Shown here: positions 1-64,000 of the stretch, piece after piece
Numbering within the stretch: position 1 is the first letter of the stretch
How the letters are laid out: every line of letters begins with the position of its first letter
Source: an uncultured delta proteobacterium
GTDB taxonomy: Bacteria > Desulfobacterota > Binatia > UTPRO1
Direction: 5' to 3'
Length of the DNA stretch: 64,000 nt
NCBI GenBank assembly: GCA_963753325.1
Contig: CAVWBS010000001.1
Span: 2,802,553 to 2,866,552, forward strand
Made by a program: the position numbers and the translations under genes
The notes under the pieces: model-generated
Databases searched by the model: none
What the model saw: the letters and a program-made list of their open reading frames with translations, nothing else
Told to the model about the DNA's origin: nothing

Positions 1-682
1 CGACCGGCTCGAGATTGCCCGCCAGAACGGCCAACGGATTGCCGAGCTCGTGCGCGACCCCGGCGATCAGCACCTCGAAGGCACGCATCTTCTCGACCGC
101 CACGAGGCGGGACTCCGCGAGGTCGCGCTCGGCACGCGCGAGACGACGCGTCAGGTAGCCGCCGATGAAACCGAGGAGACCGAGCGTGAGCGCGAGCGCC
201 AGCAACCAGGTCAGACGCTCGGGCTCGAGGGTCGCGGCGCTCGGGGCGAGACCTCCGACCCCGGGCATCGTCGCCGCGAGAAGGATCACGCCGGCGCCCC
301 CGGCGAGCGCCGCGAGACGCACCCCGACGACGAGCGCCGCGGTCACGATCTGGACGACATAGAGGAAGAGGAAGGGGCTGCGCGTTCCACCGGTCGCCAA
401 GACCACGAGGGTGATGAGGAGCGCGTCGCCGGCGCCCGACCAGACGATCATCGCGCCGACCCCCCGCCATCGATGCACGCACAGCGCCGCGACCCCGTTC
501 ATCGCCCCGCCGGCAAGCGCGGCAGCCAGCACGGGCCCGAGCGACGTCACGAGCCCCGAGGCACGGGCCACGGCGGCGACGGCGAAAAAGGAGACGATCA
601 CGAGGCCGCGAATGCGGATGGCCCACCGCAGGCGCTCGCGTCGCACCGGGACGCGCCACCCACGCGCCCAGGTGCGGCCCAT
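1..682 (-). CDS. Membrane-bound sensor histidine kinase (PilS-like N-terminal TM region), truncated by the window edge
   Basis: Read manually on the minus strand from ATG at 682. Several hydrophobic segments with a TGG..SPFLFLY motif, then a HisKA H-box EKMRAFEVLIAGVAHELGNPL. The ORF runs off position 1 and is absent from the ORF track. Confidence 0.85.
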   Translation of the reverse strand, partial: MGRTWARGWRVPVRRERLRWAIRIRGLVIVSFFAVAAVARASGLVTSLGPVLAAALAGGAMNGVAALCVHRWRGVGAMIVWSGAGDALLITLVVLATGGTRSPFLFLYVVQIVTAALVVGVRLAALAGGAGVILLAATMPGVGGLAPSAATLEPERLTWLLALALTLGLLGFIGGYLTRRLARAERDLAESRLVAVEKMRAFEVLIAGVAHELGNPLAVLAGNLEPV

Positions 683-854
683 GCTCTCGCCTTCCGCCAC
701 GGGCCCTGGCTAGCGGCGGGCAGGCCCGGCGGCCAGCGGCGGCCGGAGATACTCGCATCCCGGGCGGGCGGGAACGCTCGTGACGCTTTGCTCCGCTCGA
801 CAACCGTGTTCTTATGGGCGGATTCGTCTAGGCGCGGGGGAGCTCTCGAAACGA

Positions 855-1670
855 ATGGCGATCGAATCCAGATCCGGCGGCGCCGCGGGCGAGACCCACG
901 TCGCGTTCGTGGACGTGCACATGGCGTTCGGCGACCGCCCGGTCTTCCGCGGGCTGTCGTGCAGCTTTCCCGCCGGCCGGATTTCGGTGGTGCTCGGGGG
1001 CAGTGGGTCGGGAAAGAGCACCGCGCTCCGCCTGATCGGCGGGCTGGTGCGGCCACGCGCGGGCCACATCTACGTCACCGGCGAGGACATCACGAGGCTG
1101 CCCGAGATCAAGCTCTACCCGGTGCGCAAGAAGCTCGGGATGATGTTTCAGGGGGGTGCCCTGCTCGACTCGCTCACGATCTTCGACAACCTCGCCTTCC
1201 CCCTGCGGGAACACACCAGCCTGCCCGAGAGCGAGATCGCGCGTGAGGTCCGGCGGCGGCTCGAGGCGGTCGGCCTGCCGGACGCCGCGGCGCTGCTCCC
1301 GAACGAGCTCTCCGGCGGCATGCTGAAGCGGGCGGCCCTCGCGCGGGCGATCATGCTCGACCCGGTCATCCTGCTCTGCGACGAGCCCTTCTCCGGACTC
1401 GATCCGATCTCGGTGAAGCGCATCGAGGCGTTGCTGGTCCGGTTGAACCACCAGCGCGGCATCACCCTCATCCTGGTGTCGCACCACATCGCATCGACCA
1501 TGCGCATGGCCGACCGCGTCGTCATCCTGTTCCCCGGGGGTCCCGTCGTCGGAACGCCGGCGGAGCTGCGGACGAGCGCGGACCCGCGCGTCGGCGCCTT
1601 CCTGAGCGAGGAACTCGAGCCGGAGGAGACCAGCGATCGCCGCGTCGACGGCGCCGCGGGGAGCGGTTGA
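855..1670 (+). CDS. mlaF: ABC transporter ATP-binding protein MlaF/Mkl
   Basis: Walker A GGSGSGKS, signature LSGGMLKRAALARA, Walker B ILLCDEPFSGLDP, MMFQGGALLDSL. First gene of the mla cluster. Confidence 0.92.
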   Translation: MAIESRSGGAAGETHVAFVDVHMAFGDRPVFRGLSCSFPAGRISVVLGGSGSGKSTALRLIGGLVRPRAGHIYVTGEDITRLPEIKLYPVRKKLGMMFQGGALLDSLTIFDNLAFPLREHTSLPESEIAREVRRRLEAVGLPDAAALLPNELSGGMLKRAALARAIMLDPVILLCDEPFSGLDPISVKRIEALLVRLNHQRGITLILVSHHIASTMRMADRVVILFPGGPVVGTPAELRTSADPRVGAFLSEELEPEETSDRRVDGAAGSG

Positions 1671-1671
1671 G

Positions 1672-2454
1672 ATGGTGCTCGTGCGCCTGGTGCAGGACCT
1701 CGGGTGGGCGGCGCTGTGCTTCGTCGATGACCTGGGGCGCCTCGCGATCTTCGCCGCACAGGTGCTGCGCGCGCTGCTCCGGCTGCCGGCACGCCGGCGG
1801 CTCCTCGTGCAGGCGGTCTTCGACGTCGGCGTGCTGTCGCTCATCATCATCTGCGTTTCCGGCATGGCCGTCGGCATGGTGCTGAGCCTGCAAGGCTACA
1901 ACACCCTCGTCCGCTTCGGCGCCGAGCAGTCGCTCGGGGCGGTCGTCGGCCTGAGCCTCATCCGCGAGCTCGGCCCCGTCCTGACCGCGCTGCTCGCCAC
2001 CGGTCGCGCCGGCTCGGCAACCGCGGCCGAGATCGGCACCATGGTCGCCACCGAGCAGCTCGACGGCCTGCGCATGATGGCCGTCGATCCGATCGAGTTC
2101 GTCGTCACGCCGAAAGCGGTCGCCATGACGTTCGCGATGCCGCTCCTCTCGGCATTGTTCATCACCTGCGGCCTGTTCGGCGGCTATCTCGTCGGCGTCG
2201 GCCTGATGGGCATCGACAGCGGCACCTACATGTCGAGCCTGCAGTCGGCCGTGGTCTTCCGCGATGACGTCCTCGGCAGTCTGTTGAAGGCCGTGGTGTT
2301 CGGCGGCCTCGTCGGGCTGATCGCGACGTTCCGCGGGTTCACGAGCGCGCCGACGTCGGCCGGCGTCAGCGCCGCCACGACCTCGACGGTCGTGGTGGCG
2401 TCGGTGTGCATCCTGCTGTTCGACTACGTCCTCACCGCGCTCTGGGGGGTGTGA
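1672..2454 (+). CDS. mlaE: MlaE lipid ABC transporter permease
   Basis: RELGPVLTALLATGRAGSATAAEIGTM..TEQLDGL..M.VDP and GVSAATTSTVV motifs. Confidence 0.95.
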   Translation: MVLVRLVQDLGWAALCFVDDLGRLAIFAAQVLRALLRLPARRRLLVQAVFDVGVLSLIIICVSGMAVGMVLSLQGYNTLVRFGAEQSLGAVVGLSLIRELGPVLTALLATGRAGSATAAEIGTMVATEQLDGLRMMAVDPIEFVVTPKAVAMTFAMPLLSALFITCGLFGGYLVGVGLMGIDSGTYMSSLQSAVVFRDDVLGSLLKAVVFGGLVGLIATFRGFTSAPTSAGVSAATTSTVVVASVCILLFDYVLTALWGV

Positions 2455-2455
2455 G

Positions 2456-2932
2456 ATGACGCGTTCACCGTTGCGGGACTTCATCGTCGGCTGCTTCGTG
2501 CTCGCCGGCCTCGGCGCCCTCGCCTACCTGTCGATCAGCGTCGGCGGCCTGTCCTATGCCGGACCGGGCGGCCTCACCCTCTATGCCACCTTCGACGAGA
2601 CGGGCGGCCTGAAGCCGCGCGCCCCGGTCGTCATCGCGGGGGTGAAGGTGGGCCAGGTCGACACCATCAACCTCGACAAGAACGCGCGGGCCCGCGTCCG
2701 TCTCGACATCGACAAGAGCCTGAAGATCCCGACCGACACGACCGCATCGATCGTCACCGCCGGCATCCTCGGCGACCGCTTCATCTCCCTGCAGCTCGGG
2801 GGCGAGGAGCAAGATCTCAAGCCGGGCGACGAGATCAGCTTCACCGAATCGGCAGTGCTTCTGGAGCGCCTGATCGGTAAGCTGATCCACAACAACGACG
2901 CCGGCCCGGCCGCGCCGTCCAGGGCCGAATAG
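2456..2932 (+). CDS. mlaD: MlaD MCE-domain protein
   Basis: N-terminal TM, F...GGLK..APV.IAGVKVGQV, TAGILGDRFISL, LERLIGK. Confidence 0.95.
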   Translation: MTRSPLRDFIVGCFVLAGLGALAYLSISVGGLSYAGPGGLTLYATFDETGGLKPRAPVVIAGVKVGQVDTINLDKNARARVRLDIDKSLKIPTDTTASIVTAGILGDRFISLQLGGEEQDLKPGDEISFTESAVLLERLIGKLIHNNDAGPAAPSRAE

Positions 2933-2949
2933 CCAGGAGAGGACGAACG

Positions 2950-3753
2950 ATGAGCTCGACTCGCATCCGTGCCGCCCTGTGTGTCGTCGCGTTGACGGTC
3001 GGCCTCGCCGCGTGCGGGCCGCCGGCGGCCCGGGGCCTGCACAACGAGGCGCGGACCGATTACGATCCCCTGCAGCCGCTCAATCGCAAGATCTTCTGGT
3101 TCAACGACCACGTCGACCAGTACCTGCTCGAGCCGGTGGCGCGCGGCTGGGACCGGATCGCACCGGACGTCGTCGAGCGGTCGGTGTCGAACTTCTTCGT
3201 GAACCTGCGCTCGCCGCTGGTCGTCCTGAACGACCTGCTGCAGGCGAAGCCCAAGGACGCCGCCTCCGACGTCGGTCGCTTCGCCGTCAACACCACGGTC
3301 GGGGTGGTCGGCTTCTTCGACTACGCGACACCGCTCGGTCTGCCGCAGCACGCCGAGGACTTCGGGCAGACGCTCGGGTGGTGGGGCCTGCCCGCGGGTC
3401 CGTACCTGATGCTGCCCCTCCTCGGACCGTCGAACGTCAGGGACACCATCGGGATCGCGGGCGACAGCGCCTCCGCGATCGCCCCCTGGTTCGTGAGCTG
3501 GTGGATGCTCGTCCCCCCCCGCATCGGCGAGGCTGTCAATGCTCGTGCGCTTCTGCTCCAGCAGGTCGAGGAGGCCAAACGCGCGTCCTTCGACTACTAT
3601 GTGTTCGTCCGCGACGCGTACCTGCAGCGACGGAACGCCCAGATGAACGATCGCGCGTCCGGCGGCAACGACGAGCAGGAAGACGAGCTGTACCATCCCG
3701 ACACCGGGCCGTCGCCCGGGGCCGCGCCCCCCTATGGAGGACCTCGATCGTGA
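2950..3753 (+). CDS. mlaA: VacJ/MlaA lipoprotein
   Basis: Lipobox LAAC, DPLQPLNRKIFWFN, RFAVNTTVG, EDFGQTLG, GPYLMLPLLGPSNVRD, Y.FVRDAYLQRR. Confidence 0.95.
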   Translation: MSSTRIRAALCVVALTVGLAACGPPAARGLHNEARTDYDPLQPLNRKIFWFNDHVDQYLLEPVARGWDRIAPDVVERSVSNFFVNLRSPLVVLNDLLQAKPKDAASDVGRFAVNTTVGVVGFFDYATPLGLPQHAEDFGQTLGWWGLPAGPYLMLPLLGPSNVRDTIGIAGDSASAIAPWFVSWWMLVPPRIGEAVNARALLLQQVEEAKRASFDYYVFVRDAYLQRRNAQMNDRASGGNDEQEDELYHPDTGPSPGAAPPYGGPRS

Positions 3754-4427
3754 AGCCACTGCGAACCGCCCTGCTGATGACGCTTCTGGCGAGCACGCTG
3801 CCCTGCGGCCTCACCCTCGGCAGCGACCCGCCCGTCGGCGACGGCAGCGGACCGCGCGCGACGGTACAGGCGACGACGAGCCAGGTGATCGCGGTGCTGG
3901 CGAACGGCAACCTCTCGACCGAGCAGAAGCGCCACAAGGTCGAGGATATCGTCTACGCGCAGGTCGACTTCGAGACGCTGTCGCGGCTCGTCCTGGCACG
4001 CAACTGGACCCAGCTCTCCGCCGAGCAGCAGCAGCAGTTCATGAGCGAGTTCCGCCAGAACCTGTCGGCGACATACGGCCGCAACGTCGAGACCTACAAG
4101 AACGAGAAGGTGCGGATCGTCGACGACCATGCCGAGCCGCGCGGCGACTGGACCGTCCGTACCAAGATCGTGCGCAACGGCGGCGACGACATCAACGTCG
4201 ACTACCGCCTGCGGCAGATCGATGGCACGTGGAAGATCATCGACATCATCATCGAGAACGTCAGCCTGGTCGCCAACTTCCGCTCGCAATTCCAGGAGAT
4301 CATGTCGAACGGCGGTGCGGCGCGGCTGCTGCAGGTGCTGCACGAGAAGAACGAGCGTGGCGAGCCGCTGAAGGCACCGGCGGCCGCCAGCAGCAAGCGC
4401 GCCTCGGGGTCGCCACGCACCTCCTGA
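3750..4427 (+). CDS. mlaC: MlaC/Ttg2D periplasmic phospholipid-binding protein
   Basis: GTG start overlapping the mlaA stop; VDFETLSRLVLARNW, VDYRL, WKIIDIIIENVSLVANFRSQF. Confidence 0.92.
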   Translation: MKPLRTALLMTLLASTLPCGLTLGSDPPVGDGSGPRATVQATTSQVIAVLANGNLSTEQKRHKVEDIVYAQVDFETLSRLVLARNWTQLSAEQQQQFMSEFRQNLSATYGRNVETYKNEKVRIVDDHAEPRGDWTVRTKIVRNGGDDINVDYRLRQIDGTWKIIDIIIENVSLVANFRSQFQEIMSNGGAARLLQVLHEKNERGEPLKAPAAASSKRASGSPRTS

Positions 4428-4446
4428 TCGCGGCGGGGGCTGCCGC

Positions 4447-5259
4447 TCAGGTCTGGCAGCGCGGGCAGTAGAAGGCGCTGCGCCCGACGATCACCTGACG
4501 GCGGATCGGCGTGGCGCAGCGTACGCACGGGGCGCCGGCGCGCTCGTAGACGCGAAAACGGTCCTGGAAGGCGCCCGGCTCGCCGCGCTCGTCGCGGTAG
4601 TCGGAGATCGACGAGCCGCGGGCCGCGAGCGCCGCATCGAGGATGGTGGCGGTCGCCGTCACGACCCGCGCCGCGGCCTCGCGCGACAGGCGTGAGGTTC
4701 GCCGCCCGGGACGGATTCCGGCCGCGAAGAGGATCTCGTTGGCGTAGATGTTGCCGATGCCGACGACGACGCGTTGATCCATGAGGAGGCTCTTCACCGC
4801 GCGCCGGCCCCGGCGCGCCGCGGCGTGCAGCATCCCGGTCGAGAAGGCCGGATCGAGCGGCTCGACGCCGAGCCCGGCGAGCTCGGCGAGCGCGTCCGGA
4901 TCACCGACCCGCATGAGGCCGAAGCGGCGCGGATCGTTGAAGTGGACGGTGCGCCCGTCGTCGAGCGTGACGACCACGTGGGTGTGCTTGCGGCGCGGGA
5001 CGTCGCCCGGCAGGACGACGAGGGTGCCGCTCATGCCGAAATGCACCAGCCAGATGCTCCCATCGTCGAGTGCGAGAAGCAGGTACTTGGCGCGGCGGCG
5101 CACCGCCTCGATCCGGCGCCCGGTCAACCGGCGCGCGAACGACGGTGCGAGCCGCCGGCGCAGCCGCCGCTCGTGCACGGTGACGGTCGTCACCGTGCAC
5201 CCCACGAGCGCGGCCGCAAGGCCGCGCCGGAGCGTCTCGACCTCCGGCAGCTCCGGCAT
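4447..5259 (-). CDS. mutM: Formamidopyrimidine-DNA glycosylase
   Basis: MPELPEVET N-terminus, HFGMSG, DPRRFG, GIGNIYANE, C-terminal CxxC..CxxC zinc finger. Confidence 0.97.
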   Translation of the reverse strand: MPELPEVETLRRGLAAALVGCTVTTVTVHERRLRRRLAPSFARRLTGRRIEAVRRRAKYLLLALDDGSIWLVHFGMSGTLVVLPGDVPRRKHTHVVVTLDDGRTVHFNDPRRFGLMRVGDPDALAELAGLGVEPLDPAFSTGMLHAAARRGRRAVKSLLMDQRVVVGIGNIYANEILFAAGIRPGRRTSRLSREAAARVVTATATILDAALAARGSSISDYRDERGEPGAFQDRFRVYERAGAPCVRCATPIRRQVIVGRSAFYCPRCQT

Positions 5260-5265
5260 GGGCGT

Positions 5266-6150
5266 TCAGCGCGGCCGTCGTGTCGCCGTGCCGCGCGCGG
5301 CATGTGCCCGCCCGACGGCGTCCGCCAGCGCGGCAAACGCCGTCAGATCGAGCGTCTCGCCGCGCACGCGGCCGTCGATGCCGGTCGCGGCGAAGACGTC
5401 GTCCCAGGCCCCGGTGTCGAGACGGAGAGCCGGCGGCAGGGTCTGCACCGCGTTCCGCAGCATCTTGCGCCGCTGGTTGAACGCGGCACGCACGAGGGCG
5501 CGGAGCAGTGCCGGATCGTCCACGGCGACGCGCGGCGCGCGGCTCAGGCGCACCCGGATGACCTCGGAGGTGACCTGCGGCCGCGGATAGAACGCCGACG
5601 CCGCCACGCGGAAGCGGCCGACGGGCTCGGCGTACAGCTGGAAGAGCAAGGACGGGGCGCCGTACGCGCGCGACCCCGGCCGCGCGAGCAGCCGGTCCGC
5701 CACCTCCCGCTGCACCATGACGGTGAGGTCGTCGAAGATCACGCGCTCGTCGAGGAAGCGAAACAGCATCGGGACCGCCGCGTAGTACGGCAGGCTGGCC
5801 ACGACCTTTGCCGTGCCCTCCGGCACCGCGGCACGCAGATCGATCTTCAACGCGTCACCCTCGATGATGCGTACGGCGGGCGTGTCCGCGAACTTGCGGC
5901 GCAGCACCACGCACAGGCCGCGATCGTACTCGACGACGTAGAGGCGTGCCGCCCGGGTCGCCAGGCCGTCGGTGAGGGCCCCGAGGCCGGGTCCGATCTC
6001 GACGACGGCCTCGCTCGGCCCGATCGCGGCGAGATCGAGCATGCGCGCGACGACCTTGCGGTCGACGAGGAAGTTCTGGCCGAGGTGCTTGCGGGGCGCG
6101 AGGCCCTCCTCGGCGAGCAGCGCGCGCGTCTCGGCGGAGAGCCCGGTCAT
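5266..6150 (-). CDS. rsmA: 16S rRNA m6,2A dimethyltransferase
   Basis: K.LGQNFL, VEIGPGLGALT, GDALK, SLPYY, MVQREVADRL, FYPRPQVTS, FNQRRKMLRN. ATG at 6150 overlaps the tsaD stop. Confidence 0.95.
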   Translation of the reverse strand: MTGLSAETRALLAEEGLAPRKHLGQNFLVDRKVVARMLDLAAIGPSEAVVEIGPGLGALTDGLATRAARLYVVEYDRGLCVVLRRKFADTPAVRIIEGDALKIDLRAAVPEGTAKVVASLPYYAAVPMLFRFLDERVIFDDLTVMVQREVADRLLARPGSRAYGAPSLLFQLYAEPVGRFRVAASAFYPRPQVTSEVIRVRLSRAPRVAVDDPALLRALVRAAFNQRRKMLRNAVQTLPPALRLDTGAWDDVFAATGIDGRVRGETLDLTAFAALADAVGRAHAARGTATRRPR

Positions 6151-7157
6151 GCCGGGACCGCGAGCGCGCCGCCGCCGATCGGCAGCGTCGCGTGGGCGTT
6201 CAAGGTGAGCGGATCGCGCTCGCCGCGTATCAGCCGGACGCGGCCCGCGTACGCGATCATCGCGGCGTTGTCGGTGCAGTAGGCGAAGCGCGGAAAGGCG
6301 ACGTCCAGCCCCGCCCGCGCACCCTCCTCCTGCATGCGGACGCGCAGCCGCCGATTGGCGGAGACGCCGCCGGACACGACGACGGTCGCCAGACCGAGCT
6401 CCCGCGCCGCCCGCAGTGACGGGGCGACCAGCATGTCGACGATCGCCTCCTGGAACGCGGCGCACACGTCGGGGAGCGCGGCGGCGCGCTGGTCGAGGAG
6501 ATACTGTCGCAACGACGTCTTCACGCCGCTGAAGCTGAAGTCGTAGCCGCCGCTCTTGAGCGTCGCGCGCGGAAACCGCACGGCGCGCGGATCGCCGTCG
6601 GCCGCCAGGCGGTCGATCTCGCGCCCGCCCGGAAAGCCGAGGCCGAGCATCTTGGCGCCCTTGTCGAACGCTTCGCCGGCCGCGTCGTCGCGCGTCCGTC
6701 CCAGCAGACGGTACGCACCGACACCCTCCACCACGTACAAGCTCGTATGGCCGCCCGACACGAGAAGACCGAGATAGGGAAACGCGACGGGCCGGTCGAG
6801 CAGGATGGCGAGCAGATGCCCCTCGAGATGGTTCACCCCCACGAACGGCAGGCGGCGCGCGAACGCGATGCCCTTCGCGACCTGGAGGCCGACCAGCAGC
6901 GAGCCGACGAGCCCAGGCCCGTGGGTGGCGGCGATCCCCTCGACATCGTCGAGCGTCAGGCCCGCCTGCGCGAGCGCGCGCTCGATCACCGGAAGGACGG
7001 CCAGCACGTGCTGGCGCGAGGCGAGCTCCGGCACGACGCCTCCGTACCGCTCGTGCACGAGATCCTGCGAGGCGACGATGCTCGAGCGGATACCGTCGCC
7101 GTCGATGACGGCGGCGGCGGTATCGTCGCACGAGCTTTCGATCGCGAGCACCCGCAT
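6147..7157 (-). CDS. tsaD: tRNA N6-threonylcarbamoyltransferase TsaD
   Basis: LAIESSCDDT, YGGVVPELASRQH, GPGLVGSL, HLEGH, LLVSGGHT, DDAAGEAFDK, FSFSG, CTDNAAMI. Confidence 0.97.
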   Translation of the reverse strand: MRVLAIESSCDDTAAAVIDGDGIRSSIVASQDLVHERYGGVVPELASRQHVLAVLPVIERALAQAGLTLDDVEGIAATHGPGLVGSLLVGLQVAKGIAFARRLPFVGVNHLEGHLLAILLDRPVAFPYLGLLVSGGHTSLYVVEGVGAYRLLGRTRDDAAGEAFDKGAKMLGLGFPGGREIDRLAADGDPRAVRFPRATLKSGGYDFSFSGVKTSLRQYLLDQRAAALPDVCAAFQEAIVDMLVAPSLRAARELGLATVVVSGGVSANRRLRVRMQEEGARAGLDVAFPRFAYCTDNAAMIAYAGRVRLIRGERDPLTLNAHATLPIGGGALAVPA

Positions 7158-7168
7158 CGCGCGCCGGA

Positions 7169-8752
7169 TCAGGACGTCGGCTTCACCGCCAGGAAGATCG
7201 TGTTGTCGCCGCGCCGCACCAGAAACAGCACGTTGCGCGTCTTGTCGGCGTCGTGCAGCTGCTTGCGGTAGTCGCCGATGTCGTCGATCGACTGGCGGTT
7301 CACCTCGAGGATGATGTCGCCCCGGCGCAGCCCGGCGTCCTCCGCCGGACCCCCGGACTCGACGGCGGTGACGACGACGCCCTTGACGTCGGTCACCCCG
7401 AGATCCTGCGCGATCTCGGGCGTCAGCGTCTGCACCGTGAGGCCGAGCTTCTCGCCCTCGGGCTTCATGGCCGCCGCGACCTCCTCGTCCTTCAGCTCCG
7501 CGATGGTGACCGTCATCTCCTTGGTGCTCTTGTCGCGCAGCACCTTGACGGGCACGGTCTTGCCGATCGGCGTGCGCGCGACCATGAGCGGCAGCTCGTT
7601 GGAGTCGTGCACGGGATGACCGTCGAACTCGACGATGACGTCGCCCACCTTGAAGCCCGCCGCGAGGGCCGGGCCGTCCTTCACCACGTCCGCCACCAGG
7701 GCGCCGCGCGCATCTTCCAGACCGAGCGACTCGGCGATGTCCGGCGTCACCTTCTGGATGAGGACCCCGAGCCACCCGCGCGTCACCTTGCCCTTCTCCT
7801 TCAACTGCGGGACGAGCTCCTTGGCGATGTTGATGGGCACCGCGAAGCCGATGCCGATGTTGCCGCCCGTGCGGCTGAAGATCGCCGAATTGATGCCCAC
7901 CACCTCGCCGCGCAGGTTCAGCAGCGGTCCCCCGGAGTTCCCCGGATTGATGGCGGCGTCCGTCTGGATGTAGTCGTCGTAGTTGCCGGCGCCGATGAAG
8001 CGGCCCTTCGCGCTCACGATCCCCGCCGTCACCGTGTGGTCGAGGCCGAAGGGATTGCCGATCGCCATTACCCACTCGCCGACGCGCAACGCCTCGGAAT
8101 CGCCGAGCGTCACGGCCTTGAGATCGGGAGCGTTCTCGATGCGCAGCAACGCGATGTCGGTCTTCGCGTCCTTGCCGAGGAGCGTGGCCTTGTACTCCTT
8201 GCCGTTGTCGAGCCGGACGATGATCTCGTCGGCGTTCTCCACGACGTGGTTGTTGGTGAGGATCTCGCCGTCGGAGGCGATGATGAAGCCGGAGCCGAGG
8301 CTGCGCTGGCGCGGGGCGCGTTGCTGCGGCGAGCGCGGACCGGGCCCGAAGAAGCGGTCGAACGGCTCGCCGAACTCGTGCGGGTCGCCGTCCCCGAAGG
8401 GCCACTGCGGGCCCGGGTTGCCGCCGTGGAACTGCTGCTCCGCGGGCTTCGCCTGGGAGGTGGTGGAGATGTTGACGACCGAGGGGCTCAACCGCTCCGC
8501 GAGGCTCGCGAAGTCGGGGAACACGGCCAGCGGCGCCGGCGCCGGGGGGATCGTCGCGCCGTTGCCGGCGGGCGCCGGTGACGCCCCGGCCGAGGGAGGC
8601 TGCGCCGTCGGCGCGACGGCGAGCTGCGTCGTCCCGAGACGCTTCGTCGTCGGCTCCTTGGGCCGGGCGAGCCAGATCGTCGCGCCGACACCGATGATGA
8701 TGCCGACAACGAGCGTGAGGAGCGCCCCCCTGATCGTACGTACTGCCATCAT
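7169..8752 (-). CDS. degP: DegP/DegQ (HtrA) serine protease with two PDZ domains
   Basis: N-terminal TM, SLGSGFII, TNNHVV, TDIAL, IQTDAAINPGNSGGPL, two PDZ repeats. Confidence 0.95.
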   Translation of the reverse strand: MMAVRTIRGALLTLVVGIIIGVGATIWLARPKEPTTKRLGTTQLAVAPTAQPPSAGASPAPAGNGATIPPAPAPLAVFPDFASLAERLSPSVVNISTTSQAKPAEQQFHGGNPGPQWPFGDGDPHEFGEPFDRFFGPGPRSPQQRAPRQRSLGSGFIIASDGEILTNNHVVENADEIIVRLDNGKEYKATLLGKDAKTDIALLRIENAPDLKAVTLGDSEALRVGEWVMAIGNPFGLDHTVTAGIVSAKGRFIGAGNYDDYIQTDAAINPGNSGGPLLNLRGEVVGINSAIFSRTGGNIGIGFAVPINIAKELVPQLKEKGKVTRGWLGVLIQKVTPDIAESLGLEDARGALVADVVKDGPALAAGFKVGDVIVEFDGHPVHDSNELPLMVARTPIGKTVPVKVLRDKSTKEMTVTIAELKDEEVAAAMKPEGEKLGLTVQTLTPEIAQDLGVTDVKGVVVTAVESGGPAEDAGLRRGDIILEVNRQSIDDIGDYRKQLHDADKTRNVLFLVRRGDNTIFLAVKPTS

Positions 8753-8794
8753 GCCTCCCGAGCTGTGATTGGAATACCGCGTCCGGCGTGGTCG

Positions 8795-9250
8795 CTAGCG
8801 AGTGCGCGCCACCTCGACGTAGCGCATGCGGAGGTCGTAGAGCATTTCCCCGAGGAGTTGCTCCTCGGCTGCGTCGAGGTTGCCCTTCGTCTTGTCGCGC
8901 AGAATGCCCAGCAGGTCGATCATCTGCTTGGCGGCGGGAAGATCGTGTCGCACGTCCTGGTGCACCGGATCGGGGATCTCCCCGAGGTGCATCAACGCCT
9001 GGGTCGTCAGACCCATGACGAAGGTGCTGAAGTTCATCTCGCCGTAGTCGCCGTGCTCGTGCTCGTCGTGTGCGGAATCGTGCGGCGGCTCTCCGGTCGA
9101 CGCGGCGCTCGGCGTGCTGGCCGGCGGCTCCTCGCGCGCAATCTCGGGCGCCGACGGAGCGGCGCCGGCGCCGTCATCCGCGTCGACGAAGCGACGCCGA
9201 TCCTGCACCTTGAATCCGCGGCTCTCGTGTTCGTCTTCGTCTTTGGCCAT
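8795..9250 (-). CDS. DUF1844 domain protein
   Basis: GFKVQDRRRF N-terminus; FSTFVMGL..QALMHLG, AKQMIDLLGIL.DKTKGNL...E..LL...LYDLRMRYV. Confidence 0.85.
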   Translation of the reverse strand: MAKDEDEHESRGFKVQDRRRFVDADDGAGAAPSAPEIAREEPPASTPSAASTGEPPHDSAHDEHEHGDYGEMNFSTFVMGLTTQALMHLGEIPDPVHQDVRHDLPAAKQMIDLLGILRDKTKGNLDAAEEQLLGEMLYDLRMRYVEVARTR

Positions 9251-9253
9251 GGC

Positions 9254-10120
9254 CTACCTGCGTTGGCCGAGCTCGCTCGCGATCTGCTCGAGCCGGGCGA
9301 TGCGCTGCTCGATCGGCGGGTGCGTGCTGAAGAGGTTCTGCAGCGAGACGCCGTGCAGCGGGTTGACGATGAAGAGATGCGCCGTCGACGGCGCGGCCGG
9401 CAACGGGATGCGCTCGGAGTACGCGGAGATCTTCCGCAGCGCCGACGCGAGCGCCTCCGGCTCGCGACTGACGCGCGCACCGGTGTCGTCGGCCTGGAAC
9501 TCCCGCGAACGCGAGATTGCCATCTGGATCAGCGAGGCCGCGATGGGCGCGAGGATGATACTGAAGAGGAGCCCGAGCACGCCGCCGCCGCCGTCACGAT
9601 CGTCGCGTTGGCCGCCGCCGAACATCAAGCTCCAGCTCGCCATGCGCGCCAGCAGCATGATCGCGCCGGCGAGCGTCGCGGCCACCGAGCTGATCAGGAT
9701 GTCGCGGTTCATGACGTGGGCGAGCTCGTGCGCCAGCACGCCCTCGAGCTCACGACGATCGAGCAGGCGACGGATGCCCGCCGTCACGGCCACGGCCGCA
9801 TGCTGCGGGCTACGGCCGGTGGCGAACGCGTTCGGTGACTCGCTGGGAATGACGTAGAGCCGCGGCATCGGGATGCGGTTCTTCAACGCCAGGTCGTGGA
9901 CGATGGAGAAGAGCTCGGGATCGTCCGCCTCCGTGATCGGCTGGGCCCGGTACATGGCGATCACGATCCGATCCGAGAACCAGTAGCTGCCGATGTTCAT
10001 GACGGCGGCCAGCACGAACGCAACGAGCGCCCCCTGCCCTCCACCCAGTGCCTGGCCGAGCCAGATGATCAGCGCCGTCAGCGCCGCGAGGAGAATGGTC
10101 GTCTTGAGCGTGTTGCCCAC
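9254..10120 (-). CDS. htpX: Zinc metalloprotease HtpX
   Basis: [35 protein letters not shown]. Confidence 0.96.
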
Positions 10121-10304
10121 TGTCGTACCTCGTTGCCGGATGCCCGCATGCGAACCGCGAGCCCGGCCGTTGCGTCACGATATCCGCCGGGAGGTCCGCT
10201 TTCCAGCGTGGCGGCCATCGCCATGCTCATGTCGGACGACCAGCCGCCGGCTCGCGCCGGCGAGGCGCGTCGGCGCCCTTCCCGGCACGTCCACCATGGC
10301 AAAA

Positions 10305-10333
10305 ACGCTAGTGCCGGTGCGTAGGGGTGTCAA
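10305..10333 (-). promoter_or_regulatory. sigma70-type promoter upstream of the htpX operon
   Basis: Minus strand TTGACA-N17-TAGCGT. Confidence 0.6.
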
Positions 10334-11216
10334 GATGACCGGCCGTCGTGAGCCGCGTCAGCACGCGCGCGCGGGTATCCTCGTCGCGCCGGCCGGCGAA
10401 CACGAGCGGCGCCAGGTCGTCCGCGAGGGGGCGCCAGCGTGCGGGGCGCGTCGGACCGAAGAGGACGACGCCGCGGCAGCCGAGCAGCGCCGCGAGATGA
10501 CTGATGCCGGAATCGTTGCCGACGTAGCGCGGCACGGCCGCGAGCAGCCGCGCGACCTGCCGGAGCTCGAGGCCGGTGACGATCTCGTGTCCGCTGTCGT
10601 GCCAGTCGGGCGCCTCCCCCTCCTCGGCGGGTCCGAGGAGTACGGTCGCCTCCCCTCCGCGCACGCGCCACGCGTCGGCGAGCGCGCGGAAGCCGCCGGC
10701 CGCCCAGCGCTTCGCCGCTCCGCCCGCCCCAGGATGAAGGACGAGCGCCCGCGGCCGGCGGCGCACGCCCTCCTCCCAGGCGGATGGAATCGCCGGACGG
10801 AGGGGCGTCACGCCGAGCATCGCCGCATACGCCGCACCGGCGTGCGGCCCGCTCGCGCCCCGCTCGACGTGCAGCCGACGAGCCGTGGCGATGCCGAGCG
10901 CGCGCGCGTGGCACGCGAGCGTCGCAGGGTCGCCGAGCCACGCATCGAGACGCGCGGCGCCACGGAGCCACGCGGCGACCCCGGGATCGACCACGGCGCC
11001 GAACAGCGTCGCCATCGCGGCGCCGTCCGCCGGCGGACCCATGGTGCCGGGAAAGAGGTCGCGTGCCAGCGGCTCCAGCGCGCGCGGCACGCTCAGCGCG
11101 ACCGTCGCCTGCGTCCGCAGCGCGGCGATCGACGGTGCGAGCAGGAGAAAATCCCCGAGCGCGCCGGCGAAGACCAGGACGATGCGGCCGCCGCCGCGGG
11201 CATGGACCTCGTTCAC
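10308..11216 (-). CDS. Glycosyltransferase family 9 (heptosyltransferase-like)
   Basis: GALGDFLL, LHPGAG..KRW, VGNDSGISHLAA, LFGPT.P.RWRP. Confidence 0.85.
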   Translation of the reverse strand: MNEVHARGGGRIVLVFAGALGDFLLLAPSIAALRTQATVALSVPRALEPLARDLFPGTMGPPADGAAMATLFGAVVDPGVAAWLRGAARLDAWLGDPATLACHARALGIATARRLHVERGASGPHAGAAYAAMLGVTPLRPAIPSAWEEGVRRRPRALVLHPGAGGAAKRWAAGGFRALADAWRVRGGEATVLLGPAEEGEAPDWHDSGHEIVTGLELRQVARLLAAVPRYVGNDSGISHLAALLGCRGVVLFGPTRPARWRPLADDLAPLVFAGRRDEDTRARVLTRLTTAGHLDTPTHRH

Positions 11217-11217
11217 G

Positions 11218-11247
11218 TTGACTCTCCTTCCGGGGCGCCGATATCAT
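11218..11247 (+). promoter_or_regulatory. sigma70-type promoter for cysK-larE
   Basis: TTGACT-N18-TATCAT, 10 nt before the ATG at 11258. Confidence 0.5.
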
Positions 11248-11257
11248 CTTGCTCTCC

Positions 11258-12196
11258 ATGTCATCCACCGCCATGGTCGCCGATTCGGTCCTCGATCTGA
11301 TCTCGGCGACGCCCGTCGTGCGGCTGCAGCGCATGGTTCCGGAGGGGAGCGCCGCCGTCTGGGCGAAGCTCGAGTCGTTCAATCCGGGTGGCAGCGTCAA
11401 GGATCGCATCTGCCTCGGGATGATCGAGAGCGCGGAGCGGGAGGGGCGCCTGAAGCCGGGCGCGACGATCATCGAGCCGACGAGCGGCAACACCGGGATC
11501 GGACTCGCGCTGGTGTGCGCCGTCCGCGGCTACAAGCTCATCCTCACCATGCCCGACACCATGAGCGAGGAGCGGCGCAGCCTGCTGAACGCCTATGGCG
11601 CCACCATGATCCTCACGCCGGACACGAAGGGCATGCACGGCGCGATCCGCAAGGCCGAGCAGATCCGCGGCGAGCACCCCGACTATTTCATGCCGCAGCA
11701 GTTCGCGAACCCCGCCAATCCCGAGGTGCACCGTCGGACGACGGCGCCCGAGCTGTTGCGGCAGTTCGCGCGCATCGACGCGTTCGTCGCCGGCGTCGGC
11801 ACCGGCGGCACGATCACCGGCGTCGGCGAGGTGCTGAAGGCGCGCCGGCCGGGCGTGCGGATCGTCGCCGTCGAGCCGGCCGCCTCGCCGGTGCTGGCGG
11901 GCGGCGAGCCGGGCTTCCACAAAATCCAGGGGATCGGCGCCGGCTTCGTTCCGCCGATCCTCAACACCGCGATCTACGACGAGGTCATCGGCGTCAGCGA
12001 CGAGGACGCCACCCTCTGCACCCGGCGTCTGGCGCGCGAGGAGGGCATCCTCGTCGGCATCTCCGCCGGCGCCGCGTGTGCCGCGGCGCTCGCCGTCGCC
12101 CGCACGCTGCCGCCGCAGGCGACCGTGGTCACGATGTTCCCGGACACCGGGGAGCGCTACCTGACCACGGATCTCTTCCACGCCGCGGGGATCTGA
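11258..12196 (+). CDS. cysK: Cysteine synthase A (O-acetylserine sulfhydrylase)
   Basis: [51 protein letters not shown]. Confidence 0.95.
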
Positions 12197-12202
12197 GCCG
12201 CG

Positions 12203-13057
12203 ATGGACCCGCGACCTGTTCTCGAGCCGGCGCTCACCGCCAAGCTGACGGACCTACGGACCATCCTGGCGGCCCTGCCGAGCGCGCTCGTCGCGGTGTC
12301 GGGGGGAGTCGACTCGTCGTTTCTCCTGCGGGTCGCCCACGAGGTGCTGGGCGACCGCCTGAGCGCGCTCACGACGGTCTCGCCGACCAACCCGGAGGAG
12401 GACACGGCGGCCGCGGCCACGCTCGCGCGTGCGCTCGGCGTCGAGCATCTGGTCATCGATGCGAACGAGCTGGAGATCCCCGGATACGCCGCCAATCCCG
12501 TCGACCGCTGCTACCTCTGCAAGGATCGCCTCTACGACATCTGCGCGGAGCGCGCCTCGGCCCGCGGCCGGGCGGCGATTCTCGACGGCGTGAACCTCGA
12601 CGATCTCGGCGATTACCGCCCCGGGCTGCGCGCCGCCGAGGAGCACGGCGTGCGCCATCCACTCGTCGAGGCCGGCCTGCGCAAGGCCGAGCTGCGCGCG
12701 ATCAGCCGCGCGCTCGGCCTCTCGACGTGGGACAAGCCGGCGAGCCCGTGCCTCTCGTCGCGATTTCCATACGGCTCCGCGATCACCGTGGATGGCTTGC
12801 GGCAGGTCGCCGCGGCGGAGCGGGCGATCCGCGCCCTCGGCTTCCGTGAGGTCCGCGTGCGCGCCCACGGAGCGATCGCGCGCATCGAGCTTCCGGTCGA
12901 CGAGCTCGGCCGCCTCGCCGATCCGGCGCTGCGGGCGGCCGCGGTGCGCGGCGTGCGCGCGGCAGGCTTCCGCCACGTCACGCTCGATCTCGAGGGATTC
13001 CGCTCCGGCAGCTTGAACGACGGTGTCGCCCCGACAGCGGACCCGCGCCGTTCCTGA
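12203..13057 (+). CDS. larE: LarE-family ATP-dependent sulfur transferase (PP-loop)
   Basis: SGGVDS PP-loop, RCYLCK, DG.N.DD..DYRPG, KPASPCLSSRFPYG, RVRAHG, GFRSGS. Confidence 0.9.
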   Translation: MDPRPVLEPALTAKLTDLRTILAALPSALVAVSGGVDSSFLLRVAHEVLGDRLSALTTVSPTNPEEDTAAAATLARALGVEHLVIDANELEIPGYAANPVDRCYLCKDRLYDICAERASARGRAAILDGVNLDDLGDYRPGLRAAEEHGVRHPLVEAGLRKAELRAISRALGLSTWDKPASPCLSSRFPYGSAITVDGLRQVAAAERAIRALGFREVRVRAHGAIARIELPVDELGRLADPALRAAAVRGVRAAGFRHVTLDLEGFRSGSLNDGVAPTADPRRS

Positions 13058-13083
13058 GCCGGCCGCTCCCGTACGCCCGACGC

Positions 13084-13770
13084 TCAGAGACGGAGGTGCG
13101 GAAACCCGGCGACGATCGCCTCCGCCCACGCGAGATCGTCCGGGGTCGTGATCTTGCGGTTCAGGTGGCTTCCCGCCACGAGGCGCACGGGGAGACCCAG
13201 GCGCTCCACCAGCGCCGACTCGTCGGTGCCGACGAAGCCGAGCCGCGCCGCCTCGAGATGCGCGCGCCGCAGCACGTCGGCGCGGAACACCTGCGGGGTC
13301 TGCGCCAGCCACAGATCGTCGCGTGGAACCGTCGCCGTGACGCTGCCGCCCGCCGCCCGCTTGACGGTGTCGGCGACCGGCGTCGCCAGCACCGCGGCGC
13401 CGCCCGCGCGTGCCGCGCTCACGCACGCGGCGACCGCCGCGGGCTCGACCAGCGGTCGCACGGCGTCGTGGACGACGACGATCTCGCAGCGCTCGTCGAT
13501 CGCGGCGAGGCCCGACGCCACGGAATGCTGGCGCTCGGCCCCGGCGTCCGCCAGCCGCAGAGGCAGCGCGAGCGGCGCGAGGAGCGCGTCGCAGCGCCCA
13601 TGCTCCTCGGGTGGCGCGACGACGACGAACGACGCCACGTCGGGCAGGGTCGCGAGCCGGCGCGCCGACCACACGAGGAGCGGCGTACCGGCGAGCGGGA
13701 GGAACTGCTTCGCGAGCGCCCCCCCGAAGCGGCGGCCGCGGCCGCCCGCGACGAGCACGATGCCGATCAC
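13084..13770 (-). CDS. ispD: 2-C-methyl-D-erythritol 4-phosphate cytidylyltransferase
   Basis: AGG.G.RFG...KQF, RQHSV, VHDAVRP, AQTPQVF, TDES, KITTPDDL. Confidence 0.93.
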   Translation of the reverse strand: MIGIVLVAGGRGRRFGGALAKQFLPLAGTPLLVWSARRLATLPDVASFVVVAPPEEHGRCDALLAPLALPLRLADAGAERQHSVASGLAAIDERCEIVVVHDAVRPLVEPAAVAACVSAARAGGAAVLATPVADTVKRAAGGSVTATVPRDDLWLAQTPQVFRADVLRRAHLEAARLGFVGTDESALVERLGLPVRLVAGSHLNRKITTPDDLAWAEAIVAGFPHLRL

Positions 13771-13785
13771 GGGGGAACGTGCGGG

Positions 13786-13815
13786 AAAAAAAAGGCCGCG
13801 CGCGAGCCCGGCCTC
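13786..13815 (-). terminator. Intrinsic terminator after carD/cdnL
   Basis: Minus strand AGGCCG-N10-CGGCCT hairpin running into a T8 tract. Confidence 0.7.
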
Positions 13816-13849
13816 GTGATGGTGTCCGTCGCGAGCACCGGGTGCGAGG

Positions 13850-14341
13850 TCAATGCGCGAAGATCGTCTTCAGCTCTTCCATGATCTTGTCCTCGGAGTG
13901 CGACTTCGCGATCGCCAGCTCCTTCACCAGCAGATTGCGCGCGGTGTCGAGCATCTTGCGCTCGCCGAACGACAGCTCCTTGTCGCCCTTCAGCACGAAC
14001 AGGTCGCGCAGGACCTTGGCGATCTCCAGGACCGATCCGGTCTTGATCTTCTCGGTGTACTCCCGGTAGCGGCGGTTCCAGGTCTGCTGGTCGATCTCGA
14101 CCTTCTTGTCGCGCAGGATCTTGTAGACTTTCGCGACCATGTCGCGGCCGATGATGCGACGCAGCCCGACGCTACCGACGTTTTCGGTCGGGATCATGAT
14201 CGTCATGTCGCTGTCGAGAATACGCAACATGTAGAATTTCTTGGCCGTGCCGGAGATCGTCTTGCTCTGGATGCTTTCGATGACTCCGACGCCGTGGGCT
14301 GGATACACGACTTTCTCGCCCACTTTGAACACATCCGACAT
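13850..14341 (-). CDS. carD: CarD/CdnL RNA polymerase-binding regulator
   Basis: FKVGEKVVYPAHGVG, TWNRRYRE, LSFGERKMLD.A..LL..EL. GGAGG RBS; conserved linkage to ispD. Confidence 0.95.
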   Translation of the reverse strand: MSDVFKVGEKVVYPAHGVGVIESIQSKTISGTAKKFYMLRILDSDMTIMIPTENVGSVGLRRIIGRDMVAKVYKILRDKKVEIDQQTWNRRYREYTEKIKTGSVLEIAKVLRDLFVLKGDKELSFGERKMLDTARNLLVKELAIAKSHSEDKIMEELKTIFAH

Positions 14342-14405
14342 GCATATCCTCCAATTTATGAAACAGACGTTAGCGCGTGTAGAATAGCGGAAAAACGAGG
14401 GATCG

Positions 14406-15338
14406 TCAATTTCCGGGCGGGGCATCGAGTGTGCCGATCCAGGCATTCACGTCGTCGATCCCCCGTGCCGTGAGCGCCGCCGCGATCTCCCCCGCGATGC
14501 GCGCCGTGGCGCGGGGATCGACGAACGTCGCCGTCCCGACCTGCACGGCGCGCGCGCCGACGAGCAGGAACTCGAGCGCGTCGTCGCCGCTCGCGATGCC
14601 GCCGATGCCGATCACCGGGATGGCGACCGCGCGCACGGTATCATGCACCATCCGCAGCGCGACCGGCTTGATCGCCGGCCCCGAAAGGCCGCCGGTCCGG
14701 TTGGCGAGCAGCGGCCGGCGGCGCTCGAGGTCGATGGCCATGCCGACGAGCGTGTTGATGAGACACACGGCATCGGCGCCCTCTTCCTCGGCGATGCGGG
14801 CGAACACGGTCACGTCGGTCACGTTCGGCGACAGCTTCACCCAGAGCGGCCGCCGGCACGTCCGGCGTGCCGCCCGCACGACCTCGCGCGTCATGTCGGG
14901 ATCGGTCGCGATGATGCGTCCCCACTCGCGCTTGTTGGGACTCGAGATGTTCAGCTCGACGGCGGCGATGCCCTCGGCATCCGACAGCGCGGCCGCGACG
15001 TCGGCGAATTCCTCGGGGACGTTGCCCCAGCAGTTGGCCACGATCGCCGTACCGCTCGTCCGCAGCGTCGGAAGCTTGGAATCGATGAACGCGCGCACGC
15101 CGATGTTCTGCAGGCCGATCGCGTTCATCATCCCGGCCGCGGTCTCCACGAGGCGCGGCGCGGGATGCCCCCGGCTGGGCTCGAGGGAGAGGCCCTTCAC
15201 GACCAACGCACCGATCGCGGCGAGCTCGGTGACGCCGGCGAATTCGAGCCCATAGCCGAACGTGCCGGAGGCGGCGATGACGGGATTCTGCAGCGTCAGG
15301 CCGCCGCCGACCTCGACGCGCAGCCGCGGTGGCGCCGT
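14406..15338 (-). CDS. pyrD: Dihydroorotate dehydrogenase (class 1B) catalytic subunit; start codon unclear
   Basis: In-frame NPVIAASGTFGYG upstream of the ORF-track start; NAIGLQN, ELNISSPN, VKLSPNVTD, GGLSGPAIKP. No ATG/GTG/TTG before the conserved N-terminus. Confidence 0.9.
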   Translation of the reverse strand, partial: TAPPRLRVEVGGGLTLQNPVIAASGTFGYGLEFAGVTELAAIGALVVKGLSLEPSRGHPAPRLVETAAGMMNAIGLQNIGVRAFIDSKLPTLRTSGTAIVANCWGNVPEEFADVAAALSDAEGIAAVELNISSPNKREWGRIIATDPDMTREVVRAARRTCRRPLWVKLSPNVTDVTVFARIAEEEGADAVCLINTLVGMAIDLERRRPLLANRTGGLSGPAIKPVALRMVHDTVRAVAIPVIGIGGIASGDDALEFLLVGARAVQVGTATFVDPRATARIAGEIAAALTARGIDDVNAWIGTLDAPPGN

Positions 15339-15339
15339 A

Positions 15340-15867
15340 TCAGCCCCGCCGCAGGGAGAGCCGCATGATCAACGCGTCCTCCCCACGCCCGTAGTAGTTG
15401 CGGCGCACCCCGACCTCCTCGAACCCGAAGGCGAGATAGAGGCGGTGTGCGCGGCGGTTGCTGCGTCGCACCTCCAGGGTCACGGCTTCGGCCCGGACGT
15501 CGCGCGCCTCGCGCACGATCTCGTCCAGCAGGACGGTGCCGAGGCCGACCCGGCGATACTGCGGGTGCACCGCGACGTTCAGCACGTGGATCTCGTCGGC
15601 GACGAACCAGCGGCAGGCGTAGCCGACGATCGGCTCATCGACCGCGCCCGTCGGGCGCGCGATCACGACGCGGGAGAACGGGATGCGCAGCTCCTGCAGG
15701 AACAGCGCGCTCGTCCACGGATTGTCGAACGAGCACCGCTCGATCTCGAGGACCTGCCGCAAATCCTGCGGACGCATGTCCGAGAACGTCCACCCGCCCG
15801 CTCGTCCCTGCGCTGCGCTGGAGATCGCCACGATCGTCCTCGTCGACTCCGTCCGTCCGACGGCCAC
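15340..15867 (-). CDS. rimI: Ribosomal protein S18 alanine N-acetyltransferase (true start may be later)
   Basis: IE..SF.NPW, EIHVLNVAVHP, LEVRRSN..A..LY..FGF..VG.RRNYY...EDALIM. Confidence 0.9.
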   Translation of the reverse strand: MAVGRTESTRTIVAISSAAQGRAGGWTFSDMRPQDLRQVLEIERCSFDNPWTSALFLQELRIPFSRVVIARPTGAVDEPIVGYACRWFVADEIHVLNVAVHPQYRRVGLGTVLLDEIVREARDVRAEAVTLEVRRSNRRAHRLYLAFGFEEVGVRRNYYGRGEDALIMRLSLRRG

Positions 15868-15894
15868 GCACCCGGCCCGTCGCCGCGCCCCGCC

Positions 15895-17274
15895 CTAGCG
15901 TACCAGGACGACCTCGAGGGTCTTGTCGCGATAGCGGTGGCGGAAGCCCCGCACCGGTCGCGCCAGCGCTATCCGCGTCGTGAAATCGGGCGGAAACGAG
16001 GGCGCGCCCGAGGCGATCTTCCGTACCTGCGGATCCCCGAGCTTGCCGTGGACGACGAACGAACCGTTGTTGAGGGCGAGCTCGTAGTCGTAGTCGGGCA
16101 TCTCGTCCGGCACGCCGAGCTCCTCCTTCATCGACGTCGGCGGCACGCGCTGCGGGAACTCGAGCCGCAGGAAGTAGCCGTTGCCGACCTCCTCGAGCCT
16201 GTAGACCTCCCCGTAGCGGCGTTGGCGGTCGCGCTTCTCGTCGAACTGCCCATCGTAGAAGCCGTCGAAGGCGATCGTGCCGCTCTCGCGCGTGTGCGAG
16301 GTGCGCGCGAACGGCACCGCCAGCGGCATCAGGAATGGGCCGTAGAACGCGGGGCCGAGCCGCATCTCGTCCGTGGGCAGGCCCGCGAAGAGCCCGTCGC
16401 GCAGCCGCCACGCGGTCTCGATGACCGCGATCGCGACGCCCCAGAAGATCAGGCTGTCGAAGCGCAGGCTGAAGACCTGCCGGCCGAGCACCACCGCACC
16501 GAAGGCGCCGAAGAGGATCGGGTAGAGAAAGAAGTCGAGCATCACGTTCAAGGCCGTGGCGCCGGCTGCGCTGAAGATCGCGCGATCGCCTGCCGCGTCC
16601 TCGAGCCGCCGCTTGGTGGCGTCGGGCAGCGCGCCGAAGACCGGCAGGAGCAGCGGTGCGACGAGCCGCGCGAGCAAACCGGACCCGCCGCTGCGCGCGC
16701 GACGCAGACGGTCGACCAGGTCGTCGAAGTCGTCGGGCAGCTCGCCGGGGAAGCGTTTCTCGACCTTGGGACCTTTCGCGGCCGGCGGTGCCTTGACCGC
16801 CTTCTCGACGCGTCCGCCCGGTCGTGCGGCGGCGCGCGCGGCGGGCGCGGGCGCAGCCGCGGGTGCCGCGGCCGCCGGCACCGCGGCGGCTGCCGGCGCC
16901 GCGGCGGCTGCCGGCGCCGCCGGCGCAGCCTCACCAGCGCCGTCCTTACGGAAACGTGACGGGAAATCGGGGCCGAAGGTCGTTTCCGGGTGCAGCTGCT
17001 TGGCACGCTCCAGAAGGACGCCCTCGGTCTCGGGGATCTTCGGGTCGGGAACGCAGCAGTCGACCGGACACACGGCGGCACAGGCCTCGTGATCGAAGAA
17101 ACCGACGCACTCGGTGCATTTCTCCGGAACGATGTAGAAGATGTCGTTCGAGATCGGCGGATGGGTCGTGCCGTTCAGCTCCCACTCGACGCCGCCCTGG
17201 TAGATGGCGGTGTTCGGGCACTCGGGCTCGCACGCTCCGCAGTTGATGCACTCGCTGGTGATCACCGTCGCCAT
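15895..17274 (-). CDS. YfhL-type 2x[4Fe-4S] ferredoxin fused to an Ala/Pro linker, a membrane domain and an Hsp20-like C-terminal domain
   Basis: CINCGACEPECP and CTECVG.....C..VCPVDCC; 3-4 hydrophobic segments; C-terminal beta-sandwich pattern. Confidence 0.8.
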   Translation of the reverse strand: MATVITSECINCGACEPECPNTAIYQGGVEWELNGTTHPPISNDIFYIVPEKCTECVGFFDHEACAAVCPVDCCVPDPKIPETEGVLLERAKQLHPETTFGPDFPSRFRKDGAGEAAPAAPAAAAAPAAAAVPAAAAPAAAPAPAARAAARPGGRVEKAVKAPPAAKGPKVEKRFPGELPDDFDDLVDRLRRARSGGSGLLARLVAPLLLPVFGALPDATKRRLEDAAGDRAIFSAAGATALNVMLDFFLYPILFGAFGAVVLGRQVFSLRFDSLIFWGVAIAVIETAWRLRDGLFAGLPTDEMRLGPAFYGPFLMPLAVPFARTSHTRESGTIAFDGFYDGQFDEKRDRQRRYGEVYRLEEVGNGYFLRLEFPQRVPPTSMKEELGVPDEMPDYDYELALNNGSFVVHGKLGDPQVRKIASGAPSFPPDFTTRIALARPVRGFRHRYRDKTLEVVLVR

Positions 17275-17494
17275 GCACTTCTGTCCTTTCTGCTCACGAG
17301 AGGGATGGCGCCTGCCGGAAAGCGGAACGCGATCACACGTTCCGGGCCGGTATCTTGCTTCGATCCGGTTGACCTGTCAACGAAATCGCCGCGTCGAGCA
17401 GGAGCGCGAGCCGAGCGGAAATTGGCGGTGCGCCCCGCGATGTGCTATTCGCCACGCGGCGTTTCCAGGGGGGGTGGCGGTGGGCGGCAGGTGG

Positions 17495-18580
17495 ATGGCA
17501 CGAGCGAGCGCGGTAGCGATGCTGGCGTTCCTCATCGCTGCGCGGCCCGCACATGCCGGTCACGCGTTGGTCGACGCGCTCGACGGGACGACCCTCGAGG
17601 CGACCGAGCCTGGTGCCGTGGTGGCGGCGGACCGCGCCCTCGATCTACTGCTCGTCGAGGTGGTTCGCGAGCGCATCGCGGCGGGGACGCTCCGCTTCAC
17701 GAGCATCGTCCCCATGACCGTCGTCGGCGCCGACGCCGCCGCAGCGCACGCGGCGCACGGTCGGCTCTCGGTCGGCGAGCTGCTGCAGCTGGTGCTGCTG
17801 AATCGCTCCCGGAGCGCGGTCGCAAGCCTCGCGCAGGCAGTCGGCCCCGGCGTGGACCAGGCGCGCGTGCGCCTGCGGCGCGCGGCCGCCCGCCTCGAGC
17901 TGCGCGACACGACCGTTCCCGAGCGCTGGCCCGCCGAGGCCTCCGCCCCCCCCGCTCGTACGACGATCGGCGATCTGGCGCGCCTTGCGGGGGCGCTCGT
18001 CCACGACGGCGAGCTCCGGCGCCGGCTGACGCTCGACGGCGCGCCGATCGCCGACGGCGCGCTCATCGTCCGCGCCACCGATCCGCTCATCGCTTGCGAT
18101 CTTCCCGCCGACGCGCTCCATCCGCCGGCCGCGTCGCGCCAGGGATCCGTTGCCGTCGATCCGCCCGCGGCGCTCGCCGTGAAGGCGCGCGACGGGCTGG
18201 AGCTGCTCGCCGTCGCCGCCGGCGGCGACGCGTCTGCCGCGGTCTGGCGCGCGCTCGACGAGGGATTCACGCGCTATCGCCGGATCGAGCTGGTGCACGC
18301 CGGCGCCTCCGTCGGCGCCGAGATCGAGATGAAGGGCGGGACGATCGGCCGCTTCACCGCCGTCGCCGCGCAGACGTTCGCGCTTACGGTTCCGCGGCAC
18401 GGGCCGTTCTCGCTGAGCGCGTGGTTGCAGCTCCCGGCACCGGGCGAGGCGCCCGGCGAGGCGCGTCACGGCGTCGGCGAGCTGGTGTTCGCGCAGGGCG
18501 GCCGGATCGTCGGCGCGGTACCGCTGGTCGCGCCGGCGGCGATCGCCCCGAACGGTTGGATCGACACCGCCCGACGCTGA
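17495..18580 (+). CDS. D-alanyl-D-alanine carboxypeptidase-like (peptidase S11 + PBP5_C) protein lacking catalytic motifs
   Basis: Signal peptide, ALVDA.DG..L, LSVGELLQ..L, TT..DLARLA, C-terminal PBP5_C-like GELVF....IVGAVPLVA. SxxK, SxN and KTG not present. Confidence 0.65.
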   Translation: MARASAVAMLAFLIAARPAHAGHALVDALDGTTLEATEPGAVVAADRALDLLLVEVVRERIAAGTLRFTSIVPMTVVGADAAAAHAAHGRLSVGELLQLVLLNRSRSAVASLAQAVGPGVDQARVRLRRAAARLELRDTTVPERWPAEASAPPARTTIGDLARLAGALVHDGELRRRLTLDGAPIADGALIVRATDPLIACDLPADALHPPAASRQGSVAVDPPAALAVKARDGLELLAVAAGGDASAAVWRALDEGFTRYRRIELVHAGASVGAEIEMKGGTIGRFTAVAAQTFALTVPRHGPFSLSAWLQLPAPGEAPGEARHGVGELVFAQGGRIVGAVPLVAPAAIAPNGWIDTARR

Positions 18581-18641
18581 CGCCCGGCCGCTGGCGTGCC
18601 CGCGGCCGGGCGTGGGGGCTCGCCCCCGGGGCGAGCGGTTG

Positions 18642-18929
18642 CTACTCCTCCGGCGGAGGATGCTTGTCGCGGTCGCCCTGATCCTTGTCCGGCTCGCGAC
18701 GCTGACCGCGTACCGCGGGCTCGCCGTGCGGTGACCGGACGAGGGCCTCGAGATCGTAGAGGTACCAGGCGTCGTCGACCCGATCGTAGCGCCACACACG
18801 ACCGGTCTGATTGTCGAGGACGAACGTGCCCTGCTCGGGAGCCCCGCCGAACACGTAGCGACCAGGGTCGAACGACCAGGCCGGCGGTGCTGCCAGGAGC
18901 ACCAGCGCGACCACCACACCGCGTATCAT
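18642..18929 (-). CDS. Small secreted hypothetical protein
   Basis: Signal peptide ending AWS; FVLDNQTGRVWRY; GAGG RBS. Confidence 0.6.
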   Translation of the reverse strand: MIRGVVVALVLLAAPPAWSFDPGRYVFGGAPEQGTFVLDNQTGRVWRYDRVDDAWYLYDLEALVRSPHGEPAVRGQRREPDKDQGDRDKHPPPEE

Positions 18930-19005
18930 CAGGACCTCATCGGCACCCGGATTTCGACTTCCCCCGAGAGGAGACACGGGTGCGAGAAAAGCGTGCCCCT
19001 ACTAG

Positions 19006-20775
<1,770 letters not shown>

Positions 20776-20917
20776 TACTTTTTCCTGGCGCGTAGCGGTC
20801 GAGCGATACGATTGTGTGCGCTGCGCGTGCGAGCCGCGCTTGCGGCATCACACAATTTGTGTCACACGACGACCCGAAGTGGAGCAACGCCGTGTGGCGG
20901 ACAAAGGGGGTGAAGGC

Positions 20918-21175
20918 ATGCGAAATCTAACGAGGAAGATGGCAGGAGGAGCGGTCGTCATGCTGTTGGTGTCGACGATGACGATGGGGTGCGCGAAGCG
21001 TGACTCCGCGGAGGCGATGACGGCAGCGCAACGCGCCGATGCCGCCGCGCAGCGAGCAGAGTCGGCTGCGGCACGTGCCGATTCTGCGGCCGGTCGCTGT
21101 GATGATGCGGCTCGTCGCGCCGAGGCCGCTGCGCAGAAGACCGAAGCGATCTTCATGAAGCACATGCGCAAGTAG
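20918..21175 (+). CDS. Alanine-zipper major outer membrane lipoprotein (Lpp/OprI-like)
   Basis: Lipobox TMGC, Ala-rich heptads, C-terminal IFMKHMRK. Confidence 0.8.
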   Translation: MRNLTRKMAGGAVVMLLVSTMTMGCAKRDSAEAMTAAQRADAAAQRAESAAARADSAAGRCDDAARRAEAAAQKTEAIFMKHMRK

Positions 21176-21201
21176 CGCGCGCACCTACGTAGAGTTCCAA
21201 G

Positions 21202-21240
21202 AGGGCGGCGGTCTCGTCGGAGACGCCGCCCTTTCCGTTT
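21202..21240 (+). terminator. Intrinsic terminator after the lipoprotein gene
   Basis: AGGGCGGCGGTCTC-GTCG-GAGACGCCGCCCT hairpin followed by TTCCGTTT. Confidence 0.7.
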
Positions 21241-21309
21241 CCGCCGCGAAGGCGCAACGCCGGCCCGTGCCCGTCAACGCCTGGCAAGGCGCCGCGACAC
21301 CGACGCGAC

Positions 21310-22350
21310 CTATGGAAACGTCACGACGGTCTTGAGCGCGCCATACGGATCGGCCGCCGTGCGATACGCCTCGGCCAGCTGCGCGAGGGGGAACTCGTGC
21401 GTCACGACCTGCGAGGCGCGGACGACGCCGCTCGCGATCAGCTCGAGCGCGTCGCGGGTGTCGTTCGGCCCGCAGGAGTAGCTCGGCACCAGACGAACCT
21501 CGCGGAAGTAGAGGTCGAAGGGCTGCACCGGCAAGCGCTCTTCGGGCTTGCTCGCGGTGAAGAGGACCACATGCGCGCCGCGGCCGGCGAGCGCGAGGCC
21601 GAGCTGCATCGCCTCGATGCTGCCCGGGCCGACGATCACGGTGTCCGCGAGCGCTCCTCCGGTGAGCTCGCGCACGGCGTCCACCGGATCCTGCTGGTCG
21701 ACGTGGATGACGGCGTCGGCGCCGAGCGCGCGGGCGCGCTCCAATCGAAACGGCACGCGGTCGAGGCCGATGATCTGCGCCGCGCCGGCGTGCCGCCCGA
21801 GCAGGACGTGGAGCTGACCCATGATGCCGAGGCCGATCACCACGAGGCGCTCGCCGCCGCGCACCGCGCCGCGGCGGATGCTCTTCACGGTGCAGGCGAG
21901 CGGCTCGATCAGGCTGCCATCGATGAACGACAGCTCGTCGGGGAGCCGCAGGGTGTCGCCGCGCACGTTCGTCGGCGGCACCACGAAGTACTCCGCCATG
22001 CCGCCCGGGACGAGCCGGCCCGCGCGCCAGTGCTCGCACTGCACGAACTCGCCACGGGCGCAGAGCGCGCAGGCGAAGCACGGCGCATGGTGGTGCACGA
22101 AGACCCGGTCGCCGGGCCGCAAGCCGTCGACGGCGGTGCCCACCGCCGCCACCTCGCCGGCAGGCTCGTGCCCGAAGACCAGCGGCGCCTTGCTGCGCAT
22201 GTACCAGCCCATGATGTCGCCGGAGCAGATCCCGCAGGCGCGCGTGCGCACCAGGATCTCTCCCGGCCCGGGCCGCGGGACCTCGACGTCGACGACCCGC
22301 ACGGCGAGCTGCTCATCGAGAAGGCCGACGCGCATCGAGGAGGGAATCAT
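21310..22350 (-). CDS. Zinc-dependent (sorbitol/iditol dehydrogenase-like) MDR dehydrogenase
   Basis: CGICSGD, GHEPAG, CxxCxxC....C, EPLAC, GLGIMG. Confidence 0.9.
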   Translation of the reverse strand: MIPSSMRVGLLDEQLAVRVVDVEVPRPGPGEILVRTRACGICSGDIMGWYMRSKAPLVFGHEPAGEVAAVGTAVDGLRPGDRVFVHHHAPCFACALCARGEFVQCEHWRAGRLVPGGMAEYFVVPPTNVRGDTLRLPDELSFIDGSLIEPLACTVKSIRRGAVRGGERLVVIGLGIMGQLHVLLGRHAGAAQIIGLDRVPFRLERARALGADAVIHVDQQDPVDAVRELTGGALADTVIVGPGSIEAMQLGLALAGRGAHVVLFTASKPEERLPVQPFDLYFREVRLVPSYSCGPNDTRDALELIASGVVRASQVVTHEFPLAQLAEAYRTAADPYGALKTVVTFP

Positions 22351-22386
22351 GGGAACCGCCGAACGACGCTGACGCCGGCGAGCCGG

Positions 22387-23421
22387 TCAGGCCTGCTGCG
22401 GGATCAGCGCGTACTTGATGCCTTGCCCCTGCTGCAGCAGGGTGAGGACCTGATCGAGATCGGGAAACGTATACGTGCCGCTGATCAGGGGTCGACCGTC
22501 GATACGACGCTCGGAAAGCATACGCTGCGCCTTGCGCACGTCGCGCGGCGTGAAGTGGAAGGGGCTCATCAGCGTGATCTGGTCGTAGTGCAGGCGACCG
22601 GTGTCGAAGGTGACGCTGGTGCCCGAGGGGCATCCGCCGAAGAGGACGACCGTCCCACCCCGGCGCACGTAATGGACGGCCTGCTCCCACACCTGCGGCT
22701 GACCGGTGCACTCGATGACGATGTCCGCACCGCGCCCGTCCGTGGCCTCGAGCACCTGCTCGCAGGCGGCAGCCGCGTCGGACGCCAGCAGCACCGAGGC
22801 GCCGAGGTCGACCGCCGCTTGCGCGCGGTGCTGACGGCGACCGAGCACCAGCACCTCTTCCACGCCGATGCTCTTCAGCACGAGCAGGTGCAGCAAGCTG
22901 ATGGCGCCCGCCCCGATGATGAGCACACGGTCGTCCGGACGCGGCGCCAGGCGGTCGATCGCGTGGACGACGCACGACAGCGGCTCGAGCAGCGCGGCCT
23001 CGCTGTAGGGAAGCTGCCGCTCCTTGTGGAACATGTTGGTCTCGACGACGGGCGCGGGCAGCTTGACGTACTCCGCGTAGGCGCCGAGAACCATCGTGTC
23101 CATGATGATCGTGCAGAGGTTCTCCTGCTTGTGCCGGCAGTAGTAGCAGGTCTTGCAGGGCGCGGTCGGCACCGCCATGACGGCGTCGCCCTCGCGGAAG
23201 CCGCGCACACCCGCGCCGGCGGCGGCGATGTCGCCGGAGAACTCGTGGCCGAAGAGGGTCGGCATCGGCATCTTCGGATGACCGCGCAGGAACGCCTTCA
23301 GGTCGGTGCCGCAGGTGAGGGCGGTGGATACGCGCACGAGCACCTCGCCCGGCCCGGGAACGGGCGTCGCGACCTCGCGATAATCGATCTTTCCCGGCTC
23401 CAGCAGGAGATGTGCCAGCAT
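22387..23421 (-). CDS. Zinc-dependent MDR dehydrogenase (paralogue of the downstream gene)
   Basis: TCGTDLK, GHEFSG, CKTCYYC....ENLC, EPLSC, GAGAI. Confidence 0.9.
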   Translation of the reverse strand: MLAHLLLEPGKIDYREVATPVPGPGEVLVRVSTALTCGTDLKAFLRGHPKMPMPTLFGHEFSGDIAAAGAGVRGFREGDAVMAVPTAPCKTCYYCRHKQENLCTIIMDTMVLGAYAEYVKLPAPVVETNMFHKERQLPYSEAALLEPLSCVVHAIDRLAPRPDDRVLIIGAGAISLLHLLVLKSIGVEEVLVLGRRQHRAQAAVDLGASVLLASDAAAACEQVLEATDGRGADIVIECTGQPQVWEQAVHYVRRGGTVVLFGGCPSGTSVTFDTGRLHYDQITLMSPFHFTPRDVRKAQRMLSERRIDGRPLISGTYTFPDLDQVLTLLQQGQGIKYALIPQQA

Positions 23422-23563
23422 GGACCGCCGCGCCCCCTTCATTCCGAGCCCCACCAGGTGTGTGCCGGGCACAGAATCGCTTTCGTGTAACGGCGGGGTG
23501 CTACCTTGTCAAGGCGATGCCCGTCGCAGAGCGGGCGACCTTCCACGTATACTCGAGCGTCTC

Positions 23564-23995
23564 ATGCCGCCGATACCCGAGGGGCCACATCCCACCGCCG
23601 ACGTGATCATCGAGCTCGCCGGCGGAGGCATCGTCCTCGTCGAGCGACGCTTTCCGCCGCCCGGCTGGGCGATTCCCGGCGGATTCATCGAGGTCGGTGA
23701 GCGCGCGGAGACGGCGGCGGTCCGCGAAGCGCGGGAGGAGACCGGGCTCGTCGTGACGCTCGACACGCTGCTCGGCGTCTACTCCGACCCGCGCCGGGAC
23801 CCCCGCCACCACACCCTCACCGTCGTCTACATCGGCCGCGCCGACGGCGCGCCGGTGGCGGGCGACGATGCCGCCTCGGCCGGGGTGTTCACGGCGGCCA
23901 CGCTGCCGGCACCGCTCGCGTTCGACCACGCCCGAATCCTCGACGACTACTTCCACTTCCGCCGGACGGGCGAGCGCCCCCTCACCCCGCCGTAG
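23564..23995 (+). CDS. NUDIX hydrolase
   Basis: Nudix box PGGFIEVGE....AAVREAREETGL; YSDPRRDPR; GDDA; LAFDH. Confidence 0.92.
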   Translation: MPPIPEGPHPTADVIIELAGGGIVLVERRFPPPGWAIPGGFIEVGERAETAAVREAREETGLVVTLDTLLGVYSDPRRDPRHHTLTVVYIGRADGAPVAGDDAASAGVFTAATLPAPLAFDHARILDDYFHFRRTGERPLTPP

Positions 23996-24010
23996 CGCCG
24001 CGGGCGTCGC

Positions 24011-25225
24011 TCAGATCCGGGCGAGCGCCCCGGCGAGCCGATCGAGGCCCTTTTCCAGCTGCGCCATCGACGTCGCGTACGAGATGCGGATGTGGGTCGG
24101 CGCGCCGAAGTCCTCCCCCGCGACGACCGCGAGGTCGTGCTCGGCGATGAGATGGGCCGCGAGATCGGAGGCCGAGCTTAGCTCATGGCCGCCGACCTTG
24201 CGCCCGAGGTACGCCCGCATGTTCGGGAAGACGTAGAACGCGCCGCGCGGCGGAACGCAGGTCACGTCGGGGATCGCCGCGAGACGCTCGAGCACGTAGT
24301 CCCGACGCTTCTCGAACTCCTCGAGCATGCGGCCGACGCATTCCTGCGACCCGGTGAGCGCGGCGATCGCCGCCGCCTGCGTGATGGAGCACGGGTTGCT
24401 GGTCTGCTGTCCCTGGAGCGTGGCCATCGCGCCGATGACGTGCTTCGGCCCCGCCGTATACCCGAGTCGCCAGCCGGTCATGGCGTAGGTCTTGGACAGC
24501 GAGCTGATGACGAGCGCATGCGGGCGGAGCTCGGGACGCACACTCAGGATGTGGCGCTGCACGAAGCCGCCGTACGTGAGGCGCTCGTAGACATCGTCGG
24601 AGATGACCAGCAGCTCGTGCCGTAGGATCACGTCGGCGAGCGCGCCGAGCTCGTCGGCGTCGTAGGCCGCACCGGCCGGGTTGGACGGACTATTGATGAG
24701 CACCGCGCGCACGCGCGGACCGATGGCGGCCTCGAGCGCCGCGGGGGTGAGGAGGAAGCCGTCCCGCTCCTCGGTCTGGACGATGATCGGCTTGGCGCCG
24801 GCGAGGACCAGCATGTCGGCGTAGCTCACCCAGAACGGCGCCGCGATCACGACCTCGTCCCCTTCCTGGAAGAGCGCGAGAAACGCCGTGGCCAGCGAGT
24901 GCTTGCCACCGCAGCTCGCGATCACCTCGTCGGGCGCGTAGGTGAGCTTGTTGTCGCGTGCCAGCTTGGTGACGATCGCCGCCTTCAGCGCGGCGGTGCC
25001 GCCGACCGGCGTGTACTTGGTCTGCCCGGCCGCCATCGCGGCGATCGCCGCGCGCTTGATGTGCTCGGGGGTGTCGAAGTCGGGCTCGCCCGTCCCGAAA
25101 TCGACGACGTCCCTCCCCTGCTGGCGCAGCAGCGCGGTCGCCGCGGTGACGGCAAGGGTTGCCGAAGGCTTCACGAGGCCGAGGCGGCCGGCGAGCGGAA
25201 TCGCGGATTCCCGTTGAGTATTCAT
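24011..25225 (-). CDS. aspC: Aspartate aminotransferase (class I/II PLP)
   Basis: GEPDFDTP, NSPSNPAG, ISDDVYE, SLSKTYAMTGWRLGY, GAFYVFP, IRISYA. Confidence 0.9.
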   Translation of the reverse strand: MNTQRESAIPLAGRLGLVKPSATLAVTAATALLRQQGRDVVDFGTGEPDFDTPEHIKRAAIAAMAAGQTKYTPVGGTAALKAAIVTKLARDNKLTYAPDEVIASCGGKHSLATAFLALFQEGDEVVIAAPFWVSYADMLVLAGAKPIIVQTEERDGFLLTPAALEAAIGPRVRAVLINSPSNPAGAAYDADELGALADVILRHELLVISDDVYERLTYGGFVQRHILSVRPELRPHALVISSLSKTYAMTGWRLGYTAGPKHVIGAMATLQGQQTSNPCSITQAAAIAALTGSQECVGRMLEEFEKRRDYVLERLAAIPDVTCVPPRGAFYVFPNMRAYLGRKVGGHELSSASDLAAHLIAEHDLAVVAGEDFGAPTHIRISYATSMAQLEKGLDRLAGALARI

Positions 25226-25731
25226 CGTCCCACCTTCTTCAGCAGGCGGCGCAGTACGGTCTCCGGCACCAGTCCCTCGACGTCACCGCCGAGCGACACG
25301 ACTTCCTTCACCAGCCGCGAGCTGGTGTAGAACGTCGCCTCGCCCGCCATCATGAAGATGGTCTCGATGTCGGCGTCGAGATGGCGGTTCATCATGGTCA
25401 TCTGGAACTCGTACTCGAAGTCGGCGACCGCGCGGAGGCCGCGAATGATCACCTTGGCACCGATGGCGCGGGCGTAGTCGACCAGCAGGCCGGAAAAGCT
25501 GTCGGAACGGACGCGCTCGCCACAATGGCGGAACACGGTCGCGATCATATCGACCCGCTCCTCCGGTGTGAACATCGCGCTGTCCTTGTGGGGGTTGAAC
25601 GCGACGGCGACGATCACCTGATCGAATACCTGCATGCTGCGCTGGACGATGTCGACGTGCCCGTTCGTGATCGGATCGAACGAGCCGGCGTACACCGCCG
25701 TCCGCAGGCTTCCGTTCCTACGCGCTGCCAT
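25222..25731 (-). CDS. coaD: Phosphopantetheine adenylyltransferase
   Basis: YAGSFDPITNGHVDI, IRGLRAVADFEYEFQM, SS.LVKEV. Confidence 0.97.
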   Translation of the reverse strand: MAARRNGSLRTAVYAGSFDPITNGHVDIVQRSMQVFDQVIVAVAFNPHKDSAMFTPEERVDMIATVFRHCGERVRSDSFSGLLVDYARAIGAKVIIRGLRAVADFEYEFQMTMMNRHLDADIETIFMMAGEATFYTSSRLVKEVVSLGGDVEGLVPETVLRRLLKKVGR

Positions 25732-26299
25732 CGCTATGCTCCTCGGATCCGGCCACGCTGAAGATCGTCACGCGCGTGTCGCCGTAGCGACGCGTCTCGC
25801 GATGCGCCAGCGTACCGCCGCGGGCGGCAGGCTCCTCGTCGCGCCCGTGCTCGACGACGACCCAGCCCCCGGCCTCGATCAATCCCGACTCCTCCAGCGC
25901 GAGCAGCGTCTGATCGACCCAGCCGCGATGATACGGCGGATCGAGGAACACCCCCCCGAAGCGGCGGCCGGCCACCGCGAGCGCCTTGATCGCGCGCGCC
26001 GCCGGCGCGACCACGACCTCGCCCTCGCAACGGGCCGCCCGCAGGTTGCTACGGATGGCCGTCGCGGCCGTCCGGTCGCTCTCGACGAACACCGCCCGTG
26101 CGGCGCCACGGCTCAGCGCCTCGATCCCGAGCGCCCCGCTCCCCGCGAACAGGTCGAGGACGGCGACCCCCTCCCAGCAATGGCGACTCTCGAGCATCGA
26201 AAAGATCGACTCCTTCACGCGATCGGCCGTCGGCCGTACGGCTCTTCCCGGTGGAACGCGCAGGCGCCGCCCGCGCGCCGAGCCTGCCACGATACGCAT
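25718..26299 (-). CDS. rsmD: 16S rRNA m2G966 methyltransferase
   Basis: MRIVAG, RPTADRVKESIF, LDLFAGSGALGIEALSRGA, FLDPPY, YGDT. Confidence 0.95.
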   Translation of the reverse strand: MRIVAGSARGRRLRVPPGRAVRPTADRVKESIFSMLESRHCWEGVAVLDLFAGSGALGIEALSRGAARAVFVESDRTAATAIRSNLRAARCEGEVVVAPAARAIKALAVAGRRFGGVFLDPPYHRGWVDQTLLALEESGLIEAGGWVVVEHGRDEEPAARGGTLAHRETRRYGDTRVTIFSVAGSEEHSDGSA

Positions 26300-26491
26300 G
26301 TTCCGGTGATGCTATCGCGAGGAGCGAGGAGGCGGAAGCGGCGCGTCTTATAACGCTTCATCCTGACCCGGGCAAGGAATTCCCGGGCGCGGCGCCGTGC
26401 GCGCGGCCCCTCGTGGGGGTGCGCGTATTGACTCCTCGTCGGGGCGCTTCTAGAAGCCGCTTGAACGCGTCTGCTCGCGAGGAGACCGCTC

Positions 26492-27172
26492 GTGCACGTC
26501 GCACTGCTTCCCGCCAAGCCACTGTCGCTCGCCAAGACGCGCCTGCGCCCCGCGCTCGGCGACGCCGATCGGATGGCCGTGGCACACGCCATGTTCGCCG
26601 ACGTGCTGCAGGCGTTGCTCGCGGCGACGGCCCTCGATCGCGTCCTCGTCGTCACCGCCGACCCGCGCCTGGCGGCGCACGCCCTCGCCGCCGGCGCCGG
26701 CGTCGTGGACGAGGGTGCCCCGCGCGGCTTGAACGGCGCCGTGGCGCTCGGCACCGCCCTCGCCGGCCAGCAGGGTGCGCAGGCGGTGGTGGTCGTGCTC
26801 TCGGACGTACCGTTGGTGTGCAGCACGGACGTCGAGGAGCTGCTCGCACGTACGCCGCGGCCCGGCATCGCCGTCGTGCCCTCGAAGGAGGGCACGGGCA
26901 CGAACGCGATCGTCCATCGACCGCCGGCCATCGTGCCGCCGTGCTTCGGTGGCCGCAGCCTGGAGCGTCACGCCAGCACCGCGGAGCGGCGGCACGTCGC
27001 CTGTACGATCTGGCGCAATGCCCGCATCGCCTTCGACATCGACGAGCCCGACGATCTCACGGCCTTCGCCGCCACCGCCACGGCAACCGCCACCTACCGC
27101 GAGGCGACGCGGCTCGGCTTCGCCGCGCTGCCTACTTCTGTTTCTGCGCCATCGCCTGGCCGCAGCAGTTGA
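26492..27172 (+). CDS. cofC: 2-phospho-L-lactate/PEP guanylyltransferase (F420 biosynthesis)
   Basis: P.K....AKTRL, M..DVL, GLNGA, SDVPL, GTGTNA, FG..S...H, DIDEPDDL. Confidence 0.88.
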   Translation: MHVALLPAKPLSLAKTRLRPALGDADRMAVAHAMFADVLQALLAATALDRVLVVTADPRLAAHALAAGAGVVDEGAPRGLNGAVALGTALAGQQGAQAVVVVLSDVPLVCSTDVEELLARTPRPGIAVVPSKEGTGTNAIVHRPPAIVPPCFGGRSLERHASTAERRHVACTIWRNARIAFDIDEPDDLTAFAATATATATYREATRLGFAALPTSVSAPSPGRSS

Positions 27173-27254
27173 GCGCGCCGGCGCCACCCTTGGTCACGAT
27201 GACCTGGGCACCGCACGCCCCGCAGAGGTAGATTTTCCCCAGTTGGTTCGCCAT
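27132..27254 (-). CDS. Desulforedoxin-like microprotein B (40 aa)
   Basis: Manual translation MANQLGKIYLCGACGAQVIVTKGGAGALNCCGQAMAQKQK; CxxC-x15-CC; GGAGG RBS. Confidence 0.85.
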   Translation of the reverse strand: MANQLGKIYLCGACGAQVIVTKGGAGALNCCGQAMAQKQK

Positions 27255-27333
27255 CCGTCCCTCCATGCGCGTCACGATGCCGAGCGCCATGGCCTCCGCA
27301 GCGTGACGTCGTAGAGCACCGCCACGACGCGCC

Positions 27334-27477
27334 TCAGTCGGAGGACGGTACCGACCTCGCTTCCCTGAGCTTCATCTCGGCGCCGCAGCACGACAGCGCG
27401 CCCTGCCCCGCCTTGTTGCAGAGCACCTCCGTCTCGCAGGTCTCACACACGTACCGCTTCCCGAGCTGAGTCGTCAT
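27334..27477 (-). CDS. Desulforedoxin-like microprotein A (47 aa)
   Basis: Manual translation MTTQLGKRYVCETCETEVLCNKAGQGALSCCGAEMKLREARSVPSSD; CxxC-x15-CC; GGGAG RBS. Confidence 0.85.
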   Translation of the reverse strand: MTTQLGKRYVCETCETEVLCNKAGQGALSCCGAEMKLREARSVPSSD

Positions 27478-27499
27478 GATTACGGCTCCCTGGTCGATG

Positions 27500-28555
27500 T
27501 CAGGCTCGCTCGTGCGGCTGCACGGTCGCGGGCAGCGTTCCTCCCGCCGTCCGTATCGCGAGCTGCGTCCCCGGCGCGAGGTGCTCCCGTCGTACGTACG
27601 CGAGCACGATGGGCCGCGCCAGCCGCCACGACCACGTCCCGCTGGTGACGCGCCCGACGTCCTTGTCGCCGGCGACGATCGCGTCGCCCCCGTGCGGAAC
27701 CTCGGCGGCGTCGACGACGAGCGGCACGAGCTTGCGGTTCACGTGGCCCCGCGCGGTGACGCGCTCCACCACCTCCTGGCCGAGATAGCACCCCTTGCCG
27801 AAGCTGATCGCGGCGGCGAACGGCGCCTCGAGCGCGAGGGTGTCCGGACCCACGTCGACGCCGTAGGCGGGCACGCCGCTCTCGATCCGCAGGGTCTCGA
27901 AGGCCGTGAGGCCGGCGGCCGCAATGCCCGCGCGCAGACCCGCCGACCACCACTCGACGACCCGCTCGCGCGGCACCAGGCAGAGCACGCCGCCGTCGCC
28001 GGGGAGCGGCAGGCGTACCACGCGGATCGGGCCGAAGATCGTCGCGCAGAGCTCGTGGGCGTAGGGTCGGGCCGGGGGCGGCGTCAGCCCGACCCGCGCG
28101 AGCGCGGCTTCCGCCTCCGGGCCGAGCAACGCGCACGCGTGCGCTTCGTCGTCGGCCGCCAGGTCCACGTCGTCCGCGACGATGTAGCGGTCGAGCGCGT
28201 CGCGCGCCCCCGCGAGAGCGCCGGCGCGCGCGTCGAGCACGATCGCGTCGGCGAGCGCCAGCACGAGACAATCGGCCACGACCTTCCCCTGCTCGGTGAG
28301 CAGCAGGGCCGCGCAACCCGCGGTGCCCGCAGCGAGCGCCCGCACGTCGTTCGTCAGCATCCCCTGCAGGAATTCGACGCGGTCCGTCCCGGTCGCGCGC
28401 AGGCGGCCGCGAAAGGCCCAATCGACCAGCGCCGCCGACGTCCGCAGCGCCGCATACTCCCGCTCGGGATCGTCGTACGCGGCCGCGACGGTCCACCCGT
28501 CCACGTCGACGGACGCGCCGTCGCGCGCGCCCGCAGCGAGCGCGCTCCGAGGCAT
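27500..28555 (-). CDS. ygfZ: YgfZ/GcvT-family folate-binding protein
   Basis: G.DR..FLQGMLTND, RIE.G.P..G.D, signature KGCYLGQEVV. Confidence 0.9.
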   Translation of the reverse strand: MPRSALAAGARDGASVDVDGWTVAAAYDDPEREYAALRTSAALVDWAFRGRLRATGTDRVEFLQGMLTNDVRALAAGTAGCAALLLTEQGKVVADCLVLALADAIVLDARAGALAGARDALDRYIVADDVDLAADDEAHACALLGPEAEAALARVGLTPPPARPYAHELCATIFGPIRVVRLPLPGDGGVLCLVPRERVVEWWSAGLRAGIAAAGLTAFETLRIESGVPAYGVDVGPDTLALEAPFAAAISFGKGCYLGQEVVERVTARGHVNRKLVPLVVDAAEVPHGGDAIVAGDKDVGRVTSGTWSWRLARPIVLAYVRREHLAPGTQLAIRTAGGTLPATVQPHERA

Positions 28556-28646
28556 ACGTCCCGATTAGCAAAGCCCGAGAACCCATTGCAACGCCAGCAC
28601 GCAACGACCGCCACCCGTCGTCGTGACGCGCCGGCACTCCCCCCGC

Positions 28647-29033
28647 TCAACGAGGGTCGCGCGGCGCCGCCGCGCGCGGTCGCCGGCGAATGAAGGCCCG
28701 GTGCCGGGCCGGTTCGTACGGCCACGCCCACCAGCCCTCCGCGCTGTCGAGATCGGACGCGAACTCCAGCGCGACCTCGCCGTCGCCGGTGCTCTGGCGC
28801 CAGGTCCCGGTGAACGAGCGGCCCCACAGGCTGCCGCTCACGACCGCGCCCTTCCACGCGAAGCGGAACGTCAGATGGTCGCCGGCGAACTCGACGTGGT
28901 CGATCGCGAACGCGACGCAGCGCCGGTCGTCGAGATCGTTGGCGCGGCCGCCGTACCAGCCGTACTCGTGCAGGCCGCGTCCAAGCCGCGCCGCGAGGGT
29001 CTGCGCATTCGTCTCCTCGGCTTCGTCGCTCAT
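28647..29033 (-). CDS. Hypothetical protein (beta-rich)
   Basis: GGGAG RBS, GC3-biased ORF between the MMPL gene and ygfZ; FTGTWRQ..G.G...LEF. Confidence 0.55.
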   Translation of the reverse strand: MSDEAEETNAQTLAARLGRGLHEYGWYGGRANDLDDRRCVAFAIDHVEFAGDHLTFRFAWKGAVVSGSLWGRSFTGTWRQSTGDGEVALEFASDLDSAEGWWAWPYEPARHRAFIRRRPRAAAPRDPR

Positions 29034-29081
29034 GGTCGCGTCCGGCTCCCCGTGGCTCGCGCGGCAGCGGGATTGTAGCCG

Positions 29082-31863
29082 TCAGCTCGCCGCAGCGAAA
29101 CGGCCCGTCGTGCTCTCGAGCTTGTCGCTCAGGATGCGGGCGAGATTGAGGAACACGGTCGCGGCGATACGCGGATATCGCCGCTGCAGACGCTGCAGGA
29201 AGCGCTCGTCGACGGCGAGCAGCTCGAGGTCGTCGACGGCGATGATGTCGGCGGTTCGCTGCTGCCGTCGGACGAGGCCCATCTCGCCGAACACGTCCCC
29301 GCGATCCAACCGCTGGACGAGCCGGCGTTGACCGTCCGGTCCGGTGATCACCACGTCCGCACGGCCGTTGATGATGACGTACATCGACTCGCCGGTCTCG
29401 CCTTGCCGCACGGCCGCGTCCCCCGCGCGCACGTTCTGCAACGTCCCCAGCAGCACCGCGATGCGCGCCTGTGCGCGCCGCAGCCCGCGGAAGAGCGGAA
29501 TCGTCAGGTGCGGGTCCTTGCCGAGCTTCACGAACAGCAGATCCCACAACGTGACGATCCGCGTTTGCGCCAGCATGGCCGGCAGCAGCAGGAGATTGGT
29601 GCCGAGGGCGGCGAGCATGGTCGCCGCCGTGAGATCGCCGAAGTCGCGCACCGGAACGAACTCGGAGAGCCGCATCACGAAGAAGCCGCACGTGAGCGCC
29701 ACCGAGGTGTAGACGATCGGGCGTCCGACGGTGCGGAGCGCGGTCGTGAGCGAGCCCTCCTGATCGTACGTGGCCTGGAGCTCGCGATTGAAGCGCACCA
29801 TGAAGTGGATCGTATTGTCGACGGCGATCCCGAGCGCGATCGCCGCGATGATGCTGGTGCCGATGTTGAGGCTGACGTGCCCCCAGCCGAGCACCCCGAA
29901 GAAGAGCACGATCGGGACGACGTTCGGGATCATGGCGATGAAGCCGACCTTCACGGAGAGGAAGAGCAGCGACATCACCACGAAGATCACGATGAGCGCG
30001 ACGGTGACGCTCTTCACCTGTCCCCAGACGACGTCGTCGGTGGTGCCGTTGAGCAAGACGATGTTGCCCGTGACCAGCGGCTGCGTGTCCGGCGGGAAGT
30101 TCTTCTCGCCGAAACCGTTGATCTGATCGACCGCCGTCGCGATCTGCCGCGAGCGCTCGAAGCGCGTGCGCACGAGGATGTTGGTCTGCGAGAAGTCCTT
30201 CGTGATGACCGAGCGGAAGGCGCCGGGGTTTTGCTTGACGAAGAGCAGCACCTCGTCGACCCGCCGCGGATCGTCCCAGAAGCTTTTCACCGTCGACGGG
30301 TCGATGACATTGCCCTGGTCGTCGAGCATGACGTCGCCGCTCGAGCGCAGGCCGTGGTCGAGCAAATCCAGGTAGTCGACGATGGAGACGCTGCGGGTGA
30401 CGCCGGGAATCGTGTCGATGAAGCGCTCGAGGTCCCGCACCCGGCGCAGCGACTCCATGGTCAGCATCGCTCCCGGATGGTCGGGCGCGCCGAGCACGAC
30501 GTAGAACGGCAGGGCGCCCGCGACGCGATCGTTGATCGCCTCGTGGGCGCGCAAGACCGGCGAGTCGGGCGTGAAGTACGAGAGGAAGTTCGTGTCGGCC
30601 TCGATGCGCGGCAGCGCCGCCAGCGCGCAGAGGACGAGGATGCCCGCCACGACGAAGATGACGCCCCGGCGGCGGATGTCGAAGCGCGCAATCTTGGCGA
30701 GGATCTTCGGCAGCCGGCCCCGTTCCCCCTCCCCACCGAGCGCCGGCTGGCGGTAGCGGCGCTCGGGCAGGATCAGGATCAGCGCCGGGACGAGCGTCAT
30801 CGCGAGAACGAACAGGATGATGATGCCGATGACCGCGAAGAGCCCGAGCGAGCGGACCGCCTGGATGCGGTTCAGCATCAACGCCGAGAACCCGATGACG
30901 GTCGCGACCGCCGAGACCAGGACAGGGAGCCCCGCCTGTTGCAACGCGCCGTACACCGGCTGGCCCGGTGTCGTCGGCGACTCGAGCTCGAGATAGTAGC
31001 GCGCCACCACGTGGGTGGCGTACGAGCTGCCGATGACGATGAGGAGCGACGGCAGCACCAGCGTGCCGAGAGAGATCGGCTCGCCGAGCCAACCCATGAT
31101 GCCCATCGTCCAGATGACGCCGACCAGCACACAGAGCAGGGGCAGCACCACGCCGCGGCGGGTGCGGAACGAGAAGAAGAGCACCAGCACCACCAAGGCG
31201 AGACTCGCGGGCGTCAGTGCCCTCAGGTCGCGCTTCATCAAGGCGAGCGCGTTCACCTTGATGTGCGACAGTCCGGTCAGGTACAGCTTCTCGGGACCGG
31301 AAGCGCCCACCTCGGCGACGAGGCGCTCGAGCTCGGCATCGATGCGAGCGGCACTGACGTCGTCGTACGCGTCGTCGGCGAGGAAGATGTTGACGGCGGC
31401 GCCGCGGCTGTCGGGCGCGACCAGGTTGCCGGCAAAGAGGGGATTGTCCCTGATCCGCGCCCGCAGAATCCTCGCGCGCGGCCGCCGTCTCCGGGATCTT
31501 CGGAATGAGCAGCGGCGGGTTCAGCACGTCCGCGATCGGGTCGCGGACGTTGGTCAGGCTGATGACGCTGGCGACGCCGGCGATCGCGCCCGCCCGACGG
31601 GTGAGCGTGCCGATCTTCTCGAGCGTCTCGGGCGCAAGAACATCGTCGGCCACGATGCCGATGATGTCCACCTCGTCGGCACCGAAGCGCGCGACGACCT
31701 CGTCATAACGTTGCTTCGCTGGATCGCCGCGCGGCAGCAGCGTGGTGACGGAGCTGTCGACGCGCAATCGCAGGGCGCCGAGGCCAAGGACGATCGTCGC
31801 TCCCGCCACCACAGCCACGACCAACCACGGCGAGCGAACGATCGCCCGGTAGGCCGCATTCAT
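29082..31863 (-). CDS. MMPL/RND-family exporter with a C-terminal cNMP-binding domain; apparent +1 frameshift near 31468
   Basis: N-terminal frame (LRVDSSV..LLP..DP....Y....ARFG) joins the 29082..31310 ORF. Two TM clusters with GSSYATH and [11 protein letters not shown]; C-terminal [20 protein letters not shown]....RTADI. Confidence 0.88.
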
Positions 31864-31985
31864 ATCGTCGGGGGAGCATCCGCTACCGCGAAAGGAAACT
31901 CAAGACCCATCGCCCTCGTCACGCGCTTCCGCTAGACAGGCGGTGCGGAGCGAGCGCGGCCGCAATCCCCAAGGAGCACACGACC

Positions 31986-32756
31986 ATGGATTTCACCGAC
32001 GTCCTCTTCGAGAAGCGCGACGGCACGGCGTGGATCACCATCAACCGGCCCGAGCGGCGCAACGCCTTTCGCGCGCGGACCGTCACCGAGCTCATCGCCT
32101 GCTTCCGCGACGCGGCCCGCGATCGCGAGGTCGGCGTCGTGGTGCTCACCGGCGCCGGCGACAAGGCCTTCTGCAGCGGCGGCGACCAGAAGGAGCGCGC
32201 CGAGAGCGGCTACGAGGAGCTCGAGGTCACCACGCTCCACACGCTCATCCGCGACATCCCGAAGCCGGTGATCGCCATGGTGAACGGGTTCGCGATCGGT
32301 GGGGGCCACGTCCTGCACGTGCTCTGCGATCTCTCCGTCGCCGCCGATACCGCGATCTTCGGGCAAACGGGACCACGCGTCGGCAGCGTCGATCCTGGCT
32401 TCGGCACCGCGTATCTGGCGCGCGTGGTCGGCGAGAAGAAGGCACGCGAGATCTGGTACCTCTGCCGCCAGTATTCGGCGGCCGAGGCGCTGGCGATGGG
32501 CCTCGTCAACAAGGTCGTGCCGGCGGCGGATCTGCGCCGCGAGGTCGAGGCATGGTGCGCCGAGTTGCTCGCCAAGAGCCCCACGGCGCTCAAGCTCGCC
32601 AAAATCTCGTTCAACGCCGACACCGATCACATTCACGGCATCGGCGGGCTCGGGTTCGCGGCGCTCGAGCTGTACTACGGCACCGACGAGGCCAAGGAGG
32701 GCGCGCGCGCGTTCAACGAGAAGCGGCCGCCCAACTTCCGGACGCCGCGCGGCTAG
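31986..32756 (+). CDS. MenB/BadI-like crotonase (naphthoyl-CoA synthase or 2-ketocyclohexanecarboxyl-CoA hydrolase)
   Basis: [63 protein letters not shown]. Confidence 0.85.
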
Positions 32757-32781
32757 AGCGCCGGGGCAAGGGCGGCGGCGC

Positions 32782-33087
32782 TCAGACGGCGACCAGGACG
32801 TCGTCGCCCTCGATCTTGACCGGATACGCCTGCACCCTGCAGGCGGCGTCGTCGGTGTTCACGCCCGTGCGCACGTCGTAGCGCCACTCGTGCCACGGAC
32901 ACGTGACAACCGTGCCCTCGAGCTCGCCTTCCCCGAGCGGCCCGCCCTGGTGCGGGCACGTATCGTCGATCGCGTAGAACGTCCCGTCGCTATTGAAGAC
33001 GGCGATCGGCTTGTCGGCGACCTCGACCGTGAGCCCCGTTCCGGAGGGGATGTCACCGGTCTTTGCAACCTTCACGAAGTCGGCCAT
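32782..33087 (-). CDS. Rieske [2Fe-2S] ferredoxin
   Basis: CPHQGGPL and CPWH.WRYDVRTG. Confidence 0.92.
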   Translation of the reverse strand: MADFVKVAKTGDIPSGTGLTVEVADKPIAVFNSDGTFYAIDDTCPHQGGPLGEGELEGTVVTCPWHEWRYDVRTGVNTDDAACRVQAYPVKIEGDDVLVAV

Positions 33088-33118
33088 CGCGCCCTCCAGT
33101 CCGGCGACATGCCCGGCA

Positions 33119-33418
33119 TCAGCGCTTGCCGTCGATCTCCTCGTACATCTCGATCTGCGGCGGGCCGTCGAGGAGCGGGCCGATCGTCGAGAAGAGCGAC
33201 GCCATCTGCGCGCTCTGCGCATGCGCGTCGAGGCCGGCGCGATCCGCGTAACGCTCGTAGAAGAGGAACGTGGTCGGGTCCTTGCGGGCACGGTGCAGCA
33301 CGTACGTGAGGGTGGTCGCCTCGGCGGCCTTCACGTGCTCGATCATGACGCGGCAGGCGTGCTCGAACTCGGCTTCCTTGCCGGACTGCACCTTCAATTT
33401 CGCGACTACGGTAACCAT
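33119..33418 (-). CDS. ABM-domain (putative quinol monooxygenase) protein
   Basis: VVAKLKV..GKE.EF, TL.Y.LH, FLFYERY.D...LDAH; GAAGG RBS. Confidence 0.85.
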   Translation of the reverse strand: MVTVVAKLKVQSGKEAEFEHACRVMIEHVKAAEATTLTYVLHRARKDPTTFLFYERYADRAGLDAHAQSAQMASLFSTIGPLLDGPPQIEMYEEIDGKR

Positions 33419-33520
33419 GGCGGGCCGTCCTTCCGGTGCGACGTGGCCCGTCGCATGCGGCGACGGGCGCGCTTGACCGCTGCGCGGGCGTACAGTAACC
33501 GCGCGCTCGGAGCATTGCAA

Positions 33521-34618
33521 TTGCAGCCGCCGCGCAGTCGCACGATCGAGCTCATCGCCGTCCAGGCGTTCCTGCGGCTCGACGACTACCTCGACGGCGA
33601 CGCGTTCGCAGCGAAGATCACGGCCCTCGGCGAGCGCATCGCCGTGGCGCGTGAGCGCGATGGCGAGGGTCGCTTCCGGCACGACGCCCTCGTCGTCTTC
33701 CCCGAGCACATCGGCACGTTCCTCGCGGCGGCCGGTCATGCCGATCTCCTCCGCCCGGGCGATGACGTCGACGCCCTGCTGCGCCGGGTCGTACTGCGCC
33801 GCCCGCTGCGGCTCCTCGGGTCGATGCTGCGGCACCGGACGAGGGCACCCACGGCGGCCGTCCTGCTCGCCGAGAGCGTCAAGATGCAGCCCATCTACCG
33901 CGCCGCGTTCGCGGCCGTCGCGCGCCGCCTCGCCGCGACGGTGGTCGCCGGCAGCATCATCCTCCCGGACGCGGCGGGCGACGTCGCCGCCGAGCCGTTC
34001 CGTCCGCGCGACGAGCGGCTCTACAATCTCTCCTACACGTTCGCGCCCGACGGACGCTGCATCGACGTCACGCGCAAGGTCCATCTCGTTCCCACGCTCG
34101 AGGACACGCTGCCGCTCACCCCGGGCTCCGCCGACGCCCTCCGGCCGCTCGAAACGCCGTGCGGGCGGCTCGGCGTCCTCATCTGCTACGACGGCTTCGC
34201 CGAGCCCCACACCGAGCGCGAGCCGGACTTCCGGCCGCTCGGCGTTCGCCTTGCCGCCGCCGGCGTCGAGATCGTCGCACAGCCGGCGGCCAACCCCTGG
34301 CCATGGAACGAGCGCTGGGTCTTCTGCGCCCCGGGAGAGGACCAGCTACGGCGCGAGCAATGGCTCGGCGAGGGCCTCTTCAAGCAACTTCCCGCCATGC
34401 CGGGCGTCCGGTACGTCGTGAATCCCCAGCTGATCGGGGATTTCCTCGGGACACGGTTCGACGGTCGCTCCTACATCTTCGCGCGGTCACCGGACGGTAC
34501 GGCGACCATTCTCGCCGCCGCCGCGCGAGACGATGTCGATCCCGCGAGCGAGGAGGTCGTCGTCGCGCGGGTAGCGGCGATCGCGCGCGCGGACGGCGCC
34601 GTCGCGGCGTCGGATTGA
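33521..34618 (+). CDS. Carbon-nitrogen hydrolase (nitrilase superfamily)
   Basis: Glu-Lys-Cys triad: VFPEH, RKVHLVP, LGVLICYDG; TTG start approximate. Confidence 0.8.
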   Translation: MQPPRSRTIELIAVQAFLRLDDYLDGDAFAAKITALGERIAVARERDGEGRFRHDALVVFPEHIGTFLAAAGHADLLRPGDDVDALLRRVVLRRPLRLLGSMLRHRTRAPTAAVLLAESVKMQPIYRAAFAAVARRLAATVVAGSIILPDAAGDVAAEPFRPRDERLYNLSYTFAPDGRCIDVTRKVHLVPTLEDTLPLTPGSADALRPLETPCGRLGVLICYDGFAEPHTEREPDFRPLGVRLAAAGVEIVAQPAANPWPWNERWVFCAPGEDQLRREQWLGEGLFKQLPAMPGVRYVVNPQLIGDFLGTRFDGRSYIFARSPDGTATILAAAARDDVDPASEEVVVARVAAIARADGAVAASD

Positions 34619-34724
34619 CCCGCACGTGGCTCCGCCGGGTCTGCGCGGCCGGGCTGCCGGGCGACGGGCGGCGCCTCGACGAGACGCCACCCTCATGAGT
34701 GCCTGGATCGTCGCCGCGGCCCGC

Positions 34725-35666
34725 TCAGGCCGCTTCGGACTTCCCGAGCTTGAACGACTTGATCTTCCGCATCAGCGTGTTGCGCCCGATACCCAGGCGG
34801 CGCGCCGCGAGGCTCTGGTTCCAGTTGCAGCGGGCGAGGACCGTCGCGATGTAGTCACGCTCGAGCTCGCGCAGCGGGAAGACGTCGGGAGCCACGTAGC
34901 GGCGCGGGCGGCGGCCCAGGACGGTCCGCACACGCTCAACGGTGAGCTCCTGTCCGCGCGTCAGGGCGAGCGCCGCCTCGAGCGTCTGTTGCAGCTCGCG
35001 CGCATTGCCCGGCCAGGCGTAGGCGGTCAGCTCCGCGAGCGCCGTGCGCGCGACGGCGATGCCGGGCATGCCGGTGCGCTCGCAATAGCGTCGCACGAAG
35101 TACTCGGTGAGCGCCACGACGTCCTCGCGCCGGTCGCGCAGCGGCGGGATGGTCAGCCGGATGAGGCCGAGATGCGCGTGCAGATCGGAGAGGAACCTCC
35201 CGAGCCGGACCGCCTCCTCGAGCTCGACCAGCGTCGAGGCGATGATACGCGCTCCGCGACGTCCCGGATCGCCGCGCAGGACGCGGGCGAGCCGACGTTG
35301 CAGCCGCATCGTCAACGCCGCGATGTCCTCCAGATAGAGGGTGGCGCCACGGGTGGCGACGAGGCCCCCCTCGCCGTCGCGGCCGAAGAGCTCGGCCTCG
35401 ATCTCGGCCTCCGGACGGCCGTTCAGCGGCACCGCGAAGAACGGGCCCGCGCCGCGCGGGCTCTGCGCGTGGATCGCCTCGGCCAGCACGCGCTTGCCGG
35501 TCCCCACCTCGCCCTGCAGGAGGAGGTTGACCTCCGCGACCGCGAGCCATCCGAGCGCGCGCTCGACCTCGCGGATGGGCGCGCTCGTGCCCACCATCGA
35601 CTGCAGCTCGGTTCTCGCCATGACCTTCGTCCCCTCGTGGATCGGTACGCTCCGGAACACTTCCAT
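34725..35666 (-). CDS. Degenerate sigma54-activator-like AAA+ / Fis-HTH regulator without GAFTGA or a sensor domain
   Basis: GEVGTGK, ELFG, RF.SDL, PPLRDRREDV, WPGNAREL, WNQSLAARRLGIGRNTL; AGGAGG RBS. Confidence 0.85.
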   Translation of the reverse strand: MEVFRSVPIHEGTKVMARTELQSMVGTSAPIREVERALGWLAVAEVNLLLQGEVGTGKRVLAEAIHAQSPRGAGPFFAVPLNGRPEAEIEAELFGRDGEGGLVATRGATLYLEDIAALTMRLQRRLARVLRGDPGRRGARIIASTLVELEEAVRLGRFLSDLHAHLGLIRLTIPPLRDRREDVVALTEYFVRRYCERTGMPGIAVARTALAELTAYAWPGNARELQQTLEAALALTRGQELTVERVRTVLGRRPRRYVAPDVFPLRELERDYIATVLARCNWNQSLAARRLGIGRNTLMRKIKSFKLGKSEAA

Positions 35667-35833
35667 TGCTCCCTCCTGAAGCACGTCTTTACGGGAGGCG
35701 ACGCTAATGGATTGTCGGGGCGGCTGAGAAGGGCGGCGTGTCGGGTCATCACCTGACACTCGCAGGAAATTCCCCGGTGCTTGGCACCACCTCGCCGTGC
35801 CTGCTAGCAACTCCTGCGGGGAAACACCGGACC

Positions 35834-36493
35834 ATGAAGCCCGAGCGCACCAAGGTACTGGTCGCCGACGACCACACGATCGTCCGGGAAGGGCTGCTGT
35901 CGCTCCTGCAGGAGCAGCAGGACATCGTCGTCGTGGGCGCCGCCGAGAACGGCCGCGACGCGGTCGAGAAGGCGCGCCGTACGTTTCCCGATATCGTTGT
36001 GATGGACATCGCGATGCCGCTGCTGAACGGCATCGAGGCGACGCGCCAGCTGCACCGTCTGATGCCGCAGACGAAGGTCATCGTGCTGACGATGTACGTC
36101 GACGAGGAATACGTGCTGCGGGCGCTCCAGGCCGGCGTACGCGGCTATCTCCTCAAGAAGGCTGCCGCCTCCGAGCTGCTGCAGGCGATCCGTGCCGTCG
36201 ATCGCGGCGACTTCTACCTGAGCTCGGACATCTCGCGCGTGATCGTCGAGCGGTTCCTCGCCTCCGAGGACGGCTCCGTCGAGGAGATCGCCACGCTGTC
36301 CGAGCGCGAGCGACAGATCCTGCAGCTCGTTGCCGAGGGCCACACCAATCGCCAGATCGCGACCGCGCTCGGCATCACGCCGAAGACGGTCGACACCCAC
36401 CGCACCCGGCTCATGGCCAAGCTCGACATCCACGACACGCCGGGGCTGGTCCGCTACGCGATCCGCAAGGGCCTGGTGCGCGCAGACGACTGA
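35834..36493 (+). CDS. NarL/LuxR-family response regulator
   Basis: ADDH.IVREG, VMDIAMP.LNG, GYLLK, LSERERQIL, TVDTHR..LM.KL. Confidence 0.95.
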   Translation: MKPERTKVLVADDHTIVREGLLSLLQEQQDIVVVGAAENGRDAVEKARRTFPDIVVMDIAMPLLNGIEATRQLHRLMPQTKVIVLTMYVDEEYVLRALQAGVRGYLLKKAAASELLQAIRAVDRGDFYLSSDISRVIVERFLASEDGSVEEIATLSERERQILQLVAEGHTNRQIATALGITPKTVDTHRTRLMAKLDIHDTPGLVRYAIRKGLVRADD

Positions 36494-36510
36494 CGCCGCG
36501 GGCGGCGGAC

Positions 36511-37518
36511 TCAGGGCCGATGCGCGCGCGAGCTTGCGCGCGGCGGTGGAGTGCTGCGTGTCACGTCGGTCGGTACGCCGCTCTTGGCGCGCAGGGCGGC
36601 ACGCAGCAGCTCCGGATCGACCCGCGCGGCGAGCTTCGCCTTCTGCACCTCGGCGAGCGCATAGTGCTCGAAGTTCCGGATGCGGCGGTAGACGTCGTCG
36701 TGCACCTCCACGTACACGCGCCCGCCGTCCTCCCCGAGCTTCACCGGCTGGTAGACGAGCTCACCCGGCATGCCGGTCCGGACGAGCGGGAACAGCGCCT
36801 CGATGTCCTCCGGATAGAGCCGGATGCAGCCATGCGTGGTGAGGCGGCCGATCGACCACGGATCGTTGGTGCCGTGGATCGAGTACAGCCCTCGCGACAG
36901 ACGGATACGGTAGGCTCCGAGCGGATTGTCGGGACCCGGCGGGACGACCTTTCTCGGCGCGTCCATCGTGCGCTGGATGTCCGCGGGCACGATCCACGTC
37001 GGGTTGGCGTCCTTCGAGCGCACCACGAACGGCCCTTCGGGACTCGGCGCCTCCTCGACACCGATGCCGACGGGCCACGTGAGCAGCCCCACCTGCTCGC
37101 CCGGGCGCGCGTCGACCGGAAACATGTAGAGGCGCATCTCGGGAACGTTCACCACGAGGCCGCGGAAGTGCGAGCGTGGCAGGATCCAGCGCGTCGGGAC
37201 GGTGACGTCCGTCGAGGGTGGCGGTATCCATTCGTCGACGCCAGGATTGGCATCGCGCAGCTCGCGGAAACCGAGATCGGCGTTGCGGGCGACGTCGAGC
37301 AGCGTCTCGCGCTCCACCACGCGATGGCGCTGCATGCGTCCGACGAGCCCCGGGAGCTCCCCCGGACGCGGCACGTGCACGGTCGCGGCCGTGATCTTCT
37401 GCGGCGCCGGAGGCGCGGCTGGACGGGAGCGGAACACGCCGCAGCCGGCGAGCGTCACCGCGAGCACGATCGCGAGCGCCGTGCGTCCGCGTCCCCCTCC
37501 CCACCGGCCGCGCGTCAT
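36511..37518 (-). CDS. L,D-transpeptidase (ErfK/YbiS/YcfS type) lipoprotein with a LysM-like domain
   Basis: Lipobox LAGC, ETLLDVAR, ANPGVD.W.P, VNVPEMRLY, PGPDNPLG, IHGTN....IG...THGCIRL. Confidence 0.92.
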   Translation of the reverse strand: MTRGRWGGGRGRTALAIVLAVTLAGCGVFRSRPAAPPAPQKITAATVHVPRPGELPGLVGRMQRHRVVERETLLDVARNADLGFRELRDANPGVDEWIPPPSTDVTVPTRWILPRSHFRGLVVNVPEMRLYMFPVDARPGEQVGLLTWPVGIGVEEAPSPEGPFVVRSKDANPTWIVPADIQRTMDAPRKVVPPGPDNPLGAYRIRLSRGLYSIHGTNDPWSIGRLTTHGCIRLYPEDIEALFPLVRTGMPGELVYQPVKLGEDGGRVYVEVHDDVYRRIRNFEHYALAEVQKAKLAARVDPELLRAALRAKSGVPTDVTRSTPPPRASSRAHRP

Positions 37519-37728
37519 GGCAGGTTGGCCGCGTAGGCGATCAGAATCCTCGAGCTGACGCAGCTTGTGTGCGCGCGCGACGCGCTCGTGCACGGGGGCG
37601 CCGCAGTAGGCGAGGCGCGACAGCGCCAGACACTCCTCCATGATCGCGAGACACCGCTCGTTGAGCGCGTGCTCGCGCCGCCGCGCCCGTTGTCGCAGGA
37701 CATCGGTGAAGTCGATGATCTCCGCCAC
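37515..37728 (-). CDS. Small hypothetical protein (about 70 aa); apparent +1 frameshift near 37546
   Basis: VAEIIDF.....R.RRR...; removing one base gives ...QLEDLIAYAANLP* with an ATGA overlap on the L,D-transpeptidase start. Confidence 0.55.
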
Positions 37729-37801
37729 GGCGACCGACGGTAACATAGGCGATGCGCGAACGCCAAATTTGCCGGCGGGGCGTGTTGCGCTATGCGCGCG
37801 C

Positions 37802-38695
37802 ATGGTCGATCCTGCCGCGATGCGCGTGAACCACCTGTCCGTCGCGGTGCGCGACATGGAGGCGGCGAGCGCGTTCTTTGCGCGCTGGTTTCCCGTACGG
37901 CCGATGCACGAGCGCGCCGCCGGCCATACCGGGGACTACACGTGGTGCGACTTCTTCATCGGCGACTTCAAGCTCGAGCTGATCAGCAGCGCGGCGCCGG
38001 GCAGCTTCGTCGAGCGCTTCATCGCCAAGCGCGGGGAGGGCCTGCACCACCTCTCGCTCGAGGCACCCGACTTCCCCGACGTGATCGCCGCGCTCGAGCG
38101 TGGCGGGGTGCGCATCGTCGACCGCTACGAGAACGGCGAGGACAAGACGGCGTTCATCTCGCCGCGCTCGGCGTTCGGTACGCTCATCCAGTTCTGGAAC
38201 GCCATGGACGATGCGCCGGCGCACCCGCCCATCGCGGAGCACCGTTACGGCAACGACACGGTGCGGGTGCGGGTGAACCATGTCTCGATCGCGGTCCGCG
38301 ACATCGACGCGTCGCTCGCCTTCTTCACCCGCTTCTTCCCGGTGACCGTCGGCGTCGCGCCGCGGGAGGGTTACGAGCCGTCGTTCCGCTTCGCCAACTT
38401 CTTCCTGCATGGATACAAGATCGAGTTGATCGAGCAGAATCCGACGCAGCCCGACGGCTTCGTGCGTCGGTTCCTCGACAAGCGCGGCGAGGGCTTCCAT
38501 CACGTCTCGATCGACGTCGATCGCCTGGCGCCGGTGCTGACGGCGCTGGAAGGCGGGGGCGTGCGCATCGTCGGTCGGTATCGCCGCGAGCGCGACGGCC
38601 GCGAGACCGCGTTCATCTCACCCCGCTCCGCGCATGGCGTGCTCATCCAGTTCTGGGAGCACCCGGAGATGACGGCGGAGCGCGGCCTCGATTGA
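37802..38695 (+). CDS. Duplicated VOC (methylmalonyl-CoA epimerase-like) protein
   Basis: Two repeats of NH.S.AVRD, K.ELI, FV.RF..KRGEG.HH.S, TAFISPRSA.G.LIQFW. Confidence 0.85.
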   Translation: MVDPAAMRVNHLSVAVRDMEAASAFFARWFPVRPMHERAAGHTGDYTWCDFFIGDFKLELISSAAPGSFVERFIAKRGEGLHHLSLEAPDFPDVIAALERGGVRIVDRYENGEDKTAFISPRSAFGTLIQFWNAMDDAPAHPPIAEHRYGNDTVRVRVNHVSIAVRDIDASLAFFTRFFPVTVGVAPREGYEPSFRFANFFLHGYKIELIEQNPTQPDGFVRRFLDKRGEGFHHVSIDVDRLAPVLTALEGGGVRIVGRYRRERDGRETAFISPRSAHGVLIQFWEHPEMTAERGLD

Positions 38696-39420
38696 GCGCG
38701 CGGCTGCCAGCAGCGCGGCTGCGCGCCGTCTCGTTCGACGCCGCCGGCACCCTCATCCACACCGCTCGACCCGTCGGCGAGCTGTACGCGGCCGTGGCGT
38801 CCCGTCATGGCGCGGCAATCGATCCGCAGGCGCTGCACGGCCGGTTTCGCGCCGCGTTCGGTGGCGCGCCGCCTCTCGCCTTTCCCGACGTCCCGCCGAG
38901 CGAGCTGCGCGCCCGGGAGAAGGACTGGTGGCGCGCCGTCGTCATGCAGGTCTTCGCCGGGGTGCCCTTCGCCGACTTCGCGGCCTTCTTCGACGATCTG
39001 TTCACCGTCTTCGCGAGCGGCGAGGCGTGGCGGGTCGATCCGGATGCCGCGCCGCTCCTCGCCGATCTGCGCGCCCGTGATCTCACGATCCTCGTGGTCT
39101 CGAACTTCGACGCGCGCGTACGCGGCCTGCTCGCCGCCGTCGGGCTCGCGCCGCTGATCGATCGCGTCACGATCTCGAGCGAGGCGGGTGCGGCGAAGCC
39201 CGACCCGGCCATCTTCGCGCGCGTCCTCGCCGAGACCGGTCTGGCGCCGCACGAGATCGTGCACGTCGGCGACACCATCGAGGAGGATCTCCGCGGCGCC
39301 CGCGCCGCAGGCATTCCCGTGCTGCTGGTCGGCGGTGCGGCGCTCGCCCGCGAGGCGCCCGACGCGTGCGTCGTGCCCCGGCTCGGCGACGTCGCGGCGC
39401 GCCTGCACGACGCCCGCTGA
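38692..39420 (+). CDS. HAD-superfamily hydrolase (REG-2-like)
   Basis: FDAAGTL, VSNFD.R, KPDPAIF, HVGD...ED..GA; TTG start overlapping the VOC stop. Confidence 0.88.
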   Translation: MSARLPAARLRAVSFDAAGTLIHTARPVGELYAAVASRHGAAIDPQALHGRFRAAFGGAPPLAFPDVPPSELRAREKDWWRAVVMQVFAGVPFADFAAFFDDLFTVFASGEAWRVDPDAAPLLADLRARDLTILVVSNFDARVRGLLAAVGLAPLIDRVTISSEAGAAKPDPAIFARVLAETGLAPHEIVHVGDTIEEDLRGARAAGIPVLLVGGAALAREAPDACVVPRLGDVAARLHDAR

Positions 39421-39429
39421 GGGCGGCCC

Positions 39430-40389
39430 TCACCAGCGTCGCGTCTCACCGAGCGGGGGCGTCCATACCGACTCGCCGAGCCCGCGCCGCAGGCCCTCGG
39501 CGCGGAAACGGCGCGGTGGCTCGTCGAGCGGCTCGTCGGTGAGGTCGAACGTGCCGTAGTGCATGCCCAACATGCGCTGCGCGCCGACGTCGAGCGCCGC
39601 CTGTAAGGCCTCCTCGGGATTGAGGTGCAGAGGACGCATCATCGCCTGCGGCTCGTAGGCACCGATCGGCACCGCCGCCAGACCGAAGGGGCCGAGCCGG
39701 CTTCCGATGTCGGCGAAGCCGGAGAAGTAGCCGGTGTCGCCGGCGAAGTAGAACCGCTGCGTCGGGCCGATCACCGCCCAACCGCCCCACAGCGTGACGC
39801 TCTGATCGGCGAAACCACGGCCGCTCCAGTGCTGGCTCGGGACGCAGTGGACCGCGACGGGGCCGAGGCGGCGGACCTCCCACCAATCGAGCTCGTCGAC
39901 GCGGGCGATGCCGGCGCGGCGCAGCAGGGCGCCCACCTTGAGCGGGACCAGCACGCGCGCGCCCATCGCGGCGAGCCGCCGCACGGTCGGCACGTCGAGG
40001 TGATCGTAGTGGTTGTGTGAGATCACGACGAAGTCGATCGGCGGCAGGGCGTCGAATGGCAGCCCCGGCGGCGCGAAACGCCGCGGCCCGAGGAAGGCGA
40101 GCGGACTCGCCGTGGCCGACCACGTCGGGTCGGTCAGGAAGCTGACGTGATCCATCTGCACCAACATGGTGGCGTGCCCGATCCAGGTGACCGTGGGGGC
40201 GCCCTGCGCGACGCCCTCGCGTAGCAACGCGCCGTCGTTCGCGACCACGGGGGGGGCACCGGGCCGCTCGCGCCACAAGCCGGCGACCCGGCGCAGGACG
40301 AACGGTACCGTGACGTCGAGGCCGGCGCGCGGCAACGCCGCAACGTTGCGAAATCCGCTGTCGGTGTGGTGATCCGGTCGCTCGGCCAT
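39430..40389 (-). CDS. Metallo-beta-lactamase-fold hydrolase (NAPE-PLD/RomA-like)
   Basis: TWIGHAT, LTDP, ISHNHYDHLD, QHWSGR, YFAGDTGY, PIGAYEP, MHYGTF. Confidence 0.9.
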   Translation of the reverse strand: MAERPDHHTDSGFRNVAALPRAGLDVTVPFVLRRVAGLWRERPGAPPVVANDGALLREGVAQGAPTVTWIGHATMLVQMDHVSFLTDPTWSATASPLAFLGPRRFAPPGLPFDALPPIDFVVISHNHYDHLDVPTVRRLAAMGARVLVPLKVGALLRRAGIARVDELDWWEVRRLGPVAVHCVPSQHWSGRGFADQSVTLWGGWAVIGPTQRFYFAGDTGYFSGFADIGSRLGPFGLAAVPIGAYEPQAMMRPLHLNPEEALQAALDVGAQRMLGMHYGTFDLTDEPLDEPPRRFRAEGLRRGLGESVWTPPLGETRRW

Positions 40390-40465
40390 CGTCCCCTCCC
40401 CGCTCCCGCCGCGACCGCTGGCGCTGCACGGCCACGGGCGCGATCTCTAGCATTCTCGCGGTTGA

Positions 40466-40499
40466 CGATGTATTCACTACTGCAGTAGTGAATACATCG
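40466..40499. promoter_or_regulatory. Perfect 34-bp palindrome; probable operator over the trmB promoter
   Basis: CGATGTATTCACTACTGCAGTAGTGAATACATCG equals its reverse complement; it overlaps TTGACG (40462-40467) and ends one base before the ATG. Confidence 0.75.
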
Positions 40500-40500
40500 A

Positions 40501-41355
40501 ATGGACGCCCTCCACGAGCGCTTGCGCGACATCGGTCTCGGCGAGAACGAGGCCAAGCTCTATCTCGCCCTCGTGAAGCGTCACCCGGCGAGCGGATACG
40601 AGCTGGCGCGCGCGTCGGGGGTGCCGAGCTCCAAGGTCTACGAGGTGCTCGGCCGGCTGCGCGAGAAGGATCTCGTGTTCGCCACCGACGGCGGACGCGC
40701 CACCCGCTACATCCCCGCCGACCCCGACGAGTTCGTGGCGCGCTACGCGCAGCGGGTCACGCAGGCCCTCGAGGGCCTGCGGCGGGATCTGCGGAACCTC
40801 GCCGGCGACGACGAGGTCGGGTACGTGTGGAACGTCCACGGACGGGACGAGCTCCTCGCACGCGCGGGCGAGCTGCTCGGCCGTGCCGAGCGTACGGTGC
40901 TCGTCTCCGCGTGGGACGAGGAGCTCGGGACGCTCGCCGACGCGATCGCGGCCGCGCATCGCCGCGGCGTGAAGGTCGCCGTCATCGCCTACGGCACGCT
41001 CGCCGTCGAGGCCGATGCCGTCTATTTCCACCCCATCAAGGATACGATCCACGGCGAGAAGGGGGGCCGTGGACTCACCCTCTGCGTCGACTCACGCGTC
41101 GCCCTCGCCGGCATCGTCGGGGATGCAACGCAGACCTCGGGGGCGTGGAGCAGCAACCATGGCTTCGTGAGCGCCGTCGAGGACTACCTCAAGCACGACG
41201 TCTACGTGCAGAAGATCGTCGGTCGTTTCAACGACCTGCTCGTCCGCACCTATGGACGCAACTACGCGCGCTGGCGCGACGTGTACTCCGACCGCGTCCT
41301 GCCGGTGTCCGGCCGGCGGCGCCCCGCCCCGCGCCGCAGAGGACCACGCCCGTGA
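40501..41355 (+). CDS. TrmB-family transcriptional regulator
   Basis: GL..NEAK.YLAL....ASGYELA..SGVP.SKVYEVL..L..K; C-terminal effector domain. Confidence 0.9.
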   Translation: MDALHERLRDIGLGENEAKLYLALVKRHPASGYELARASGVPSSKVYEVLGRLREKDLVFATDGGRATRYIPADPDEFVARYAQRVTQALEGLRRDLRNLAGDDEVGYVWNVHGRDELLARAGELLGRAERTVLVSAWDEELGTLADAIAAAHRRGVKVAVIAYGTLAVEADAVYFHPIKDTIHGEKGGRGLTLCVDSRVALAGIVGDATQTSGAWSSNHGFVSAVEDYLKHDVYVQKIVGRFNDLLVRTYGRNYARWRDVYSDRVLPVSGRRRPAPRRRGPRP

Positions 41356-42221
41356 AGATCTACATCGACGGCACCTTCCACTCCCGTGAGGACGCCCGCA
41401 TCTCGGTCTTCGACCACGGCCTGCTGTACGGCGACGGCGTGTTCGAAGGATTGCGCGTCTACCGTCGGCGCGTGTTCCGGCTCGACGCCCACCTCGCGCG
41501 GCTCGCCGACTCGGCGCAGGCGATCGGTTTGACCCTGCCGCTCGATCGCGCGGCGCTCGCCGAGGCGGTACGCGAGACCGTGCGCGTCAATCGGCAGGAG
41601 GACGGCTACATCCGGCTCGTCGTCACGCGCGGCGACGGTCCGCTCGGCCTCGATCCGACGACGTGCCCGCGCCCCCGGGTGATCATCATCGTCGCCGACC
41701 TCGCCGTGTACCCGGCCGCCCTCTACGAAAGCGGGATCCGCGTCGTCACGGCGGCGACCCGGCAGGTGCCGGCTGCGTGTGTCGATCCGCGCATCAAGTC
41801 GCTCAACTACCTGAAGAACGTGCTGGCCCGGCTCGAGGCCCACGCCGCCGGTGCCGCCGAGGCCCTGATGCTGAACGTCGACGGCTTCGTCGCCGAGTGC
41901 ACGGCCGACAACGTGTTCACGGTCCGCGACGGCGTGGTGCGCACACCGCCGGCGTCGGAAGGCGCGCTCGGCGGCATCACCCGCGACGCCGTCCGGGCGC
42001 TCGCCGAGGCGGACGGTCTGGGATGGCGCGAGGAGCGGCTCGGGCGCTACGACCTGTTCACCGCCGACGAGTGCTTCCTGAGCGGCACCGGCGCGGAGCT
42101 GGTCCCGGTGATCGCGCTCGACGGCCGGACGATCGGGACCGGCCGTCCCGGTCCCGTCACGCGACGTCTCGTCGAACGCTTCCGCACGCTCGCCGAACGC
42201 GAAGGCACGCCGATCTTCTGA
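41352..42221 (+). CDS. ilvE: Branched-chain amino acid aminotransferase
   Basis: ISVFDHGLLYGDGVFEGLR, YIRLVVTRG, IKSLNYL, GITR, ADECFL.GTGAE. Confidence 0.93.
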   Translation: MKIYIDGTFHSREDARISVFDHGLLYGDGVFEGLRVYRRRVFRLDAHLARLADSAQAIGLTLPLDRAALAEAVRETVRVNRQEDGYIRLVVTRGDGPLGLDPTTCPRPRVIIIVADLAVYPAALYESGIRVVTAATRQVPAACVDPRIKSLNYLKNVLARLEAHAAGAAEALMLNVDGFVAECTADNVFTVRDGVVRTPPASEGALGGITRDAVRALAEADGLGWREERLGRYDLFTADECFLSGTGAELVPVIALDGRTIGTGRPGPVTRRLVERFRTLAEREGTPIF

Positions 42222-42222
42222 A

Positions 42223-42486
42223 TCAGCCGCTCAGCTCCTCGCGACGGGCCAGACGCTCGACCGTCTCTTCGAGCTGCTCGAGCGAGACCGCACGCGAGCG
42301 CAGCATCTCGGGTGGCAGCATGTACGGCAGCGCAGTCGCGATCTCGCCGGGGTGTCGGCGTCCGTGCGGCCGCGGCGGCGCGGACGGCAGCTGCCGGTAG
42401 TACGGAATCGGGATCTCGCCCTCGTAGGCGCGCATCAATTCGCGCTCCAGGTCGCGCGCCGCGTGCATTCCGAGATTGGACGTCAT
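42223..42486 (-). CDS. Hypothetical protein (87 aa)
   Basis: GGGGAG RBS; GC3-biased ORF converging on ilvE. Confidence 0.55.
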   Translation of the reverse strand: MTSNLGMHAARDLERELMRAYEGEIPIPYYRQLPSAPPRPHGRRHPGEIATALPYMLPPEMLRSRAVSLEQLEETVERLARREELSG

Positions 42487-42617
42487 GATAGCTCCCCCTG
42501 AACGACGCCATCATAGGTGCCGCCACGGTGGTCGGGACAATTGCCCCGATTCCCTAGACCGCGCGGAAAGATTCCCTAGGCGCTGGCACCGCATCCAATG
42601 GACGAGCCGTCGGGCGC

Positions 42618-44324
42618 ATGGTAGCTGGGCGACCGGTGGTGAGCTCCGGTGCGACGAGCAGCGCGGCACGCCGCGTTGCGGGTATCGTCGTGCTCGCCGC
42701 GATCGTCGCGGTGGCATTTGCGCTCGATCTCGGGCGACCGCACTTCTGGGACCCAGGCGAGGGGCGCTACGCGGAGACCGTCCGCGAGATGCTGCTCACC
42801 CGCAACTGGATCGTCCCGACGCTCGACTTCGCTCACTACTACGACAAGCCACCCGGCTTCTTCTGGATCGTCGCGGCCTGCTTCGGCGCGTTCGGCGCCA
42901 ACGAATGGGCCGGACGGCTGCCGGCGGCGCTCACCGCCGTCCTGACGATCGCGGCGACCGTCGGGTTTGCCTGGCGTCGGCTCGGCGCGGGGACGGCGCT
43001 CGGCGTCGGCGCGGTGCTCGCCACCACGGGGCAGTTCGTCGCGCTCGGGCGCTCGGTGCGGATGGATATGCCGCTCGCCTTCGCCGTCGCGGGCACGCTG
43101 CTGTACGGCTACGTCCTCCTCAGCGCCGAGGACGAGCGCGGGGTCGACGCTCGGACGTGGCCGCTCTACGTGCTCCCGGCGTTCGGTGTCCTGGTCAAAG
43201 GACCGGTCGCGATCGTGCTGCCGCTGCTCGTCCTGGGCGCGTATGCCGCGCTCAGCGGCCGCTACCGCCGGCTACGCCGCCTCCGGCCGGGAGCGGGCGC
43301 GCTCGTCGCGCTCGTGATCGCCGGCAGCTGGTACGCCGTTGCGGCGGTACGGGCGCGCGATTATCTCTGGACGTTTCTCTGGCAGCAGAACGTCGATCGC
43401 TTCCTGCGGGGGGCGCGCGGCGCCGGCCACAGCGAGCCCTTCTGGTTCTACTTCTGGGTGCTGCCGCTCACGTTCCTGCCGTGGACGCTCTTTCTGCCCG
43501 GGGCGCTCACCCGCGCCTACCGACGCGCGCGACAGGGCCACGATCTCGACCTGTTCCTCCTCACCTGGTCGGGCGTCATCTTCGTGTTCTTCACGCTCTC
43601 CCGGGCAAAGCTCGCAACCTATCTTCTGCCGATCTTTCCCGCGCTGGCGTTGAGCGTCGCGGCGTATCTGACCGACGCATTGGCCGCGCCCGCCGCCGAG
43701 CGCCGTCGCATCCTCGCCGTTCCCACGTTCGCGTGGGCGGCGGTGCTCGCGACGGTCGCCCTCGTGATCGCCATCGGCGTCGCGCTCCGCTATCCCCCGT
43801 TCGCCTGGCAGGCGCTGTCGGCGCTGACGCTGCTCGTCTTTCCGGCGGCGGCCGTCGTCTTCGCGCGACGCGAGCGGTGGCAGGCGATCCCGGCATTGAT
43901 GATGGTCGCCACGCTCTATTCCCAGGCGCTGTTCTACCGGGTCGCGTCCCCCATCGTGAACGAGTTCATCAGTCTGCGGGCGGCGGCCGAGGTCGCGCGC
44001 GCGCTGCCCGACGCGGCCCAGGTGTACGCGTTCCGCACCCGCGGGCATTCGTTCACCTTCTACGCCGGACGTCCGCTCGCGCGGATCCGGTCGCCCGAGG
44101 CGGCGGCCGAGGCGCTGCGCGACGAGCACCCGGTCGGCTTGCTCACCAAGGCGAAATATCTCGCTCGCATCCAGGCCCACCTCACCGAGCCGGTCTGCGT
44201 GTGGTGGCAAGGGATCTCCGGGCGCGTGCTGCTGGCGAATCGTCCCTTTCCGGATGCGACCCGCCACGCCGCGCTCCTGCCCGGCGCGGACAGCCCGATC
44301 GCGAACGATTCGCCGCGCTGCTGA
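42618..44324 (+). CDS. ArnT-like (GT39/GT83) membrane glycosyltransferase
   Basis: DP.EGRYAE..REM, Y.DKPP, RLP.A, L.KGP, H.EP.WFY, KL.TYLLP.FP. Confidence 0.9.
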   Translation: MVAGRPVVSSGATSSAARRVAGIVVLAAIVAVAFALDLGRPHFWDPGEGRYAETVREMLLTRNWIVPTLDFAHYYDKPPGFFWIVAACFGAFGANEWAGRLPAALTAVLTIAATVGFAWRRLGAGTALGVGAVLATTGQFVALGRSVRMDMPLAFAVAGTLLYGYVLLSAEDERGVDARTWPLYVLPAFGVLVKGPVAIVLPLLVLGAYAALSGRYRRLRRLRPGAGALVALVIAGSWYAVAAVRARDYLWTFLWQQNVDRFLRGARGAGHSEPFWFYFWVLPLTFLPWTLFLPGALTRAYRRARQGHDLDLFLLTWSGVIFVFFTLSRAKLATYLLPIFPALALSVAAYLTDALAAPAAERRRILAVPTFAWAAVLATVALVIAIGVALRYPPFAWQALSALTLLVFPAAAVVFARRERWQAIPALMMVATLYSQALFYRVASPIVNEFISLRAAAEVARALPDAAQVYAFRTRGHSFTFYAGRPLARIRSPEAAAEALRDEHPVGLLTKAKYLARIQAHLTEPVCVWWQGISGRVLLANRPFPDATRHAALLPGADSPIANDSPRC

Positions 44325-44335
44325 GCCCCGGCGTT

Positions 44336-44364
44336 TTGACGCGCCGGGCCGAGGCCGGTAAGCT
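44336..44364 (+). promoter_or_regulatory. sigma70-type leaderless promoter
   Basis: TTGACG-N17-TAAGCT, 6 nt before the GTG at 44371. Confidence 0.6.
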
Positions 44365-44370
44365 CGTCCC

Positions 44371-45168
44371 GTGGCGGCGCGGTCCTTCGACGAGTTCTGC
44401 GGCTATGCCCTCGAGCTGGTGGTCGGCGGACTGCGTGGCCTGCGAGGCGCGCTCGGTCGGGTGATCACGAACGGGGAGGCGTCATCGCGGCACCGCGCCA
44501 GCCGGGCGGCGCACCGTGGCGCGGGGCGTGGCCCGGCGGGCGATCCCGCGGCCGATCCCTGGACGCCGGCGGCCGCCGCCGACCGCGTGGCCGGGGAGGC
44601 ATCGCTGCGCGACGCGCTCGCCGCGTCTCCGCCCCTGCCCCACAGCTACGCCGACGACCGCGTCGTGCTCCTGACGCGCGATCCGCACACGCTGTTCGCC
44701 TACTGGGATCTCGCCCCGGGCGCGGAGCAGCCGGCGGGAGCCGCGGCCGCCCGGTTGGTGCTGCGCATCCACGACCTGAGCCTGCTCCACTTCGCGGACG
44801 CGCACCCGCTGCGCCACCAGGACATCGGCATCGACCGACCGGTCGGCTCCTGCTACGTGCCGCTCGACGGGGCCGCGGGCACGTATCGCGCCGAGATCGG
44901 CTGGCACTGGAGCGACGGACGATTCGTCACGCGCGTCCGCTCCGGCACCGTCACGACGGCGCGCGCGGCCGCGCCGGGCAACGACCCGACGCGGTGGATG
45001 ACGGTCGCGCGCATCGCCGGCGGGGCGCGCCCGTCCGCGACGCAGTCGGCGCGGCCGTCGGCGCAGGCGGCTGCGCCGCCGGAGGGCGCACCGGTGTCGC
45101 GAGCCCCGGCTTCGACGCCGCCGTCCCGCGCGCCCGCCTCGGAGGAACAGCATCGCCGTGAGCGGTGA
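44371..45168 (+). CDS. DUF4912 domain protein
   Basis: LP.SY..DR.VLL.RDP..LFAYWD, LVLR..D, YRAEIG.....G.F....RS..V.T; typical neighbour of GH57 branching enzymes. Confidence 0.8.
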   Translation: MAARSFDEFCGYALELVVGGLRGLRGALGRVITNGEASSRHRASRAAHRGAGRGPAGDPAADPWTPAAAADRVAGEASLRDALAASPPLPHSYADDRVVLLTRDPHTLFAYWDLAPGAEQPAGAAAARLVLRIHDLSLLHFADAHPLRHQDIGIDRPVGSCYVPLDGAAGTYRAEIGWHWSDGRFVTRVRSGTVTTARAAAPGNDPTRWMTVARIAGGARPSATQSARPSAQAAAPPEGAPVSRAPASTPPSRAPASEEQHRRER

Positions 45169-46742
45169 GCGCGGCCTCATCGCGCTCGTCCTGCACGCGC
45201 ACCTGCCGTGGGTGCGCCACCCAGAACACACCTCGTTCCTCGAGGAGCTCTGGCTGTTCGAGGCGATCACCGAGACGTACCTTCCGCTCCTCGACGTGTT
45301 CGAGCGTCTCGCACACGACGCCATCGCGACGCAGGTCACGCTGTCGCTCTCGCCGACCCTCCTCGCGATGCTCGACGATCCGCTCCTGCGCGCGCGCTAT
45401 CTGCGCCACCTCGAGAGCCGGATCGAGCTCGCCGAGCGCGAGCGGCATCGGCTGCGCGGCGACCCCGTGTTCGCGCCGCTCGCCGCGCGCCAACACGCCA
45501 TCTTCAGCGACGCGCGCCAGCGGATGGCGGACGCGCGCGCCGGCGATCTGATCGGCGCCTTCACCCGCCTCGCCGACGCCGGCGTCCTGCATCTCATGAC
45601 GACGACGGCGACGCACGGCCTGTTGCCGCTCCTCGCACCCAGCCCGGCCGCCGTCACGGCGCAGATCGCGGTTGGCATGGCCGAGTTCCGCCGCCGCTTC
45701 CAGCGCGAGCCCGTCGGGCTGTGGCTCCCCGAATGCGGGTACCACCATGGGCTCGACGCTGCGCTCGCCGCGGCGCACGTGCGCTTCGTGTGCCTCGAGA
45801 CGCAGGCCGTGGCGCTGGCGGCATCCCCCCCGGTCTACGGTGTGTACGCACCGATCTACTGCCCCGCCGGGGTGGCGGCCTTCGCGCGCGACGCCGGGGC
45901 GTCGGCGCAGGTGTGGAGCGCGACGACGGGCTACCCGGCGGATTCCGGCCTATCGCGACTTCTATCGCGACATCGGATTCGACCTGCCCTACGACTACGT
46001 CCGGCCGTACCTCCCCGCGAGCGGCGGGCGCGGCGCAACCGGCGTGAAGTACCACCGGGTCACCGGCGGGGGGAAGCGCAAGGAGCCCTACGATCCCGCG
46101 CTGGCGCAGGCGACCGCGGCGCGACACGCCGCCGACTACGCGCAACGGTGCGCCGAGATCCTCGGCCGCGTCGGGACCGGCTTCGATCGTCCGCCGCTCA
46201 TCACGGTGCCGTTCGACGCCGAGCTCTTCGGGCACTGGTGGCACGAGGGGCCGCTCTGGGTCGAGCTGCTCTGCCGAGAGCTCGCGGCGCGAGGCACCGT
46301 CCGCATGATCGCGCCCGACGCCTATCTCGAGGCGTATCCGACCAACCAGGTCACCGAGCCGAACGCCGGCACGTGGGGCGCCGGCGGCCACCACGAGGTC
46401 TGGCTCACGGAGGCCAACGATTGGGTGTACCGGCACCTGCACCACGGCGCCGAACGCATGGTGGCGCTCGCGCGGGGCCATGCCGCCACGGAGGGTGTGG
46501 TGCGGCGCGCGCTCGACCAGGCGGCACGCGAGCTGCTGCTGGCGCAGGCGAGCGACTGGCCCTTCATGATCTCACGCGGCACGACGGTCGAGTACGCAAC
46601 CACGCGCGTCACGGCGCACCTGGCGCGCTTCAATCGTCTCGCCGACGAGATCGAGCGCGACGCGGTCGACGGGACGTGGCTGCACGCAGTCGAGGCCGCG
46701 GACAATCTCTTCCCGACGATCGACTACCGCCTCTACGCCTGA
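45158..46742 (+). CDS. GH57 1,4-alpha-glucan branching enzyme (DUF1957); apparent +1 frameshift near 45943
   Basis: LVLHAHLPWVRH, WLFEAITETYLP, GLWLPECGY; second frame YRDFYRDIG, PFDAELFGHWWHEG, RELLLAQASDWPF, DNLFP. Confidence 0.92.
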
Positions 46743-47134
46743 GCGCGGACATCCTCCCCGGCGAACAGGCCGCCGACGAGCGGCAGTCGGCGGACGCAGG
46801 GCACGACGCTGCCGATGGCGCGCAGCGGGTCAGGGATCGCGGCGACGATGCCGCGCACCGCGCCGGCCGCGCCGCTCGTCAACGCCTCGGCGGCGTCGTT
46901 CGCGAGCCCCGCCGCGGCGCCGACCAGCCCGAGCACGCTCCACGTCGGCGTCGTCGCTTCTGTCGGACCGAGGCCGAGGTTGTCACGCGCCTGGTCGATG
47001 TCGTCCCACAGGCGGCGCATGCGATCGGGCTCGAAGCCGCGCGGCCGCTCGTCGTCGCCGGCAACGACGCGCGCGGGGCGCCGCCGTCGCCGACCGTTCC
47101 TGGAACCGTCCCGGGGCTTGTCGTGTGACGCCAC
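46733..47134 (-). CDS. Hypothetical protein
   Basis: ORF with GC3 bias ending in RLPLVGGLF; no family recognised. Confidence 0.45.
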   Translation of the reverse strand: MASHDKPRDGSRNGRRRRRPARVVAGDDERPRGFEPDRMRRLWDDIDQARDNLGLGPTEATTPTWSVLGLVGAAAGLANDAAEALTSGAAGAVRGIVAAIPDPLRAIGSVVPCVRRLPLVGGLFAGEDVRAQA

Positions 47135-47203
47135 GCGCTCTCGACCCTAGCATCGACCTCCGCGCCTTTCGAGCACCGAAGGGTTCCGCTAAGATCGCGC
47201 GTC

Positions 47204-47620
47204 ATGCGATTTCGCGTCGCGCTCGCCGTGCTGATGGTGCTCACGTCCTCTGCCTGCCAGTCGGCGGACGCGCGCCAGGCTGCGGCGGAGCGCTTCATCG
47301 ACGAGCTCTACATCAAGATCGACCAGCCGGCAGCGCGGCGGCTCGCCATCGGCCTCGCCGCCTCCAAGATCGACGAGGAGATCCGTTTGAAGGGCGGGCA
47401 GGCGATCGACGAGGCGACGCGCCAACCGAGCGTGCACTACACGTTCGTGCAGGCGGGCCCCGCGCAGGACGGCGCCGCCTCGCTCGTCTACGATCTGCAC
47501 GTCGCGCCCGACGGCGCCGACGCCTTCACGCGCCGGCTCGTCCTGACCCTGCGTCAGGAGAACGGCGCCTGGAAGGTGGCGAACTACACGCTCGACAATC
47601 CGCCGATACCCGGCGAATGA
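47204..47620 (+). CDS. Hypothetical lipoprotein (NTF2-like C-terminal WKV motif)
   Basis: Lipobox SSAC; AERFID..Y; L.L.QENGAWKV.NY. Confidence 0.7.
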   Translation: MRFRVALAVLMVLTSSACQSADARQAAAERFIDELYIKIDQPAARRLAIGLAASKIDEEIRLKGGQAIDEATRQPSVHYTFVQAGPAQDGAASLVYDLHVAPDGADAFTRRLVLTLRQENGAWKVANYTLDNPPIPGE

Positions 47621-48870
47621 CGGGGCACGCGCCGGGCGGGCAGCCGCAGGCGCGAGATGCAGTAGGCGGCGGCGAGCGTCAGCACGAAGATCATGCCGAT
47701 CGCCGGGAGATACGTCCCGGTGCGATCGCGGATCCAGCCGACGACCGGCACCGCCGCCGCTTGCGCCAGCACGATGAAGGGCGTGATGCGCCCGGCGATC
47801 GCTCCGTAGTGGAGGCGGCCGAAGCACTCGCCCAGGATCGTCGCCTGCAACGTCGCGTTGCCGCCCATCGCGTAGCCGTAGATCAGCACGTACAGCACCA
47901 GGGCGGCTGGATGGTAGGCGAACGGCAGGAGCAGGAGCCCCGCCGCCTGCAGCATGAAGCAGCCGACGATCACCCGGCGCTGATCGAAGCGGTCGAGGAG
48001 CGCGCCGAAGCCGAGCTTTCCCACCACGCCCACACCCGCCGTCGCGCTGAGCGCCAGCGCGGCGTGCGCACCGTCCACTCCAAGATCGATGAGCAGCGGG
48101 ATCTGGTGCAGCAGGATCGCCGACAGTCCCATGACCGTCAGCGAGAAGGCGAGCGCGATGAGCCAGAAATTCGGATCACGGACCGCGTCGCGCGCGCTCA
48201 CCGACCGCTCCAGCTCGCCCGCGAGATCGGACGGGCCGCCCGGCGACCCGTGCTCCACCGGCGGAAGCTCCGGAGGCGGCTTGCGCATCACGAGCGCCAC
48301 CGGCAGGAGGCCGGTGGCGATCACGATCGCACCGAGGGCGATGAAGGCGTCGCGCCAGCCGAAGCGCGCGATCAATATGTGCGACAGCGGCACGAAGACG
48401 ACGCCGCCGAGCGAGATGCCCGCGGTCGCGAGCCCGAGGGCCCGCCCGCGGCGGCGAAGGAACCATCCCGCCACCGCCGTGTTGCTCGGGATCGGTCCAA
48501 GCGAGCTCGAGCCGAGCGACAGCAGGAGCGCGAGCAGACAATAGTACTGCAGCAGCGAGTGGACGCCGCTCAGGCACATGAACGTGCCCCCGAGCACGAG
48601 CACGCCGAGCAGCTGCGACGGGCGCGGCCCGTAGCGATCGACGACGCGCCCGACGAGCGGCGAATAGAGCGCGCCGAAGATCGAGATCGACGAGAATCCC
48701 CACGATAGCTGCGCACGCGTCCACCCGAACTCCTCGCGGAGCGGCGTGAAGAACACCCCGAAGCTGTAGAACACACAGCCGACCGTCAGGCAGTGCGTCA
48801 GGCACGCGACCGCGACGATGCGCCAGCCGTAGTAGACGCCGTCTCCGCTCGCCGCGCCGCGCGTGCTCAA
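47584..48870 (-). CDS. MFS transporter (oxalate/formate antiporter-like)
   Basis: YYGWRIV, GRVVDRYGPR, WF..RRGRALG, 12-TM pattern. Confidence 0.9.
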   Translation of the reverse strand: MSTRGAASGDGVYYGWRIVAVACLTHCLTVGCVFYSFGVFFTPLREEFGWTRAQLSWGFSSISIFGALYSPLVGRVVDRYGPRPSQLLGVLVLGGTFMCLSGVHSLLQYYCLLALLLSLGSSSLGPIPSNTAVAGWFLRRRGRALGLATAGISLGGVVFVPLSHILIARFGWRDAFIALGAIVIATGLLPVALVMRKPPPELPPVEHGSPGGPSDLAGELERSVSARDAVRDPNFWLIALAFSLTVMGLSAILLHQIPLLIDLGVDGAHAALALSATAGVGVVGKLGFGALLDRFDQRRVIVGCFMLQAAGLLLLPFAYHPAALVLYVLIYGYAMGGNATLQATILGECFGRLHYGAIAGRITPFIVLAQAAAVPVVGWIRDRTGTYLPAIGMIFVLTLAAAYCISRLRLPARRVPRHSPGIGGLSSV

Positions 48871-49472
48871 CGGGCGAGGCCGCTCTCACCGAGGCGCGCC
48901 TCGAGGAGCGGCATGCGATCGTGCCCCCAGAACGGCTCGCCGCGAAACAGGAAGAGCGGCACGCCGAACACGTGGTCCGCCTCCGCCTCGGCGACGCACG
49001 CGGCGTACGCGTCGGCGCCGTCAACGAGGCGAAAGCGCTCGTAGTCGGTCGCCCGGGCGCCGCAGTCGGCAAGGAGCGCCGCGATCGCCCCCGGCTCGTC
49101 GAGCTCGAGCTCGCGGCGGAAGAAGCGCGCGTACGCCTCCTCCGTGTAGCGCCGGAAGCAGCCCGCACGCATGGCGAACAACGCGCCGATCAGCGCCGGT
49201 TCGGTATCGTAGACCTTGCGCGGCCCTTTGATCACGAGGCCGCGCGGCGCCGCGAAGCGACGCGCGTCGAGATACGAGTATTTCGCCTTCCACTCCGAGT
49301 TCTGGCTGCGCGCGCCCTTGCCCTTGATGCGGAGCTGATACGGAATCCAGCGCAGGCCGATGCGGAAGCGCGCGTCGAGCCCGAAGGCGGGCCCACTCGC
49401 AAGGAACGCGAACGGGCTCTTGTAGTCGAAGTAGAGCTTGACCTCCTCGTGGGATGCGCCGCCGGCGGGCAT
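48867..49472 (-). CDS. DsbA-family / 2-hydroxychromene-2-carboxylate isomerase-like protein
   Basis: YFDYKSPFAFLA, VFGVP.F...GEPFWG.DR. Confidence 0.85.
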   Translation of the reverse strand: MPAGGASHEEVKLYFDYKSPFAFLASGPAFGLDARFRIGLRWIPYQLRIKGKGARSQNSEWKAKYSYLDARRFAAPRGLVIKGPRKVYDTEPALIGALFAMRAGCFRRYTEEAYARFFRRELELDEPGAIAALLADCGARATDYERFRLVDGADAYAACVAEAEADHVFGVPLFLFRGEPFWGHDRMPLLEARLGESGLAR

Positions 49473-49529
49473 CTCCGCGTACTATGGGGTCGAGAATGCC
49501 GAAGCAACCAGCGGAACGCCGAGGAAGGG

Positions 49530-49562
49530 GGAGAGCCCCGGCCGTGGCTGCCGGGGCTCTCC
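49530..49562. terminator. 13-bp perfect stem-loop in the intergenic region
   Basis: GGAGAGCCCCGGC-CGTGGCT-GCCGGGGCTCTCC; weak pyrimidine tail on the minus strand. Confidence 0.5.
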
Positions 49563-49974
49563 GGTGCACCGTCGTGAGGAGGCGACAGCCACCGTTCGGG
49601 AGCATCTCCTGCATGCCGGCGCGCGCGACGATGCGCAATCCCCTCGCCGGTGAAGTTTACGTGACCCCAGCGCGAGCGTCGCGCGTCGGATCCGTTGGAG
49701 CGAACATACGGCGCAGTCGCCCCGGGAGCCGCTCGACGACTTCGACAACGCCGCTCAGCCGAGGTTCGCGTCGACGCCTCCGCGTGACGGTGATGCCGAT
49801 CAGCGTCGACCCGCCAATAAGCAAATCAAGAGGATAGCCGGCCCGCGTGCATTTTCGAACAGCGGATCGTCGCGGCGTGCTCTTTGGGCTTCCGATGCGC
49901 TCCGGGTTTCGCTAGTATCCGCCCGCTTCCGAGAGACCACGTTCAACGTTCCGCCGCCAGGGAGGGTGATCGCG

Positions 49975-50142
49975 ATGCCGGAGGATCTCCGCGAACTTCG
50001 CGACAAGCTCGTCGCGCTCACGACCGTCGTCGAGAGCCGTCGCGCGAAGTATCGGTTGTTGGAAATGGAGGAGCGCCTGACGGAGCTTCTTCAGATTGCG
50101 GCGGAGTCGGATCGTTCGCGAGACGCGACGCCGTCCTCTTGA
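49975..50142 (+). CDS. Small coiled-coil-like hypothetical protein (55 aa)
   Basis: GGAGG RBS; MPEDLRELRDKLVALTTVVESRRAKYRLLEMEERLTELLQIAAESDRSRDATPSS; not in the ORF track. Confidence 0.55.
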   Translation: MPEDLRELRDKLVALTTVVESRRAKYRLLEMEERLTELLQIAAESDRSRDATPSS

Positions 50143-50269
50143 CGCGCGCGCCCGACGCTCGTCGCGGCCGTCCTCCCTCAGCACTCCCGACGTCATCGCC
50201 GCGGCGCCCCGCGCGCCGTCGCGCGGGTGAGCGTCCGGGCCACTCGTCCGCGACGACGGCGACGGCCGT

Positions 50270-50878
50270 TCAGGCCGAGGCGCTCGGGCGCTGCTTGAAC
50301 GCGCCGTACCAGCGCGTCAGGTTCTTCAGGCCCGGATCGAGCGGCACCTGCGCGAAATCGCCGAACTCGAGCGCCGCGTAGAGCGTACAGTCGGCGACCG
50401 TCGGCCGCTCGCCGGCGACGAACGGCTTGGTCCCGACCTTCTCGTCGAGCACCTTGAGCGTTCCGTTGAGCACGTTGCGCGCGTTCTGCGCCGCATCGGG
50501 CGACTGCTTCAGACGACCGGCCATGAACGGATGGGTGTTCTGGAAGATCTGCGCGATCCTGCCGAGGACGCCGAGCTCGATGATGCGCTCGATCTCGCGC
50601 ACGCGGGCGCGCTCGAGCGGGGTGGTCCCGAGCATCGGGGGATTCGGATGCAGGTCCTCGAAGTACTCGGTGATGGCGAGCGACTCCGTGAGGCAGCTGC
50701 CGTCGTCGAGCTCCAGGACGGGCAGGCCGCCGAGCGGGTTCTTCTTCAGGAACTCGGGCTTGCGGTTGTCTCCCGCGACGATGTTGACCTGCTCGCAGGG
50801 AACCTTGATGCCCTTCTCGGCGAGATAGACCCGCAGCCGCTTCGGGTTCGGCGCACCGACGAAATCATAGATTTTCAT
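50270..50878 (-). CDS. Glutathione S-transferase
   Basis: APNP.R.R..LAEKG, NPLG.LPVLELDDG..L.ES.AI..Y, F.AG...TVAD. Confidence 0.92.
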   Translation of the reverse strand: MKIYDFVGAPNPKRLRVYLAEKGIKVPCEQVNIVAGDNRKPEFLKKNPLGGLPVLELDDGSCLTESLAITEYFEDLHPNPPMLGTTPLERARVREIERIIELGVLGRIAQIFQNTHPFMAGRLKQSPDAAQNARNVLNGTLKVLDEKVGTKPFVAGERPTVADCTLYAALEFGDFAQVPLDPGLKNLTRWYGAFKQRPSASA

Positions 50879-50946
50879 GGATCGAGTCCTCCGTGTGTCG
50901 CACGTGATCGTGCGTGCGCCGCTTGTGCCAGCGCGGGGCAGCTGAC

Positions 50947-52398
50947 TCAACTCCCCCCGCCCGCCGGCGCGGCGAGCGCCTGTGACGTGCCGACGAGCTC
51001 GCGCGTCCACCAATCCCCGGTGGCGCGGCGCGTGGCGCGATCCGTGAAACGATAGCGGTAGAGCGCGACGCGCACGAACCGCGGTGGCGTCCCCGGGAAC
51101 GGATCGCGTGCGAACACCGACGCCACGGCGGCGGGGCGGGTGAGGAGACGCGTCAGGAGCGTCTCGAAGTAGCGCGCCCGCAGATGTCCGCCGAGCGGCA
51201 GGAACCACAGCTGGAAGTCGAGGCGCGGCTGATGCGGGGCGACGAACGGCGGCGCCCGGTCAGGGTCGCCGGGCTTGTAGCGGAACTCGTAGGCGCTCCA
51301 CGTCGTGCCGTCGTCGCTGCCCTCGATCACGACCTCGCGCCGGACGAGCGTCATCTGCGCGAAGAGATGGTAGGCGTTGAGCGAGCGCGTCGCCTCGAGC
51401 ACCTCGCGCACCGGCGCGAGCACCGGCGCGCGCGCGGCGCGGCGATCCACGAACGGCAGGAACGGGACGACGGAGAGCGGCACCGCGACCAGCGCGACGG
51501 CGGCGAGCACGCACGTGCGCACCGCGCTCGGTGCCGCTCGCGCGGCGGGGGCGAGCCTGATCCCGCAACGGCGCGCAACCCAGGCGAGGTGTCCATCGTC
51601 GAGCACGAGCAGCAGCAGCGCGAGGCTGAGGTAGTTGAAGAAGCCGTAATTCGCGGTGAGCAGCACCGCCACCTGGAAGACGGCCATCACGCATGCCACG
51701 GCGCCGCGCACACGGTGCGGCCCGAACACCAACGGTGCGAGCGCGAGCTCCACCACCAGCGTGAAGCCCGCCACGGCCCGGTGCGCCCAGAGGGGCATCT
51801 GGTGCGCGTACCAGCCCACCCACGTCGGCAGCGGCGCGGTCTCGTAGTACGCCACCATCGCCGTCAGGTTGCGCCAGGTGGGATCGCCGGTCAGGAGCTT
51901 CGCCGCCCCGGACTCGAAGTTCAGACGAAAGACGAGCCAGCGCATGAGGAGGATCGCGAGCGGATGCGGCGCGGCGGCGCCGCGCGGCCGGAGCCCGCCG
52001 GGCGTCAGCAGGAGCGCGAACAGGCCCGTCTCGAGGAGCAGGTTGTCCCATTGAAAGGAGAGGAAGTCCTGGCCGACGTTGACGAACGACAGGTAGAGCA
52101 CCCACGCCGACGCGAGCGCGGCGCGTGGTGCGACGTTGGCGACGAGCGCCAGGCCCGCGACCACCCCCGCGACGGCCGCCGCATGGAGCGCGGCATCGCC
52201 GCGCGCGAACCAGAACAGCGTCGGCGCGAGCCGCGCGTTGCCGGCGGCAGCGAGCGCATGGAGATACTCCCCGGCGGGCAGCAACCCGTCGCGCCCGAGC
52301 AGGACGTCGAGCTGCACCCAGAGCGAGACGAAGGCGATCGCGAAGACGGCGCCGAGCGCACGGAGAAAGAGATCGCGCACGCGGCCGCAGGTCGACAT
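50947..52398 (-). CDS. Lipase maturation factor family protein
   Basis: G..GLLP, GQ.FLSFQWDNLLLETG, YYET.PLP, TANYGFFN.L, YKPGD, PHQPRLDFQLWF. Confidence 0.92.
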   Translation of the reverse strand: MSTCGRVRDLFLRALGAVFAIAFVSLWVQLDVLLGRDGLLPAGEYLHALAAAGNARLAPTLFWFARGDAALHAAAVAGVVAGLALVANVAPRAALASAWVLYLSFVNVGQDFLSFQWDNLLLETGLFALLLTPGGLRPRGAAAPHPLAILLMRWLVFRLNFESGAAKLLTGDPTWRNLTAMVAYYETAPLPTWVGWYAHQMPLWAHRAVAGFTLVVELALAPLVFGPHRVRGAVACVMAVFQVAVLLTANYGFFNYLSLALLLLVLDDGHLAWVARRCGIRLAPAARAAPSAVRTCVLAAVALVAVPLSVVPFLPFVDRRAARAPVLAPVREVLEATRSLNAYHLFAQMTLVRREVVIEGSDDGTTWSAYEFRYKPGDPDRAPPFVAPHQPRLDFQLWFLPLGGHLRARYFETLLTRLLTRPAAVASVFARDPFPGTPPRFVRVALYRYRFTDRATRRATGDWWTRELVGTSQALAAPAGGGS

Positions 52399-52565
52399 GC
52401 CCTGCGGATGCTAGCACGTCCGGCCGTCCGGCCGGTCGGGGCGAGATCAGCCGACGACGCGCTCGAGATGACGCAGGTGGCGCCGCCGCGCGCTCCAGCG
52501 CTCGGCGGCGTCACGCACCGCCCGCCAGTGCCGGCACGCCGAGCTCGTGATCCTGCGCAGCGCCC

Positions 52566-53043
52566 TCACAGCGGCTCACCCGGGAACATCAAGCACGGCG
52601 CGGCGGCGGCGCCGCCGAGTCCGTCGAGGCTCTCGTGAAGATCGGAGCGACGCATCCCACCGTCGCCGCGCCGACGGGAGACGAGATTCCACCCGGATCA
52701 GCGGCAGCGCCCCGAGCGGCCGGAGGCAGACCACACAGCCCGTGCGGGCCGCGCTCCCCACCTCGACGACGCAGGTCGCGCCGCAATGCGGGCATTCCAC
52801 CGCTCCGTAGCCCGGCCCGGGCGCCGACGCCTTGTCCCACCAGTCGGCCACACTGCTCACCGCGCCGGCGGGAGCGTCGGGACCATGCGGCGCACGCAAC
52901 CGTCCGAGGCAGCCGATGCACGCGACGTCCTCGAGGGCGACGTCGTGCGGGACGCTGCACGGCACACTGCAGCGGCGGCACACGATCTGCCGCCGCAGGA
53001 TCGGCTGCTCCCGGTCGGCGAGTTTCTCGATGGCGCTCGTCAT
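52566..53043 (-). CDS. Double zinc-ribbon hypothetical protein; possible +1 frameshift near 52687
   Basis: CRRC..CIGC and CPHC..CVVC; GGAGG RBS; the C-terminus reads better after deleting one base. Confidence 0.6.
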
Positions 53044-53136
53044 GGAGCACCTCCTCGCCTCCAAGGGTATCGCGCCTGCCGGTGGCGGGAGTGTGACGAT
53101 CCCGTGACAAGGCGATGAAACGCGGACGGAGCGCCG

Positions 53137-54902
53137 TCAGCCGGCGATGCCCGGAGCCTTGCCGGGCACGGCGTCAGCGCGGGCGGCCGCCGGCAGGGCG
53201 CCGCGGCGCGCGCGCGGAGCGGCCGCCGACGCACCGGAAACGGCGGCGCGGCCCGCCGCGCTCCGTCGCCGCGCCCGTGGCGCCGTCACGGAGCGCGCCG
53301 GCGGAGCCGCGTCCCTGGCGACGCGCTTGGCCATCGCGCGACGGAGACGCTTCCAGCGCCGTCGCGTGGCCGCACGATAGCGCTTCGCGAAGCGGCGACG
53401 GAGCCGCTGCGCCTCACGCTCGTAGCGGGCCGCGATCTTGCCGATCACGAAGATCGCGTCCCGACTGAGCCCGATGCCGCGGCGATCGCAGAGCGCACGC
53501 AGATCGATCGAGGCGACCTCGGCATCCTGGTGCTCGCCGAGGAGCTTCTGCAGCCTGACGACGGCGGCGAGGAGCCGCCGCGACGGCTTGCCATACACGT
53601 CGACGTGGGCTTCGAGCGCGTAGCGCAGCTTCTTACAGCGGATGCGGAGCGCGTGGTACGCGGTCGCCGGCGCGGTCGGCGTGAGGGCGTCGCCGGCCTT
53701 GCGCACCTTGCGCATCCGCCTGCGGATCCACGCCGGAGCGGTCGCGACGATCGCCGCGCGCGCCGGGCCGCTCCGCGGCGCCGGACCGCGCAGCAACGCC
53801 GAGAAGCGCGCGAGCAATCGCTCGTAGCGGCCGGAGTCGAGCGCGCGCAACAGGCGCCGACGGCCGACGATGCGGCGGCGGCGCAGGACGGCCGCGACGC
53901 TGTCGAGCGCGTGCGCGTCGCGCGCGTCCATCTCCTTGCGCCAGCCGGCGAGCCGCTCGAGCTGCACGTCCACGTCGCGGACGTCACCGAGGACGCCGGC
54001 GAGCCAGCCCAGCGTGGCGCCCAGCGCCTGCGCGCGCGCCGGCAGCGCCGGCGCGAACAGCACGAGCGTCGCCCGCAGGCGCCGCGTCGCCACGCGCATC
54101 TGGTGGAGCGCCTCGGGATCGTCGCCGAGCCGCGTCCCCGGCTCGTGCTGCAGCAGCTGCTCGAAGCTCCGCCGCAAGCTGGCGAGCGCCACGTCGCCCG
54201 TGCGCATCGAGTCGTCGATGGCACGCGAGCCGAGATCGGGGATGGCGCTCGGCTTCACGCCCCGCAGGTGGAGCGCCTCCTCGAGCTTCGTACGATCGGT
54301 GGGCGACAGCGCGCCGCTCTGCTGCAACGCCTCGACCAGCGGCTCGAGGCGCGGCGGACCCACGGCGGGCGCCACCTCCACCTCGACGCGGTGGAATCGC
54401 GCCGGCACGCTCGTCCCCTCGACCGCCACGCTCGTCACGTCCACCGCGAGCTCGCCGACGACGTGTCCATCGCGCTGGATCGCCTGCCGCCGCCGACGCG
54501 TCCGCAACGCCACGATCGGGCGGACGGCGCGGGTGCCGGCGACCGCGTGGATACGCTCCGCCAGCGGCCCCTCGAGATGATCGAGCGCGCTGCGCGGCGG
54601 CTTCTGCGGGCCCGCGGCGCCCGCCGCATCGACGAGCTCGGTGAGCTCCCGGCGCGAATGCCGGCCCGCGCGCGGCGCCGTGATCTGCTTCAGCGTCGCC
54701 TCGAGCTCCTGACCGATCCGGCGCAAGCGCAGCGCGTACCCGGCCCGATGCAGGCGCCAGTCGTCGGTGTCGTAGTAGACGTCGGCGATGCTCTCGGTGC
54801 GCGGTACGCCGAGCGAGAAGCCCGCCGGCAAAGCGATCCGACGCAGCCAGCGCGCCGGCGGCACGGCGCTCTCGAACTGCCATTCGGTCTCGAGGTGCTC
54901 GT

Positions 54903-54906
<4 letters not shown>
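53137..54906 (-). CDS. CYTH + CHAD domain protein
   Basis: ETEWQF, D.YYDT.D.RL...G..LRLR, EVEV; [43 protein letters not shown]. Confidence 0.9.
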
Positions 54907-56015
<1,109 letters not shown>

Positions 56016-56095
56016 GCCGTCGTCTATGGCACATGGCGAAACGCTTGTCGCGGCGCCGCCCCGAGGTGTAGAGCGCCAGCAGGGAGACCGCTCCG

Positions 56096-57256
56096 TTGCC
56101 CTACGCCGAAGACCGGATCATCCACGACGCCGACTCGCACCTCGTCGAGACGCCCGATTTCCTCGTCCCCTGGGCCGACCCCGCGGTGCGCGCCCGGATG
56201 CGTCCGCTGTACGTCAGCACGGTGAAGCCGGGAGAGGAGAGCTCGATCGCCGCGATCCTCGCCCGTCGTGACGCTCCAGGGGAGCGCGAGGCCGCCGAGC
56301 GCGAGCTCATGACGCGCAAGAACTGGCGGGCGCTCGGCTCCTTCCTCAAGGAGGATCGTCCGCGCGCGCTCGATCTCCTCGGCTTCGCGAGCCAGCTCGT
56401 CTTCAATACCTTCGCGACCGACTATCTGCTGCGCACCGAGCTGGGAGATGACCTCGATCTGGCGTACGGGCTGGCGCGCGCGCACAACCGCGCGATGGTC
56501 GATTTCTGCAGCGGGGATCGGCGTCTGCTCGCGGTCGGCTACGTACCGCTCGCGGACTTCGAGCGCTCGCGCACGCTCGCCGCCGAGGCGATCGCCCTCG
56601 GGTGCAAAGCGCTGCTCGTTCCGTCGGCATGTCCGGCTCGCCACGGGCCGAGCCACGTCGGCCTGTTCCCCGTCTGGGCCCAGGCGGAGGAGGCAGGGCT
56701 GCCGGTGGTGCTGCACGTCGGGGGCGGCGGCCGGCTGTTGGACCCGACGTACTTCGAGAACGGGCTGCCCCCGGTCGCGGACTTCCATGGCGGCGCCGAG
56801 AACTTCCGCTCGGTGGACTACATGGCCATTCCCTACCCGCCCATGCAGACGCTCGCGACCTTGATCATCGACGGCATCCTCGAGCGGTTCCCTCGACTGA
56901 TGATCGGCGTCATCGAGCAGGGCGCCGCCTGGGTGCCGGGGTGGATGCGCCAGCTCGACACGGCGCTCGACGCGTTCGGGCGCCACGAAGCGCGCCTGCA
57001 GCGCCTGCGCCTGAAGCCGAGCGAATACGTCCGCAGGCAGATCCGCGTCACGCCCTACCCCGCGGAGCCGGTCGGCTGGATCGTGCAGCAGGCCGGCGCG
57101 GAGATCTGCATGTTCTCCTCCGACTACCCGCACGTCGAGGGCGGGCGCAATCCGCTGCGCCGGTTCGAGCTCGCGCTCGAGGGGATCGGCGAGGAGGCGC
57201 AACGGCGTTTCTACTGCGACAACTTCGCCGAGCTGATGGGGCGCGGCCTGTCCTGA
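56096..57256 (+). CDS. Amidohydrolase family protein
   Basis: DADSH..E, LHVG, G.LERFP.L..GVIE.GA.W.P, FSSDYPH.EG. Confidence 0.88.
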
Positions 57257-57263
57257 GCGACGC

Positions 57264-58328
57264 TCAGTCGGCGGCGAGCGGCAGGGTGACCCGTACCACC
57301 GTGCCGCCCTCGGCGGGTGACTCGACGCGGATCGTGCCGCGGTGCGCGAGCACGACCGAGCGGGCGACGTAGAGTCCGATGCCGGTGCCGCCGCTCTTCG
57401 TCGTCACGTGCATGGCGTAGATGCGCGGCATGAGCTCCGGGGGGATGCCCGGTCCTTCGTCCCGGATGGTCACCTCGGCGGCGCCCTCCTCTCGGGCCAG
57501 TCCCACGCGCATCGTTCCGCCCTGCGGCATCGCCTCGAGCGCGTTGATCGCGATGTTGAGCAACGCCTGCTTGACGCGATCACGCCGCCCGTCGATCGGT
57601 ACCGTCCGGGCCGGCAGCGCCGTCTCGATCGCGACGTGCTGCGCCTTCGCTTGCGGGCCGAGCAGCGCCACCAGCTCCTCCAGCAGCGCGCGCGCGTCGA
57701 ATCGCTGCGACGCCTCCCCGAGCCGGGGCGTCTGCGTGAGCAGCGACGTGAGCGAGCGGTTCAGCCGTTGCACCTCGTCGCCGAGGACTCCGACGTAGCG
57801 CCGGCGCTTCGCCGAGCGCTCCGCGTCGTCATCGTCGGGCAACGCATCCTTGAGGAGCTCGAGATTGATCACCATGGCGTTGAGCGGCGCGCGGAGATCG
57901 TGCACGACCTCCATGAGGAAGCGCGTGAGCGCCCGCATCTGGATCGCGAGCGCGAGCTCGTCCTCCAGCGCGCCCACCATCGCCCGGTCCTTGACGACGA
58001 CGAGGACCGCGTCGCAGCTGTCCTCGTCCAGCCGGTAGATCTCGAGACGCAGCTTGCGGCTCCGCCCGCGAGCGGACACCTCGACGTCGAAGGGTGTCGC
58101 ACCGTCGCCCGAGGCGCGCTCGAGGGCGGGCGCCAGCAGCCGCTGGAACTCCGCCCAGTGGCGGGCGAGATCGTCGGCATCGTCGTACCCGAGGAATGCG
58201 CACGCTTGCGCGTTCGCGAACTCGAGGTCGTGCTTGACCGTGAGCAACACGAGGCCGACGTCCATGACGCGCATGAGCGCGCCGAACCAGCGGGCGCTGT
58301 GGGTCGTGGTCTCGTCCTGTCGCTCCAT
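57264..58328 (-). CDS. Cytoplasmic PAS-like sensor histidine kinase
   Basis: FAN..A...LG, H-box VHDLRAPLN, QALLN...NALEAM, D.GPGI, TTK..GTGIGL. Confidence 0.9.
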   Translation of the reverse strand: MERQDETTTHSARWFGALMRVMDVGLVLLTVKHDLEFANAQACAFLGYDDADDLARHWAEFQRLLAPALERASGDGATPFDVEVSARGRSRKLRLEIYRLDEDSCDAVLVVVKDRAMVGALEDELALAIQMRALTRFLMEVVHDLRAPLNAMVINLELLKDALPDDDDAERSAKRRRYVGVLGDEVQRLNRSLTSLLTQTPRLGEASQRFDARALLEELVALLGPQAKAQHVAIETALPARTVPIDGRRDRVKQALLNIAINALEAMPQGGTMRVGLAREEGAAEVTIRDEGPGIPPELMPRIYAMHVTTKSGGTGIGLYVARSVVLAHRGTIRVESPAEGGTVVRVTLPLAAD

Positions 58329-58479
58329 CGTCACGCTCGGGGGTTCGCGTGCGGCACGCAATCGGCGCCGAGATTCTTTTGTACCTTTTACAGCCGCGCG
58401 TCGCAAAGAACGCCGCAGCGGGAGCGGCGTGCGCGCGTTTGATCCCGCGATCGGCTTGGTCCACGCGGGCGACGTCGTC

Positions 58480-58495
58480 TGGCACATCGGTTGCT
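58480..58495 (+). promoter_or_regulatory. sigma54 (-24/-12) promoter
   Basis: TGGCACATCGGTTGCT matches TGGCAC-N5-TTGC with exact GG-N10-GC spacing, about 55 nt upstream of DUF1328. Confidence 0.75.
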
Positions 58496-58549
58496 GATCC
58501 GCACGAGAAAGCTGCGCGCGCGCCAGGCGCGCGGGCGAAGGAGGCTCTC

Positions 58550-58720
58550 ATGTTGCACTGGGCGTTGACGTTCTTCGTGATCGCGCTCATCGCGGCGGTC
58601 CTCGGGTTCCGTGGCGTCGCGGGTCTCTCGGCCGAGATGGGCTACGTCTTCATCGTGGTCGCGGTGCTGTTCCTCGCGATCGGTCTCCTGACGGGGCGCA
58701 CGCCGCCGGTCGGCCCGTGA
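58550..58720 (+). CDS. DUF1328 (YtjA-like) small membrane protein
   Basis: ML.WAL.FFVIALIAAVLGF.G.AG; AAGGAGG RBS. Confidence 0.9.
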   Translation: MLHWALTFFVIALIAAVLGFRGVAGLSAEMGYVFIVVAVLFLAIGLLTGRTPPVGP

Positions 58721-59820
58721 AGGCGCGTGCCGCGAAGGTAGCCGGGGTGACGCGTGCACGACTCCAGGCGGCAGTGCTTGCGGCGCTGCTCGCACTCGTC
58801 GCCATGCCGAGTGCCGCCGCCGCGGCACCCGACGCCTGGATAACCGCCAAGGCCAAGATGGCCTTGCTCACGACCGAGGGCGTGAGCGGTACCGCCATCG
58901 ACGTCGATACCATCGACGGGCGCGTGACGCTGCACGGCAAGGTCCGTTCGAAGGACGAGACGGCCAAGGCGGAGCGCGTCGTCAAGGACATCGACGGTGT
59001 GAAAGAGGTCAGGAGTCTCCTGCAGGTGGTTCCGGCCGCACGCGCGGCGGCCACCAAACGCTCGGACGCCGATCTGAAGACCGCGGTCGAACGGACGCTC
59101 GAGCGCGACCAGAGTCTGGCGGACAGCAGCATCACGGTTCGCTCGGTCGACGATGGGGTGGTCCTGCTCGGCGGGAAGGCGGCGACGCTGAGCGACCACC
59201 TGCGCGCGCTCCAGGACGCGAGCAGGGTCAGCGGTGTGCGGCGCGTCGCCACCGAGGTCGAAAGTCCCGACAAGCTCGCGGACGACGAGATCCGCCGCAC
59301 CGAGCCGGGCAAGCCCGCCACGCGCCGCAGCGCGGCCGACAGCGCCAGCGACCTGCGCATCACGGCGGCGACCAAGATGCGGTTGCTGTCCGACGCCGAT
59401 ACGCCCGCCCTCGACATCAACGTCGACACGCGGGACGGCGTGGTCACCCTCTTCGGCATCGTACCCTCCACGGCATCGAAGAAGGCCGCGGAAGCGGATG
59501 CGCGCAGGGTCGGCGGGGTGGCGCGGGTGGCGAACGAACTGCAAGTGGTTGCAACCAGCGCGCGCAAGACGGTCGACGTGCACGACGACGCGGTGAAGCA
59601 CGACGTCGAGCAAGCCCTGTCGTCACGACAGGCGCTCGGGAAGGTCGACGTGGAGGTGAGGAATGGCGTCGTACGCCTGAGCGGCAGCGTACCGACGGAG
59701 ACGGAACGGCTCGACGCGGCGATCGCGGCCCGCGCGACTTCCGGAGTGCGCGCCGTCCAGGACGACCTGCGGGTGCGGGACGAGCGCGCCGACAGCGGGG
59801 TGACTCACGCGCACGATTGA
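58717..59820 (+). CDS. Multi-BON domain (OsmY-like) periplasmic protein
   Basis: Signal peptide; four BON repeats (DAWIT.K.K..L, I.VDT.DG.VTL.G, V.GV..V...L.V). Confidence 0.9.
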   Translation: MKARAAKVAGVTRARLQAAVLAALLALVAMPSAAAAAPDAWITAKAKMALLTTEGVSGTAIDVDTIDGRVTLHGKVRSKDETAKAERVVKDIDGVKEVRSLLQVVPAARAAATKRSDADLKTAVERTLERDQSLADSSITVRSVDDGVVLLGGKAATLSDHLRALQDASRVSGVRRVATEVESPDKLADDEIRRTEPGKPATRRSAADSASDLRITAATKMRLLSDADTPALDINVDTRDGVVTLFGIVPSTASKKAAEADARRVGGVARVANELQVVATSARKTVDVHDDAVKHDVEQALSSRQALGKVDVEVRNGVVRLSGSVPTETERLDAAIAARATSGVRAVQDDLRVRDERADSGVTHAHD

Positions 59821-59843
59821 TTACCACGCGCACGATTGATTAC
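59806..59843 (+). repeat. Perfect tandem duplication of 19 bp
   Basis: CACGCGCACGATTGATTAC x2, spanning the BON gene stop codon. Confidence 0.85.
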
Positions 59844-59858
59844 ATGGATGGGGTCGAC

Positions 59859-60269
59859 ATGGCGATGAAATCCAGTGGACAGGTGAGAGATGCGGCGTCG
59901 ATGCGCGCTGCGGAGCCCCCAGGCAGCCCGCGCAACGAGGCTTCGGCGACGGAGGCCGTCGAGCGCGCGCTCGGCGCCGGCGAGCGCCTGGTCACCGAGC
60001 ACATCGAGCTGGCGCGACTCGATGTCGAGGAGGCGTTGGCGAGTCGAACGTTGCGCGCGGCGCTGGTCGTCGTCCCCGCGCTCTTCGCGTTCGGAGGGTG
60101 GTGGGTCTTGATGGCGGCATGCGTCGCGTATCTCGAGGCCTACCTGTCGCGAGCCGCGAGCCTGGCAATCGTCGGCGGCGGGAACGTCGTGCTCGGCCTG
60201 GCCGTGGTCCTCGTCCAATGGGCCGCGGCGCGCGGCGCCCCGGCCAAACCGCACGGAGCACGATCATGA
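59859..60269 (+). CDS. Phage-holin-like / YqjE-type two-TM membrane protein
   Basis: L...HIELA..D followed by two TM helices; start approximate. Confidence 0.65.
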   Translation: MAMKSSGQVRDAASMRAAEPPGSPRNEASATEAVERALGAGERLVTEHIELARLDVEEALASRTLRAALVVVPALFAFGGWWVLMAACVAYLEAYLSRAASLAIVGGGNVVLGLAVVLVQWAAARGAPAKPHGARS

Positions 60270-60493
60270 ACGGGATGGACGGACTGACGGACGCGGGGGC
60301 CGAGCCGGTCGATCAACGCGACGCCCTTCGACAGTCGATAGAGGACGACAAGGCCGAGCTGCTCGACGCAGTCGACGAGCTGAAGACCGCCGTGCAGCAG
60401 CAGTTCCAGCTGCGCGACCGGATCGCGGAGCATCCCGGTCCGTGGCTGGTCGGCGGCGCGCTCTTCGGATTGTGGCTCGGCACCCGGTCGTAA
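60266..60493 (+). CDS. Small protein, DUF3618/YqjK-like, with a C-terminal membrane anchor
   Basis: Coiled coil then HP.PWLVGGALFGLWLG. Confidence 0.7.
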   Translation: MNGMDGLTDAGAEPVDQRDALRQSIEDDKAELLDAVDELKTAVQQQFQLRDRIAEHPGPWLVGGALFGLWLGTRS

Positions 60494-60508
60494 CGAAAGG
60501 AGGACTCG

Positions 60509-60721
60509 ATGGTGACGTCGGAAGGTTCGTGGGCGGACGAGGCAAGCGCCCGGATAGGGGAGTGCGGCGACGACCTGAACGATCGACTGAAGCACGCGGG
60601 GACGACATTGCATGACATCGACGACGGCGTCCGCGCCTTCGTCAAGGAGAATCCGTTCGTCGCGCTGGCCGGGGCCGTCCTCGGCGGCTTCCTGATCGGC
60701 CGGGTGCTTTCCCGGCTGTGA
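60509..60721 (+). CDS. ElaB/YqjD (DUF883)-like protein
   Basis: FVKENPF.AL.GA..GGFLIGR.L; AAGGAGG RBS. Confidence 0.75.
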   Translation: MVTSEGSWADEASARIGECGDDLNDRLKHAGTTLHDIDDGVRAFVKENPFVALAGAVLGGFLIGRVLSRL

Positions 60722-60729
60722 GGCGTCCC

Positions 60730-61068
60730 ATGAGCAGCGAACGGCAACTGGGCGCCCGGCCCTTGCGGCAGAGGCTGAACCAGCGCGTCCGCGAGGCGCA
60801 AGAGTTCGGCTCGACCGTCGAGGAAGCCATCGACGAGGTCGGCGGGTTCCTGCGCGATCAGGCGCAGTGCCGACCGTACACCGCGCTCGCCGGCGCGGCC
60901 GCCGTCGGCTACGTGCTCGGTGGCGGCCTCCCGACGCGCGTGATCGGACTCGTGGCCGCGCTCGGCGGCCGGCTCGCGGTCGAGATGTTCTTGCGCGAGC
61001 TGATCGGAACGCCGGCGCAGCACGAGCACATGCGAGCCGTCAGCGGCACAGGAGGGAGCTTGCCATGA
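60730..61068 (+). CDS. ElaB-like membrane-anchored protein
   Basis: RPY.AL..AAAVGYVLGGGL. Confidence 0.65.
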   Translation: MSSERQLGARPLRQRLNQRVREAQEFGSTVEEAIDEVGGFLRDQAQCRPYTALAGAAAVGYVLGGGLPTRVIGLVAALGGRLAVEMFLRELIGTPAQHEHMRAVSGTGGSLP

Positions 61069-61364
61069 TGAAGATGAGCAGCATTGCGGATGCGCTTGCC
61101 GAGAACCTGCCCACGCGGGAGGACGTCATCAACGCGATCGGTCTGGCGTCACGGCGGTCTGCCGGCGCCGAGATGGCGGGCGCGATGACGATCTTCGGGG
61201 CCGGTCTTCTCGTCGGCGCCGGACTGGCGCTGTTGTTCGCGCCCGCCAGCGGGGAAGAGCTCCGACGCGGTCTCGCCGACCGGCTGGGCATGGGCGGCGA
61301 GGAGTCGCCGCGCGCCGGCCGGAGCGGGCTCTCGAGCCGGCGCACGGGGGTGGCCCCCGCCTGA
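61065..61364 (+). CDS. YtxH-domain protein
   Basis: FGAGLLVGAGLALLFAPASGEELR; AGGAGG RBS. Confidence 0.8.
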   Translation: MMKMSSIADALAENLPTREDVINAIGLASRRSAGAEMAGAMTIFGAGLLVGAGLALLFAPASGEELRRGLADRLGMGGEESPRAGRSGLSSRRTGVAPA

Positions 61365-61395
61365 ATCACCGGGGCCGGCGCGGCGTGCGTCACGG

Positions 61396-61424
61396 TTGAG
61401 CGGCGACACCCCGGTGTCTAAGCT
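61396..61424 (+). promoter_or_regulatory. sigma70-type leaderless promoter
   Basis: TTGAGC-N17-TAAGCT, 6 nt before the ATG at 61431. Confidence 0.55.
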
Positions 61425-61430
61425 CGCTGC

Positions 61431-62792
61431 ATGCACCCCACGCCGCGCCGCACCCTGACTTCGTCGCCGCCGGTGTCGACGGCGCCATCCCCCGCGCCGG
61501 TCGTGACACGAGCGGCGCGGTCAGCCCCTGCGCGGCGCAATCACGTCGGAACGATCTCGCTGGCCATCGCGATCGTCGGCACGCTCGGCTGTCGTGTTGC
61601 GATCGCCGCCGGGATCGCGCCGACGTGGCTGACGCTCCTGTCGGCCGCTTTCGAGGCGGCGGTCGTCGGCGGTCTCGCCGATTGGTTCGCCGTGACCGCG
61701 CTCTTCCGCCATCCGCTCGGGCTGCCGATACCGCATACCGCCATCATCCCCGCCCGGCGCCAGAAGATCGTCGAGGGCATCGTGTCGATGGTCGAGGACG
61801 AATGGCTCTCGCCGGACGTCATCGGATCGCGGCTCGAGCGCTTCGCCCCGAGCGCTCTCGTCGTCGATTGGCTTGCCGATCGGACGCACGTGCACCGCCT
61901 CGGTGAGCCGGTCCGGGACCTGCTCCGCGCGCTGGCGCGCATGCTGAACGAGCGCGAGGTCGTCGAGTTCCTGAATCGTGCGCTGCAGGACCAGCTGCGC
62001 GAGCTTCCCGTCGACCCGTCCGCCGGACGGTGGCTGGTCCACGTGGTCGAGAGCGAGAGCGCCGGCGCCGCCTTCGAGTCGGTTGCGCTGTCGCTCGCCA
62101 ATCTCGCCGAGCGGCCGCGCACGAGCGCCCAGCTCCATTGGTGGCTCGAGCGCGGCGCCCGGACGTTGCGCGCCGAGGGCAAGCGACTCGTCCCGCTGCT
62201 GCTGCGGCGCAAGGTCGTGCAGCGGAAGATCGTCGAGGCGGCGTGCGGCTACGCGTCCGCCGAGCTGCGCGGCGCCGCCGAGGACGCCGCGCATCCCCTC
62301 CGCGCCCTGGTCATGAACGCCGTGCGCAGCTACGCGAGCCGTCTTGCCGACGGCGACGTGGACGCGACCGCGCAGGCGCGCCGTCTCCGACAGGCCGCCG
62401 TCGAGAGCCTGGAATCGACCCCGCTCGTACGCGAGATGCTGACGCAGCTGCGCTCCCGCCTCGAGCACGATCTCGGGGCGTCGGAGGGCGACCTCGCCGA
62501 TCTCATCGATCGCCGGCTGCGCACCGGCATCCTCGATCTGCTCGAGGACGGGGAGCGGCGGGACGCGTTCGACCGGTGGGTGCGGCGGACGGCCCACGAT
62601 GTTCTACGCCGTCACCATCACCAGATCGGCCTCACCGTCCGGGAGAACCTGGAGGCCCTGGAAACCAACGCGTTGGTGGCGCAGATCGAGGACCGCGTCG
62701 GCGCCGACTTGCAGTTCATACGCCTGAACGGCGCCGTCGTCGGCGGGTTGATCGGCCTCTTGCTCGCCGCCCTCCGATTCCTCGGCGGATGA
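61431..62792 (+). CDS. DUF445 family membrane protein
   Basis: EAA.VGGLADWFAVTALFRHPLGLPIPHTAIIP; IE..VG.DLQFIRLNG..VGGLIG. Confidence 0.92.
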   Translation: MHPTPRRTLTSSPPVSTAPSPAPVVTRAARSAPARRNHVGTISLAIAIVGTLGCRVAIAAGIAPTWLTLLSAAFEAAVVGGLADWFAVTALFRHPLGLPIPHTAIIPARRQKIVEGIVSMVEDEWLSPDVIGSRLERFAPSALVVDWLADRTHVHRLGEPVRDLLRALARMLNEREVVEFLNRALQDQLRELPVDPSAGRWLVHVVESESAGAAFESVALSLANLAERPRTSAQLHWWLERGARTLRAEGKRLVPLLLRRKVVQRKIVEAACGYASAELRGAAEDAAHPLRALVMNAVRSYASRLADGDVDATAQARRLRQAAVESLESTPLVREMLTQLRSRLEHDLGASEGDLADLIDRRLRTGILDLLEDGERRDAFDRWVRRTAHDVLRRHHHQIGLTVRENLEALETNALVAQIEDRVGADLQFIRLNGAVVGGLIGLLLAALRFLGG

Positions 62793-62818
62793 TCCCCGCC
62801 ATGGCCGCTCGACCGCGC

Positions 62819-63031
62819 TCAGCCGAGGTCGCCCAGTCCGGGGATCTGCGGCGCCGCGGTCACCACGTCGTCGCGGCGGAGCTGTTCGATGACGCGCGCG
62901 ACGGCGGACGGCCCGAGGTCGGAGAGGGTCTGCAGCAGGTACGGAATGCTGACACCGTCTTGCGCATCACCCAATTCGCGGATGACGTGCCACAAAATCC
63001 GATCCTCTAAGTTCTCGAATTCTATCCGCAT
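62819..63031 (-). CDS. Small hypothetical protein, possible winged-helix (70 aa)
   Basis: GGAGG RBS; LEDRIL..I.........SI..L...L.......V...I..L....VV pattern. Confidence 0.5.
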   Translation of the reverse strand: MRIEFENLEDRILWHVIRELGDAQDGVSIPYLLQTLSDLGPSAVARVIEQLRRDDVVTAAPQIPGLGDLG

Positions 63032-63255
63032 CAGCCTACCCTCCGGCGGCGACCCGCCGCGCACCCGATCTGATCCTCCTCCCCAGCAACCCGCATGCCT
63101 CGCGCGGCGGCAGGGCACCATGGGGCCTTGGAACACGCGATTCGCTCGAAGGTTCGCGGAGCGAACATGCACGTTTTGCCCCGATGGTCTGCACTTCTTA
63201 CACGCCGAACCCTCCGATCGGCGGAAATGTCCGCATTCCGGTGTGTGGGGCCTGG

Positions 63256-63271
63256 TAGCACGCCTCTTGCA
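63256..63271 (+). promoter_or_regulatory. sigma54-like promoter (variant -24)
   Basis: TAGCACGCCTCTTGCA (AG instead of GG at -24); upstream palindrome GCGGA-N4-TCCGC at 63221-63234. Confidence 0.35.
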
Positions 63272-63328
63272 CAACGCCCCTATCGGAAGCTGCGTCGCGG
63301 ACGCTCCATTCCAGGGGGAGGGTTGATC

Positions 63329-63775
63329 ATGCAGATCCAGAGCGAAGTCGCCGAAGTCGGTCTCGGAAGCGGCAGGGACAGCTTGTCCGATACCTTCGTT
63401 CCGGAGGCATTGCTCCCGGAGCAGTACTTCGATCGTTGGGCCGCACGCGCGGCGCAATCGCCGGAGAAGCGCCTCATGTTTGCCGTGCTTCTCGATGCAG
63501 TGATCCAGCTCCAGGGCCGCAACGAGAAGGACGCCCAGGAAGCCGAGGCATGGGTCCGTGACGACTCCGAGGAATCGCCATTCGCGTTTCGCACCATCTG
63601 CGAGGCGCTCGGCATAGAGCCCGACTACCTCGCCCGTGGTCTCCTGTCGTGGCGGGAACGGCGCGCCGCTGCGCAGATTCCGCCGCGGGCCCCGTTGCGC
63701 CAGTTGCGGACATCGCACACGCATGTGACTCCGCTGCGGAGACGGCGCCGTCGACGCCTCGCCATCGCCGTCTGA
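63329..63775 (+). CDS. Conserved hypothetical protein (LLPEQYF / PEKRLM.AVL.DA family)
   Basis: GGAGG RBS; PE.LLPEQYF, PEKRLMFAVLLDAV, EAEAW, PF.F..ICEALG..PDYL.RGL; Arg-rich tail. Confidence 0.8.
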   Translation: MQIQSEVAEVGLGSGRDSLSDTFVPEALLPEQYFDRWAARAAQSPEKRLMFAVLLDAVIQLQGRNEKDAQEAEAWVRDDSEESPFAFRTICEALGIEPDYLARGLLSWRERRAAAQIPPRAPLRQLRTSHTHVTPLRRRRRRRLAIAV

Positions 63776-64000
63776 CGTTCGCGCCATCGCGCGTGCATCC
63801 ACGCGCGACGTCCCTTCCCCGTGCAGACGTGCGAGATCGTCTCTCGCGCGTCCGCAAACGCGGCCGCGAGCGCGTCCGCCATAGGGCACCATCGTGTAGC
63901 TCCGCGCGCCCGCGATGAAATCCCCGGCCCTGAGGGCGACCGGGCCGTTGCGCGCGGCGCACGGCACCGGGCTTGCTGAATGTCGGCCCCATGATGCGAC

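Follow-up and report, generated by a model that had tools for sequence, protein, structure and literature searches.

The 64,000-nucleotide stretch of DNA analysed here (the window) carries on its reverse strand a gene of 459 codons plus stop (15895..17274, -), which the open reading frame (ORF) and its homologs delineate as a ferredoxin head, an Ala/Pro-rich tether, a membrane module, and a C-terminal domain resembling the alpha-crystallin domain (ACD). A first-pass annotation of the sequence had described this ORF and its four-part architecture, and both were borne out by conserved full-length homologs with 53-88% identity to the 459-aa protein. Conservation spans the full length of the family (mean column identity of 62% across 27 sequences), with the head being the most constrained part (87%), followed by the ACD-like domain (75%) and the membrane module (60%). 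The ferredoxin-tether-membrane-ACD fusion is genuine and conserved, and an artefact from a missed stop, or from two genes that are really separate, is dismissed by the presence of one ORF at 29/29 loci examined. The gene is single-copy in 46 of the 61 genomes of its class (probably Binatia), with 42 of the 46 class matches lying in open frames 415 aa or longer, and it was found in 0 of 78 genomes from other classes of the same phylum. Public records name the homologs merely 'ferredoxin' or '4Fe-4S dicluster domain-containing protein'. Our literature searches on ferredoxin/alpha-crystallin (Hsp20) fusions, membrane-anchored ferredoxin, and Binatia ferredoxin, with subscription journals outside their scope, returned nothing relevant, in agreement with the earlier remark that no protein of such architecture had been described.

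Evaluation of the genomic neighbourhood across the 29 loci revealed conserved neighbours of a housekeeping kind (rimI, carD, ispD, and a cysK-like gene), with no redox enzymes and no regulator gene among them. In the window, rimI, encoding ribosomal protein S18-alanine N-acetyltransferase, lies 27 nt downstream of the fusion gene (15340..15867, -; TIGR01575 at 116.1 bits, cut-off 86.4), and it is directly downstream at 15/29 loci and placed after a FabH pair at 7 more. Judged by gene order, rimI is a conserved operon neighbour, linked to the fusion gene by position. Three other candidate links were rejected, namely pyrD, which stands between rimI and carD at just 6/29 loci, groEL, which is divergent and about 0-1.8 kb upstream at 7/29 loci, and, as a local partner, hpnH, which in this genome is some 1.84 Mb away.

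The head (residues 1-110; 16945..17274, -) is assigned as an Alvin/YfhL-type 2[4Fe-4S] ferredoxin from Pfam, NCBIfam, and PDB relatives. Ferredoxins of this type are defined by an extended second motif, CxxCx6-8CxxxCP, together with a C-terminal helical extension, and they possess two very low, well-separated (split) reduction potentials. All 8 Cys ligands are present and invariant among the 27 sequences (C9/C12/C15/C19 and C53/C56/C65/C69), and the second motif takes the form CxxCx8CxxxCP (C53-x2-C56-x8-C65-x3-C69-P70). Matches were obtained to Pfam Fer4_7 (E 4.7e-7) and to solved relatives, the best being 1blu (3.2e-17), 2fgo, 2zvs (YfhL; 7.8e-14), and 1rgv, with alignments covering residues 3-95 (E 3e-17 to 7e-12) that run through the C-terminal extension of 1blu and 2zvs; the AF2 model places the C-terminal helix at 84-94. 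Against the NCBIfam YfhL model NF033683 the head scored 84.8 bits, 1.2 below the 86-bit cut-off, a small shortfall for which a 15-residue insertion relative to 1blu after the first cluster motif (residues ~29-43) is the simplest explanation. These profile and PDB matches bear out the earlier call of a complete YfhL-type dicluster ferredoxin of about 110 aa. The head is also strongly acidic, with a mean net charge of -11.6. Known Alvin/YfhL ferredoxins share with it the 8 Cys, the CxxCx8CxxxCP motif, and the C-terminal helix, but they are standalone proteins of ~80 aa, whereas the protein here is a 459-aa fusion with 350 further residues of tether, membrane module, and ACD.

The first-pass annotation had further taken YfhL-type ferredoxins to be normally standalone, which holds insofar as standalone forms of the head (95-118 aa) occur at other loci and falls short insofar as this lineage possesses two different fused tails. 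The second tail is found on a paralog from this genome (L107, 1009..1866, -). Over 110 residues the head of the paralog is 91% identical, and it is followed by an A/P linker, a CxxC..CxxC zinc-ribbon-like tail, and a helical segment, with no transmembrane (TM) segment and no ACD. It thus has the head and the type of linker in common with the 459-aa protein. This alternative tail was seen at 6 of 80 genome loci (L004, L005, L007, L014, L015, and L067), the fusions that carry it are free of the hydrophobic module (maximum Kyte-Doolittle (KD) hydropathy <1.3), and we found no published description of a zinc-ribbon-tail ferredoxin fusion within the literature searches made. The near-identical paralog head and the head being the most constrained part of the family suggest, at the level of sequence, a generic carrier to which different tails are attached.

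Between head and C-terminal domain lie a tether and a module of hydrophobic segments. The tether (residues 111-172; 16759..16944, -), recognised from the alignment and from a pLDDT <50 in the full model, is Ala/Pro-rich and of low complexity; in 27 homologs Ala and Pro make up 63% of it, and it varies in sequence as well as in length (50-95 aa). It is followed by an F-P-G-E-L-x-x-x-F motif (F175, G177, E178, L179, F183) and a helix at 183-193 (residues 173-197; 16684..16758, -); the columns of the motif are invariant or near-invariant, and the motif also occurs in relatives that lack the ferredoxin or the TM segments. The membrane module (residues 198-325; 16300..16683, -), defined by hydropathy and modelled with pLDDT 80-92 over 236-300, contains a Pro-rich hydrophobic segment (198-217, with a conserved P-x-L-G-A-L-P), the helices of a hairpin, and a further hydrophobic segment at 305-325. 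Hairpin helix 1 spans residues 236-261 (16492..16569, -; AF2 and hydropathy), and helix 2, spanning residues 270-290 (16405..16467, -), is less hydrophobic (~1.1) and holds the invariant E286 and R290. These are the two membrane-length helices of the AF2 model (pLDDT 80-92), and in the family average the sole TM-grade segment is 242-263 (KD 1.86). The flanks before helix 1 (3.8 K/R) and after helix 2 (2.3 K/R) are rich in Lys and Arg, and the short connecting loop has 0.9 K/R. Vma21p, a hairpin protein with two TM helices, can be superposed on residues 236-294 (Z 5.2, rmsd 1.9, 56 aligned), a generic geometry; a VIA search with the full-length model matched the module to nothing beyond such a generic two-helix hairpin, and an ESM Atlas search with residues 173-334 gave no usable match. 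The '3-4 hydrophobic helices' previously noted therefore stand as hydrophobic stretches (at ~197-218, 236-263, 266-290, and 305-326) and are better read, in terms of predicted topology, as a two-helix hairpin plus two interfacial segments.

The C-terminal domain opens with a signature helix, E-R-x-R-R-Y-G (R350, R352, R353, Y354, G355; residues 343-356; 16207..16248, -), which precedes the sandwich and whose residues are kept in 93-100% of 96 aligned rows. The remainder (residues 357-459; 15898..16206, -) is assigned from modelling, structure searches, and hhalign as a divergent alpha-crystallin-type beta-sandwich, with modelled strands at 358-363, 366-372, 395-402, 405-412, 430-436, 443-449, and 452-458. 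A 16-residue family-specific insertion, seen as an hhalign gap and as a conserved block, separates b3 from b4 (residues 380-395; 16090..16137, -) and holds a conserved P-D-E-M-P-D-Y motif (M392, P393, Y395).

Structure searches with the AF2 model of this domain (pLDDT 90.6) revealed small heat-shock proteins (sHSPs) as the closest matches. With Foldseek, the best listed matches were all sHSPs (E 1.2e-4), with CS domains appearing from rank 22, and with VIA-align ranks 1-13 were sHSPs (Z 8.2-7.2, rmsd 2.4-3.3 over 77-85 residues), with CS domains (2xcm, 6mv2, 9q8o, 6gxz, and 4pck) just below them at Z 7.1-6.3. A second, independent model again placed sHSPs at ranks 1-12 in VIA (Z 7.1-6.5). Because the structural matches are of middling quality (a Foldseek TM of ~0.5, rmsd 4-7 A, and a Z of 8.2 that is also reached by models without true matches), the fold call leans on the agreement between methods and on hhalign, which aligned the C-domain family to genuine sHSPs at 96.1% (E 3.5e-9, 93 columns), while none of 30 column-shuffled controls exceeded 0.5% and the alignment in reverse gave 0.9%. 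The four motifs earlier recognised as an alpha-crystallin/Hsp20 strand pattern are present, and hhalign puts them on sHSP strands b3, b4/b5, b7, and b9; the Foldseek comparison that had been proposed as a check likewise came out with sHSP alpha-crystallin domains on top. Profile alignment and predicted structure together indicate that the C-terminal domain is distantly homologous to the alpha-crystallin domain and shares its fold.

The same domain is probably not a classical sHSP, as judged from its sequence and model. With sHSPs (PF00011; 4rzk, 5j7n, 5ds1, 4fei, and 1gme) it has the 7-strand sandwich in common, and its E-F-P-R, F-x-x-R-I, and L-E-V correspond to their E-L-P-G, F-x-R, and G-V-L, but it differs in possessing a signature of its own (ER-x-RRYG, MPDY, and SFPxxF), the b3-b4 insertion, and a membrane module in place of the usual N-terminal region. 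In sHSPs an I/V-x-I/V tail bridges dimers into oligomers, and the beta6 loop forms the strand-swapped dimers of bacterial, plant, and archaeal members. A C-terminal extension with I/V-x-I/V is absent in 27/27 family members, all of which stop 1-5 residues past the last strand (..LEVVLVR, ..LLKR), whereas genuine sHSPs from this genome and its relatives end in ..PRQIxVKAA tails. In the model a helix (415-423) sits between b5 and b7 where sHSPs have the beta6 loop, and the hhalign gap there is 2 columns. Pfam searches with residues 335-459 and 201-459 returned 0 families even at E<=10, Pfam HSP20 matched 1 of 30 family members (E 0.015), a six-frame PF00011 search of the genome hit 5 other places but missed this gene, and the C-domain profile gave 0 matches at E<=10 in an hmmsearch of PDB sequences. 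With no I-x-I tail, no beta6 loop in the model, and the Pfam HSP20 failure, we did not file the domain as an sHSP. A homodimer prediction with 2 copies scored 0.09 against a mark of 0.42, a value that speaks neither for nor against a dimer. In the ESM Atlas, the C-domain gave leads below 0.9, consisting of a Binatota hypothetical cluster and Hsp20-named clusters at 0.86.

Profile searches place this C-domain in an unannotated family repeatedly fused to ferredoxins. The family comprises 150 representative clusters at E<=1e-3 (98 at E<=1e-10) and is recognised by a ~120-aa C-domain bearing E-R-x-R-R-Y-G ... E-[FL]-P-x-x-x-P ... M-P-x-Y ... F-P-x-x-F as its signature, with these positions conserved in 80% or more of 96 rows. 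Among the most conserved residues of the family are five arginines (R350, R352, R353, R418, and R447) that are each kept in at least 83% of those rows. Among 53 representatives, 23 carried Fer4-type domains, 1 another domain, and 29 none. The fused ferredoxins fall into YfhL-type, 7Fe FdxA-type, single-cluster Fer4_13, and polyferredoxin classes, with or without the TM module; in the TM-less variants, ferredoxin and ACD share one soluble chain with no signal peptide. Because the recurrent partner is a ferredoxin of one or another of several unrelated types, a ferredoxin-specific accessory role is indicated rather than general proteostasis. Some of the ferredoxin-less representatives may be truncated gene calls, and three with an initial M and no ferredoxin (P0128, P0151, and P0154) hint that the C-domain may also act without a fused one.

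Two known systems resemble this arrangement. The CS/p23 domain is a compact 7-strand sandwich that has none of the oligomerisation elements of sHSPs and is used for interactions between proteins. The b5 and b5R redox domains of CYB5R4 are joined by such a CS domain, and these domains are described as common mediators of protein-protein interactions (PMC9706631, PMC13434041). The CS domain of Ncb5or (6mv2) matched the C-domain at Z 6.8 (rmsd 2.2, 76 aligned), and in CYB5R4/Ncb5or a CS/p23-type sandwich, of the same superfold as the C-domain, accompanies electron-transfer domains; the likeness is one of analogy, as the eukaryotic protein uses heme and flavin with the CS domain between its redox domains, whereas here there are Fe-S clusters, a tether, and a membrane anchor. 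The other system is Get3d (All4481 / AtGet3d; 3igf at Z 6.1 and 8elf at Z 5.0 among the structural matches of the C-domain), in which an ACD is likewise appended to an unrelated functional domain. Its aCD is described as having low sequence similarity to sHSPs, no beta6 loop, and no ACD dimers or oligomers (PMC10248533). Get3d differs in that the partner is a Get3/ArsA ATPase, here a ferredoxin, and in being soluble and found in cyanobacteria and plants, and the likeness drawn here is one of structure.

The reading that we prefer, with a probability of roughly 45%, is that the protein is a membrane-anchored, low-potential ferredoxin of the swinging-arm type whose ACD-like tail forms a docking or assembly module. 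The hairpin would enter the membrane from the cytoplasmic side, such that head and ACD-like tail would both be cytoplasmic, and the A/P spacer would let the acidic head swing to and fro between its donor and acceptors on or close to the membrane, much as lipoyl or TonB-type linkers do. The ACD-like tail would determine the site at which the head works by serving as a platform for protein-protein docking or assembly, comparable to the CS/ACD-fold domains of CYB5R4/Ncb5or and Get3d and not to a polydisperse sHSP holdase. A cytoplasmic location of the ACD is proposed because of the signal-less, TM-less variants, the two membrane-length helices, and the K/R-rich flanks. Counting against the swinging-arm reading are the housekeeping kind of the conserved neighbours, with no redox enzyme among them, the single TM-grade segment of the family average, the 29 of 53 C-domain representatives that show no ferredoxin, and the moderate structural scores.

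Because the family average shows a single TM-grade segment, a single-span or otherwise odd-numbered topology was kept as a rival, in which the ferredoxin would be cytoplasmic and the ACD-like domain periplasmic, and the protein would connect the two compartments as an anchor or as a sensor of envelope state. Just 242-263 is TM-grade, the second helix (~1.1) bears the invariant charged E286 and R290, and similar beta-sandwiches, the AMIN domains of AmiC and PilQ, are among the lower structural matches (Z 6.3). We nonetheless regard such a topology as improbable: the soluble relatives hold ferredoxin and ACD in one signal-less chain and hence in the cytoplasm, the AF2 hairpin is tightly packed (pLDDT 80-92), the Arg-rich E-R-x-R-R-Y-G before the ACD would disfavour translocation under the positive-inside rule, and the AMIN-type matches rank below 13 sHSP and several CS matches. 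Somewhat less doubtful is a cis-acting guardian or gate, whose ACD-like Arg cluster would bind its own or a neighbouring acidic head and shield its oxygen-labile clusters, keep the apo-form ready for re-metallation, or gate electron transfer. Ferredoxin being the sole recurrent fusion partner, in at least four kinds, is consistent with it, as are the -11.6 net charge of the head set against the five conserved ACD arginines and the portrayal of ACD and CS folds as peptide- or protein-binding modules (PMC10248533, PMC9706631). A 50-95-residue A/P spacer and a membrane hairpin, however, look made to separate head from tail, one binding mode is not obvious for ferredoxin classes that differ in structure, and ferredoxin-less members seem to exist; the full-length AF2 model (pTM 0.41), being silent on inter-domain contacts, placed no confident contact between head and tail, which is uninformative given its poorly modelled head (pLDDT ~40).

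The first-pass annotation had inferred a redox-coupled chaperone or sensor at the membrane, and this inference fared poorly given the missing I-x-I tail, the lack of a beta6 loop in the model, the scores below Pfam HSP20, and the ferredoxin-selective partnership. As a chaperone, the protein would be an ACD-like holdase for membrane or membrane-proximal clients that is switched by the state of its Fe-S clusters. The true remote homology to the sHSP ACD, with the same sandwich, agrees with such a function, as do hydrophobic segments flanking the ACD in the manner of the hydrophobic N-terminal regions of sHSPs and the divergent groEL upstream at some loci. We consider it unlikely, since the oligomer-building tail and the modelled beta6 loop are absent, the Pfam HSP20 model failed, the genome already possesses 5 ordinary HSP20 matches (counted against a chaperone role for the C-domain), and a general chaperone does not predict selective fusion to different ferredoxin classes, soluble ones too. 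The gene also shares a housekeeping operon with rimI, and no CIRCE element is present within the window, a weak point as other heat-shock controls exist. Fe-S clusters are common sensory cofactors, and a cofactor head, membrane segment, and interaction domain in one protein would suit a sensor of redox or Fe-S status whose signal passes by way of the membrane module or by an exchange of partners at the ACD. Such signalling strikes us as very unlikely: no output domain (kinase, DNA-binding, or cyclase) occurs among the 53 representatives save one weak partial match in P0239, a response-regulator protein, a regulator gene is not conserved alongside, and a 91% identical paralog head with another tail fits a carrier and not a tuned sensor.

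Extending the swinging-arm reading, we tentatively propose that the C-domain family is a new branch of the alpha-crystallin superfamily, one dedicated to ferredoxins and serving to assemble or dock them. In the present protein it would form a membrane platform with one or several low-potential heads on Ala/Pro arms that would act as an electron hub at the cytoplasmic face. Soluble ferredoxins are usually viewed as freely diffusing carriers, and a tethered electron-distribution hub would, if true, be an undescribed way to organise ferredoxin-dependent metabolism, one by which, through a conserved and near-core gene for a very-low-potential ferredoxin, an uncultured lineage abundant in soil and sediment (probably Binatia) would channel low-potential electrons spatially. 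To our knowledge the alpha-crystallin fold is known almost solely from chaperones and co-chaperones, and a branch joined selectively to ferredoxins of four kinds would widen its known uses. The ACD-like domain offers a possible bait for partners of the tethered ferredoxin, and as the C-terminal 260 residues fall under no Pfam family, a new family model can be built from the present alignments.

The ferredoxin fusion gene (15895..17274 (-)) encodes 459 residues, in which Fer4-type models at residues 3-73 are the only Pfam matches and the last ~120 residues (hereafter the C-domain) match no Pfam family even at E≤10. The head (residues 1-93) scored 84.8 bits on the NCBIfam YfhL model, 1.2 bits under the cut-off, and matched the solved structures 1blu (3.2e-17), 2fgo, 2zvs (named yfhL) and 1rgv, relative to which it carries a 15-residue insertion after the first cluster motif. 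All eight cysteines are kept, the second motif reads CxxCx8CxxxCP, and ferredoxin heads are acidic (mean net charge -11.6). An Ala/Pro-rich linker (residues ~111-172) and hydrophobic stretches at ~197-218, 236-263, 266-290 and 305-326 lead to the C-domain. The parts of the protein are of known kinds; no description of a ferredoxin-membrane (TM) module-alpha-crystallin-type domain (ACD) architecture was found in the open-access literature, and the public names of these proteins are generic.

The fusion is a real gene architecture, as the first-pass annotation had held in reading it as one gene: a single ORF of 341-552 codons was present in 29/29 loci checked at the DNA level (the window, 20 loci from same-class genomes and 8 named loci). 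Of 8000 proteins scored in a word-indexed search with the fusion, 2612 reached E≤1e-3. The best 120 of these 2612, to which the full-length coverage figure applies, all scored at least 549 bits, and most aligned over the entire query (100%) with 53-88% identity. Mean column identity across a 27-sequence alignment was 87% for the near-invariant ferredoxin, 75% for the C-domain and 60% for the membrane module, with a linker of 50-95 aa that varied in both length and sequence. Profile A3, built from 30 C-domain sequences alone, found one copy in 46/61 sampled genomes of the class (43/53 among high-quality ones), 42 of the 46 within open frames ≥415 aa long, and found none in 78 sampled genomes from other classes of the same phylum. 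This class is probably Binatia, since the named loci closest in similarity carry the titles Candidatus Binatia or 'delta proteobacterium' MAG; a few full-length loci bear the MAG labels Verrucomicrobiia, Thermodesulfobacteriota and Acidoferrales, as deposited.

Modelling of residues 335-459 alone with AF2 (96-row alignment) gave a confident prediction (pLDDT 90.6, pTM 0.80) in which a helix (343-353) precedes seven strands and a second, short helix (415-423) lies between sandwich strands 4 and 5. Foldseek against the PDB placed alpha-crystallin domains of small heat-shock proteins (sHSPs) first (best E 1.2e-4, TM ~0.5), followed by CS domains, and VIA-align, a method independent of Foldseek, ranked sHSPs 1-13 (Z 8.2-7.2; e.g., 4rzk, rmsd 2.4 over 77 residues) before CS/p23 domains (Z 7.1-6.3). 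The ranking was the same (sHSPs at 1-12, Z 7.1-6.5) for a second model, which covered the whole protein and came from another alignment. Because a Z near 8 by itself can reflect a common arrangement, independent support was sought, and hhalign of A3 against an alignment of 19 genuine sHSPs from the source genome and its relatives returned 96.1% probability (E 3.5e-9, 93 columns), with 30 column-shuffled copies of the sHSP alignment at ≤0.5% and a reversed alignment at 0.9%. The match of A3 to the genuine sHSPs set the four motifs in which an Hsp20 strand pattern had been noted on b3, b4/b5, b7 and b9, in line with the first-pass proposal. As the profile alignment, its clean controls, the two models and the motif placement agree, we accept a predicted alpha-crystallin fold and remote homology to sHSPs.

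The C-domain is nonetheless not a regular sHSP. Its profile matched no PDB sequence at E≤10, PF00011 matched 1/30 family members (E 0.015), and a six-frame PF00011 search of the source genome found five other genes and not the fusion. Whereas genuine sHSPs of the source genome and its relatives carry I/V-x-I/V tails, a C-terminal extension was absent in 27/27 family sequences, all of which end 1-5 residues past the last strand, and in the model a helix stands in place of the sHSP beta6 loop. The family has a signature of its own, conserved in ≥80% of 96 rows: ahead of the sandwich E349, R350, R352, R353, Y354 and G355; then E372, P374 and P378; M392, P393 and Y395, within 16 residues (380-395) inserted between b3 and b4; and further on R418, F427, P428, F431, R447 and L453. 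Get3d offers a comparable case of an appended alpha-crystallin domain without the beta6 loop, which is reported to keep the sHSP-type fold and to show no oligomers (PMC10248533).

Evaluating the partners of this domain, an exhaustive search with residues 201-459 against 1.84 billion cluster representatives gave 150 matches at E≤1e-3 (98 at E≤1e-10), and a Pfam scan of 53 of these representatives found 23 with Fer4-type domains, 29 without a recognisable domain and 1 with unrelated domains, the last being only a 52-residue partial C-domain match. Beside the YfhL-type head, TM module and ACD of our gene, the 14 C-domain sequences read for architecture comprised a 7Fe FdxA-type head on the same TM module and ACD (P0153), a single-cluster Fer4_13 head with TM module and ACD (P0191, P0208), Fer4_13 or FdxA-type heads joined to the ACD without TM (P0193, P0221, P0228, P0250, P0268), an ACD ahead of a polyferredoxin (P0204, P0230) and an ACD without ferredoxin (P0122, P0128, P0151, P0154; a few of these four may be truncated gene calls). 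Given several ferredoxin classes among these 14 sequences, the ACD-like domain has been joined repeatedly to different ferredoxins, with no other recurrent partner.

The head in turn bears other tails. A second gene in the source genome (contig 3; L107 1009..1866 (-)), whose only NCBIfam match is the YfhL model, has its first 110 residues 91% identical to the fusion's head, followed by an A/P linker, a CxxC..CxxC zinc-ribbon-like module and a helical tail. Among 80 genome loci, 6 carried the zinc-ribbon-like tail and 9 the TM-ACD form, and standalone 95-118-aa forms were the majority of the rest. The pairing of one head with two tail types in a single genome suggests a role for the tails as address or docking modules. 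Zinc-ribbon-like-tail ferredoxins, a second family of tethered ferredoxins also present at L004, L005, L007, L014, L015 and L067, total 265-285 aa without a hydrophobic module, the tail being ~100 aa with a 'WE[IV]P..C..C...C..C' motif and a helical end. A third YfhL-like copy (G000:C1:1001897-1002228; L108/L109; 61-65% identity) is broken over two frames (residues 1-26 and 28-110), which a frameshift, pseudogene formation or an error in assembly could explain.

Our preferred reading, with a rough probability of 0.45, is a membrane-anchored swinging ferredoxin with an ACD-like docking or assembly tail. What the data show is the domain make-up of the protein, its conservation, the ACD homology and a tail distribution specific to ferredoxins. 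Beyond that, the protein would be anchored in the cytoplasmic membrane by a hairpin, the acidic head would range over tens of angstroms on the A/P spacer, and the tail, which carries a conserved Arg cluster and the MPDY insertion, may bind a partner or self-assemble and so fix the site of action. The CS domains of CYB5R4/Ncb5or (structural match 6mv2) and the Get3d domain provide possible analogies for such a tail. The same pairing of domains could instead make the ACD-like domain a cis-guardian or gate of the ferredoxin head, which we consider unlikely, and a redox-switched chaperone, which would draw on the remote sHSP homology of a domain that departs from regular sHSPs, appears less likely still.

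Where the C-domain lies depends on topology. By family-average hydropathy 242-263 alone is TM-grade (KD 1.86), its partner helix 266-290 (KD ~1.1) bears the invariant E286 and R290, and 197-218 and 305-326 are shoulders. AF2 predicted two membrane-length helices (236-261 and 270-290, pLDDT 80-92), a pair whose match by superposition to a two-TM hairpin protein (Z 5.2) is one of generic geometry only. Counts of K/R ahead of helix 1 (3.8), within the loop (0.9) and behind helix 2 (2.3) fit N-in/C-in, and a hairpin anchor with both ends cytoplasmic is the best reading of the predicted topology. Soluble, TM-less relatives place the ACD family in the cytoplasm, and a periplasmic ACD-like domain is improbable. 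That the fusion is a sensor, as the first-pass annotation also allowed, we regard as the most improbable of these alternatives.

Conserved neighbours are housekeeping genes, with no obvious redox partner among them. In the window rimI (TIGR01575, 116 bits; cut-off 86.4) starts 27 nt past the fusion's stop, and it is directly downstream (-22 to +95 nt) in 15/29 loci; 7/29 have a FabH and FabH-like pair in between (L121, L123, L124, L127, L128, L129 and L003; e.g., L124 4057..5995 (-)). The inserted FabH scored 366 bits on TIGR00747 whose cut-off the diverged FabH-like gene, at 166 bits, did not reach, and the pair often overlaps the fusion's stop. Of the 29 loci, 19 have carD downstream, 15 ispD and 15 a cysK-like gene, while 6 have pyrD and 7 a divergent groEL; hpnH is 1.84 Mb distant in the source genome. 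At least three downstream arrangements exist, because in some genomes an AddB-like nuclease gene (~1100 aa) after rimI replaces carD-ispD (L113 2205..5477 (-), L114, L117, L001). Nothing sigma-70-like was flagged ahead of the fusion, where by eye a TTGACA lies at 17380-17375 with a poor -10 18 nt further, and the window has no CIRCE element.

Several window genes merit comment. A class-1 dihydroorotate dehydrogenase gene (14406..15206 (-)) sits between rimI and carD, in only 6/29 loci, and since its Pfam match starts at profile position 41, the true start probably lies upstream of the listed TTG. The CdnL-type carD (13850..14446 (-)) lies within DNA whose G+C is clearly lower (0.58) than that of its surroundings (0.70-0.75). 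The groEL gene (19009..20775 (+)) has no adjacent groES, and its annotated start is probably too early, with a promoter-like site (19070-19097) inside the ORF and a GroEL-like N-terminus from ~residue 46. The ORF divergent from the ferredoxin gene (17204..18580 (+)) matches PBP5_C weakly (22.4 bits, cut-off 21.2); from its annotated start it overlaps the ferredoxin gene in antisense, a source of false tblastn matches, and the true start is probably near 17494, with the signal-peptide-like 'MARASAVAMLAFLIAARPAHA'.
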